DNA from: Eledone cirrhosa
Taxonomy: Eukaryota
Direction of reading: 5' to 3'
Assembly (NCBI GenBank): GCA_964016885.1
Contig: OZ024740.1
Span: 51,522,001-51,586,000 of the forward strand
DNA length: 64,000 nucleotides
Shown here piece by piece: positions 1-64,000 of this stretch. Both the position numbers and the translations under genes were made by a program. How positions within the stretch are numbered: the first letter of the stretch is position 1; each line of letters opens with the position of its first letter. The notes under the pieces were generated by a model. The model ran no database searches, was not told where the DNA came from, and was given only the letters and a program-made list of their open reading frames with translations.

Positions 1-1974
1 ACAAATGGGTTAATATTGCTATTGTGATTGAGTAGTCTCATTCAGAAACTGCTCAAGCAAAACTTTGTCAGCGTTAATCTAGGTTTGGGATTTCCAAACT
101 TATTTTGCCATGGAACCCTTATGATTTTCCAACAAATCATGGAATCCATACATATATTTTGTGGATAATCTCAACCACACTAATTCAATAAAACATTAAT
201 TAAAACAAAAATTGTTTTAGAGTATTTATAAAAACAAAACAAAACATGTATTCGGATGTATATTGAATTTTATTAAAATATATCTAATATCACAGAACAT
301 TTTCATGAAACCCTACTTTAAGAAACATTGATTTGGGTTATGGTTTTAAAATTGGAAGATAAAGTAGCCACATATACTCTTTGTTGTATAGTAAGGATAA
401 AAGTAATTTAAGGAAAACCTGAAGGGATAAAGGAAGAGGCTGTTGATTGAACAATATAATGTAATTTAGAGTCAAACTAAGTCGGTTTGATATGATGGAA
501 AATAAAATAAAAAAAACATAAAGTTTGATGTAGAGAAATATTTTGAGCTATTTGCTTTTCTCCTCCTACAAGCCTACTGAGAAGTTATCCCTTTCATAAA
601 AGAATTGATTTGGTAGTTGGGTGTAAAATGATTTCAAATGATAATACATTCATAGGTTGTGAGGAACAAGATGGAAAAAAGCTTTTGAAACTAGCACAGA
701 CATGGTTGTATGGCTAAGAAGTTAAATTCACACCCACATGGTGCTGGGCTTTATCCCACTGCATGGTGATTTGCTCAAATGTCTTGTACTTTAGTCTTGG
801 GTTGTTGACTAATGCCTTGTGAATGGAATTTAGTATATGACAAATGATCACAAGTGGAGGATGCTGGGCTGGAAAAGATGCATCCAACCCATTTAAGCAT
901 GGAAAAGCAGACATAAAATGATGATGATGATATAATATGAAGAAAACTGATAAACTGGTGCTTTCAAGCAAACATATCTTGTGGCATTTGTTCTACCAAA
1001 GTTGCATATCTGCTTCCTTGTCACTCTTGCCATTGTAAATGCAGTGAACCAGTGATTGACCTGGAAATATGTAACCAACAATACTGCTGTTCATAAAATG
1101 CAATATAAAACATAAATATATGAGGGATTATTAACTTGTTACTTAACTTGCCAATATAGTGATCAAATATCTCCCTAACTCCACATTAGATATGACTGAA
1201 ACCATATTCCTAAACTCTGATATAGGGTACAAGTGAATCCAGCTAACATTAAATAATGAAATAATATAACAAAACAAGTAAATAGAATATTAATAAATTT
1301 TAAAATGATATAATGTTAAATTAACTTATGTAGATTTTAAAGCCCAATGCATTAGGCTTTAAGCTGGTAGATAGCAAGCAGAATTTCAACAGGTGTCTCA
1401 TGTTATAGTAATTGTTATGAAGATTTACAACCTGAGACTTCTGTATATCATTGATATCAAAATAATTTATTGTGAAGTGACTTCTGAGATAAGAAGGTAT
1501 AAATATTTTGATCAGCTGCTAAATATAAACAAAGTTTTTAAAAAATATATTAATCAAGTGGGAAAAATCAAAAAATAAAACTCATATTTTAAGGCCAAAA
1601 TTTTGTTGACAAAATCTGTTTAAATTTGTTAGATAAGGAGTGTCAAATGTCTGCTTGATGGTATTCATCAACAGGACATTAACTTTATTTGTCTTCAACT
1701 TAAGTGGCATGATTCTCAGCAGTGCAAAAAACAAACTCATGCTCTCAATTCATCCAAAACAAGATTGAAATTGAAATATCTATGAAAGAACTAATTATGA
1801 TATAATTAAATCTAAATAAAAATATACCAACTATATCAAGACACAGTCCCCCAAAATAACCCTGCTAGGGACAGTTCAAAACACTTTCGATTCAATATCA
1901 CAGCTCAAACTGTACACACTCTGTACATAAATCATACTCTATACAATAAGCACTCAATAAAAGAATATAAGCCC

Positions 1975-2171
1975 ACGGTAAAAGGCAACACGGTAAAAAC
2001 CTCCCAGTCCCACACTGTAAATGTGGTTGGTGTTAGGAAGGGCATCCAGCTGTAGAAAACCCGCCAGACAGTCCTATGCGAGCAAGACAACCACTCTTGC
2101 CTCAAGTGGGAAAACTCCCGTCCAAACCCATGCAAGCGTGGAACATGGACGTTAAACGATGATGATGATGA
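1975..2171 (+). mobile_element. RTE LINE 3' UTR/tail fragment (subfamily B)
   Basis: Near-identical to 40290..40483; ends in a (GAT)n tail. Confidence 0.8.
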
Positions 2172-2239
2172 AGCCCACTCAAAAATACTCTATACAGTCT
2201 ACACAATCACCTAACACTATAACATAATACATACTCTAA

Positions 2240-4940
2240 CAAACGACAATGACTTCCTAATCATTGCAGGAGATTTTAATGGACACGTAGGTAAACACCG
2301 TGACAGCTTCTATAGAGTCGATGGAGGCCATGGGGTTGGCACAAGAAATGAAGAAGGCTTCAGGCTTCTAGAATTCTGCGACGCCAATGACATGTCGATA
2401 TGTAACACAAACTTCAAAAAATCCGACAACCATCTGATCACCTATAGATCAGGGGGAGCATTCTAGTCAGATAGATTTTATCCTCATCAGAGGACGTGAC
2501 AGATGGACGGTCGTAAACACAAAAGCCTTCCCTAGTGAGAAATGTACCTCCCAACATAGTTGACTTAGATGTCAGCGACCTCACGGTCAGAACTAGACGA
2601 ACCTGGAAACAGAAGCCAACCTGGAGAAGAAAGATCAGGAAGCTGAAAGATCCCTCAGCCAGTAACAGATTTAAAGATATTTTACTCAACGCCTATGACA
2701 GTAAAGAAGAGCAGATAGAAACATTCAATGTAGAAGAGCACTGGGAGTTCCTAAAAAATAACCTACTAAAGGCGACGGATGAGATCTGTGGCTGGAGTAA
2801 GACCACAGGCAGGAGGAGAGTGACTTGGTGGTGGAACAATAAGGTAGATGAGGAAGTTAAGGCCAGAGACAGGCATGGAAAGAGTGGAAGAATGGGGGAA
2901 GCAGGGTACATTACATAGAGACCAGGAGGGAAGCTAGGTGACAAGTATACTTAGCTAGGAGGGAAGCAGAGGATAGAAAATTCAAGCATGTTTTGCAACG
3001 TGAGGACTAGAAACAGGAGGTGTTCAAGATTGCGAGGCAGTGTGTCAGAGAGAATTGTGATGTCATTGGAGAGAAGTGTATCCGGAATGATAAAGGTGAG
3101 CTTGCCCTCACAAGTGCTGAGAAGAAAGATGCATGGAAGAGTCATTATGATAGATTACTAAATGAGGAGAATGCATGGGAAGAAGAGACCCTACCCCAAG
3201 TAGACCGTATAGAGGGGCCAGCAGTACAAGTCAGCAGCAGCGTAGTAAGTAAGGCAATCAAAAATATGAAGACGGGGAAGGCAACCAATCCATCGGGTAT
3301 AGCTGCCGAGATGCTGAAGGCATCTGGGTTGGTAGATCACACCATTACCACACGTATTGTTAACCAGGTAATACTAGAAGGTAGCATACCAACGGATTGG
3401 TGCAGTAGCATCATTGTCAACTGCTACAAAGGTAAATGTGATGCACTAGATAGAGGTATAAAGCTGATGGACCAGGTCATGAAAGTAACAGAAAGAGTTA
3501 TAGCACAGTTGATTAGGGACCGGGTGAAACTAGATGAGATGTAATTTGGGTTTGTGCCAGGAAGAGGCACCACTGATGTCCTCTTCATTGTGAGGCAGTT
3601 ACAGGAAAAGTACCTAGCTAAAAGTAAGCCACTCTACCTGGCATTTGTCGATCTCGAGAAAGCCTTTGACAGAGTTCCACGTGCTATAATCTGGTGGGCT
3701 CTTAGAAAACTAGGAGTAGATGAATGGCTTGTGAAAGCTGTACAAGCCATGTATAGAGGAACAGTCAGCAAAGTTATGATTAGCAATGACTAAAGCAAAG
3801 AATTTAGCGTACAGGTCGGTGTCCACCAGGGCTCTGTTCTTAGCCCTCTCCTGTTCATCATAGTCCTGCAGGCATTAACGGAGGAGTTTAAGACTGGATG
3901 CCCATGGGAACTCCTGTATGCAGATGACCTCACATTTATAGCTGAATCTAGAGAAGCAATTCCAAACTTGGAAGCAGGGACTAGAAAGAAAGGGTCTCAA
4001 AGTCAACCTGACAAAGACTAAGGTCCTTGTAAGTAGACGAGAAAACAGAACCCAGATCCCCTCAGGGAAATGGCCTTGCTCAGTATGTAGGAAAGGTGTA
4101 GGTAGGAACTCCATTCTCTGCCCCAAATGCAAACAATGGGTACACAAGAGATGTAGCGGGATCTCAGGAAGCTTAACTAAGAATGTAGGCTTCACATGTA
4201 GCAGCTGTGCTGGGACAGCAAGCAGCAAACAGCCACAGGAAACACGTACCACCAAACTCTGGGAGGGCTCTGTAGAAACAGTAGACAGCTTCTGCTACCT
4301 AGGTGACCGAATTAGCAGCGGAGGTGGGTGTTCGGAAAGTACAATACCTAGGGTAAGAACGGGATGGAAGAAGTTCAGGGAGCTACTGCCACTGCTAGCT
4401 GCAAAAGGCTTTTCCCTCAAAATGAAAGGCAGACTGTATGATGCGTGTATACGAACAGCAATGTTACATGGTAGTGAGACCTGGGCACTGAAGGTGGAAG
4501 ACTTAAGTAGATTATAAAGAAACGAAGCGTGCATGCTCCGATGGATGTGTAATAGTAATATACGTGAACGGCAAAGCATTAATGAATTGAGAGAGAGACT
4601 GAGCATAAGAGGAATCAAATGCTGTGTGCAGGAGAGGCGGTTGCGTTGGTATTGACATGTGATGCGTATGAAGGATGATAGTGGCATAAAAAGGTGTAGA
4701 GCACTAGAAGTCAATGGAAACCTCTGGCGTCACGCAGTAATACAGAAGACCCGACCCCCCACGGGTACAAGCTGAAGCATTTAGACAATATGCCGCCACA
4801 CCCCTCCCCTGCAAAGTGGTTGTGGAGGTGTCACAACAAAAAAGCACTCAGCCCACACTGTAAAGTGGTCGTGGAGGTGCCACGGCAAAAAAAGCACCCA
4901 GCACTCACTGAAAATGAGGTTGGTGTTAGGAAGGGCATCT
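2240..4940 (+). mobile_element. RTE-clade non-LTR retrotransposon (subfamily A), 5'-truncated and decayed
   Basis: APE motif IIAGDFNGHVG; RT motifs AFVDLEKAFDRVP, GVHQGSVLSP, LLYADDL; several stops and frameshifts; 3' UTR shared with other copies. Confidence 0.93.
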
Positions 4941-5165
4941 TCAGTCCTTTCAGCCGCGTCCACCACATAACCTCTTTTGCTACAGACACCAGGCAGAGGA
5001 AAAGTGCCTGCTCCTGCCAGCTCAAAAAAGGGGACGTCGTGATCTTCACGATGGACTTGGTTGATAGCTGAATTTGTTCTACACGCAATAATAGCTGTTC
5101 GACAAATCTTCACAAGTCAGTAATGCAAGGACACTGGATGAGTGCTTGCAGAATGGTTTTATCAC
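4941..5165 (-). mobile_element. L1/Tx1-clade ORF2 C-terminal fragment
   Basis: Minus-strand peptides CPCITDL*RFVEQLLL and AKEVMWWTRLKG resemble the Cys/Trp-rich C-terminus of Tx1-like ORF2. Confidence 0.5.
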
Positions 5166-5399
5166 TCTGCGCTCATCTTGGACAGGTCCATCTAACAGAA
5201 CTTCCATAAATTTAAAATTTAAAGTACATATATATGGGCCTTTGGCCTAAATATTAAGGGGACTCCCTTCTTCAGGGCAAAGACTTATGCCTTATGCCCC
5301 CTTTGCAACAAAAAATTACAACAAAATACCAAATGGATGAAAACAAACAAACTTACAGGAACGATCTGCAATACCTTTCCAGAAGTGAATGAACAAAAT

Positions 5400-6900
5400 A
5401 ATAATAATAATGGTTTCTGATTTAGGAACAAGTCCAACAATTTTTGTGGAAGGGGAAAGTCAATTAAATTGACCCCAGTACTTGATTACTAGTACTTTAT
5501 TTTATCGACCCTTTAAAGATGAATGGCAAAGCTAGCCGTAGCAGGATTTGAACTCAGAATGTAAAGGCCATAACTATAACATGTTGTCCAACACTCTATT
5601 GATACTGCCAATCCACAGTGATCTAAAAAGGGAGACTGAAGCATTGCAGATCTGAATCCAAGGTCAACTTTGAGTACAAGTTGGTATCTCTAGGGTATAT
5701 CATCTTGGTGAAAGTGTGAAATACTGTCTGTGTGGAACTAATACAGAAAGTGTCACCCACAATGCTAGCTTCAAAAAGTATAAAAGAAGACACAGTCTGT
5801 ATGTACATTCACTAAACAATGTGCAAAAAATACGGGTATCAGGTATATGTAGCACCAGCATGTCCCAGAATGTGTACTTGATGACAGGGACAAACCCAGA
5901 CTGCAGACCTGATATTGTTGTTATGTTCAGGAATAGACATGAATGCTAGATTATTGATGTTTTCATCTCATCTAACAACAACATTATTGCAATTCTAGTT
6001 ATCAGCTAAGATTTAGGATCAATACCACTAAAACTGAGAGATCTTAAACAAATACTTTGAATCACAAATTGCTATACTACATGCAAAAGACTGCTCTGTT
6101 GTGCACTGCATATATAACCCATGAAAATACTGTCAAATATTCATGTTGAGACCTGACAAGCAGTAGAAGATCCGCTATCATCATATTTACTATGTAAGCC
6201 ATTAATAATAAATATTCTACTACTACTTCTGTTGCTGCTGCTGATTTCTACTATAGGCACAAGGCCAGCAATTTTGGAGGAGGAGAAAGCCAATTAATTC
6301 AACCCCAGTGCGCTACTGGAATTTTATTTTATCAACCCTGTAAGGATGAAAGGCAAGGTTAAGTTTCAGCGGGATTTGAACTCAGAGCGTAAAGGACCGC
6401 AACTCAAAGCATATTGTCCAACGCTCTAATAATACTACCATAATAATAATTGTTTCTACTTTTGGCACAAGGCCAGCAAATACCCAGTGTATTACTGGTA
6501 CTTTATTTTATCGACCCCATAAGGATGAAAGGCAAAGTTAACCATACTGCCATAATAATAATAATGATAATTTCTTTTGTTTAGCCAATAAGAGTAATTA
6601 TATTCTTAGTCATACATATATTTACATGAAACATAAAAACTGGGGAGGGGGATTACAAGAGAAAATTATACAAAAATGAGGGAAATTGGTCAGAGATATT
6701 GCATAAAGAAAATATTTTAACATTTTGTATAAAAATAAGGACAAATAAATAAACAAATAATTATTTTTAATACAGGCACAATGCCAGAATGTGGGGGGGG
6801 GGGGGGAATTAAATCAACCTCTGTACTTGACTAATAGTTTATTTTATTGCTCTCCCATCCCTAGAAAGATGAATGGCAAAGTTGAACTCATAATGTAGAG
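5400..6900 (-). mobile_element. Cluster of tRNA-derived SINEs with Meta-like central domain (~5400-5620, 6240-6430, 6445-6560, 6765-6900)
   Basis: Reverse complements of the SINE at 48640..48829 (GCCTTTCATCCTTACGGGGTCGATAAAATAAAGTACCAG core, ATT tails). Confidence 0.8.
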
Positions 6901-7051
6901 ACACTACATGTATCTCAAGGTATTAGTTCCAATCAATAATCTTCTTGTGTATGAGTGTCTCAGGTGGTTGTCATTCACCTGATCAAGATCAGAGATCAAT
7001 AATTAATTTTCAAAGCCCACCATGAGGAGGTCGACAAACTTGATCCCGCTA

Positions 7052-7651
7052 TCTTAACTATAATAAAGGAAGGTCTGCGGATTGCGTCCAGAATCATCAT
7101 CATCATTACCGTTTTACGTCCGTTCTTCCACGCTAGCATGGGTTAGACGGGTTGTCCTGTTGTAGGCAGTGTCTAGTCGGCTGACCTTGCCTTGCTCATA
7201 CAGAATATATTTTTTTACCCCGTTTGTAAAATAAGTTGGATTACTTTGAATAAATAATGAATGAATATTACATAATTTATGTGCTAAATTTCGTGGCTGT
7301 TGATTAAATATATTTGATAGCTTAATCTTTAAAATTCACTTCTTTAAAATTATCAAATGTCAACACTTCCGGTTAGCAGCCGTTATATTATAACACTTAT
7401 AATCGCATATATTTCCGTTGCTAATTTTCTCCTAATGCAGTTTATATATAATGTCGTCTTTTTTTTAATATATCATGGATTACTGATTACAGAAGGCAGT
7501 GTAACATAGGCTTTGTTCAATTTCTGTGTATATTGTCAATTACGATTTTATTTGATGTATCATATCTACATGCATATATATTTGTGTATAATATCAATAT
7601 ACACACTACACATGCTAGCAGAAAACCAACCGTAGGGTGGTTTTCTGCTAG
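7052..7651 (+). mobile_element. Non-autonomous Helitron with an RTE tail inserted at ~7094-7205
   Basis: A|TC 5' end, 3' hairpin ending CTAG|T; body similar to 42668..42970. Confidence 0.65.
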
Positions 7652-7654
7652 TCA

Positions 7655-7860
7655 ATAATAATAATTGTTTCTACTTTTGGCACAAGGCCAGCAATTATCT
7701 CAGTGTATTACTGGTACTTTATTTTATCGACCCCGTAAGGATGAAAGGCAAAGTTAACCTCGGCAGGATATGAACTCAGACTATAAAGATCTGTAACTCT
7801 TTGCTGCAAAGCATGGCGTCCAACCCTTTATCGATACTGCCAATCCACCGCCCTACTCAA
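7655..7860 (-). mobile_element. Meta-like tRNA-derived SINE, full length
   Basis: Reverse complement of 48640..48829 with A/B boxes. Confidence 0.85.
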
Positions 7861-8156
7861 TAATAATAATGATGGTTTCTAACTTAAGCACAAGGCCAGA
7901 AATTTGTGATTTATATTGATTTAATCAACACAATACTTGATTAGCCTAGTATGTATTTCATCAAACTAGGAATAATAAATAAAAAAGTTAACCACAGCAG
8001 GATTTCAAGTTAGCATGTGTTTTGTACATCTATGTGTATCTATTAACATCCATCATCAATGATCATTTTGTTGTGATTTCTATATATTTGGTCAATTCCT
8101 ATTTTAATCTCCCGCAAAATAAATTGTCTATCTATTTTCTTATCTTTTTTTTCCAG

Positions 8157-8320
8157 ATTATTTTTAACACCTGATCAAATAGATTTATTTGTTGTACATC
8201 ACTTCGGCTTTTTCCTCGATCTTACAATTGGATTTTTTCTATTCTTCGATGTAACCCGACCCTATGCATTTATCTTTGGGATAAGTTTTCATTTCATGAA
8301 TTCCCAAATATTTAATATAG
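8157..8320 (+). CDS. GGCX: Vitamin K-dependent gamma-glutamyl carboxylase, internal exon (human exon 7 equivalent)
   Basis: ttccag| and |gtaag splice sites, 164 nt; LFLTPDQIDLFVVHHFGFFLDLTIGFFLFFDVTRPYAFIFGISFHFMNSQIFNIG matches the GGCX VHWGGLLLDL..FHCMNSQLFSIG region. Confidence 0.95.
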
Positions 8321-9324
8321 GTAAGCCTTCAAGTAATTCAAATGTGTTTTAATTGTCATGTGGCATGTTAATATTTTTCCCACTTCTATGAATGTAAATG
8401 TTATAGAAATAACATTAAGTATAGTCCATTTGATGTTGAGTATTTAAGAATGAGAATAGTTGGGTCTAAGTGTATTGAAAAAAGCAGATGGTAATCAAAG
8501 GAATTGGCTTCTGTACTTTTTATAGGCATGTAATCCTAATTGACAATACATACTGAGTGTTGATGATAGACCAAAAAAGACAGGAAGAAGTAGTGAGGTT
8601 TAGATTTGAGAATGCTAGGTTTTTTATACACAAAATATTTCAAGATTTAGGCCATGTTCTGTGAAACCATCTAACTATATCAGCTTAGAAAAATATATTG
8701 GTGATGAAGATGATGATACATACCCTAGCTACTAAAGCACCATTCATAAATACATCAATGTGCCTATGAAGAAGCTTCTACTCAACCTGCTAAAATTAAT
8801 AGCCAAACTACCCTCAGATTATACCTTATTGTCTTAACTCTTTCTTGACCATATTTTTAATGTAATACACTGTATTTCAATTAAATAGTGAAGAATTTTG
8901 AAGGTTTTACTAAAATTGTTAATTATTTCATTACTAAGATTGTAACTTAACATATGGTTCTTATATAAAATTATGTTGGAAGATTTTAATTTAAATAGGA
9001 TGTTTTTTTTTCATTGAACCAGAGCTGATTTTAGCCAGGTTGGTACCAAAAGGTTAAAAAAAAAAGGAAACATGTTAATGTAGTCCTACATAATTTACAT
9101 GTAGGGTACCATTTGTTGATGTTAAAGGACCTGTGACTTGCATATGATACAGATAATTATAGGTCTTATTGTTAATATTTGTCCCAAAGTATTACTGGTA
9201 TTCACAATTGAAAGCTAAATGACTGAATGCAGCCCAACAATACTGGAAGTAGAATCTTGAATTTATACTTTAAATTTAATAGTTTTTATTATTTTTGTTT
9301 TTAGGCTTTATAAATGTTTTTATA

Positions 9325-9663
9325 TAGGCACATGGCTTAGTGGTTAGAGCATTGGCCTTGCAACCGAAAGGTTGTGAGTTCAATTCTCAGACTGGGTGAT
9401 GTGTTGTTTCCTTGAGCAAGACACTTTATTTCACATTGCTCCAGTTTACTCAGCTGTAGAAATGAGATGATTGGGACTGGAGTTCCTATCATTCCACTGC
9501 AAAATGGTCGTGGAGGTGCCACGGCAAAAAAGCACCCAGCACTCACTGTAAATGAGGTTGGTGTTAGGAAGGGCATCCAGCTGTAGAAATCAAGCCAGAA
9601 TCAGTTCCCGTCCCACCCTTGCAAGCAGGGTAAAGCGGACGTAAAAATGAAATGAATGATGAT
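9325..9663 (+). mobile_element. CORE-type tRNA-derived SINE with RTE-derived 3' tail
   Basis: A box TGGCTTAGTGG, B box GAGTTCAATTC, CORE-like TCCTTGAGCAAGACACTT, tail matching the RTE-A 3' UTR; copies at 19640..19982 (-) and 59000..59405 (+). Confidence 0.85.
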
Positions 9664-10582
9664 ACATTAGTCTCCTGTATTTTGGTCTCATTTTTGCCTT
9701 TCATCCTTACGGGGTCGATAAAAATAAAGTACCAGTAATGCACTGGGTAATTGCTGGCCTTGTGCCTAAAGTATAAACAATTATATAGCCTATTGTAGCC
9801 AATTTATCTGTAATATTCTATTCTTAGGTTCTCTCCCTCTCTCATTCTGCCTGTTTATCTCTCTTTCTACTTTATGATATAACTGAAACCAAGTATGTTC
9901 TATTCCCCAGTTGATAACACATTAAAGTGGTCTCATTAAGAAAAGATAAACTTGATATATAAAGTTTAAATTATAATCTTAATAAATAAGTGTAGCCGTG
10001 CAAATTGCTCAAATAACCTTTGTTTCAAATCTAATTTTGATAATGGTAAACAATTAACTAATGCCCAGCTGTAGTATTGTTACTTAACTTCCATAAAAAG
10101 TTGTATCAATTACTCAATTAAGTTCCCACAACTAATCCCGCAAGTTGATGGGGTGCTACTCAAGATGTTTGACTGTGTATCCATCATGGCATTTTAGTGG
10201 GCCTTAGAAATTCTTGGTGATGCCTATTTCCTCACTAAGTTTAGCCTGCCAGCAGAAGCAGTTATTGAGGTGTAGCTGAAAAATATCACAGAGCTAGAAG
10301 TGTGAGTCAGGTATCCCCATATATCTAAGGATGCTGCTACTGGACATCAAGGTGTTCTCTCTACTTAAACATCCCAGTATTGAGATAATGTTTCTTTAAA
10401 TCCTGGATATGGTACAGCCATTATTTTAACAATGTTTCTTCAAATCACTTCACTCTATTTTCAAAGGAACATTAGTTAATGCTATATCCAATATTGAAAT
10501 AACTTCTCTTTAAATCGTTTCACTTTTCTTTTAAAGAGACAGTAGGTAACAGTATATTGCTTTTGAAAACACAATTCTATAA

Positions 10583-11105
10583 CCCTTTAGCATTTACATT
10601 ATTCTATATATAAGGTTGGTAGATTGGCAGTATCGGTAGAGTGTTGAACGCCATGCTTTCTAGCATAGAGTTACGGCCCTTGCCATTCTGAGCTCAAATC
10701 CTGCCGAGGTTAACTTTGCCTTTCATCCTTACGGGGCCGATAAAATAAAGTACCAGTAATGCACTGGGTTATTGCTCACCTTGTGCCATAAGTAGAAACA
10801 ATTATTCTATATATAATTGTTTCTACTATTGGCACAAGGCCAGAAATTACTCAGTACATTACTGGTACTTTATTTTATCGACCCCGTAAGGATGAAAGGC
10901 AAAGTTAACCTCGGCGGGATTATTCTATATATAATATTGTATTTTCATGGTAAAGGCTTTACCTCACATAATTATCTCACATAATATTGAATCTATGAGA
11001 TTTTGATATTATTTATTTTGAGAACAATACCTTAACATCAGTATGAGCGGCCAGTTACAGCCAGTTTGAACAGGTAAGAGAATTCTGGCCGGATACGGCC
11101 GGTTT
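10583..11105 (+). mobile_element. piggyBac-like MITE carrying two nested SINEs (10615..10803 +, 10815..10920 -)
   Basis: CCCTTTAGCATTT end and body shared with 12110..12308 and 36030..36238; ATTATTCTATATATAA target repeated three times. Confidence 0.75.
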
Positions 11106-11340
11106 TTTTTTTGTATAAACCCCATCAGTCATGAATAGGCTAGCTTTACCTATTAGATCTTCTTTCAAAGAAAACTTAACTAAATGGATTTAAAAAATCT
11201 TATTGAATTAATAATCTTAATTAAGAAATTGAGGGATGAATGAAATAGGAGAAGAGTTCCACTGACTAGCTTTTGTTGGAAATTCATTGCTCCTTATATA
11301 TGGTTGATTGCAAAATGTACAAATTCTGTTCTGTTTTCAG

Positions 11341-11495
11341 GGATGTTTCCATGGGCAATGATGGCTACAATGATAATATTCTTCTATCCTGATTGGCCTA
11401 GGAGGATTTTTAAAACCTTACCAGAATGTTTTTCTTTACTATTTCCTGAAGGCGAACCAATCCAAGAAAGCAATCATTGTATTTATGCTGTGAAG
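11341..11495 (+). CDS. GGCX: GGCX internal exon
   Basis: tttcag| and AAG|gtagaa; GMFPWAMMATMIIFFYPDWPRR..CIYAVK; phase matches neighbouring exons. Confidence 0.93.
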
Positions 11496-11567
11496 GTAGA
11501 ACTTATGGTGATCATCATCATCATCATCGTCATCATCATCATCATCATCATCACCACCAGCAACACC

Positions 11568-11599
<32 letters not shown>

Positions 11600-11977
11600 G
11601 TGAATTTGATAGTGCAAAAGATTCAAATTGTTTATTTCTAATTTTGGAACATAATTTTAGATAGGGAACAGGCAATTAAAAAATCTACCTGTAAGGTAGA
11701 TAGTTAAATTCAACAAAACCTTTTGTTTATTACTCTACCAATTATGTAATCTACTATCTTCAAAATTCAAATTTGTAATTGTAACAAAAACACATAAGAA
11801 TGACACAAGATATCCTGTTCTGAATTAGTTTCCTTAATTATTCTTTTGATGAAATATAAGGACCATTAAACAACTCCAGCATTTTTGCTATTATATTTTT
11901 AACAATATCCTATTTGCTTTATGGTAACTTAATAAAGCACTATTTTCTATTAGTTATAAAGTGACGTTAAACATTGG

Positions 11978-12039
<62 letters not shown>

Positions 12040-12109
12040 GTGCCAAGTAACTTAGACAGAATTCAACACCAATAATTTTATATAAACTGATAATATTGAC
12101 AAGTAGTAA

Positions 12110-12308
12110 CCCTTTAGCATTTAAACTGGCCGAATCCGGCCAGAATTCTCTCACCTCTTTCTTTTTAAACTGGCTGTAAATGGCCACTCATAAGGTATTG
12201 TTCTCAAAATAAATAATATCAAAATCTCATAGATTCGATATGATGTGAGGTAAAGCCTTTACCATGAAAATATAATATTAAATATAGAGTAATGTAAATG
12301 CTAAAGGG
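12110..12308 (-). mobile_element. piggyBac-like MITE
   Basis: TIR CCCTTTAGCATTT/AAATGCTAAAGGG with GTAA and TTAA flanks. Confidence 0.75.
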
Positions 12309-13389
12309 TTAAATTAACTGAATATGACTTTCATTTTGTGTTCTTCACATTGTCAAAATTATATCAAGAAAGTTTAACTTCCTATTAAGAATTAAAAAAG
12401 ATATCATCCCTGAACAAATCTCATCAATACAATTCAAGAAAAATAGTGGTGGTCAGCATCAATAATAGTAATAGCTAGTTGCAAAATAGGAGACATGCCT
12501 TCAGAAGACATAGCTTATGTTTCAGGTATAGTTAACTCTCCATAAGGTCCAAATACTGTATACTACCTTACACCTCTTCAATCACTAACAGAGGAATGGT
12601 ATTCATAAAGAAAGCTATTTTAACTGAAAATCTCCAGACTCTAGTTCACCCACATTTTGTATCATTTCTCTGTTTCTTGTGTCAGTAAAATAATAGACTT
12701 TTAGAAAATGTAGAAATCTCAAACAGATACTAACTGTGACTAAAATCAATTGCTATAAGTAATAGGTTAGAAAATCAGGTAAAATACCTCTATAGATGAA
12801 AAAAGTGGCTAGCAGCTACTACAAAGAATAAAACTCTGTTGCACTCTGACCCTGATGTGCAGCCATTCTACTCTATTTTTCTTATCCTCAAATGAAATTC
12901 TGCTAAAGTAGACAACAAAATACAAGTTTATAGGAAACATACTTTCCCCTTACTTACACATTTACATACACAGCCAAGTGTATATGCAAGAATATGTTTA
13001 CACTTTAATAAACACACTTAGGTACACATATCAAAGCATGTTTTAATATTCACACACACAATGGTGGAGGGTTGGCAGAATTGGTAGATCTTTGGATAAA
13101 ATGCCATTGCAGTATTTGTTTTAGCACTTTACTTTGGGAGTTCAAATGCTGTGGAAGTCAATTTTGCCTTTCATTCTTCTAAGGCCAATAAAATAAAGTA
13201 CCAGTCAAGTACTGCGGTTGATTTAATCAACTTTGGCATGCCCTCAAATTTGTTGGCTTTATTCCTAAATTAGAAATCAATATTCACACACACATGTTCT
13301 GCTGTTGATATATACATACACAGCATGTTCTGCTGTTGATATACACATACACACTCACACACACATCCACAATTGCATGCACATGCACA

Positions 13390-13990
13390 TCATCATGATC
13401 ATCACTGTTTTACATCCATTCTTCCACACTAGCATGGGTTAGATGGGTTGTCCTGTTGTGGCAATGCCAGGTCAGGTGACTATGTCTTGCTCACACAGAC
13501 CTGATTTTGGCTTGATTTCTACAGCTGGATGCCCTTCCTAACACCAACCTCATTTACAGTGAGTACTGGGTGCCTTTTTACCGTGGCGCCTACACGACCA
13601 CTTTACAGTGTGGGCTGAGTGCTTTTTTGTTGTGACACCTCCACAACCACTTTGCAGGGGAGGGTGTGGGGGCATACTGTCTATATGCTTCAGCTTGTAC
13701 CCGTGGGAAGTCGGGTCTTCTGTATTACTGCATAATGCCAGAGGTCTCGATCTTGTGTTATTGCCTTTGAGAGGTGTAATTGGGCAAGGTCAGTTTTTAT
13801 CACCTCATCCCAGGACTTCTTGAGTCTCCCTGCTCCAAGGCTTCCATCGACTTTTAGTGCTTTGCACCTTTTTATGCATCACATGTCCATACCAATGCAA
13901 TTTCCTCTCCTGCACACAGCATTTGATTCTTCTTATGCTTTGTCTCTCTCTCAATTCGTTTATGCTTTGCTGTTCATATATATTACTACC
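13390..13990 (-). mobile_element. RTE-A 3' fragment
   Basis: Similar to 19990..20620 and 25475..26098. Confidence 0.85.
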
Positions 13991-14060
13991 TATTTATGTA
14001 TATTCTCACATTTCTACATATATTTTTCATTTTTACCTTCATCTGTCTCTCTTCAAGCAG

Positions 14061-14237
14061 GAGAAGACTTCAAGTGAAGGAAATCTATTGTCCTCCGGAG
14101 ATGGAGAAAAATCAACAGATTATTTGAAAACAACCCCAAAACATCAAAAGCAACCAATCCATGTTATATCCTCTATTTTTGCTGTCTCATACATACTGCT
14201 GCAGTTATTCTTGCCATTCTCTCATTTCATTACAAAG
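14061..14237 (+). CDS. GGCX: GGCX internal exon (alternative start 14058)
   Basis: EKTSSEG..IFAVSYILLQLFLPFSHFITK|gttagt matches GGCX QLFLPYSHFLTQ; 177 nt, phase 0/0. Confidence 0.92.
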
Positions 14238-14932
14238 GTTAGTAATCTGCAGTAAAACTAGTTAACCCTTACACAAGTACTGTTTATCTCTCAGTATTCT
14301 CTTCTTAAGTATCTGTAACACCTGATGGAGTCATAGAGTGCTGTTGCAACATACAGTATTTCTTGGGTATTTTTTAAAACCTAGTGGAGCTCATTTGCTC
14401 TCCAGATTTAAACAGCTGATTTCTTCCGGAAAGGAGAGGGAGTGGTTGAAAGAAAGCGAGAAAGAGATATAAAGGAAGAATCAACTCCTCTACTGAATGG
14501 TACTTTTTTATCGCCCTCAAAAGGATGAAAGGCAAAGTTGACCTCGGTGGGATTTGAACTGAGAGCGGAGAGCCGGAATAAATACCACAAAGCATTCAAT
14601 CTGACATTCTGACAATTTTGCCATTATCATCGTTTAACATCCATCTTCCATGCTAGTATGGGTTAGATGGGATATATACACATGTGTGTATGTATGGGCT
14701 TGTAATTCCTGATGGAGTCATAGCAATGCTGTAGTGACATACAGTGTTTCTTGGGTATTTTTATTTGAACTTGGTGAAGCTCATCTCCTCTCCAGGTCTG
14801 AACACAAATGATTTCTTCCAGAGAAGGATAGAGAGTGGGACACTTTTCATCAAAACCGACAAAGGCGCAAAGTCGGAAAAAATACCGCAAACCATTCTAT
14901 CCAACATTCTAACAACTCTGCCAATGTATATA

Positions 14933-16437
14933 CCGTATATACTCGCGGATAGGTCGCACACCCACTTTTCATTTAACAAATAGGCTATTTGCCATTGACT
15001 CGCAGATAGGTCGCACTGAAATTTGGGCCGTCAAACTACTATTTTTATGATAATTGAAACTTATAATCTGTTAGCTTTCCATTACTTCGCCGTTGCGATA
15101 TATACTCCAAACCATGTTTTATTTATAAACGTTATCGAAATCTCGTCAATTCGAGATTACTGCGAGATAAAGCCTTTAAGCGCGAAAATTAACTCTTAAT
15201 ATAATGAAACAACTTGAAATAACACGTGTTTTTTAACGTTGAAAGTATAACAGATTTTTTGCATATCAACATGGCTTCCCAAAATAGTGAATACCGACAT
15301 GCGATGGCATTCAAAATGAAAAAGAAATACAAGATAATATTAGTGATTTATCTTCAAATGAATCAGACGTATTTATTTCTGACGATGATAGTTACTTTGA
15401 AAGTGAAAGCGAAGATCTGACGGACACCATTGAAAATATGTTGTCTGGCATGTCAAAGTAAATGAGTGTTTCATCCATGTTGGCTATATTCTCCATGGCA
15501 AAATCAAACATTTTTCTTTCCTTTAACACAAATTTTACAAAATTGTGTACATCAATATCTTTTGGCAGCTTTTGTGCAATATGTGTCTTTTGGCAAAGAG
15601 TCAGTCCAAACCTATTCATAAACCTGGTGCACCACCCTGCTGGCGATTTAAATTGGGATAAGTGGTACTTTGGTGCAAGTTGAAGGGCTTTCGTTCTTAT
15701 AGAAAGTCTTGTAACAATGTGTCCATTTTTCCTGATATCTAAAACCCAATCATTTAGCTCTTTTTCAAGATCTTAATATGGTGATACTCCAAACCTTGCT
15801 GCTCTCTTTGATTTAGGCATTTCTCCCAGCTTGTCTTTTTGTTTCCACCAACCTCTCACCACCTTTTCTGACACTCCAAACTCCCTTTCTGCTGATCTAT
15901 TTCCAAATTCTTCTGCGTAACCAACCACATTTAACTTGAAAACTGTTTGATAACTTTTTCTCTTACTGGAATTCATATTTCTCAGTGAATTATAAAAAAA
16001 ATTTCAACTATCAACTTTTCTCACTTGCTAATTTTGAAAAGAAGCCACATGCAATAATCTGTTTCCTGTTAAAGTAAATACGTCACAATACGTGTTCATA
16101 GCAACGCTAAGACAATGAAATCACATTTTAAATACCGGGTATGCATTTCTATGGATTTTAATGACGGATGGTTCGGTGGTCAGATAGAAAAAAACGTAAA
16201 CACTACAAAGTTTTAGTAAAAAATTTAAAATCAAGAAATATATGTATAAGAAGGTAGATATATGAAATTATTATGTTAAATAATAAAAAATATTAAAGTT
16301 ATTTTTATAAATACCCATCGTTGATTAAGTCTATGAAAAATCATTGGTCAGTCTGATGTCGATCGGATAGGTCGCACCCCCAAAATTTATACTTATTTAT
16401 CGTTAAAAAAGTGCGACCTATACGCGAGTATATACGG
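14933..16437 (-). mobile_element. Internally deleted pogo-superfamily (POGK/Passer-like) DNA transposon
   Basis: TIRs CCGTATATACTCGCG..AGGTCGCAC at both ends, TA TSD; Brinker-type DNA-binding domain (15773..15976), CENP-B-like HTH remnant, IANMDET start of the DDE domain. Confidence 0.9.
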
Positions 16438-17227
16438 TACCTTTATACTTTTATACAAAAAAAGAGAGTTATTCTTGCTATAAAATATTTTTCCAAGTGA
16501 ATACAAAGTTTTGTATTTTCAACTTTGTTAGGTCTCATAAACTTCAATGTACGTAAGGTCATATGTTCTCAGGTCCGATGTGGAATTTTTGGCATGTTTA
16601 ACTTACAATATCCCCAGGTCAACCCATACCTTTTGCGTGAAATTGGGTAGACAGAAACTATTTGGAAGTACCTGTAATTCATAGGGTCAGCCTTGTCACA
16701 CACTGAGTCACACTGAATTATTATCATCATCATCATCATTGTTTAATGTCCACTTTCCCTGCTAGCAAGAGTCAGATGTGTCTTCATAGACTTAGTACTA
16801 AAGCAAGGCTCCTGATTTCCAAAACAGTCCGGAGGTTCACATCTTGATTACATACTGTTCCACATTCAACCAAGTGCATTTTATTATGGCACCAGCTCTA
16901 GAGAGGTTGTCTTGTCTTTGAGTCTCCCTAAGATTTACATTAAGTGTACATGTGTCAGTGGAATGATCAATCACATTAATTTTGTTAGTAGACTGTTCCG
17001 TTAACTAAAACACTCACCATGAAAAATGACATAGGGTCATTCCTTTCTGACATTGATATATATCTTAATATCAGTATTTTATTTAAATATAATCATAAAG
17101 ACATATTAACATAAAATTATATAAACTGAACCTTGTATCGTGTACAGTAAATATGAACTCACAACCTATGAGACTAAAGAATGAGTAAACACGTTTTCTT
17201 AACTGTCATTTATTTTTCTGTTGGTAG

Positions 17228-17359
17228 GGTTATAATAATTGGACATCTGGCCTCTATGGTTACTCCTGGGACATGATGGTACATAGGTGGAACACACAGC
17301 ATCTTCAAATTATGTATGTTGAACGAGACACTGGGGAAACAGGATTTATTGAACCAACA
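17228..17359 (+). CDS. GGCX: GGCX exon carrying the glutamate-substrate-binding motif (human exon 9 equivalent)
   Basis: [19 protein letters not shown]; 132 nt; tag| and |gtgagt. Confidence 0.97.
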
Positions 17360-17800
17360 GTGAGTATATATTTGTTTACTATTTGTTTTTGTTGGTATTT
17401 TCTTTTCTTTTTTTAACTAGGTAAGTTAAAGGCAAGGAGTAGGAAGCTGTCATTCCCTGACGTTATCTCTAGGGATACGGGAATCAGTAGACGGGACCTG
17501 GGGGCAGCGATGGGGGACAGGGAATTCTGGGGCATGAGTGTGAGATCCATCATCTCGACAGTAGTCGACGAATGATGATGATGATGAAGGCATGATATCT
17601 TACTGCTAGATAAGAGGATAAGAGGCACTGTTTGAAGAGTTTCAGTAAGTTAGCAATACACGTTTTTCCATCCCTAAGAGTATTTTAGCTAATTTTTCTA
17701 AAGCTATTGCTATTTATAGCAACTGACTGTTGTTGCAGTCCAAACACCTCAATAAATCATCCAAGCACCTCAATAAATCAATCTATCTAATTTCTCATTC

Positions 17801-17840
17801 TTTGTTCTGATGAAGGACTAGTGTCCGAAACGTTAAGACC
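17801..17840 (+). ncRNA. Minimal type I hammerhead ribozyme candidate (Penelope-type)
   Basis: CTGATGA-A-GGAC(TAGT)GTCC-GAAA-CG-TT; palindromic AACGTT helix III; weak helix I. Confidence 0.6.
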
Positions 17841-17939
17841 CTGTTCCTGGTATTTCAAGCATTAATCTAATATATTCCTTCCATATACTGTACCGATTGT
17901 TGTTATTTCTGTTTACCTTTTAAATATATATATATATAA

Positions 17940-18652
17940 GCTTCGTTGGATGTGTAATAGTAATATAAGCGACGAACGGCAAAGCATAAATGAACTAAGT
18001 GAGAAATTAGGAATAAGAGGGATCAGATGCTGTTTACTTGAGAGAAGACTACGTTGGTATGGTTACGTGATGCGCATGAAAGACGACAGCTGTATAAAAA
18101 AGTGCAGGGTGATAAAAATAGACGGTAGCTATGGAGTAGGCAGACCCAGAAAAATCTGGGACGACTTGATAAATTCCGACCTCACACACTTACACCTCTC
18201 CAAGACAATGTCACTGGACCGAGATCTTTGGCGCTACGTAGTAATACAGAAGACCCATCTTGCCTAAGTACAAAGTGAAACCTACAGTGAGTAGGCACCT
18301 CTTAACCAAAATACACCCCCATCTCACTACCCCTACCCCACCACCATCTACACCACCCCTTTCGATGTAAAGTTATGTTGGTACCACAACATCCAGTCCT
18401 AAATAAATGACGTCGTGTAGGTGTCACGACAAAAAAAACACACAGTCCACGCTGTAATGTGGCCGTGTAGGTAACAGGGTAAAAACCTCTCAGTGCACAC
18501 TGTAAACGTAGTTGGTGTTAGGAAGGGCATCCAGCCATAGAAAACCCGCCAGACAGTCCTGAGCAAGACAACCAATCTTGTCTCAAGTGGGACAATTCCC
18601 GTCCAGACCCATGCTAGCGTGGAAGATGGACGTTAAACAATGATGATGATGA
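17940..18652 (+). mobile_element. RTE-B 3' fragment
   Basis: RRLRWYGYVMRM..GRPRKIW, 3' UTR, (GAT)n tail. Confidence 0.9.
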
Positions 18653-18846
18653 TATATATATATAATATATATATAACCATCCAACTCATGCAAGCATGGA
18701 AAATGGATAAATTGATGATGATATATATATATATATACACACAAATTTAAGATATGAAAACATACCAGTTATGCTTGATATTTGTGCTTCTCAATAAAAA
18801 AAACTCTATAGACGTTTGTCCAGAGCAGTAATAATTCAAATTAAAA

Positions 18847-18898
<52 letters not shown>

Positions 18899-19639
18899 AA
18901 GAACCATGTATCTCATGAGAATAGTACATATTTTTCTTTGTAATATGTGCTTTGTAAATATACAATATACTGTGTATTCTCATGAGATATGGTTCTTTCT
19001 CCCTCTATATATTTTAATTTGAATTATATATATATATAACCAAATAAATAGATATATGTGGATATATATAGAGAGAAAGAGCCATATATCGCACAAGAAA
19101 ATTGTCTATTGAGCTTGCTTATTGAGAAACACAATATTCTAAACATATTTCATGTTTTGATTCATTATTTAAGTGTATATATATATTCAAAAGTAGCTGG
19201 ATTATAGGAAATATTCACTATAATCCCATTTGCTCACATTACTCACTCAATCAGATAGGGTTCGAACACATAAGTGAGCAAACCTGTCCCAGAGTACTAA
19301 CAAAATGTATATCAGTAATGGCGCAGTTGTACATGGTAGTCTGGCCCCTGGGGTTTCTGCAAGTACAGACTACACTGACAAATGCGATTTGTAGTTTGCC
19401 AATCACAGTGGCAGCATTGGACATCTATGTATACCATTTCTGTATTGCAAAATAAGTAGATGTAACTAAAATAGCGAGTGTGTGTGCAAAGTAGTCTGTC
19501 CATTCCATGTGTCGAGAAATTACTACTACATTGACCAAGGCCATTGGCAGCAAGTCATGATGTCACGTGTGGAAAGATGACTCGTTGTTCACCTACGGAC
19601 TGAGTTATCGGCAAATCTGAAATATATATATATATATAT

Positions 19640-19982
19640 ATCATCATCATCATCATTTCATTTTACGTCCGCTTTTTCCCTGCTTGCAAGGGTGGGACGG
19701 GAACTAATTCTGGCTTGATTTCTACAGCTGGATGCCCTTCCTAACACCAACCTCATTTACAGTGAGTGCTGGGTGCTTTTTTGCCGTGGCACCTCCACAA
19801 CCACTTTGCAGTGGAATGATAGGGACCCCAGTCCCTATCATCTCATTTCTACAGCTGACTAAACTGGAGCATTGTGAAATAAAGTGTCTTACTCAAGGAA
19901 ACAACACATCACCCGGTCTGAGAATTGAACTCACAACCATTCGATTGCAAGACCAATGCTCTAACCACTAAGCCATGTGCCT
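19640..19982 (-). mobile_element. CORE-type SINE with RTE tail
   Basis: Reverse complement of 9325..9663. Confidence 0.85.
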
Positions 19983-20002
19983 CCATCATCATGATATATA
20001 TA

Positions 20003-22146
20003 TCATCATCATCATCACCGTTTTACGTCCGTTCTTCCATGCTAGCATTGGTTAGACGGGTTGTCTTGTGGGCAGTGTCTGGTCGGCTAACCATGCCTTG
20101 CTCATACAGGAACTGATTTTGGCTTGATTTCTACAGCTGGATGCCCTTCCTAACACCAACAGTGAGTGCTGGGTGCTTTTTCCATGGCGCCTACACGTCC
20201 ACTTTGCAGTGTGGGCTGGGTGCTTTTTTGCCGTGGCACCTCCACGACCACCTTGCAGTGGGAGGGTGTGGGGGCATATTGTCTATATGCTTCAGCTTGT
20301 ACCCATGGGAGGTCGGGTACTCTGTATTACTGCGTGACGCCAGAGGTCACGGTCGTGTGTCATCGCCTTTGAGAGGTGTAATTGGGTAAGATCGGCTTTT
20401 ATCACCTCATCCCAGGTCTTCTTGGGTCTCCCCACTCCGCGGTTTCCATTGACTTCTAGTGCTCTGCACCTTTTTATGCAGCTGTCATCCTTCATTACGC
20501 ATCACATGTCCATACCAACGCAACCGCCTCTCCTGCACACAGCATTTGATTCCTCTTATGCTCAGTCTCTCTCTCAATTCATTTATGCTTTGCCGTTCGC
20601 GTATATTACTATTACACATCCATCGGAGCATGCAGGCTTCGTTTCTTTCTAATCTACGTAAGTCTTCCACCTTCAGCGCCCAGGTCTCACTACCATGTAA
20701 CATTGCTGCTTGGATACACGCATCATACAGTCTGCCTTTCATTTTGAGGGAGAAGCCTTTTGCAGCTAGCAGTGGCAGTAGTTTCCTGAACTTCTTTCAT
20801 CCTGTTCTTACCCTAGTTATTGTACTTTCTGAACACCCACCTCTGCTGCTAATTCGGTCGCCTAGGTAGCAGAAGCTGTCTACTGTTTCTACAGAACCCT
20901 CCCAGAGATTTTTGGTACTTGTTTCCTGTAGCTGTTTGCTGCTTGCTGTCCCAGCACAGCTGCTGCATGTGAAGCCTACATTCTTAATTAAGCTTCCTGA
21001 GATCCCGCTACATCTCTTGTGTACCCATTGTTTGCATTTGGGGCAGAGAATGGAGTTCCTACCTACACCTTTCCTACATACTGAGCAAGGCCATTTCCCT
21101 GAGGGGATCTGGGTTCTGTTTGCTCGTCTACTTACAAGGACCTTAGTCTTTGTCATGTTGACTTTGAGACCCTTTGTTTCTACTCCCTGCTTCCAAGTTT
21201 GGAATTGCTTCTCTAGTTCTACCATAGATTCAGCTATAAGTGTGAGGTCATCAGCATACAGGAGTTCCCATGGGCATCCGGTCTTAAACTCCTCCGTTAT
21301 TGCCTGCAGGACTATGATGAACAGGAGAGGACTAAGAACAGAGCCCTGGTGGACACCAACCTGTACACTAAATTCCTCGCTATACTCATTGCTAATCCTA
21401 ACTTTGCTGACTGCTCCCCTATACATGGCTTGTACAGCTTTCACAAGCCATTCATCTACTCCTAGTTTTCTAAGAGCCCACCAGATTACAGCATGTGGAA
21501 CTCTGTCAAAGGCTTTCTCGAGATCGACGAATGCCAGGTAGAGTGGCTTACTTTTAGCTAGGTACTTTTCCTGTAACTGCCTCACAAGGAAGAGGGCATC
21601 AGTGGTGCCTCTTCCTGGTACAAACCCAAATTGCATCTCATCTAGTTTCACCCGGTCCCTAATCAACTGTGCTATAACTCTTTCTGTTAGTTTCATGACC
21701 TGGTCCATCAGCTTTATACCTCTATCTAGTGCATCACATTTACCTTTGTAGCAGTTGACAATGATGCTACTGCACCAATCCTTTGGTATTACCTGGTTAA
21801 CAATACGTGTGGTTATAGTGTGACCTACAGACCCAGATGCCTTCAGCATCTCGGCAGCTATACCAGATGGACCGGTTGCCTTCCCCATCTTCATATCTTT
21901 GATTGCCTTACTTACTACGCTGCTGCTGACTTGTACTGCTGGCCCCTCTATAGGGTCTACTTGGGGTAGGGTCTCTTCTTCCCATGCATTCTCCTCATTT
22001 AGTAATCTATCATAATGGCTCTTCCATGCATGTTTCTTCTCAGCACTTGTGAGGGCAAGCTCACCTTTATCATTCCAGATACACTTCTCTCCAATGACAT
22101 CACAATTCTCTCTGACACACTGCCTCACAATCTTGAACACCTCCTG
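20003..22146 (-). mobile_element. RTE-A LINE, 5'-truncated
   Basis: ORF 20797..22290 with RT motifs (QFGF, DLEKAFD, QGSVLSP, YADD); 3' UTR and (GAT)n tail; abuts (CA)n. Confidence 0.95.
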
Positions 22147-22217
<71 letters not shown>

Positions 22218-22556
22218 ACACACACACACATACACATATGTATGTTTGCCAAAGACAAACAAAAATAACAAAGCAAATGACACAGTACAATGAAGAAATA
22301 TATTATTAATTATATGCTTTGTATATAGTGTGGAACGGGCACATTTTTTTACGTATCACCAGCATGACCACCTTACAGAGTGAACTGTGTTTTTTTCTTG
22401 TGTCATCAACATGACAACCTTCCAGGGTGGATTGGGTGCTCTTATTGTAGCACTAGATCACCATACAGGAGTGATTTTGAGCTTCTTTTGTCATGGCAGC
22501 AGCATTGTGGGAGATCAAATGAGGAGCATATCTTCAAGACGGTCACCTGAACTGAC

Positions 22557-24910
22557 TTGTCTCACTTACTTACTGCTGAGGAACCTTTAGGTTACTCTGG
22601 TAATGCTATGATCATTGCCAATCTATTCCTCATGGGCAGTAACAAAAACCACAACCATCTCCAAACTGCTCACTTTGACTGGAATAAAGCAGACTGGAAC
22701 TGTTACTGCACCGAGTTGCAACGGCCAAACTGGCTTGAGTTCTACGACTCTGGAGATGTCAACACTGTACTCCAGAATATCCTGAGCTCAATATGGACAG
22801 CATGTGCAGCATCGGTGCCACGTAAGTGGAAAAAACATCCCAAAAGTGCAATTTGGGAGACTGCAGCAGTCCGTCTTGCCAGAAAAGAACGGCGCAATGC
22901 TGAACGTGAGTACAAACTTCACAAATCAGACATTAATAGGAAGAGGCGAAATAGATCATCCAACCACCTCAAGCAGGTGACAAAAAAGGCAGTGCTTCAA
23001 TTTGAGTAGCGCATAGCAACCAGCCCTGACAGTAAGGTGTTCTGGAAGTATGTTCACTCAAAGCAGAGGCCTCACTCTCCAGTTGGTCCTCTTCGCAATC
23101 CCCACACAAGCCAGGTTACTGACGACTCCAAGGAATGCGCAGAGTTCATTGCTGAATGCTATGCAGGCATTTTCACTATTGAAGACCAGAGTGTACCATC
23201 TCCACCACCTATGACACCGGACTCTATTACAACCATGGAATTTACACTTGCAATGCTGCGACGTCACCTAAAAAATAAACGCAACCATGCTTCTCCTGGT
23301 CTTGATAGTGTTACGTACCTGCTACTTAAACGTGGTGGGTACTTCCTTCTGCACCAGTTATCATGCTTCTTCCAATTCTGTCTGAACAACAGTGCTACTC
23401 CAGAACAGTCGAAAATTGCCAGTGTCATTCCTCTGTTCAAAAAGGGTGACCGCACATCACCTGTGAACTATCGTCCAGTCAGTCTTACTAGTTGCATTGC
23501 CAAACTGATGGAATCCTGTGTCAGAGAAACACTTTGGAACTTCTGGAACTCTCACAGTCTTATCCGGCCCTCACAATTTGGATTTATCCCCAACTCCAGC
23601 TGCTGTGATCAACTTATCGAGTTTCTTGAGGACATCACCCGGATCACTGATGGCGGCTCATGGGTGGATGTTGTTTACCTTGACTTTGCGAAAGCTTTCA
23701 ATTCTGTGCCACACAAAAGGCTTATGGCATAACTCTCTGCAATGGGTGTGAAGGATGATCTTTTTAACTGGTTGAAGTCCTTCATTCTCAGTCGAAGAGA
23801 GGTAGTCACGGTTCTGAGACAGCATTCCTCACCATATGAGATGTCATCTGGTGTACCACAGGGATCTGTTCTTGGCCCCTTTTGTTTGTGGCATATATTA
23901 ATGACATAGATGCCAACTTAAAGAATGCCACAGTACTAAAGTACGCAGACGACATCAAGCTATACTTTGAGATAAAAAGGACAGATCCTGAACACTATAG
24001 ATCTTGCTTGCAGTCTGACCTGGACACAATGCAACAATGGATCTCAGACTGGCAACTCAAGCTAGCTGTGGACAAGTGCACCACCATGCATTTTGGGAGT
24101 AAAAACCCAGCGTCCACATACTCCCTCCACAGCACTAATATCAAGAAGTCTTCTTGTGAATGTGACCTGGGCATTACGGTCAGCAGCGATTTGCGTTGGA
24201 TGAAGCACGTCTCTAAAATTGTCAAGAGGGCTGAGGGTATCTTAGCATCACTCAGCAAGACCTTTGTCAGCTGCTCTCCAGCTATCTATTTAAGGCTGTA
24301 CATGACTATGGTACAGCCACACTTAGAATTCGCATCACCAGTCTGGAACCCCTATCTTGCTCAGAACATTGACCGCCTGGAAACTGTTCAGAGACGCGCA
24401 ACCAAGCGAATACCCTCCATCAGGCATCTACCATACTCTGAATGCCTTGCTTCCCTGGGCATGGATACATTGAAGCTCCAATGTTTGGCAACTGACTTGG
24501 TAAACACCCACAAAATTATTAACCATCTTGCCAACAACAACCCTGAGTACCTTTCTGATTTCCATGTGTCTAACACACGTGGACATGTCCACAAAGTCAG
24601 AAAACAGCACAGTTCCCATGACTTTCGGAAACATTTTTTCACGCTCAGAGTTGCTGAAGCATGGAACAAACTACCTGCATCAGTTGTTAGCTGTCGAGAC
24701 ACTGCATCCTTTAAAACCTCCATGCTTCCCGAGATTCGCCAACACTACACCTAATATTCCCCCTCCATACACACAAACACATGTATATCATGACTCACAC
24801 TATTCACTTCCCTGACATTTGTATATTATTCTATGTACTATACATGCACCTTTGATGAGTTGTAGTGCATCTGAGCACTTTACACAATAATTTCATTATT
24901 ATTATTATTA
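22557..24910 (+). mobile_element. CR1-like LINE, 5'-truncated ORF2
   Basis: NYRPVSLTS, YLDFAKAFNSVPH, GVPQGSVLGP, KYADD, C-terminal FFTLRVAEAWNKLP; (ATT)n tail; stops at ~23007 and ~23730, frameshift at ~23880. Confidence 0.92.
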
Positions 24911-24993
24911 TTTATAATTTCATTATTATAATGGGACAACCCGCATAACCCATGCAAGCATAGAAATAGTGACATTAAACATTAGTGACAATG

Positions 24994-25031
<38 letters not shown>

Positions 25032-25294
25032 TGTGTGTGTGTGTGTGTTTGTTAGTTAAGTGTGTAACTGCATTTGCAGGCAGCACGCTGTTTGAAGCAC
25101 TCAATGCTGCTATGAGGTCCGGCTTGTTTGGGTTGTATTCCTTTGCACATATAAACTCCCATATCTGACAAGATTGCGAAAAAGTGTTTGGCGTCATCAT
25201 CTTGATTGTACCCAGAGCTGATTGCTGAAACAATTGTAATATGCCAATAAAGTTTGTACTTATGCTGTAACACTGACTTCAATTCTTCTGTACA

Positions 25295-25369
<75 letters not shown>

Positions 25370-25474
25370 GAATGTATATATATATATATTAAAAATAGTT
25401 GGAGCCCAAAGGCTGAGTTCTTGCCATTTGGACAGCTAATTCCAGCTAGAATTAGTTGTTGGTTTTCACTTTAA

Positions 25475-26098
25475 TCATCATCATCATCATCATCACCGTT
25501 TTACGTCCGTTCTTCCACGCTAGCATGGGTTAGACGGGTTGTCCTGTTGTGGGCAGTGTCTGGTCGGCTGACCATGCCTTGCTCATACAGGAACTGATCT
25601 GGCTTGAATTCTACAGCTGGATGCCCTTCCTAACACCAACCTCATTTACAGTGAGTGCTGGGTGCTTTTTCGTGGCGCCTACACGTCCACTTTACAGTGT
25701 GGGCTGGGTGCTTTTTTGCCGTGGCACCTCCACGACCACCTTGCGGTGGGGGGGGGGGGGGCATATTGTTTATATGCTTCAGCATGTACCCATGGGAGGT
25801 CGGGTACCCTGTATTACTGCGTGACGCCAGAAGTCACGGTCGTGTGTCATTGACTTTGAGAGGTGTAGTTGGGTAAGGTCGGCTTTTATCACCTCATCCC
25901 AAGTCATCTTGGGTCTCCCCACTCCGCGGTTTCCATCAACTTCTAGTGCTCTGCACCTTTTTATGCAGCTGTCATCCTTCATACGCATCACATGTCCATA
26001 CCAGCGTAACCGCCTCTCCTGCACGCAGCATTTGATTCCTCTTATGCTCAGTCTCTCTCTCAATTCATTTATGCTTTGTCGTTCACGTATATTACTGT
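25475..26098 (-). mobile_element. RTE-A 3' fragment
   Basis: ERRLRWYGHVMRM, 3' UTR, tail. Confidence 0.9.
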
Positions 26099-26740
26099 TA
26101 ATCTATTATAAATTTCTGGTTGATTGGTTCAATAACTGGGTGGTTGTTTATATATTGTCAAAGCTCTTTTGTCACATTCTGTAACCTACTCAGTGACTGA
26201 TTTCTTATTTTTTGTTATTTATTTTTTATTTTCTGTCTCTCCTTCCTTCTGTCCTACTCCATCTTGTTTTTATGTGTTTTTATTGGCAGCATGACCCTCC
26301 CAAAGTATAACAATATCTGTTTCTGCACATGTTTTCAGACAAGAAATCTTGCAAAACAAATTAAAAAACGAAGTATATATATATATATATATGAAAACAG
26401 GGAGAAAAAGATGATTATTAGGAAGAAAAATATATTTTTTTCCTTTTTATTTTTCTCTCTCTTTTTTCTCGGTTAGAAAATGATTAAAACGAAATATTTT
26501 ACTTTGTGTGAAGTGTTAAGGTATTAGTTGATTTATTTATTAATTAACAATGGCATTTATTTATTACAACAGCTGGAATACACATTCTTACTCACACACA
26601 CACATATATATATATATATAAAGTAAAATATTTTGTTTTAATCATTTTCTAACCCAGAAAAAAGAGAGAGAAAAATAAAAAGGAAAAAAATATACAACAG
26701 CTGTAATTTTTATGTAGTCACTACTGTTATTGTATTGCAG

Positions 26741-26895
26741 GCTTTTGCCAGAAATAGTAGGAGGTGGCCACTTCATTCCGATATGATAAAGCAATATGCG
26801 TTATGTATTGAAAACAAGCTTGAAAAACTAGGCCTAAAGAATATTGAACTCTATTTTGATGTTTGGGTTTCTTTAACACAGCGTTTTCAGCAACG
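26741..26895 (+). CDS. GGCX: GGCX exon (human exon 10 equivalent)
   Basis: AFARNSRRWPLHSDMIKQYALCIE..YFDVWVSLTQRFQQR; tgcag| and |gtaag. Confidence 0.96.
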
Positions 26896-27439
26896 GTAAG
26901 TTGTGATGCACATTTGGAATATTGTTTATCTATGTCTGCTCCTTCTCATTAGTGTAAGTGTACATTCATATATTTTTGACTGTTCCAGTAATAAATTCAT
27001 ATCACATTGTGCTATGGGTTTATTACTAGTTCTTCTTGACCTTCTTAATCTACAATCTGCCTCCTCCTGGTTGTTATTTTAAACAAAAAATGCATTGAAA
27101 GTAAGGGAGAGGGAGGGAAATGAAAAAAGACAAAACAATTATGATAGTGAAATAATAGGTGATTTTGTTGTTATTCTCTGAAAGGGGGTTTTGGTGATTA
27201 TGTAGGTAGGTGTTGTTAGTGTTCTTGTTCCCACCTGCTGTGCTTGCTTCCTAACTTTTCTGCAGGGTTGTTGATTATATTGCCTGTAGTAGTTATTTTT
27301 GTTATTTAAAACTAAGACCCAGAAAAGTAAGAGAGAGAGAGGGAGATGATAAATAAACAGTTGTAATCTGCCTCCCAACCCATCAGTGTTTCCCTCAAAC
27401 GTCACCTCTGGATATGTGAGCTTCACAAAAACTGCTGCG

Positions 27440-27700
27440 GTTCCACTGTGGATCCTTTCAGTCTCCACCCACTGTCATGCCATTACAGTGCTGGCTGCTT
27501 CCCTCACCATGCTGTTCTCAACGAGATCATAAAGCATGGCCTGGATAGCACAGATTCCCTTCTCAGCTTGAGCCAGCAGGGATGACAAAAAGCCAGACGG
27601 TATGACATTCTTCCTGTTCCATTGGAGCAGGCTCCTCATCTGAGATGCTACATATATGACACCTTCTTTAATGGCAACCTGGTGTGATTGGCTACCAGCC
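27440..27700 (+). mobile_element. Decayed CRE-like restriction-endonuclease (REL) retroelement fragment
   Basis: PSQLEP..DKKPDGMT..LI*DAT remnants. Confidence 0.5.
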
Positions 27701-28278
27701 CAGGGTTTGGTACCCGCCAGGCCAAAGAGGGCAAACCGTCAAAGTATTGGCTGTTCTTTGATAGGTTTGTGGAGACTTCAGGCCTTCAGGCCTCTTGACC
27801 ACATCCCTGCTCACTGCTATCGGAGCGGTGTTGGCTGCCTGCAGGTGTAAGCCCTACAAAGTGGAGTGGCTGTTCCAGTACATCTCTTACCGTCCTCTGA
27901 GACAATGTCTTCTCCATCCTGTTGGCTGCTGGGACCACAAGGTGAACTGACTCATAAGTTTTAATTATGATAGTGGCGTGTGGATTTCATTTACTTCCTT
28001 ATTTTAATAAATTCTCCAAATGTTTGGTTATTTTCAACATTGTATAGATTTATATGTGTGCAACATAGAAAGAGGGGAAATGTGTGTGTAAGGGGGAAGC
28101 AAGGAAAATATTGAAATAAGAAAAAAGGGAAGGAGAGGAAAAATATTTCCCTCTCTCTTAGTTTTATTTCTCATCTCTCTCTTTTGTCTTTATGCATGAA
28201 CAAAGAACAACTTCAAAAACGTCTGCATTATATATTAATATATCTCTTCGTTATGACCTTTTTTCCCCACCCTCTCAG

Positions 28279-28457
28279 GTTATTTGACCCCAATACTGAT
28301 ATAATAAGAGCAGATTGGCACCCATTGAAAGATACTCCTTGGATACTGCCACTACAAAACCAACTTGCCAATTGGCGGAGTACTATGGAAAAAATTACCA
28401 AAGAAGTTCATAAGAATAATTCATTGAAAGATGTAACATTTATTCTTGATTTTCCAG
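28279..28457 (+). CDS. GGCX: GGCX exon (human exon 11 equivalent)
   Basis: LFDPNTDIIRADWHPLKDTPWILPL..TFILDFPG; ctcag| and |gtaag. Confidence 0.96.
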
Positions 28458-28559
28458 GTAAGTTTTAATTTGGAAATGAAAGACTTTGAGCAAAGCTCGT
28501 TTATATAGAAATATATTGAGAATAACTGCTAAGATCTTTAATACAAATGTAGAGATAAA

Positions 28560-28945
28560 TCATCATCATCATCATCATCATTTTACGTCTGCTTTTCCTT
28601 GCTTACTAGAGTGGGATGGGTCCTCTTCAGCACAGCATCTCTCCATTCGTCACGGTCCTTTGTCATCTCCTCTGTGAGCTTCAGCGATCTGAGGTCAGCT
28701 CTCACCACCTCTGCCCATGTTTTTCGTGGTCTTCCTCTACTGCATCTTCCTGCCACCGTGATTTCTTGGCACTTCACCCAGTGGTCATCTTCCATGAGTA
28801 TCATATGGCCATACTAACGCAGTCTTCTCTCCTGTACACTACAGTTTTTTCCTCTTATACACAGTTTCACTCTTAACTCGTTCATGCACATTGACATTGC
28901 ACATCCATCAGAGCTTGCTTCATTTATCTCCAGCCTTTGCATATC
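28560..28945 (-). mobile_element. Older RTE 3' fragment
   Basis: GRPRKTWAEVVRADL peptide; (GAT)n tail. Confidence 0.75.
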
Positions 28946-29889
28946 CATATGGGTGTATTTTATTGTGGTGCCAGCAGTAAAAAAATTGTCCTGTCCTTAA
29001 GGTTAAACAGTCCTCTCTAACCTACATTATCTTTGATCATCAACCAGTTCACAGAGTGTATTGGGTGCATTTTGTCAGAAGTTGCTTTGCCCTTATATGG
29101 CACTAGAATCTCCTCCATTTGTTCAAGGCAAATGTATATGAAGTCATGAAGCAGTGCTGGATTTGACTGGCACATAACTATATTCCCACCTGTGGGTAGA
29201 CTCCATCAAGCCAGTGAGTTTATTGTCTTATATTGTTTCTGTGTATCATAAATATATGTATAGTGGGATGTGTAGTTTTTTTGTAGTGTGTGTGATTCAG
29301 GGCAAGGTAAGAAAAGGAAGCTATAGGGAACTGGGAGGGAGAAGCTAGAATATAATGAAATACAATAAACAAGATAAAACTTGTTTAAAAACGGTATACA
29401 TTTTGTGTTTTATTGTTCATTTAGGTGAAGGTAGAGGTGTAGAAAGATATGTGTGTGAGAGTTAATGTTAGAATTAAAATTAAGGTTAGGATTAGTGTTA
29501 GTATAAGTTACTGTGAATGGTCATGTGGCTACAGTCTATGAGCCTTGTTGCTGAGTTAGTGTTGGTCACTTGATAATGTGTGATTTCAGATTAATAATCC
29601 TTCATCAGACTAGATTATTCCTGGCTTGGCAAATCCATTACCCGTCAGAGTATGTGTATAGGTGTTTCCATGTGTCCAGATCACTCCAACAGTTTAGGAT
29701 AGGCAGCTGTTTCTTAATAAAATGTGCTTCTGCTATTCGTATGTTTACCATATCTCTTTGCTCCACAAGTATTTTTATAGTTATGCTCCTTCCACATATT
29801 TCTGTGTTGAAACACTGCACTATCCAATGTAACTGGGATGTTGTCAAATGCAAGTTCACTTTCAAGCGGATTGAGTTTTCCTTGGAACA

Positions 29890-30450
29890 ACACCGTCTCA
29901 CCTGCCTACACTCTGCCTTACAACCAACCAATGACATTTGGCTTAATTTGGTGCCTTCCTCATCAACTGGTACACTTATTGATTATGAGTGCACCCTAAT
30001 TGGAGTGGCACAGTGCCTTGGCCTCCATGAGTGTGAGTCACACAAATGCGATTGTGGAACAGTTTTTCACGAGTTTGGTTTGCACTCGTTATCTTGCCAC
30101 CTTACTGCAATCCATCTTCCTTCCACAATCACGCTGCTCACAACAATCAGAAGGGGCCTCAACGCAGCCAGTTTCCCATCACAATTAGAGCTGGCTGACC
30201 TTGACCATGGCAATGGCAGGCGCCTCGACAGATTAACCCTTTTCTCTTTCAAGGGAGGAAAATCCCTAATTTCAGACATGATGTGCTACCTCTAACCTTG
30301 TTACTTCAGCCACAAACCTGGACTCTACTGCCCGCAATGCAGAGGAAAGGAAATAGTTAAATGCCGGGACCTGACTGACCACTTCGACTTTTTACTGGTC
30401 TCTTTTGCCATTTTGTCCACGGGGCATGGCTGAGGCACTGCTCAGACTGG
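29890..30450 (+). mobile_element. Decayed CRE-like REL non-LTR retrotransposon 3' end
   Basis: WLNLVPSSSTGT..HKCDCG..GLHSLSC zinc knuckle, then GRRLDRLTLFSFKGGKSLISD (degenerate RPDG..W..GK.L.WD). Confidence 0.65.
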
Positions 30451-30705
30451 AGTATAGTTTCTTTCCCTCTTTCTCTCCTTTTCTTTTGTTGCTTGATTCA
30501 TTTTTTCTTTTTCTTCTTTTCATTTCCTTTTTTTTGTTCCCTTAAATAAAGTGTTTTGTTTTTCCTATAACAGCTTTGTAAAAAGAAATTGTAGAATATT
30601 AAAAAAAAAAATTAAATTCCTGTATAGTTGATTTTTTGGGGATCAATGCTTCATGAATAGAATTGATTCTTCTAACAATCTTAAAATTTTCTATTTTTCA
30701 TTTAG

Positions 30706-30836
30706 GATACCATCTTGAAAATTTCATTCCAAATGATCTTCTTAGGAATCGGTTAACTGTACTAGAAGGATCAGTAATTGTAGAGATGACTGAACAAGAA
30801 AAGAACTACACACTACACAAAGGAGATAGTGTTAAG
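30706..30836 (+). CDS. GGCX: GGCX exon (human exon 12 equivalent)
   Basis: GYHLENFIPNDL..VLEGSVIVE..KNYTL; 131 nt; tttag| and |gtagg. Confidence 0.95.
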
Positions 30837-31192
30837 GTAGGTTGTATTTGAGAAAAGATGGGAGACTCATTTTGACAAATGTGTACAATGATTTTCTATT
30901 TTACTTCCTTTTATTTCAATGTGCAATGTTAATGTGCATGAACGACAAAACATGGATGAACTAAGAGAGAAACTAGGTATAAAAGGAATTAGATGTAGTG
31001 TGCATGAGAGAAGACTAGGTGGACTTGATGCTTTTTCATCGTGTCATCAGCATGGCCAGCTTACAGGGTAGACTGGGCACTTTTTGTCGTGTCATCAGCA
31101 TGGCCAGCTTACAGGGTTGACTGGGGGCTTTTTTACTTCTTTTTTTTGATGAGGCAATGCTTAAATTTAATTTTTATGTTACACATGAAAAG

Positions 31193-31343
31193 GTTCCTTC
31201 TGGAGAGTTCCATATTGTGTATACAGTGTCATCAGGTCCTGCAGGTTATATGTACACATATTTACCACAGAAGAGGTTGAGTGAGAGTACAGCAACCTGC
31301 CCTAGGCTCAAATGGTATGAGAAACTCCCACAGGATCCACAAT
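31193..31343 (+). CDS. GGCX: GGCX exon (human exon 13 equivalent)
   Basis: VPSGEFHIVYTVSSGPAGYMYTY matches LPAGEYHKVYT..PSCYMYVY; atypical gaaaag| acceptor, |gtaagt donor. Confidence 0.9.
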
Positions 31344-32224
31344 GTAAGTATCTCTTAACCCTTTCAATACCAGCCTGTTCAAAACTGTCTCTAGTTCAAA
31401 TGAAAGAAAACCACCCATTTTAAAGAGTTACTGTTTAAATTAAAATCTTCCATATAAGGACTATATGTTAAGTTAATATTTTAGTAATGAAATGATTAAT
31501 AATTTTAATAAATCCCTCTAAATTCTTCATTAATTAATTGAAATAGTGTTGGGGTCTCAAACACATGGACCATAACCTACTTTTCTATGGCCCATGGCAG
31601 GACAATTTTCATGTCTAATATTTTGAAATGGAAAATTTTCCCCACTTTATTTTGTATTAATTCCCATATCCCACTTACTAGCATATGCATATTCATTTTG
31701 ATGAAAAAATAAATAGTAGACTATCAGCTGTATTGTAGATTAGCATTATAACTAGTGGAATCCCCCTCCCCCCTTATCTCACTTTTGGTCCACTGTACCT
31801 CTTCCCCAGGTTGTAATAGCCTTTTTGAGGCCCCCTAAAATAGAATGTATTTTATTAGAAATACAGTCACAAAAAGTTTAAAAAGTATAGTGGCACTGAG
31901 CCAATGGCTATAAGTTCAAACTAAGCTTGTAATATAGATTTCTTACATAAGCACAGATTTATAGTAGAAGGGTCAAGTCAATTTAATTAACTCTCAATAT
32001 ATTACTGGTACCTATTGTATCAATCCTAGGAAGAGTCAAAGACAGAGGTATTCCAAGCATGAAGGGGCATATTTAAATAAAGCAAAGAATTTTGGCTGGC
32101 ACTACACCAATTCTACAATGTTTAATAATATATTTAAGAATTATTGAAGATGATGTTTTAAGTTAGTCATTTTTATTATTTATTTATTTGTTATTATTAT
32201 TTTATTTTTTTTATTTTTTTGCAG

Positions 32225-32294
32225 TTCAGCATCCAAGCCTGCTGGAGACATTTATAAATTTTCTAAAATTAAAATATTTTATGTTTTCCAGGAG
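32225..32294 (+). CDS. GGCX: GGCX penultimate exon
   Basis: tttgcag| and AG|gtgagt; QHPSLLETFINFLKLKYFMFSR resembles FFRFLLRKLYVFRR; phases consistent. Confidence 0.85.
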
Positions 32295-34150
32295 GTGAGT
32301 ATTATATTTTATTCTCTTTCTCTGTAAACTAGTTTGAGATAGGAAGGGCATCCCACTGTAGAAAACCTGCCGAGCAAAGGGTCAGGATTACTCTTCAGCT
32401 AAGTCAAGACTTGAGAATGTCCCTAGTGCTGGGGCCATGATAACATGTACTCAGTGAATGATTGTATGTAAGCAAGATGTGGGCCCCCAGCTAAAGATAA
32501 CGGAGGAGGAAATGAAAACCAGTGGGCTGGTGAGGGGAGATGGCTTTAAAATACTTGTTGTTGTTATTGCATCTACATTTTATTATTGACTCCTCACAGG
32601 ATCATCATCATCATCACCGTTTTACGTCCGTTCTTCCATGCTAGCATGGGTTAGATGGGTTATCCTGTTGTGGCAGTGTCCAGTCAGCTGACCTTGTCTT
32701 GCTCATACGGGAACTGATTCTGGATATGTATGCTTATGATTTTATTTACAAAAATATTAAGCTGTTCACTACACACTTACAAGTTAAATACTTGGACCCC
32801 ATACTGCCGAGCTTCTCTGCAAGATTGGAATGAGCGTTGCAAGGTGAGGTGGCTGTTGCAGTGGGTGTTGTTGGTCATTGTCCGCGGAAATGCTTTTGCA
32901 GTTTTGTCCTCGAAGCGCAACCCCAACACCACCGCACCCTAGGCTCAGATCCCATCACCCTCCTCCACCCCCTTCCTTTCTTCTGTGACCCTAGAGTCCT
33001 TGCTTTTTCCCTCCTTTTATTCTTATTTATGGCTTTCATAGTCCTTTCCTCTACTTTCCCATACAGCCAGATCTGCCCTTCCTTACTCCTTCCTCATTTT
33101 CTCATTACTTAATTTTGCTTTTATCTTTCTTTTTCATATTTAAAGGTATATAAAATGTGAATATTTTTCACTAATATTTTTATCCCTTTCCTCGACCTTA
33201 CAACGATATGTGAAGTCTATCACACAAAGCATATCATAAATAATATTTCATAAATATTGTGACACAAACTACTACTTTCTCTTTATGTGGCAATTCAAAA
33301 GTAATTACTTAATACAATCTCCATGCCTAATGGATGTGTATCTGAGTTCAAACATTAATAAAAGCAAATGAATTTATTTTCAAAGACAGGAAATTATGTA
33401 AAATTTTACATATCCATATATCAGACTGAAGATTGCAAAACTGTAATTCCATCCCTTAACAATGGACTTGCAGAGGTTAGTATCTCTATGTGCTGATTTC
33501 TTGAGCATTTTCAATTTTAAGTGTCCATCAAAAACTTCAGTGATACAAACCATAGATTTCTAGACATTTGTAAGAATTGTTTCCCTTGAAAATATGAATC
33601 TTGCTAAGTTCCTTTAGATTTACTCCAACTGTTTTCGTAATGCGTCGATCACCTCTCTTAATCAGTTCCATATAACATGGGCATTCTCTAGGAATTGGTG
33701 AACAGGTTTTCCAGCATAGCAAGTCAGCTAAGATTATTCAACCTTTAAGATACCTTTACCGGAAATCTCCCATCTGGTTTGTTTTTATGGTTTTCTTTAT
33801 ATAGAAGTTAGGTGGAGAAAGGGGAATGCATATGACAAATTTAGGGTAATATGGGCAGGAAGTGTTGTCAGATCAGGTTGCAGTCATGGGGGAGGAAGAA
33901 CTATCTTTAGTAAGGGATCTATTGGGTTAGATACAGTGAGAGTTGTAAGAAAGGTTACATCAGGACTGTATTCCCCAGTTTGTTTGCTTATTAAATACAT
34001 ATTAGATGTTGACTGTTACTCTAGTAACTCAGCCACTTGTGATTTATATCATATAAGTAAATACAAGTAGTTTCCCCACTGTAAAGTAGTATGCTATAAA
34101 GTTATATTAACTCATTATTAATGTCACTATTTGCTTTTGTTTTCATTTAG

Positions 34151-34286
34151 CTTCACATTATCTCTGGGAGCAATGAAAAGTATTATCAGTGGCCAGCCTT
34201 TTCAAAGAATATTGAATGAAACATATGACTATGAAAATGAGCATGTTGAAAAATCTGTCAAAAACCAAGCAAAATTATTTCTATGA
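34151..34286 (+). CDS. GGCX: GGCX last coding exon
   Basis: catttag|; SFTLSLGAMKSIISGQPFQRILNETYDYENEHVEKSVKNQAKLFL*; TGA at 34284-34286. Confidence 0.85.
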
Positions 34287-34408
34287 AATCAATGCTGGAA
34301 GGTAGAGATGAAAAACCCTGAAAACGTTCTGTTATATCATCTGTCATAACACTGCTGGAGTTTGAAACGTCGATGAAACTATTTCTATCAAATTTATGCT
34401 TGAAGTAA

Positions 34409-34438
34409 AATAAAAAGACAAAACATACTAACAATAAA
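34409..34438 (+). terminator. Candidate GGCX polyadenylation signals
   Basis: AATAAA at 34409 and 34433, ~125-150 nt after the stop; AT-rich context lowers specificity. Confidence 0.4.
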
Positions 34439-36029
34439 ATGCATTATAAACAATTCTGAAACAATATTTCAAAGTAAAAACACAAGATTTTCATAATTTC
34501 TCAGTGAATTCATATATATATATATATTATTTCAGTTTAAATAAATCTATTTTATTGCATTGAAATTCTAAGATGTTTGACATTCAAGATATTTTATATC
34601 TTCATAGATGATTTTTGTTTCATTTTTATAATTTTTAAAATATTTTCTCACTTGCAAGCGTGATTATTTCCCACTGACCTTTTCCCTTTTTATTTAGTAT
34701 TCTTCTTACAATTGTTGTAGTAAATGTCAATTAAAAGCTCTTCTCAACAACTAACCAATTACTAAAAGCTTAAATTAATATGGCACCAATTATTCTGTTT
34801 CATTTCAATAGTCATTTATCAGGGAATAGGCCTTGGAATATAGTAACAAATGATTTTTAGTTATTGTCTGTCCGGGTTAAATGTTTCCCCCTCTATACTG
34901 TATCAGCTCCTGTTGCAGTGTAACGTTAAATAAGCTTAAGTTTGTCAGTGGCAGGCTGATGTTGACTGTATATCTCCAAATAGAATATTCTCCATGGAAC
35001 TATGTAGTTTGATAGGGAGATTTATAGAGATACCTTAGGTATCATCATAATCATCCTTTTTACATCCATTTTTCCATACTTGAATGGGTTGGACAGATCT
35101 TCTCCAGTACAGCATCTCTCCACTCGTTGCAGACCTTCATCATCTCCTTCGCGAATCACATATATTATTCAACAATAGCAACATATGTTTTTCAACATAT
35201 GTTTTTCAAATGTTACTTGTGTTAAAATATTTTATATAGGTTTTCGTCAATCATCACACAAGCCATGTTTAACTTAGTTGTTGTTGTTTAGCTCCTAGGT
35301 CAGCAGAGATTGAACAAACCTATGAGCGAAGGCATTCCAGCTGTAACCATATTAAGCTTTGTGTTGTAATAAAGAAAGTTTCTATTAATCTATATATTAC
35401 TAAAACTCTGCGATTGCTTGCTTGTCTGTAATGTAATACAGCCAAAAAGGCACATAATACTTTGAAAGGAAGTTGACCCTGAAATGGGAATACAAATGGA
35501 ATAAAACAAGTTTTGCGTAAATCGGAGGATGGGTTCCCGAGATATGGGGTTTTTCCGGGTACCTTCATAAATAGAGAAGGATAGAAATAAAGAGATAGTG
35601 GTTGTGAGAGAGTAGATTGAAAGAAAGACATAAAGAGAGGGAGGGGAGACACAGAAGGAGAATGGAAGAGAGAGAGAGAGCTGTTGGTGCTGTTGTGTGT
35701 GTGTTCTATGACCAATGTATATAGATCACAGACACCCACATATATATATATGTATACACACACACACATTTATATATACATTCACACACGTATATATATG
35801 GGCCTTCCAGTTTTATTTCACATTATATACATGTCTGAATATTTCAATTATTTAAAAACTATTTTTAAGTGAATATGATTTTTAAAAAATATATTTTGAA
35901 GGGAATGTGACCCAACAGGTCACGGGTGGTTTAGTCTATTTTAAAAATGAGGTACTGAAAAACTATGTAAGGGACATAACTGGTTTTAAAGATAAGCTCT
36001 CTTTAATAAATTATAATTACTAGCCGTAA

Positions 36030-36238
36030 CTCTTTAGCATTCACATTATTCTATAAATACTATTATATTTTCATGGTAAAGGCTTTACCTCACATAATAT
36101 CTCACATAATATCGAATCTATGAGATTTTGAAAGTATTTATTTTGAGAACAATACCTTAACATCAGTTTGAGTGACCAGTTACAGCCAGTTTCAACAGAA
36201 AGAGGTAGAGAATTCTGGCTGGTTTGAACACTAAAGGG
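36030..36238 (+). mobile_element. piggyBac-like MITE (third copy)
   Basis: Same body as 12110..12308; ends CTAAAGGG|TTAA. Confidence 0.7.
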
Positions 36239-37214
36239 TTAAAGCATTCAGATGGTTACCCAACCTGCTAGAAATAATAGCTAAATATCTCTCAAATGCA
36301 CTGATTTCATCATAAAAAAGTGCATTGGATAATGTAGTTTTAAAGATACTATGTCTGAAAAAATGATCATAGCTGGAAGCCTTCAGCCCAATGAGAAAAG
36401 GGAACTTCTCCATGGTGACCCAACTTGCTAGAAATAGCATTCAAATCTCCCTTAAATCCCACCAATTTCATCTCGAAAAAAGAAGGATGTATTGGGATAT
36501 TAGAGTCCTGCATATACTAAGACTAACAAAAATGGTTGTAATGTCTTTGATCATGGATCTGCTCAATCAGAGTGTGCCTAGGGCTAAATAACAATTTCAA
36601 TGAATTACTTTTAATAAACATGTTTGCATTTCTTTAATTCAGTCTGTTAAAGCCTGATTCACCCCCTTCCACTGTTAATATGTATCACTGCAGCATTTTT
36701 GAAGCAGGGTATTAACTTCATTCCATAGGTTTTTAGAAGAAGTCCTCTGTTTGATGCTGCTTGATATTATTATAGGTAAACATACACTATGTTTTTTATA
36801 CAAAACACACAGAAATATATGATGAATTGTCTGCTTATTGGAATATATAAACAGTATAAAAAGAGTGTAAACTTTTCTTTACTATAAGTACTTCCAGCTG
36901 AGATTACATTTGTGTGTATGTTTCTGGGAGTTTTTTTCTATTTATTATAAATCTACGAAAACACATACACGAAAACCTTGGAATACAGGCTCTGGATATA
37001 TCTGTCCTGTCATTTGGTATACACACACACACATATACAGACAGTCACACAAGCTAATAACCACATAAACTCACTCAAATACACACTAACTGATAACACT
37101 CATAAACACACTCACACACATACATGGACACACTTGTATACACAGGCACATATAAACACACAGAAATATCACAACCACACACAAATCCACCCCACACATA
37201 AACATGCAAAAAAA

Positions 37215-40200
37215 CGATGCTATAAGCTTTTCTGGGTGGGAAATGACAATGGGCTGGGTGGGGTAGGAATCATGTTAGCAGAAAAATGTGTGCATAAGAT
37301 AATAGACGTAAATAGAGTGAATGACAGAATAATTAAAATAAGACTTGTTCTAAATAGAACTACTGTGACAGTAATATCTGTGTACACACCCCAATCCGGA
37401 CTGCCTGGCGCTATAAAAGACAGATTCTATGAGACACTGATGCTCACTACCTCCCAAATAACCGACAGTGACTATATAATTATTGCTGGCGACCTAAATG
37501 GTCACGTTAGACAACATTGTGACAGCTATGACAGAATCCACGGAGGCTATGGGTTTGGTACTAGAAATGAGGAAGGCTCCAGAATCCTGGAATTCTGTGA
37601 TGCAAATAACCTAACTATCTGTAACATTAACTTCAAAAAACGAGACAATCACTTGATCACCTACAGATCAGGGGAACACACAAGCCAGGTAGATTATATC
37701 CTTACCAGGAGACGTGACAGAGTGTCTGTTGTAAACACTAAATCCCTCCCCCATGAAGAATGCAGCTCCCAACATAGACTGATAATTAGCGACCCCATAG
37801 TCAGGACGAGACGTACTCGACAACAGAAGAGGACTATCCTCAGCAGAAAAATATGGAAGCTAAAGGACCCCACAGCCAGAAATAAATTTCAAAGCATATT
37901 ACTTGATGCTTTCGACAGTAAGGAAGAGCAATTAGAGTCGTATAATGTAGACGAACAGTGGGAATTCCTGAAAGCAAACCTGCTGATGGCGGCAGACGAA
38001 ATCTGTGGCTGGAGCAGGCCTGTAGGCAGGAGGAGAGTAACATGGTGGTGGAACAGTAAGGTGAAGGAGTCAATTAAGGCCAAAAAGCAGGCTTGGAAAA
38101 TATGGCGGGATGGGGGAAGTAGAGAAGACTATCAAGTGGCTAGGAGACAAGTGTACTTCGCAAGAAGGGAAGCAGAGGAAAGAAAGTTCAAGCATGTTCT
38201 ACAACGCGAGGACCAAAAACGTGAGGTGTTCAGGATTGCTAGGCAATGTGTCAAGGAAAACCGTGATATTGTCGGGGAGAAGTGTGTCCTTAATGATGAT
38301 GGTGTACTTGCCATCACTGACGCTGATAAGAAGGTAGCTTGAAAGTGTCACTACGAAAGGCTACTAAATGAGGAGAATAAATGGGAGAAAGACAGTCTCC
38401 CCCACATCGATCCAATAGAGGGACCAGCAGTGTTAGTCGAAGGTAGTATAATAAGTAAGGCAATCAAAGATATGAAGACGGGTAAGGCGGCTGGGCCTTC
38501 AGAAATAGTTGCTGAAATGCTGAAAGCTTCTGGAACGGTGGGACACACCATGGTCACCCGGATAGTAAACCAAGTCATACAGAATGGGGTTGTTCCGAAG
38601 GACTGGCGTAGCAGCATCATCATTAACTGCTACAAGGGTAAAGGAGATGCCCTAGATAGGAGTAACTATAGAGGCATTAAATTAATCGACCAGGTCATGA
38701 AGGTCACAGAAAAAGTAATAGCGCAACTAATCAGAGAGAGAATTGATCTAGATGAAATGCAGTTCGGGTTTGTGTCAGGTAAAAGTACCACAGACGCTCT
38801 TTTCATTGTACGACAACTACAGGAGAAGTACCTAGCTAAAAGTAAACCCTATACTTAGCTTTTGTCGACTTGGAGAAAGCCTTTGACAGAGTCCCCCGTT
38901 CCATTATCTGGTGGGCTCTTAGAAAACTAGGTGTTGATGAATGGCTTGTGAGAGCTATACAAGCCATGTATAAAGAAACAATCAGCAAGGTTAGAATTAA
39001 CAACGAATATAGTGAAGAGTTTAGCGTAAAAGTTGGTGTTCATCAGGGCTCCATTCTTAGCCCCCTACTATTTATTATTGCCCTTCAGGCTATAACAGTG
39101 GAGTTCAAGACCGGCTGCCCATGGGAACTCCTATACGCAGATGATCTAACGCTCATAGCTGAATCAATGGCCGAACTAGAGAAGAAATTCCAAACATGGA
39201 AGCATGGCCTAGAATCAAAAGGCCTTAAAATTAACCTGTCTAAGACTAAAGTTCTAGTTTGTAGGAAGGAAAATAGGGCACCGGTCCCATCCGGGAAATG
39301 GCCATGCTCAGTGTGTAGGAAAGGAGTAGGTAGAAACTCCATTTTATGTCCCAAATGCAAAGTATGGGTGCATAAAAGATGTAGTGGGATCACAGGTAAG
39401 CTAACTAAGAACATAGATTTTATATGTGGCCGGTGCTCTGGTGCAATAAGTAGCAGCAAGTGCCCACAGTATACTAGCTCATTCCATTGCACAGATGGTT
39501 CTATAGAAATAGTGGACACCTTCCGTTACTTGGGTGACAAAATCAGCAGGGGTGGAGGGTGCTCTGAAAGTACAGTTGCTAGAGTCAGAACTGGATGGAA
39601 AAAGTTCAGAGAGCTTATACCATTATTAGCCGCTAAAGGGTTCTCTCTAAAAATGAAAGGTAGGCTGTATGATGCCTGCATACGAACAGCAATGCTGCAT
39701 GGCAGTGAGACCTGGGCATTGTGTGCAGAGGATATACGCAGACTAGAGAGGAACGAAGCTTGCATGCTCCGCTGGATGTGTAATAGTAATATACGTGAAC
39801 GGCAAAGCATAAACGAACTAAGGGAAAAATTAGAAATAAGAGGGATCAGATGTTGTTTACTCGAGAGAAGACTACGTTGGTATGGTCACGTGATGCGCAT
39901 TAAAGACGACAGCTGTATAAAAAAGTGTAGGGCAATAAAAATAGACGGTAGCCACGGAGTAGGCAGACCCAGAAAAACCTGGGACGACTTGATAAATTCT
40001 GACCTCACACACTTACACCTCTCCAAGACAATGTCACTGGACCGAGATCTTTGGCGCTACACAGTAATACAGAAGACCCGCCTTACCTAAGTACAAAGTG
40101 AAACCTACTACAGTCAGTAGGCACCTCTAACAAAAATACACCCCGTCCCACTACCCCCACCCCATCCACACCACCCCTTTCAATGTAAAGTTATGTTGGT

Positions 40201-40483
40201 GCCACAACATCCAGTCCGAAACAAATGAGGTCGTGTAGGTGTCACGACAAAAAAACACACAGTCCACGCTGTAATGTGGCCGTGTAGGTAACACGGTAAA
40301 AACCTCCCAGTCCACACTGTAAATGAGGTTGGTATTAGGAAGGGCATCCAGCCGTAGAAAACCCGCCAGACAGTCCTATGCGAGCAAGACAACCAATCTT
40401 GCCTCAAGTGGGAAAACTCCCGTCCAAACCCATGCAAGCGTGGAAGATGGACGTTAAACAATGATGATGATGATGATGATGAT
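37215..40483 (+). mobile_element. RTE-B LINE with near-complete ORF2 (APE + RT + PHD-like finger)
   Basis: ORFs 36978..38342, 38430..38858, 38870..40090; one TGA (38340) and one frameshift (~38850); (GAT)n tail. Confidence 0.96.
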
Positions 40484-40803
40484 GACACACACACACATGC
40501 ATAAAATGTACACACATACATAAAGAAAAAATGACTTGCACACTAATGAAATGCACTACATCTGCACACACATAACAGTCATCTACCACCCCTTCATGTC
40601 GAACTACTTGCCTGTCGTCCTCACGCATCTTAATAAATTTTTTTTTTTTCCAACCTTCTTATCACCTCTTTACCCGAATTTTGCTCTTTCCCCAAAAAGG
40701 GCCAGCGTACGATACACTGGAACATTCATTTCCCTTTTCCAAGAAACAAAAGGAAAACTAACATGAGTTATTGTACTTGTGTTTATCTTGAACTACATAT
40801 TTA

Positions 40804-40849
<46 letters not shown>

Positions 40850-40851
<2 letters not shown>

Positions 40852-42610
40852 CTGGACATAAAGAGAAGCTGGAATACAAACTAGATAGAGACAACAATAA
40901 CAAACCTAACAACAGCAACACTACCCGCTCATATAGAAATAACAAGCATAGGACTAAACATAGAGTTAGACAACAAGCACCAAAAAAAAACGAACAGAAC
41001 ACTAATATAAAGACCCCCAAAAACTATAGAAGATCCAGAGATAGAAAATACCTATGGTTCAATCTGATATTCAACTCCTCTATAAAAACTAAACTACCTT
41101 CTACATTATTTAAACTAATAGATAAGCACTTCCCTGCACTACACAAATACCATAAAATCTTCAATAGAAAAACTATAAAACTTTCCTACTCTACTGCTGC
41201 CAACATACGTAAGATCAACCACACGTAAGATCAACCATACGTAAGATCAACCACAAAAATATCTCTAAAGAAATTAACCTACCAACGCGCACCATAGCAC
41301 CAAATACAAAACACAAATACATAACAACATTACAACCACAAATGCATCAGGACACATCACAACAAAACATTAATAGGCCTAAATCACAACCCACCCACAA
41401 CAACCTACAAAACCACAATGATGAACCTACACAAAATAAAACCTCAAATTGTAATTGGCACCTACTGGATAAGTGCCCACTACGGAATAGATGCCTGGAT
41501 TCAAGTATGGTATACCGGTGTACTGTGAATTCAGGCAATTCTACCTGGCATTACATAGGTTCCATGGCTGGGGAGTTTAAGAAAAGGTGGTATGTCCACA
41601 GACACTCCATGAAGAACCGTGCACTGGAGAACTCTACGATGCTTGCCAATAAAATCTGGCAGCTTAAGGATAGAAACCTAGAATATAAGATTAGCTGGTC
41701 AAAATTATCGGTAGCGAAAGCCTACAGCAACGGTATGTCCCACTGCGGGCTTTGTAATTTAGAACTACTACATATTTTAAGGTACGATGGGATGCTGCTT
41801 AACAGCAAAGTAGAAAGATCTATTTTCTGTAGACATAAAATAACTACTAGATTCACAAACTTTAAACCAACATGAATTTAACCAGCAATCCCAAAATTAG
41901 TACCGAACCACCTAAATTTTAACATATAGAATACACACCATCGCACTGCTATTAGCTGTCAAACGGCCAACTGGTCACTGGATCATAAATCTCTGAACAT
42001 TTCTCTCCCTGAAACAACATCAACCCCATTAAAATAGAACAATCGGCAAAACATTTACAACAAGTGTTTATCAAATGTTCCGTCATCCCTAGTCCATAAA
42101 TATCATACATACATCCAGCAATTAATCTCTAATTTATTGTCTTTTTTATCGGACCCTCTACACGTATCTATGTACATCTCGAATCTAGTTTCCCACCAAC
42201 GAATCCTTATGAGAACACTTACTCAAAAACTACTACTATGTACTTACACGCTCTCACTTATTTATTTATTTATCTCTTTATATTTTCCATTCTCTCATTT
42301 TCTTACTTTTTTATGTACCCTATCTTATATTCTACTTTTACTTTTTACATCTGTAACTTCTCTACCTATTTACCATACATGTATTATTATTGATGTTATT
42401 GTTTAGATTATACGCTATTTCTCTATATAAGTCTTGCCTCGAGTGAATTATTTTCATATCTACGTACTCTGATGTGTTGACCATAGGTGAATAATGTATT
42501 GGAGATCAAATAACGCAACATCAAGCGATTAGCGAACTCTAGACCCACATGATCAATGACACAATTGTCAGTACTTTAAATAAAGCCCTTATTGTACAGC
42601 CAACCATGTT
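40850..42610 (+). mobile_element. Penelope-like element 3' part with GIY-YIG endonuclease
   Basis: WFN..LIDKHFP..KIFNRKTIKLSYS; CPL..C..MVYRCTV..YIGS..FKKRWYVH..CGLCNLE; hammerhead-like motif and AATAAA at the 3' end. Confidence 0.9.
42464..42574 (+). ncRNA. Variant hammerhead ribozyme candidate with long helix II
   Basis: GTACT-CTGATGT-[82 nt]-GACA-CAATTG-TC-AGTAC. Confidence 0.45.
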
Positions 42611-42667
42611 AATCTTAATTCTTTAACTATATATATATATATATTGTTATACTTGGGGAGGGTCATA

Positions 42668-42970
42668 TCTAAACTATAATAAAGTAAGAAGCGCGGGACT
42701 GCGTATGGTTTATAATTTTTTTTATCCCATTAGTAAAATAAGTTGGATTACTTTGAATAAATAATGAATGAATATTACATAATTTATCTGCTAAATTTCG
42801 TGGTTGTTTATTAAATATATTTTATTACTTATTTAAAGATTCACTTCATTAAAATTTTCAAATGTCAACACTTCCGGTTAGCTATCGTTTAAATAAATAT
42901 TCATATATTTCCGTCATTAATTTTCTCCTAATGCAGTTTATATATATCGTCTTTTTTTAATGTATTATGC
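42668..42970 (+). mobile_element. Truncated non-autonomous Helitron (family of 7052..7651)
   Basis: A|TCTAAACTATAATAAAG start and shared body. Confidence 0.6.
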
Positions 42971-42979
42971 ATTATGTTA

Positions 42980-43400
42980 CTGATCAAAATTGATGGTAGT
43001 TACGGAGTAGGTAGACCCAGAAAAACCTGGGACGATCTGATAAATTCCGACCTTACACACTTGCACCTCTCTAAGACAATGTCACTGGACCGAGATCTTT
43101 GGCGCTACGCAGTAATACAGAAGACCCGCATTGCCTATGTACAAAGCGAAACCTACAGTCAGTAGTCACTTCTTAACCAAATATACACCCCAATCCACTA
43201 CCCCTACCCTATCCTCCCACTCCCACCAACACCACCATCTCTCTGTAAAGTTGGTACCACAACATCCAGTCCAAATAAATGAGATAATGAGATCGAGATC
43301 GTGTAAGTGTCACGACAAAAAAACACACAGTCCATGCTGTAATGTGGTTGGTGTTAGGAAGGGCATCCACCCGTAGAAAACCTGCCAGATAGTCCTATAT
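42980..43400 (+). mobile_element. RTE-B 3' fragment
   Basis: GRPRKTWDDLINSDL and 3' UTR. Confidence 0.88.
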
Positions 43401-43429
43401 GAGCGAGTCACGGTCACCCGACCAACCAT

Positions 43430-46400
43430 TTTTTTTCTGGCAAAGTCTTTGATCAGATCCTCGTAACACATCTGCTTCTATACACAATAGGGATAAAGGA
43501 TCCAGCCTGTATTGTTGCATGGTTGTTCTGAAGGGATTTTTAATATATTTCAACCGTGAAAATGAACGCTCCGCTGAGCAGTTAGTAACCATTAATGTTA
43601 AAAATATACGAAAGGCTATGTCTACATTTGGAAAGGCACACTCAATATTGTCTTTTACAATAATTTTATAAAGTTCAGCATGATTAAATCTTGTTTTTAC
43701 CTTTTCTGTTCTACTCATCTTATTTCGTACATATAAATGAAACTGCTGAAGCTCAGCTGAGAAATTACTATTGAAGTCCTCTGGATAAGCATCGATCAAC
43801 TTTTGACAGTACTGAGAATACCTTTCAATATTAGTAGCTGATGGAGTGCTTATATTTGGCACATCACTAAGAAAAGAAAATTTCTCTGCCATTTCTTTGC
43901 ATATCTCTCCTCTTCTTTCCATCTCAGCTACAAGTTTGTCAACAATTGTGTAAAATGTGGTGATACGAAACTTATCTCTGGCATCTAAATAAACTTCTGC
44001 TGTATCTCCGTCATTGGGTACTTTTTTTCTAATACGTTTGCGAGTTGCAGTTGTCCTGTCATCAACATCTGTAAGAATTTCCTTGGCCTCTTTTTCATAT
44101 CTTTCAAATTCATCTCGTGAGGTGTTCAGTTAGTCAGCTAATGATACATAGAGATCTGCACATGTCTTTAAGTTCACATCCTCATTTTGTAGAACTTTGC
44201 TTACTCTGTGAAAATTCTGCAAAATCTCATTCCAAAAAATTAACATAAACACGAATTCTAGCTCTTGCATCTTATCAACAATATTATTTGCTTCTCTTCT
44301 AGCGTCTCCCTTTTGTGATTGATCTTCGGCTATATATTCTAATGCCTCGGAAATCTCAGGGAACGATTTCAAGATTGCTGCTGTTGCCATAGCATGTGCT
44401 TCCCGTCTTGTATCAGAGACGATTTCAAGACACATTCATTCTTAATACAATCTTTGAGAATTTTCCAACGGTTAGTGGAAGCGGAGAAAAAATTATGGAG
44501 TAACTGTACTGTAGAGAAAAAAATAACAGCAGTCAACAGCAGTCAACAGCAGTCAACAGCAGTCAACAGCACTCTGGCCAACAAGATTTAATGAATGAGC
44601 TGCACAGGGCACATATATAGCAAACTTGTTTGTTTCTAAACTTTTTTGATGCATCCCCTTATAACGCCCAGACATGTTAGCAGCATTGTCATAAGTCTGA
44701 CCCCCTACATTTTGAAACATTTAACCCACAAGTTTCACGTAAATGCAGCAGCACCTGGTTCACCATATTCTCGCCAGTGTGGTTTTCTATTATGATGAAG
44801 GTTAAAATCGTTCAATAGGCTGTCCATCTTGTAAATACCTAAGTACAACACTCAATTGATCGCTATGTGATAAATCTGGTGTTGAATCAATGAACAAACT
44901 AAAATAACCAGAAGATTTAACTTCGTTAATAATGAACTCACGGACCTTTTGTGCCATTAGTTGAATAATTTCCTCGATAGTGGTTTTTGACATGTAAGAA
45001 GGATTTCCTTTTCCAGAATTTCCATATTTAGAAATGTGGCCTGCTAAAACTGCATCAAACTGGCTTATGAGTTCAAGCAGCCCTAAAAAATTCCCATTTT
45101 GCAATGATCCAAACTTCTCTTCACTTCATCGAAAAGGCAAGCCACGTTCAGCTAACGTACAAATAACAACTACAACACGCCTCAAAACGTGTTCCCAGTA
45201 ATTGCACTCTTCATGAATTTGTTTCTCCAAATCTGACTTTAACCCCGCACCTTGCCTGCGAGTTAAATATGCCAGCAAAGAGTCTCAGTGAATAATGCTT
45301 TTCTCATGCTTTTCAATTACAATAGTATTGCGCCAATCACTGAACCCTTCTCTTGAAACAAAAATTTAATTTTTTTCACGAGCAAACAGTTTACAAACAA
45401 AACAATAAACTGATCCTCTTGATGGTGAATAGAGTAACCACTCTCTCTTGTATTTTTCACCATTGGCTTTTGTCCCAATAAAAAGTTTCTCTGAGCAATA
45501 CCTTACTGGTTTGCCACTACTAAAATGACGGCAAGACTTTTCAAATGGCCCGTTGTGGTGTTGACAAATACTGGGTTCAGAAGTAATCCAATAAGCTATA
45601 TCATTAGCAGGGAAATCAAGCCACATTCCTGGATCGTTCGCTAAATTGTAATTTTCTTCATTTTTTACAGGCAAATTAATTTCACCGCCATTGTCACAGT
45701 GCTCTAAACTTCTATTTTCAGCAATTATTTGAGCCCTATCATCATTTGCAGTAGAGGTATCCGAATAAAGAGAATTCACAGGCAAAGTAAGATCAGTTGT
45801 GAGACATGTGCTGGATGAACATGCTTGCGACATCTTGGATCTTCTAATGTCATCATATTTTGATTCTGAAGTAATCAAAGTTGTATTTGCCGTATTCATG
45901 TCTACTTCTGATAATGTATATCAGTTTTGACCTGGAATCTGTAAATCATGTTGTGGAACTTAGTCAGCTTTGCTGTCTTGCGATCTAATTCAGAAGCTTT
46001 TTCTTTGTTTCTTGTTTGAAAGTTTTCGTTTTTGTGCCCCACTTAACTGAATGTATTTCATCTTGGTTTTTGGGATCTGTTAATTAGATTTGATAGTTAG
46101 ATTTTTTTGGGATCTGTTAATTAGATCTGATGGTTAGATTTGAAAAAGGATGGTGCGAACCCAAATAAACAATCAGCAAATACAGTTATAAAATTAAAGC
46201 TTGAGTTTGTTCAGATAAAAAATAAAAATAAAAATAAATTATATAGAAATAAAAAAGTTATACTATATAGCAGATAATCTAGAACACAAATGACAATTAT
46301 TTTTGATATAGAGTCTACAATATTAAAAGGTTCAAGTTCAAAAAAAAAATTGTAAAAAAACTAAAAAACCCTAATGAACAGAATTGTTAATAAAAAGAAG

Positions 46401-46754
46401 CAGAAAATAAACCTTGGTTAGTTGGGATTGGGAGTATAAAAAAACTTTCAGCTGGTGGCTATATTCATAAACCTTAAAAAACATTTCAACAAGCATGTAG
46501 CCATTTTAAAATTGAACCAGAATACATTGGAGTTTCAGAAAAATTTCTAAGGATAAACGTCTGAAAAACTGAGATTTAACAAATAAACTGAAATGAACAA
46601 CTATGTTTATACCGAATTTATTCATTTCTTATTTCATTTTGAAAATTGCTATAAAATTAATTAATTTAATAATTTAAACTGTAAATTCATCATATAAAAA
46701 TGTTTGAAGCCCTAAGCATGTGCTTACTTTGCTTATATTGTTAATCCACCACTG
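43430..46754 (-). mobile_element. hAT DNA transposon (ZMYM1/Tip100-like transposase), decayed
   Basis: REWLLYSP..YCFVCKLF, GNFLGLLEL, DSTPDLSHSDQLS, NCSAERSFSRLK dimerisation motif; terminus CAGTGGTGGATTAAC at 46754; second TIR not seen. Confidence 0.92.
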
Positions 46755-46759
46755 ATCAT

Positions 46760-48065
46760 CAGCCACGGCATGCTCAGTCATCCACACTACAGGTGCTGAC
46801 AACAGATGGATCGTCTGACCATAGGAGCATGTCCTTTCCACAAAAAGCGGAAGAGAAGGCACTCCATTTTGGTCAGAGTTGGATGGGGGCAAGGTATGAT
46901 GGTCAGGCGGTAGCAAATGACAGATGTGATGTATGCATTCGCCACCTCCACTCGGCCTTTCAGAGACAGCTTCCTCTCAGCCCATTTCTGGGTGAGAGAG
47001 GTCACTCTGATTGTCACCTCGCTCCAGTTTTTCTCCATCTAGTGGTCTGGACTGAACCAGACCCTGAGCAATTTAACCGGTCCTTCTGTCCAGTGCCCCA
47101 CGACGCTGTTGCACGGCATGGACTTGCATCTCCAGGTGCCGAACTGCAAGCCCACAGACTTTTCCTGGTTTATCTTTGCTCCTGTCACCGCTTTGTATTC
47201 CTTGTGAGCGGTACTAAGCATCTGGACATATCTGGTGCTCGAGACCACCACGGAGACGTCGTTGGTGTAAGCCAATACGGATCTCCCACATCCCAATTCG
47301 CATAGGACGCCCCTCAGTCTCCAATTTGTGCAGTAATGGCTCAAGAGCCAATGTGTACAAGAGGGATGAGAGGGGACAACCCTGGTGGACTAAGTGCATG
47401 ATGCTGAATGGCTGCGACAACTGACCATTCACCCTCACAACCGAGCAGATGTTGCTGTGCATCACAGTGATTCAACCCCTGAAAACAGGCCCAAAGCCGG
47501 CTGCCTCGAGGACCGCCACCAGGTACCAATGGTTGACCTTATCAAATGCTTTATATTGATCCAAGTTGATCAAGGCCCTACCCGTGCCAGGTTCCTTAAC
47601 CACCCTCTCTATGATGTATCGCATAAGGTGGAGGTTGTCATGGACGGATCTGTCCAGAATGGCACATATTTACACCTCTCCCACCAGATCACCGATGACA
47701 AGTACCAATCTCTTTGCTAACACCTTGGCCAAAATCTTGAACTCTGCGTTTAGCAGAGTTATGGGCCTGAAGTAGTCTATAATGTCCCCCTTGTTCAGGT
47801 CTTTTCTCATCAGCACCACCGCTCCCTGGCTCACAAAACCTGGAATGCCCCTGTTCTGCTGTCAGTTGCAGTAGACGTCTGCCAAGAGGTCACCTAACAA
47901 GTCTGGCATATACGCATAAAGCTCATAGGGCAGACCAACCAAATCTGGCGTTTTGCCGCTCATGCACCGTATTTCACCTTCTGTTATCGGCTTTTCGCGG
48001 CACTGCGCTGCAGTCATCAAGAGCCACAGCAGTTCGTCCAGGTATGCACCGAAGTCCATACTCCG
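46760..48065 (-). mobile_element. L1/Tx1-clade LINE RT fragment
   Basis: GKTPDLVGLPYELY, QGCPLSSLLY, YTNDVSVV (degenerate YADD), LSLKGRVEVAN. Confidence 0.85.
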
Positions 48066-48069
48066 ATAC

Positions 48070-48215
48070 ACTCTCTAATCCTAACTTAAACCCTAATAAC
48101 CTTAACCCTGACCTTAACTCTAACCCTGACCTTAATCCTAACTCTAATAATCTATCCCTAACCCTTATCTTAACCCTAGTAACCCTAACCCTAACACTAT
48201 CCTTAACCTTAACGA
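48070..48215 (+). repeat. Degenerate (CCCTAA)n telomere-like tract
   Basis: CCCTAA, CCTTAA and CTCTAA hexamers. Confidence 0.75.
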
Positions 48216-48324
48216 TATTGTTATAGCTCAGTTACATGCTGACTTTTTGTATCAGTTGTTTATAGTCTGAATTAGGACATTTATTTTAGATTCACATGAC
48301 ATTTCATCATTTCCTGTATACATA

Positions 48325-49278
48325 TGTAGTGACCTACATTCCGCGGGCTCACATACATTCTCTGTGCGTGATTTGGCTCAGCTCAGCCAATCAGCACCAG
48401 TAGAAGAGGATGTATCCCTACGCGCCCTGAGGGAGAAATTCCCCGCGAGGATTTGAAGAATCTCTCTCTCGCACCCCGAACTTCGAACCAGCAACACGTA
48501 CAACATGTGACGGGGAGATTTTGTACTTTGGCCTGCCGGCCTTCCTTGGGCCTGGCACAATGGCACATTCCCTTTTGTAACCTCATTTTATGTGTAACTT
48601 CAACCATACAAGTTAACAAACATTATTTGTGCTACAACAGGGTAGGGCGGTAGATTGGCAGTATCGGTAGAGGGCCGGACGCCATGCTTTCCAGCATAGT
48701 TACGTCCCTTTACAATCTGAGTTCAAATCCCGCTGAGGTTGACTTTGCCTTTCATCCTTACGGGGTCGATAAAATAAAGTACCAGTAATGCACTGAGTAA
48801 TTGCTGGCTTTGTGCCTAAAGTAGAAACAATTATTTGTGCTACAACAAAAATAAACACGTCGGGGTCATCACTTTTAGCAGCGTAGTATATAAATGTTAT
48901 TGAGACACGAGTAACACAATAATGATGTCAACGGCAGAAATTAGAGATGAAATGTATGTTTATTTTTGTTGTAGCACAAATAATGTTTGTTAGCTTGTAT
49001 GGTTGAAGTTACACATAAAATGAGGTTACAAAAGGGAATGTGCCATTGTGCCAGGCCCAAGGAAGGCCGGCAGGCCAAAGTGCAAAATCTCCCCGTCACA
49101 TGTACGTGTTGCTGGTTCGAAGTTCCTGGTGCGAGAGAGAGATTCTTCAAATCCTCGCAGGGAATTTTTCCCTCAGGGCGCGTAGGGATACATCCTCTTC
49201 TACTGACGCTGATTGGCTGAGCTGAGCCAAATCACGCACAGAGAATGTATGTGAGCCCGCGGAATGTAGGTCACTACA
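48325..49278. mobile_element. Fold-back element with ~320-bp inverted arms, TGT..ACA ends and CATA TSD (LTR-derived / Ginger-like)
   Basis: Arms 48325..48857 (minus the SINE) and ~48957..49278; CATA at 48321-24 and 49279-82; tRNA-Trp PBS-like 16-mer at 48856..48871. Confidence 0.88.
48640..48829 (+). mobile_element. Full-length Meta-like tRNA SINE with 18-bp TSD
   Basis: A box TGGCAGTATCGG, B box GAGTTCAAATCC; TSD ATTATTTGTGCTACAACA at 48622 and 48830. Confidence 0.92.
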
Positions 49279-49630
49279 CATACATATGTACATACATACA
49301 TATGTACATACATGGTGGCTGCCAACTCGTTTTCGAGTACGGCCACTACATATCCATGTAGGAGAACCCCTACCGATGCGCTGAACGAGTGTAACCTTTT
49401 AGTCCAGCCAGCGACTTGAACACTCTGGTACAAACACTACACTTGTGACAATTATTGACACATAGTGCTGGGCCCATGGTACCATGTGACGACAAGTGCA
49501 GAGAGATCTCCAGATATAAAGCAATGCCTTATATATGTATGTATGTTTGTATGTATGTATGTACATATATATGTACATACATACATATGTACATACATAC
49601 ATACATATATACATACATATATAACATACA

Positions 49631-50109
49631 TCTATATACATAAATGGCAATTTCTGTCTGTTTGTTTGTGAACCTAAAACTCAAAAACTATCAAACAGAT
49701 CTTGATGAAACTTGACGTGTGTGGGGCTCATGCCCATTGGATTTCTTACATATATTTCATTTTAATCAAAGGGTTACCCGGGGGTTCAAAAATTTTTTCC
49801 CTTCGATTTATATAAAATTTAAACCATAGGTAAATGACAAGATATGATGCCTATTCACAAAATTTCAGCAATAAAACCCCTTAATGGGGGTTCTATTTTT
49901 TTCCCTATAGCAACACTCAACTTCTCTGACAAACATTTTTTCGCCTGACCAATGCAATCAACAATATTTGGTTGTATTATTGTTTTGTAAATGAATTTGT
50001 CTTCGCTTTTCATTATCTGTCCTATATTTAGATTTCATTTTTGGTCTGAGAGGCATTGGGCATTTTAACGGGAACTGGGAATACCCCTGCTCCCGGGTAC
50101 CTTAGCTAG
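49631..50109 (+). mobile_element. Non-autonomous Helitron
   Basis: A|TCTATATACATAAA 5' end with CTGT/TTGT repeats; 3' CCCGGGTACCTTAGCTAG|T, shared with 55228. Confidence 0.75.
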
Positions 50110-50966
50110 TATATATATATGTATATATAGATACATAACAAAACATACATAACATACATACATACATACACACTTATATACATTCATAACATACATACAT
50201 AACATAACATAATATATATGTTGATTGATACTTCTTGTCAGAGGAGTGCCATCCTTTCATTGAACATTGCATGATCATGTGCATGACTTTTCAGACCAGC
50301 TTTTGTTTTGCAGGCACGTTCATAGATATGACACTTGAACTGTCTATCACCTAGCATTACTTCATTCATTCTGCTATGTCTGGTCAGTCCATCTTACATA
50401 CATACATACCAACTTTACCTACCTACATACATACATACCAACCTACCTATCTACATACATTCATATGTACACTATTTCATTTAAAACAGGCAGCTGTCAT
50501 ATTTCTTTTAAATTAAATTTTAAATATATATACAGGAAATGTAAGTAATCCAACATGGTAATAAAATATTGCTTCTATTTCCTAACGAGATAAGAATGTG
50601 GGACAGAGAAACAAAGGTATGCACAGTAGTGGAAATCAGCTGTCTACTTGTGTTGAAATATAGTGTTAAATATTAGTGAAAAGAAGAATATTTATGCTGA
50701 TACTCCACTTCTTTATATTTGTACTGGTGATCATTAGGACAGATAATTTTCAAACTATCTCAGTACATATCTTGAAAAGCTGAGCTTCACAGAACCAGAA
50801 TGAGATTGGTTAATTAAGAAATTGCAAGTACAGTCAATTAATGGAACTATAAAGATATGTAAAAACTTCTAGAAATTTAACATATAATAATTACACAAAT
50901 ATGTGTAGATATAGAGACATATCACCATTTTACATCCACTTTTCCCAGCTTGCAAGGGTGGGTATA

Positions 50967-51204
50967 TAATAATAATAATAATGATGAAATTATTGTGTAT
51001 GGTGCTCAGGTGCACTACAACTCATCAAAGGTGCATGTATAGTACATAGAATAATGTACAAATGTCAGGAAAATGAACAGTGTACAAGTCATGAAATACA
51101 TGTGTGCGTGTGTATGGAGTGGAGGGGGGGGGGATATCAGGTGTAGTGTTAGCGAATCACAGGAAGCATGGAGGTTTTAAAGGATGCAGTGTCTCGACAA
51201 CTAA
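50967..51204 (-). mobile_element. CR1-like 3' end fragment
   Basis: Reverse complement of ~24685..24910. Confidence 0.85.
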
Positions 51205-51387
51205 TGTGCACATATAACTCAAAGTATACAGATCCACATATGCAATAACATTCATACCTGCTCACTCATACAAACATATACTGATATAATTACCTAATTG
51301 GTCTAAATTTCAATGCAAATTTTGTTTCTGGGTTAGAAGCCGGCTCTGTCAATTGGTGAGAAATTAAAGAATACTCAGTGAGAGAGA

Positions 51388-51419
<32 letters not shown>

Positions 51420-51489
51420 TATATATATTGTTATAATATTACCAGAAATAATAATAAAACACACTCACTGTTTTATATATATATATATA

Positions 51490-51908
51490 TCATCATCATT
51501 ATCGTTTAACGTCCATCTTCCACGCTTGCAAGGGTTTGGACGGGAATTTTCCCACTTGAGGCAAGATTGGTTGTCTTGCTCGTATAGGACTGTCTGGCGG
51601 GTTTTCTACGGCTGGATACCCTTCCTAACACCAACCACGTTTACAGTGTAGACTGGGAGGTTTTTACCGTGTTACCTACACGGCCACATTACAGCGTGGA
51701 CTGTGTGTTTTTTTGTCGTGACACCTACACGACTTCATTTGTTTCGACTGGATGTTGTGGTACCAACATAACTTTACATCGAAAGGGGTGGTGTGGATGG
51801 GGTGGGGGTGTATTTTGTTAGAGGTGCCTACTGACTCTAGGTTTCGCTTTGTACTTAGGCAAGGCGGGTCTTCTGTGTTACTGTGTAGCGCCAAAGATCT
51901 CGGTCCAG
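51490..51908 (-). mobile_element. RTE-B 3' end
   Basis: Reverse complement of ~40040..40480. Confidence 0.9.
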
Positions 51909-51979
51909 AATATGTAAAAGGTAAACAGAAATAACAACACAATCGAGTGAGAGGGGATATATATATATAGAGAGAGAGA

Positions 51980-52600
51980 GGTAGAACACTAGAAGGTAAT
52001 ATCCGTAGTGATAGAGCACTCAGTCCATGGGACGAGTTAGGTAGAAGTGGTTACACAACAGTTAGTTCACCATACTGAGAACAATTGTTTCACCTTAGTG
52101 GATCTTCAGCTTGTACTGGTCATGGTTATACAGAACAGGAAGAACAACCTATGAACGTGCATGCGCAGAAACGGTCACTTCACCCAAGCGATACAAAGCC
52201 ACGGGCGAAAGGTATAAGGGAGATAACTGCAAAAGTCCGGAAAAGATGTTCGAGTTGATTAGAAAATTAGAATGTTGTTATTATTCAATCCGGAGCTTTG
52301 TAGTTATGCAAGAAGTGTTTCCAGACGTGTGGACAATGTGAAAAGATTTGATTTCTTGAATTTAGGCAATCGCTATTGCGTAATCTCCTTAGAATGTTTA
52401 TCCTTTCTTTAATACAGTCCACAAGACGGATTGCCCCTTGCATATGGCTTGGACTTAGTGATGGCTTTCCATTGAATGGAGTAGTCTATACCTGAGTCCA
52501 TATGTGGCTCGCGAGTTTCGTCGATGATCATTTGTCAGGGTACCTAAAGGTCGACTGATGGTTCAGGAAGCGTTCCTTAAATCTGCCCTCCGCCATACCA
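51980..52600 (-). mobile_element. Penelope-like element 3' end (GIY-YIG remnant plus hammerhead-like motif at 52071..52116)
   Basis: Minus strand GMAEGRFKERFLNHQSTF..STKLASHIW..YSIQWK..KPYARGNPSCGL. Confidence 0.8.
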
Positions 52601-53527
52601 TCCTGTGGTTGATTTGGTTAATAATGGTTGGTGCCAAAGTTTGTGACAAACTAAAAGAATGCCTGCATTATACCCAGCTTTTTAGAAAATAATTTACTGC
52701 TACCTTTTCCTACTTCATATACTATTTAATCCAGCTTTAGTGATGTGAATTGAATTCTCACAAAACAGAGACAATCTCAAAAAGGAGAAAACTGTCATTA
52801 GTTTAATCGACTTTTCCCTGCCTCAAAATTGCTGGCCTTGTGCCTCTAGTAGAAATCATTATTATTCTTATTAAAAAGATTTTTTTCCTGCTGTTCTAGT
52901 TGCATATTTGGTCAACATTTTCCCTCTGCCATGCTGTAGCTACATCTTTCATTAATATTAAATGCTTACACAAAAACACACACACACAAAAATCTTAATA
53001 TTCCCTGCTGAAATGTAATGTGTGTGGGATTCATATGTCTGGGAGTCCTTTATGCTATCAAATGCAGTAACAAAATACTCAGACTCCTTCATCATCACCA
53101 CCGTTTAACATCTATTTTCCATGATTGCGTGGTTTAGATGGGTTATTATGTTATAAGACTAGCCAGGTTAGGTCACGCGACCATGTCTTGCTCATACAGA
53201 TCTCTTCTTTGGCTTGGTTTCTATGGCCAACCATATTAATGAGTGGACTGGGTCTCTAATAAACTCACTCTAAACACTAAAGAAAACAACATACTGCTTA
53301 GTAATATACCAGAGACTACCACTATGTTATGGTACTGTGTATTCAGTGCTTACTTTGGTTTACACAACAACAAGAACATATTGTTTACTAATATACTGAT
53401 GACTACCCATACGCAATTTGATTATGCTCAGTGTTTGGAGTTACTCACCAACAAATACTACTTACTTGATTAAACCAATGATTCACAACCTTTTTCCTGT
53501 CATGGTCCATATTTTTTTTCATACCAT

Positions 53528-53703
53528 CAGAGCTGGCTTTAGACTTCTACGATATAAAGTGCTTAGAGGTGTTTTGTTAAAAAATACACCAGAAGGTCTC
53601 ACAAAAATTGAAAACATATATACCTTTGAATTACTTTGAGGTTCTTGTGGGTTGTAAGGCCCTAAACTGTTGCTTGTTTAGCTTATATCTAAATCCGTCT
53701 CTA
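53528..53703. mobile_element. hAT-like MITE
   Basis: Imperfect TIRs CAGAGCTGGCTTTAGA / TAGAGACGGATTTAGA, similar to the hAT end at 46754. Confidence 0.45.
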
Positions 53704-55338
53704 CTCCTCCATAGTTTTTGGATTTAGATTTTCCCCAAGATGTTTAGGTTATGTCTATGCCTGATACTGTATATCACCCGTGACTTACTCAATGTCGACG
53801 AAATAAAACCAAAATTCAATGTTCTAACACAAATTTAATTCAAATTATAATACAAACATAAATCCCCACCAACCAAATCTGAAATGTAAAAATATCAAAT
53901 TAAGTAAAACAAATTAAATAGTGTGAACTTGAAAACATGTGATCATCATGTATGCAACTTTTTCATAACTATACAAATATCGCTGTGGCCCCTTAAAAAT
54001 GTTGTGACTATATTTGTGCATCACTTGGATAAAGAACTGCTACTATTGAGACTACTGCTTACTGCAATGACAAACAATAAATAATACAATACATAATATA
54101 ATAGAATAAAGGGATACTACAGAAACTGTGTGGACAACTTTCATCTGTTCTTGGATGGTAGGCTAAATTCATCACTTAGTTCAACATCACCACTTGGTTA
54201 TTTGGGAACATTAGTCCACTCTGTAGTATATATTTAGACTATGTTTCTGGACTGGGAATAACTCAATATCATGATGCACTGCTTCCTACTACAGTAATCT
54301 ATGAGTTATGAATTCTTCTCCCACTATCAGTCTGTAAATCCCCGCAAAAAATTAGTATTCCAACATATCTTGTGAAACATCTCCCATATCACATTGTCAC
54401 CACCTCTAAATGTATTTATCAGTTGTAGACAATATTCATTGAATTATTCATATGATCTTCCAAGAAATATATTATTTCCATCTGAAGGGAGAAGAAAATT
54501 TTGATTCATCTAAGAAGATAATTTTTGAAAGAAATTGTACATTTTCTGCCTTTTGCTGACAGAAGTCCATGTCCCTACCAACACCTCTTTCTGTTTTAAA
54601 CTGTACAATTCACGGAAACAAACTCTAGATATTTTAAGTGCCACTTGTTATATTTTTCTGTTTATTTTAGGAAAATCATCCTGCTAAATGAAGATATGTT
54701 GCTTCCTTCATATCTTTTTCCTATTTTGTGAAACTTCCCTCCTTTTATCTTTTCTTCATTAGATCCATTTTTTGTGGATGCTGACCCACTTTCTTGACTT
54801 TGATGGCCTTAATAAAAATGGGGATCTTTCAATACAAGTAAATAATATGACTGACACTAAAATGAAACAAGTGATTTGTAAACATTTTTTATGACAAAAT
54901 CCAGAAACTAAAAGAAAATGATAACATAAGACAATAATGTGGAATCTAATAAATAACTTTAATAAAATACATTTTATTGTAGGTTAAAGAACCGATGCAT
55001 TGCTCGATATTTATATTTCCCATTACTCCATATACCTTTTATGGTATTTTAGTGCAACATTTTATCATTGGCATCAACAAAATGGAATTGTAGTTAATGG
55101 AGAAATGTTTCTGAAGTTGGTGATAAGCATGCTAGCCACCAGTTATAGGAAAACACATGATCAAAATTAATCAGCAATGAAGACAATTTCTTTCAGTTTC
55201 ATTTTATTGCTAGATTTTTATAGGTGACTAGCTAAGGTACCTGGCTTCGCCCGGGAGAACAGTTAAGAGAAGATGGATAAAAGAGAAAACGACTGTATTG
55301 GATGTGTTGTCTGGTTTACAGTATGAGGTGAGACCATA

Positions 55339-55484
<146 letters not shown>

Positions 55485-55717
55485 AAAAAAAAACAATCAT
55501 AAAACTTCCTTATTAGGCTGGGTGAGTAAACTGCCGATTAAATGGTAGCATTGGCTCTTGATTTTAAATGTTGTGAAATAACCATAGTCAGTATGATCTT
55601 TTTCAGCTCCAAATGATGTCATCTGAAATGCAGCAATACACTGCATGCCATTGTTACTGAAGTGTTTAGCTTCCTTAGTATGGTCTGTAACTATTTGTTC
55701 AATACTGACTTTGAGGA

Positions 55718-55760
55718 ACAATCAACATGTTTCTGGGTCATTACCCTTCATCAGGACTGT
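55718..55760 (-). ncRNA. Minimal type I hammerhead ribozyme candidate
   Basis: ACAGTC-CTGATGA-A-GGGT(AATG)ACCC-A-GAAA-CATG-TT-GATTGT. Confidence 0.65.
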
Positions 55761-56516
55761 ATATCTCTGCTAATCTGTTGAACGATTGAAAATATATAGT
55801 ATTTTCTTAAGTACACATCGACTGAGTAGCCTCATTTACATACTGAGCGAGTTATGACTGGCCTTTCCGAATATTAAAAACAGAATTAGAATTTTATTTT
55901 TCGCACTAGCACAGCTGATACATAAATGTAAGTATGTACACACACATATATATATATACATACATACACATATATACATATACATATGTACGCTTTATAA
56001 AAGCTAACGCAATATTGTTAAACATTCAACTGATAATTTGATCTATAGTTTAAGCCAATTCTAGATTTTTGTGGGACGTCACTTTCTCTCTCTCTGAATA
56101 TCTAACACTTTAATTGTATCTCTCTCTGTATAACAGCCTCTTTCTCTCTCTGCCTCTCCTTCTGTGTCTCTCTCTCTGCCTCTCCTTCTGTGTCTCTCTC
56201 TCTTTAGATGTGTGTGTGTTCATTATGTCAGTCGTCACAGAAATGTATATATACTCACTCACACATACACTTACACACATATACCTGTCAGTCATCACAT
56301 ATGTATATGTATGTGTAGATGTGTGTGTGTGTGTGTTTAATTCTCTGTGTGCGAAGATAATGTGTATGCAACTTACTAAGGCCTAACATATGTAACGAAC
56401 GCACAAACACACACACTCAGAGACACATGCACACTCATATACAAAATGTGACATCGTCGTCGTGGTGTTATGAAATGTCATTTACTATAGTTGACTATAG
56501 AAAAATTATTTTAGAT

Positions 56517-58256
56517 TATAGCAGAAAAATATTATTATGCCATGTTGGCATAATATTAATAAGAAAGTTTATTAATGCTTTCTTGGCATAATAAGAATAA
56601 GAGGTGTTATGTGATATGATGGTTGTACACGAGGTATTGAAGTATGAATAAATGTAGTTGTTGCGTGTTGTTTTTAGAACACAAGGAGTTGTTAGGCTAT
56701 TTGTTATGGCTAGAAATGTAACGTATATTATGTGTGAGAGAAGTGAATGTTTGTTGAAGTAGTTGTAAGTCTTCGATAACATTTTTACATGCTTTTATTT
56801 ACATACTAAATACAAAGAGTTGAGTTGAGTTGAGATAACATGTCAAACAAACAGTATCAAACAAAATTAAGAGTTTTAAGCAGAGGAAGGCATGGTCTGC
56901 TGGCCGAGGTGCTGGCCAGGCTGAAGTTATGTTGTTGTTACATATTGGCTAGTGGTTTACCTTTCCACGATTAAAGCAGCAAGAGAGAGCATATACAAAA
57001 GAAGCGGGAAAATCTTTGTTTGGGTGGAAATTGAAATATATATCTGTGCGCGGCTTATGATTGGCCTAACTTAGCCAAATCACGCACAAATAGCTTATTA
57101 ATACGCCAAGAAAGTAGCTTTGCTACAATACCCCCTGTTTAGACCAGAAGGGTGAAAAATAAGAAAAAAGTGAATTCGGACATGTCACCAGTGTGAAAAC
57201 GCTGAAAAAGAGCACATCAATAAAAAAAATGAATGAATGAATGCAAGAAGAAAATTGTGAATGAGGCGCCAAGGGGCCAGTGTTATGTATGCCGCTGTGT
57301 CAAATGACTGGCTGTTTGCTATTTATAACATGACCACCCAGGGTCTAATAGAAAACAAATAAATTCTGACATGGGCGAAAAATGTGCAAAATGTTTTTAA
57401 AGTTGTTGTTCTTGCATTAATTGTTATAAAAGTTGTTGTTGGCGGTGGCGGTAAAAGTATGAAACTACCACTTCTGTTATGTTGCTGTGAAATCGCCGTT
57501 GGTGTTGTAGCTGTAGTTGTTGTGGTAAATGTTTTACCAGTAGCTGTTGTCAATGATGATGCTGTTCATGGTAAGTGGTTTACTAGAACTGTTGTGGTAG
57601 TCGTTGGTGATGTAATTGTAGCTGTGATACTGCTATCCGTAGAGGTGGTAGTTGCAGCAGTATAAGTATAAAGCTGTCACTATGTTGGCGTTGTCGCTGT
57701 TGTAAATGCTGCTGTTGCTGTTGGTGTAGTGGTTCACGATAGCAGCTGCTGGTGTAGTGGTTTACGATAGCAAATGCTGGTGGTGCTACGGTAGCCATTT
57801 TGAAAAAAAGTTTTCTCGTGCTGTAATTTTTTGAAATACTGCTAATAATTTTTTATATTTTAAAGGAATATTTCCTACGTCTGGTTCACCAATTTATTGC
57901 AGAAAAATAATATTATGCCACGTTGGCATAATATTAATAAGAAAGTTTATTATGCTGCGTTGGCATAATAAGAATAAGAGGTATTGTGTTATAGAAGATA
58001 GTACATGAGGTATTAAAGTATCAATAAATGTACTTGTTGCATGTTATTTTTGGCTAGTGGTCGAACGGCAAAAGAAAAATGGTATTTACCTTTCCATGAT
58101 TAAAGCAGCAAGAGAGAGTATATACATAAGAAGCGGGAAAATCTTTGTTTGGGCGCAAATTGAAATATATATCTGTGTGCAGCTTACGATTGGCCTAACT
58201 TAGCCAAATCACGCACGAATAGCTTATTAATATGCCAAGCAAGTAGCTTCGCTACA
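56517..58256 (-). mobile_element. Small non-autonomous LTR retrotransposon (Gypsy-type TRIM-like)
   Basis: Direct repeats 57895..58256 and 56517..57127 starting TGTAGC; PBS TGGTGAACCAGACGT (tRNA-Trp-like, 57877..57891); PPT AGGGGG; AGAT TSD. Confidence 0.85.
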
Positions 58257-58747
58257 AGATAAAGTTTTATATTGCTTTAATCCAAATGAAAATAAAAATT
58301 ATATGTTAATCCCGAGGTCTAATACCTTGTGAAATTTGAGAATGCATAAGGAAACAGACAGACAGACTGAGAAACAAAGAATTTTATATATACATAGAGA
58401 TTATTAACTCCTTTCAGTTTGGCTTCATTGACTTACTGTTGGTCATATTATATACCTATATCAAAGTATTGCCAAGGGGCTCATATAACTTGTGAAATTA
58501 GATCCACAAGAGCCTTTCCATAGTTTAGAATGTGAATTGAAATGACTAGTTTAATTGTTTTATAAGCAATTCATTTGAATTCACTCTCTTCTTCCCAAAC
58601 TATCAATGATAGTAACAGCATGTTTGAATATCTGATAATTCATTTTATTTGGCAGACATCAAAAAAATAAAAGAACAAAATAAAATAACCATGTTAAGCC
58701 ACAATCTTGTCTTTTTAGAATAATAGAGATTAAGTTACAAAGTTTGT

Positions 58748-58971
58748 TCAAATATTTGCTGAATAAATAGAATCAGTGGCAATAGCAGCAGCAGCAGCAG
58801 CAGCAGTTAGAAACACCAAGAAATTGTGTTTGTTCCAGGTAAACATTGAAGCTGGTGATTTACTGTCAGCGTCTGGGAAAATGGTGATGTCAGCACAACC
58901 ATAGAATTGTTCTTGATTACCACATCCTATACAGCCAACTTTGGTAATGGGATCAATACCCCAACTATTAC
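58748..58971 (-). CDS. AA15-type lytic polysaccharide monooxygenase (chitin-binding type-4 domain), last coding exon
   Basis: ccaacag|; GNSWGIDPITKVGCIGCGNQEQFYGCADITI..hydrophobic tail, TGA at 58748-50; phase matches the upstream exon. Confidence 0.9.
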
Positions 58972-58999
58972 CTGTTGGAAAATAGAAATATTCATTATC

Positions 59000-59375
59000 A
59001 AGGTTGTGAGTTCAATTCTCGGACCGGGTGATGTATTGTTTCCTTGAGCAAGACACTTTATTTCACATTGCTCCAGTTTACTCAGCTGTAGAAATGAGAT
59101 GATAGGACTGGAGTCCCTATCATTCTACTGCAAAGTGGTTGTGGAGGTGCCACGGCAAAAAAAAAAGCATCCAGCCCACACTAAAGTGGTCGTGTAGGCA
59201 CCACGGAAAAAAAAGCACCCAGCACTTACTGTAAATGATGTTGGTGTTAGGAAGGGCATCCAGCTGTAGAAATCAAGCCAGAATCAGTTCCCGTATGAGC
59301 AAGACAAGGTCAGCCGACCGGACACTGCCCACAACAGGACAACCCGTCTAACGTGGAAGAACGTATGTAAAATGG

Positions 59376-59405
<30 letters not shown>
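59000..59405 (+). mobile_element. CORE-type SINE with RTE tail, 5'-truncated
   Basis: Matches 9370..9660 and the RTE-A 3' UTR. Confidence 0.85.
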
Positions 59406-59406
<1 letters not shown>

Positions 59407-61707
59407 CTAAAAGTATCAGTATTTATTTTAATGAAAAGGGTGGTCTAACTGGAATTTCTAGTATAACTTTAGTGGGTAGGAAATGAGAGGGAGAAATGTA
59501 TAATCATTTGATTGAATATATATATGAGTGATTCAATACATGTTGCCATGAAGACTTGGTTGTTTGGTTGAAATTGAAGTATATAAATTTAAGACATAAC
59601 TCAAAACCTTATTTATTCCAATCAATATAACTCTTGTGGCTAGATAAGTGTGTGTGTATGTGGGAGGTATTAATAAGTACAAATCCAGTAGTTCAGATTT
59701 CAGAATTGAAATTGTATCTCAATAAACAAGAAAAGTTTCAGGACTAATCTAAAAAATGAAAATAAAACACATTGTTGTATTTAACCAGAGAGGGTACAGA
59801 TATAAAAGAACAATTATTAGTTGTTACTTAACTCTGACTGAACAGACGACCTACTTATGATTGAAGGCATTTGTAGAAGCTCCATTGTTTACTAATTAAG
59901 TATTCTGTTTATTTTTACAGTTTATTGTGGATGCAGCATGGCCAAATCGTTAAGTTCACTTCCCAATCATTAGGTCCTGGGTTCAATCTTACTTCATGGT
60001 ATTTCAGGCAAGCACTGTTTATCAAAGTCTCAGGTTAACCTAAGGCTTGTGAGTAAAATTGAGTAGATTGAAACTATTGGGAGCCTGTCAGATGGACTGT
60101 TCTTGTAATTTAAAGGGTCAGTCTTGTCACACACTGCATCACATCTCTTTGGAATACTCAACCACTTACATGATCATTTCATGAGCAGGCTGTTAATTAA
60201 ACAAATGGAAGACTCATCACTGAAATCAACAGTAGTCCATTCCATTCCACTGTTTAATCAAAGATGAAAAGAGAATGTCCACACCAGAGATTGGTGGGAA
60301 AAAGAGAGGAAGTCATTTTCTGATGGAAGACCTGATTTGAAAGCTTGTAATAGAGTGGTCTTCATTAAAGATGTCCAAGCAGTTTAGCTTTCTGGCTAAA
60401 ATTTGTCTTCAAATTATCAGAGGGAAGGAGATGACAGTGATACATCAAATCTGCCTTTTTATACCTTCTGGCATAAGAAAATGTCAGGGATTATGGGAGT
60501 GGGAATTGTGACATTCAAGCAGTGCCAGATGAAAAATTGGTGAAGCCCTAAGCTATGTAAAATTCAGAACCTCCACATTAAAACTTTACATTAGAAGGTA
60601 TCACAAAAAGTGAAAACATATGCTTTTTGATTATTTTGCTTAATAGTTAATTTAGGATTGGATTCTGGCCTTTCCAAAAGGTTTTAGACAAACCAAACCT
60701 CAGTCACTGACAAATGAATTGGAGGAAGCCTCTACATGATCACTTCACTTGATAGAAATAATAGCCAAATATTCATCATATCACACTATAATATTTTATT
60801 TTAAAGACACATTGGATAATGTAGCCAAAGACATACTATGACCGAAAAAAAAAAGTTGAGACGTTGAGATCACGGCTAATCTATGGTTAAAGAAACAACT
60901 TCTGCTGCCACTGATGTGATATCTCCATTTCAATGAATTTGTTCTTAAATTATTACAAAGGAAAATAAGTACGAAGTGGATTTAATTGAATAAATTTAAC
61001 AGATACCAATAAAGATGTTCACTGTAACAATAATGTGTTGTCTATTGCAGGAGATCAGCAGAATCATTAGAACATCAGACAAGATACTTTGTGGTACTTA
61101 GCTACGACCATTTCTGTCATCAGTTCAAATCCCACCTAGGCTTTAATGCTTCTGTGGTTGGATAAGATAACAATCTAGTACTGGGATTGATATAATCAAA
61201 TGTTGTTCCCTCCATCCATCAAATTTCTTCCCTATTAGGAATGATTGTTTTCTGTCTTTTGGAACTGACCAGTGCCACGGTCAGTGGTCTTTTCCTTTTT
61301 TGGTCCTTGTCGCAATCAAAGTTTCATTTTTCATTCAACTAAATACCAAAAGTACTTTGTCCAATGCTCTAACAACTCTACCAACCTACTACAATAGACA
61401 ATGTATTGTTGTCACAGTGAACATTTTGATTGGAATCTGTTAAAACTGTTCAATTAAATATAGATAATTGATATGTATGAAAACCACTCAAGGTGGCTGA
61501 AATCAATCCTGGATAGAATCATTCTTATCCCATCTTAACTGTTAATCACTTCTTTTGCAGAGGGGTAAACTGTGATTATGTCTATTAATTTGATGAGTGA
61601 TGTCACTCCTGATTTTTCAGAAATGACAGATATATGCCATTCCCATGATAAAACATTTCATTAAATTTTTTTTAAATAAAAAAAAAAAAAAAAATCAGTT
61701 AACTTAC

Positions 61708-62089
61708 CAGCATTGTATTTCCAACGAAATACACAATATGGGCAAGAAAGGCCTTTAGGTAACGTAATGTTTACTTTCACCAACATTGAGCCCCAGGCAC
61801 CACGAATAGGGAATTTGTATTTATCTTTTATTCCAACTATTTTCAAGGGATGGGACTCGAAGCATTCTAGAGGTTCTGGGTCAGAATATTTTTTTTTGGG
61901 ACATATTGTAAACATGAACCAGCCTTTATGATTTGCTGTCAGTTGAACTTGTGCTTCCATCTGTTGGCCTTCTGTGTAATTTCTAACAATAATTCCTGTA
62001 GCGTATTTTCCAGTTACTTCATTGTCTCGCTGTTTGTTGTATGGATCACCACACACACCACATTTACCTCCATTTATGTCATACTGTAC
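61708..62089 (-). CDS. AA15-type LPMO internal exon
   Basis: actcag| and |gtaagt, 382 nt; NGGKCGVCGDPY..GKYATGIIVRNY..LTANHKGWFMF.IC..LPKGLSCPYCVFRWKYNAG; signal peptide and His1 exon not seen in the window. Confidence 0.93.
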
Positions 62090-62769
62090 CTGAGTAAACA
62101 AAAAAAGAAAAATGTAATGAGGTTTGAAATGGCCTTTGAGACAGGTAGTGAAAAGGAAGTAGACTCTGTTAAAGGCCCACAAGAACTGAGTGTTAGTGTT
62201 AAACTAAGAAATAGATTAATTCTACTAACTGAGAGTAGAAACGATCTCTCCAGGATTCTGTCTACAAAATGTTACTCCTGTTTGTTTTGGTCAACATAAG
62301 ACACTTGGCCTAGGTGTTATATAACACAAAACTAAGTAGTTATGAAACAAAGTGGAGAAATAACAAAAGCTAGAGAAAAGAACAAGAATAAATATCTTGT
62401 ACTCATTATTTCTTTCTTCATTCTGAAAGTTCTGATTAAGAAATCTATCCTGGGATTATCTTTGCTTTTCAATGTATCATATTGGGTTTTGAGGTTGCCA
62501 ATAAAATAAACACCTCTCCAAATAAAATTTCAGTTATTATTCAGACCCAGGTCAACTTAGATCAATTAAAGAAGTCCAGCCACAACAACTCCATCTCTTT
62601 ATGATTATATAGAGGATTACAATTTAATATATCCTTCCAAAGTTTTTTAAACGATGTTATAGTTTGATTCAAGGAATACTTAGCTGCTATTTCTAGCAAG
62701 TAGAGCAACTACGTATAGGCTTTCTAGTTTGCTTAATAATATGTGGGTGAAACATGCAAACCATTGGTT

Positions 62770-64000
62770 TGTGTGTAACCAATGGTGTCGTGTGTAACCA
62801 ATGGTATTGTGTGTAACCAATGGTGTCGTGTGTAACCAATGGTATTGTGTGTAAACAATGGTATTGTGTGTAACCAATGGTGTCGTGTGTAACCAATGGT
62901 GTCGTGTGTAACCAATGGTGTCGTGTGTAAGCAATGGTATTGTGTGTATCCAATGGTACTGTGTGTAACCAATGGTATTGTGTGTAACCAATGGTGTTGT
63001 GTGTAAACAATGGTGTTGTGTGTAACCAATGGTATGGTGTAACCAATGGTGTCGTGTGTAACCAATGGTATTGTGTGTAACCAATTGTAGTGTGTGTAAC
63101 CAATGGCATTGTGTGTAACCAATGGTATTGTGCGTAACCAATGGTATTGTGTGTAACCAATGGTATTGTGTGTAACCAGTGGTATTGCGTATAACCAATG
63201 GTGTCGTGTGTGACCAATGGTGTTGTGTGTAACCAATGGTGTTGTATGTAACCAATGGTGTTGTGTGTAACCATTGGTATTGTGTGTAACCAATGGTATT
63301 GTGTGTAACCAATGGTGTTGTGTGTAACCAATGGTATTGTGTGTAACCAATGGTGTTGTGTGTAACCAATGGTGTTGTGTGTAACCAATGGTATTGTGTG
63401 TAACCAATGGTGTTTGTGTAACAGATGGTGTTGCGTGTAACCAATGGTGACATGTGTAACCAATGGTGTCGTGTGTAACCAATGGTGTTGTGTGTAACCA
63501 ATGGTGTCGTGTGTAACCAATGGTGTCGTGTGTAACCAATGGTGTCGTGTGTAACCAATGTTGTTGTGTGTAACCAATGATGTTGTGTGTAACCAATGAT
63601 ATTGTGTGTGACCAATGGTATCATGTGTAACCAATGGTGTCGTGTGTAACCAATGGTGTTGTGTGTAACCAATGGTGTCGTGTGTAACCAATGGTGTCGT
63701 GTGTAACCAATGGTGTCGTGTGTAACCAATGGTGTCGTGTGTAACCAATGATGATGTGTGTAACCAATGATATTGTGTGTGACCAATGGTATCATGTGTA
63801 ACCAATGGTGTTGTGTGTAACCAATGGTGTCATGTGTAACCAATGGTGTCGTGTGTAACCAATGGTGTTGTGTGTAACCAATGGTGTTGTGTGTAACTAA
63901 TGGTATTGTGTGTAACCAATGGTGTCGTGTGTAACCAATGGTGTTGTGTGCAACCAATGGTGTCGTGTGTAACCAATGGTGTTGTGTGTAACCAATGGTG
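62770..64000. repeat. 19-bp minisatellite (TGTGTAACCAATGGTRTYG)n running to the window end
   Basis: More than 60 tandem units; translated frames repeat every 19 aa. Confidence 0.97.

Follow-up and report, generated by a model that had tools for sequence, protein, structure and literature searches.

Inverted insertions recur in a non-coding Gypsy-type LTR family of the Eledone cirrhosa genome, and none of them has multiplied as a DNA transposon. The unit that led us to them lies at positions 48325..49278 of the window (the whole 64-kb stretch of DNA that was analysed), where two LTR arms of opposite orientation meet at a tRNA-Trp primer-binding site (PBS) between flanking CATA motifs. It is likely a reverse-transcription error that was inserted as one unit.

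Anatomy of the inverted unit

A check of the sequence placed the unit at these coordinates with the structure given by an earlier, sequence-only reading (LTR, AG, PBS and an inverted arm of about 320 nt, flanked by CATA), the inverted arm measuring 322 nt. On the minus strand the order is the 405-nt LTR, AG, 16 PBS bases, then inverted LTR positions 322 to 1. The long arm (48874..49278, minus strand) is a complete 405-nt LTR, TGTAG..GCTAAA, with its U3 end outward, found elsewhere as direct-repeat and solo LTRs. It is followed by the AG spacer between LTR and PBS (48872..48873, minus strand), the same as in normal copies, and by TGATGACCCCGACGTG (48856..48871, minus strand), which represents the first 16 of the 18 PBS bases with one mismatch. 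At the junction (48856..48857), the PBS end overlaps the inverted arm by 2 nt, which read TG on the minus strand. The short arm (48325..48857, plus strand) corresponds to LTR positions 1-322, also with the U3 end outward, and its minus-strand reading ends in ACTACA at 48325. It is interrupted by a later SINE insertion of ~190 bp (48640..48829, plus strand), for which sequence comparison revealed its own flanking 18-bp duplication (48622-48639 and 48830-48847). The SINE, which may be akin to the octopus tRNA-derived SINEs, has 75-96% matches at 9 other places within the 64-kb window.

The target-site duplication (TSD) CATA stands at 48321..48324 on the left and at 49279..49282 on the right (both plus strand). 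Because it sits in a TACA-like microsatellite, CATA as sole evidence at this locus is weak. Both outer ends of the unit are U3 ends reading TG..CA, and the U5 end of the parent family is AA. The unit has neither a polypurine tract (PPT) nor direct LTRs, and its longest open stretch is 96 aa, hence no coding frame; an Rfam search gave no match above gathering scores. An arm-to-arm alignment of 315 columns shows 96.5% identity, with differences at 8 substitutions and one 3-nt indel (2.56% by substitutions). Given these differences the unit is not a read fold-back artefact, and an assembly fold-back was also rejected on the SINE, which with its own duplication is present in one arm.

Parent LTR family

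The 405-nt arm is the true LTR of a non-coding Gypsy-type family of 2.2-2.7 kb, as had been proposed from the sequence, for it occurs as direct terminal repeats with the PBS in the same place. Searching the 3.0-Gb genome with the arm yielded copies at 92-96% identity among the best 40 of 2474 candidates scored, and family LTRs occur both as solo copies and as direct pairs ~1.8 kb apart (L039, for example). The 5' LTR copies have AG and then TGGTGACCCCGACGTGAT downstream, and the PPT GAGGGGGAG, then TAT, stands directly before the 3' LTRs. The family makes 4-bp TSDs, with an exact match in 22/27 copies examined; one of the misses is a mis-paired end and three are one-base differences. Translation of two elements gave a longest stop-free stretch of 120-137 aa. 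An 18-mer from the LTR start has 1795 exact occurrences in the genome, spread over subfamilies, while an anchor for the window unit's subfamily occurs 294 times and one for subfamily B 641 times.

A coding element of 5.4 kb (L073, 3758-9196), of Gypsy type, has LTRs 98.4% alike with TGTAG..CTAAA ends, the same tRNA-Trp PBS as the family, a PPT and a 4-bp TSD (TCCC). It holds RNase H and integrase-zinc domains, with coding frames in pieces, and shares only 25 nt with the parent family, around the PBS. An element of this type is a candidate helper for the family, a partnership that we infer.

Subfamily B (L054, L056, L058 and L065) has a degenerate PBS missing two C bases, yet its copies are young, their LTR pairs differing at 1-8 of ~552 sites; its LTR also contains an older PBS-like stretch internally. 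The window's SINE type has inserted several times in family LTRs (L063, L075 and window position 48640), and in L063 it is found in both LTRs near LTR position 290-313, near the insertion site in the window.

Primer-binding site and position of the join

The sequence-only reading had proposed a tRNA-Trp PBS, and comparison with the genome's own genes agrees: 15/16 bases match the complement of tRNA-Trp(CCA) plus CCA, based on 5 genes called in L084. Normal family copies carry an 18-nt PBS complementary to the tRNA-Trp 3' end. In the other LTR-PBS junctions of the subfamily-A pattern, ATGAAT follows base 16 in 22/22 distinct junctions fetched. In the window unit, the join falls at PBS base 14-16 of 18, within the tRNA copy and with no internal sequence, which places it at the end of strong-stop DNA and upholds the link to that intermediate drawn earlier.

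The L084 locus (G000:C4:353.39-353.49 Mb) is an array with ~38 matches to the tRNA-Trp 3' end, and the 5 tRNA-Trp genes came from a 6-kb sample of it. No tRNA genes were called in the 64-kb window. ARAGORN called no tRNA-Trp in L078-L083, most of which resemble extended PBS copies: in L079-L083, tRNA-Trp 3' ends with encoded CCA reach 22-30 nt into the T arm outside whole tRNA genes, and from their sequence these look like extended primer-site copies.

Common origin of the two arms

Both arms carry one allele found in 0/52 other LTRs and share three uncommon alleles, each present in 7-13 of the 52. Their distance of 2.56% falls inside the 1.3-3.9% range of nine direct 5'/3' pairs; since 231/1317 unrelated LTR pairs are equally close, this distance by itself is not decisive for common origin. 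The 3-nt indel and one site at which the arms differ are both variable within the family, and these differences may reflect recurrent mutation or two templates; gene conversion could be an alternative route to homogeneous arms. From the TSD and the private allele of its arms, the unit looks to have integrated as one piece, in line with the single integration proposed earlier.

Inverted units elsewhere in the genome

Groups with more than one LTR within 6 kb were drawn from the first 100 matches to each of three anchors. Among the matches listed there were 61 such groups, 4 of them inverted, or 3/60 once the window is set aside. L031 came separately, from the arm search, and was confirmed genome-wide. 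Four further inverted units (L031, L051, L052 and L075) have independent junctions.

L031 (G000:C2:234231600+, 1498-2338) has two U3 ends and two full LTRs around a 15-nt loop made of a PBS remnant and internal bases, with a TSD of GGGG/GAGG (3/4 match). Both of its arms carry 5 alleles that none of 52 other LTRs has. Because 7 internal bases beyond the PBS are present and 7 PBS bases are missing, L031 is not pure strong-stop DNA. L051 and L052 belong to a sister subfamily with a 553-nt LTR, and their outer ends are both U5, the mirror of the window unit. L051 (G000:C1:40890500+, 550-4707) contains three LTRs within an exact TSD (ATCA/ATCA) and is joined 13 nt from the LTR start with a 3-nt overlap; L052 (G000:C1:58257800+, 545-3476) also has an exact TSD (CTTA/CTTA), and its join, with a 6-nt overlap (7/8), falls in the final LTR bases ahead of the PBS. 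Within L051, 1/540 sites distinguish the middle LTR from the right one, and these two differ from the left LTR at 11 and 10 of 529. The L052 arms differ at 15/553 sites, compared with 1-8 in six direct pairs and 10-18 for the nearest other copies. In this the L052 arms resemble unrelated copies and not direct pairs. Both L051 and L052 look like two-template products, and gene conversion could also have produced the pattern. L075 (G000:C1:252992600+, 643-2338) has two U5 ends and a SINE in one arm; its flanks (GAGC/ACAG) form no TSD, and its join lies elsewhere than at the reverse-transcription stop points. This TSD-less unit shows that inversion can also come about in other ways.

The TSD is thus exact in 3/5 inverted units and matches at 3/4 bases in one more, and chance 4-mer sharing between independent target sites occurred in 50/1104 comparisons (6/544 without TA sites). 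In each of the TSD-bearing units (4/4) one arm has its end no more than ~15 nt from either the PBS or the LTR start, the places where reverse transcription stops or transfers in the established model, as outlined in the accessible part of PMC6894440. We tentatively suggest, at somewhat less than even confidence, that a few percent of two-LTR insertions in this family are like-ended (U3-U3 or U5-U5) inverted units that arise where reverse transcription stops and enter the genome with exact TSDs.

Two other candidates were rejected: L046 matches no LTR and is a short palindrome due to chance, and C1:354.67-354.69 Mb (L076, L077) holds separate elements. In L071 (8563-9985; G000:C8, near 14286400), a coding Gypsy-family LTR with exactly 18 PBS bases is joined to inverted pol sequence of ~850 nt, from the RNase H region; its second LTR was not found within the 16 kb fetched.

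Origin of the inversion

The origin to which we give rather more credence than doubt is a switch of plus-strand strong-stop DNA, at its 3' end, to a sister plus strand, producing a linear DNA with two U3 ends that was inserted by a Gypsy integrase. We infer the steps before integration as follows. Plus-strand synthesis would copy the LTR, AG and the tRNA end; the 3' end would then miss the minus-strand PBS and meet a second stalled plus strand in antiparallel, each being extended on the other. The linear double-stranded DNA formed, with its two U3 ends, would be joined to the target with a 4-bp stagger by the integrase, likely acting in trans. A product with neither PPT nor direct LTRs would undergo no further retrotransposition. 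Such a strand switch is supported by the LTR, PBS, PPT and TSD of the parent family, the tRNA-Trp match, the private allele of the arms, the recurrence of independent junctions and the two-template look of L051 and L052. TSD-flanked insertions made by inter-strand template switching have precedent in the part of PMC1950507 available, and L075, which has no TSD, also has no join near the PBS or LTR start, unlike the four TSD-bearing units. Against it stand the extra internal bases of L031, the microsatellite around CATA, possible gene conversion, and L075 being inverted without a TSD.

The sequence-only reading had instead proposed a base-paired snap-back at a special site: a single strong-stop strand folds on itself, is extended to a hairpin and is copied open to give two U3 ends before integration. 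The join at the PBS end, the private allele common to the arms and the arms of L031, clearly of one template lineage, all suit this route, but we judge it unlikely, as the site offers only 2 Watson-Crick pairs, 35 LTR sites are equal or better, a better 5-nt pairing site was passed over, no stable fold exists at the join, and a hairpin has one DNA end, the second needing an extra unexplained step. With so short an overlap, so many equal sites, an unused better one and a one-ended hairpin, pure snap-back is less likely than a strand switch. L051 and L052, which look two-template, also speak against it, and no strong self-priming site was found in a check of LTR pairing and folding. Pairing alone cannot account for the join site, since the overlap is only 2 nt, and the window arms by themselves cannot tell an intermolecular switch from a snap-back. 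Another improbable route, on which we place similar weight, is that one integrase complex took a U3 end from each of two cDNAs, whose inner ends were fused by host end-joining. Two-donor concerted integration of this kind, mentioned in the accessible portion of PMC2857682, covers U3-U3 as well as U5-U5 units, perfect TSDs, overlaps of 0-6 nt and two-template arms, and its final sequence is identical to that of a strand switch; however, it does not predict junctions at PBS or LTR ends unless the donors are unfinished intermediates, in which case it merges with the strand switch. Lower still do we rate two independent opposite insertions, made at one site or close together, with a subsequent deletion through the palindrome centre. 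Inverted LTR-retrotransposon tandems of this origin appear in the available text of PMC5932611, and the microsatellite site and the TSD-less L075 fit them, whereas the chance rate of 4-mer matches (50/1104) against 3/5 units matching at 4/4 and one at 3/4, the private alleles shared by arms and the clustering of junctions at reverse-transcription stop points do not. With a microsatellite around CATA and the empty site unobserved, this sequence of events keeps its small share of probability.

The most distant alternative is an LTR-derived MITE moved by a Ginger-type DNA transposase, which we consider highly improbable. An LTR-to-MITE/Ginger route had been proposed for this unit, and its TG..CA termini, long inverted arms and 4-bp TSD do fit Ginger2 in form (50-180-bp TIRs and 4-bp TSDs in the accessible part of PMC2836005). 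Copy number here contradicts the idea. The junction 22-mer occurs once in the genome with <=1 mismatch allowed, as does the LTR end plus PBS with a non-A base after base 16; the inverted 14-nt anchor pair gave 0 matches for a SINE-free sibling at spacings 170-230 and 231-291 and 1 match, L031, at spacing 292-352. The anchor and junction searches used exact patterns, which diverged copies could escape. An amplified MITE, which would show the one structure at several places with different TSDs, was accordingly rejected: the junction is single-copy, no SINE-free sibling was found at spacings 170-291, and every inverted unit has its own distinct junction. The window unit has not multiplied, and there is no MITE/Ginger amplification. 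Nor does the likeness to Ginger1 hold: its targets are CCGG/CCGT and its TIRs 40-270 bp, again as far as the available text of PMC2836005 goes, and the unit has CATA, a 322-bp arm and, at a longest 96 aa, no coding frame.

Comparison with known systems

The closest described case is the template-switch complexes of LTR retrotransposons in Triticeae, rice and maize (Sabot & Schulman 2007, PMC1950507), which in the accessible text are TSD-flanked and in direct orientation; the window unit is their inverted variant. As in those complexes, a chimeric product of abnormal strand switching bears one TSD and is taken as a single integration, and L051 has three LTRs. Unlike them, with their direct arrangement and one U3 plus one U5 outer end, the halves here are inverted with outer ends alike, and they are joined at the PBS or LTR end. 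Inverted tandem TE dimers (McGurk & Barbash 2018, PMC5932611) likewise hold LTR retrotransposon copies head-to-head or tail-to-tail, but, as far as the available part of that paper describes, they are pairs of complete elements that hold target sequence where they meet, whereas the window holds one truncated unit with no internal target DNA. The parent family is like the non-autonomous Gypsy-dependent elements (TRIM/LARD; the animal Helenus in the accessible part of PMC10886601) in having two LTRs, a tRNA PBS, a PPT, no coding sequence and a 4-bp TSD, but at 2.2-2.7 kb it is larger than TRIM, and its U5 end reads AA instead of CA. The window unit, with no PPT and no direct LTRs, is unlike elements of that type. 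It resembles Ginger1 and Ginger2 in its TG..CA termini, inverted terminal arms and 4-bp TSD, and differs from both, as they appear in the part of PMC2836005 at hand, in having no transposase, no copy family and 322-bp arms that are demonstrably LTR.

In the accessible portions of these sources, aberrant HIV integrations have host DNA rearranged at one end (PMC5041404), and inverted or opposite LTRs are mentioned singly, without mechanism, in PMC5210030 and PMC7166211. A literature search reaching few subscription papers yielded no report of inverted LTR units that have like ends and a flanking TSD; the four additional like-ended inverted units found beside that of the window are new here.

Such units are genomic fossils of reverse-transcription intermediates and make strand-stall points and the joining of co-packaged genomes testable from genomes alone. 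Their sequences point to an animal Gypsy-type integrase that can use two ends of the same kind. LTR-finders that require direct repeats miss them, and they may be mislabelled as MITEs. They create inverted repeats of 300-1500 bp, predicted to give double-stranded RNA if transcribed. Should a regular like-ended class exist, it would count among the general by-products of LTR retrotransposition and seed long hairpin loci, and its U3-U3 form, with perfect TG..CA inverted termini, would be a ready substrate for TIR-type elements. For a route from LTR element to DNA transposon, there is a plausible starting structure here and no sign of the second step.

Other elements of the window

An older non-coding LTR element lies at 56517-58256 (minus strand), with a TSD of ATCT, a PPT and two LTRs that differ by a large indel. 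The kinship once proposed between it and the unit stands in so far as the two share a motif and a Trp-like PBS, but only as that of a distant relative: as a parent it was rejected, with a 31-nt motif at only 87% to the arm, internal patches at 76-93% to a family copy and a PBS matching tRNA-Trp at 13/15. Long frames at 23840-24751, 36951-40087 and 62683-63999 are what we take to be fragments of non-LTR reverse transcriptases, which they resemble, together with a tandem-repeat frame at the window end.
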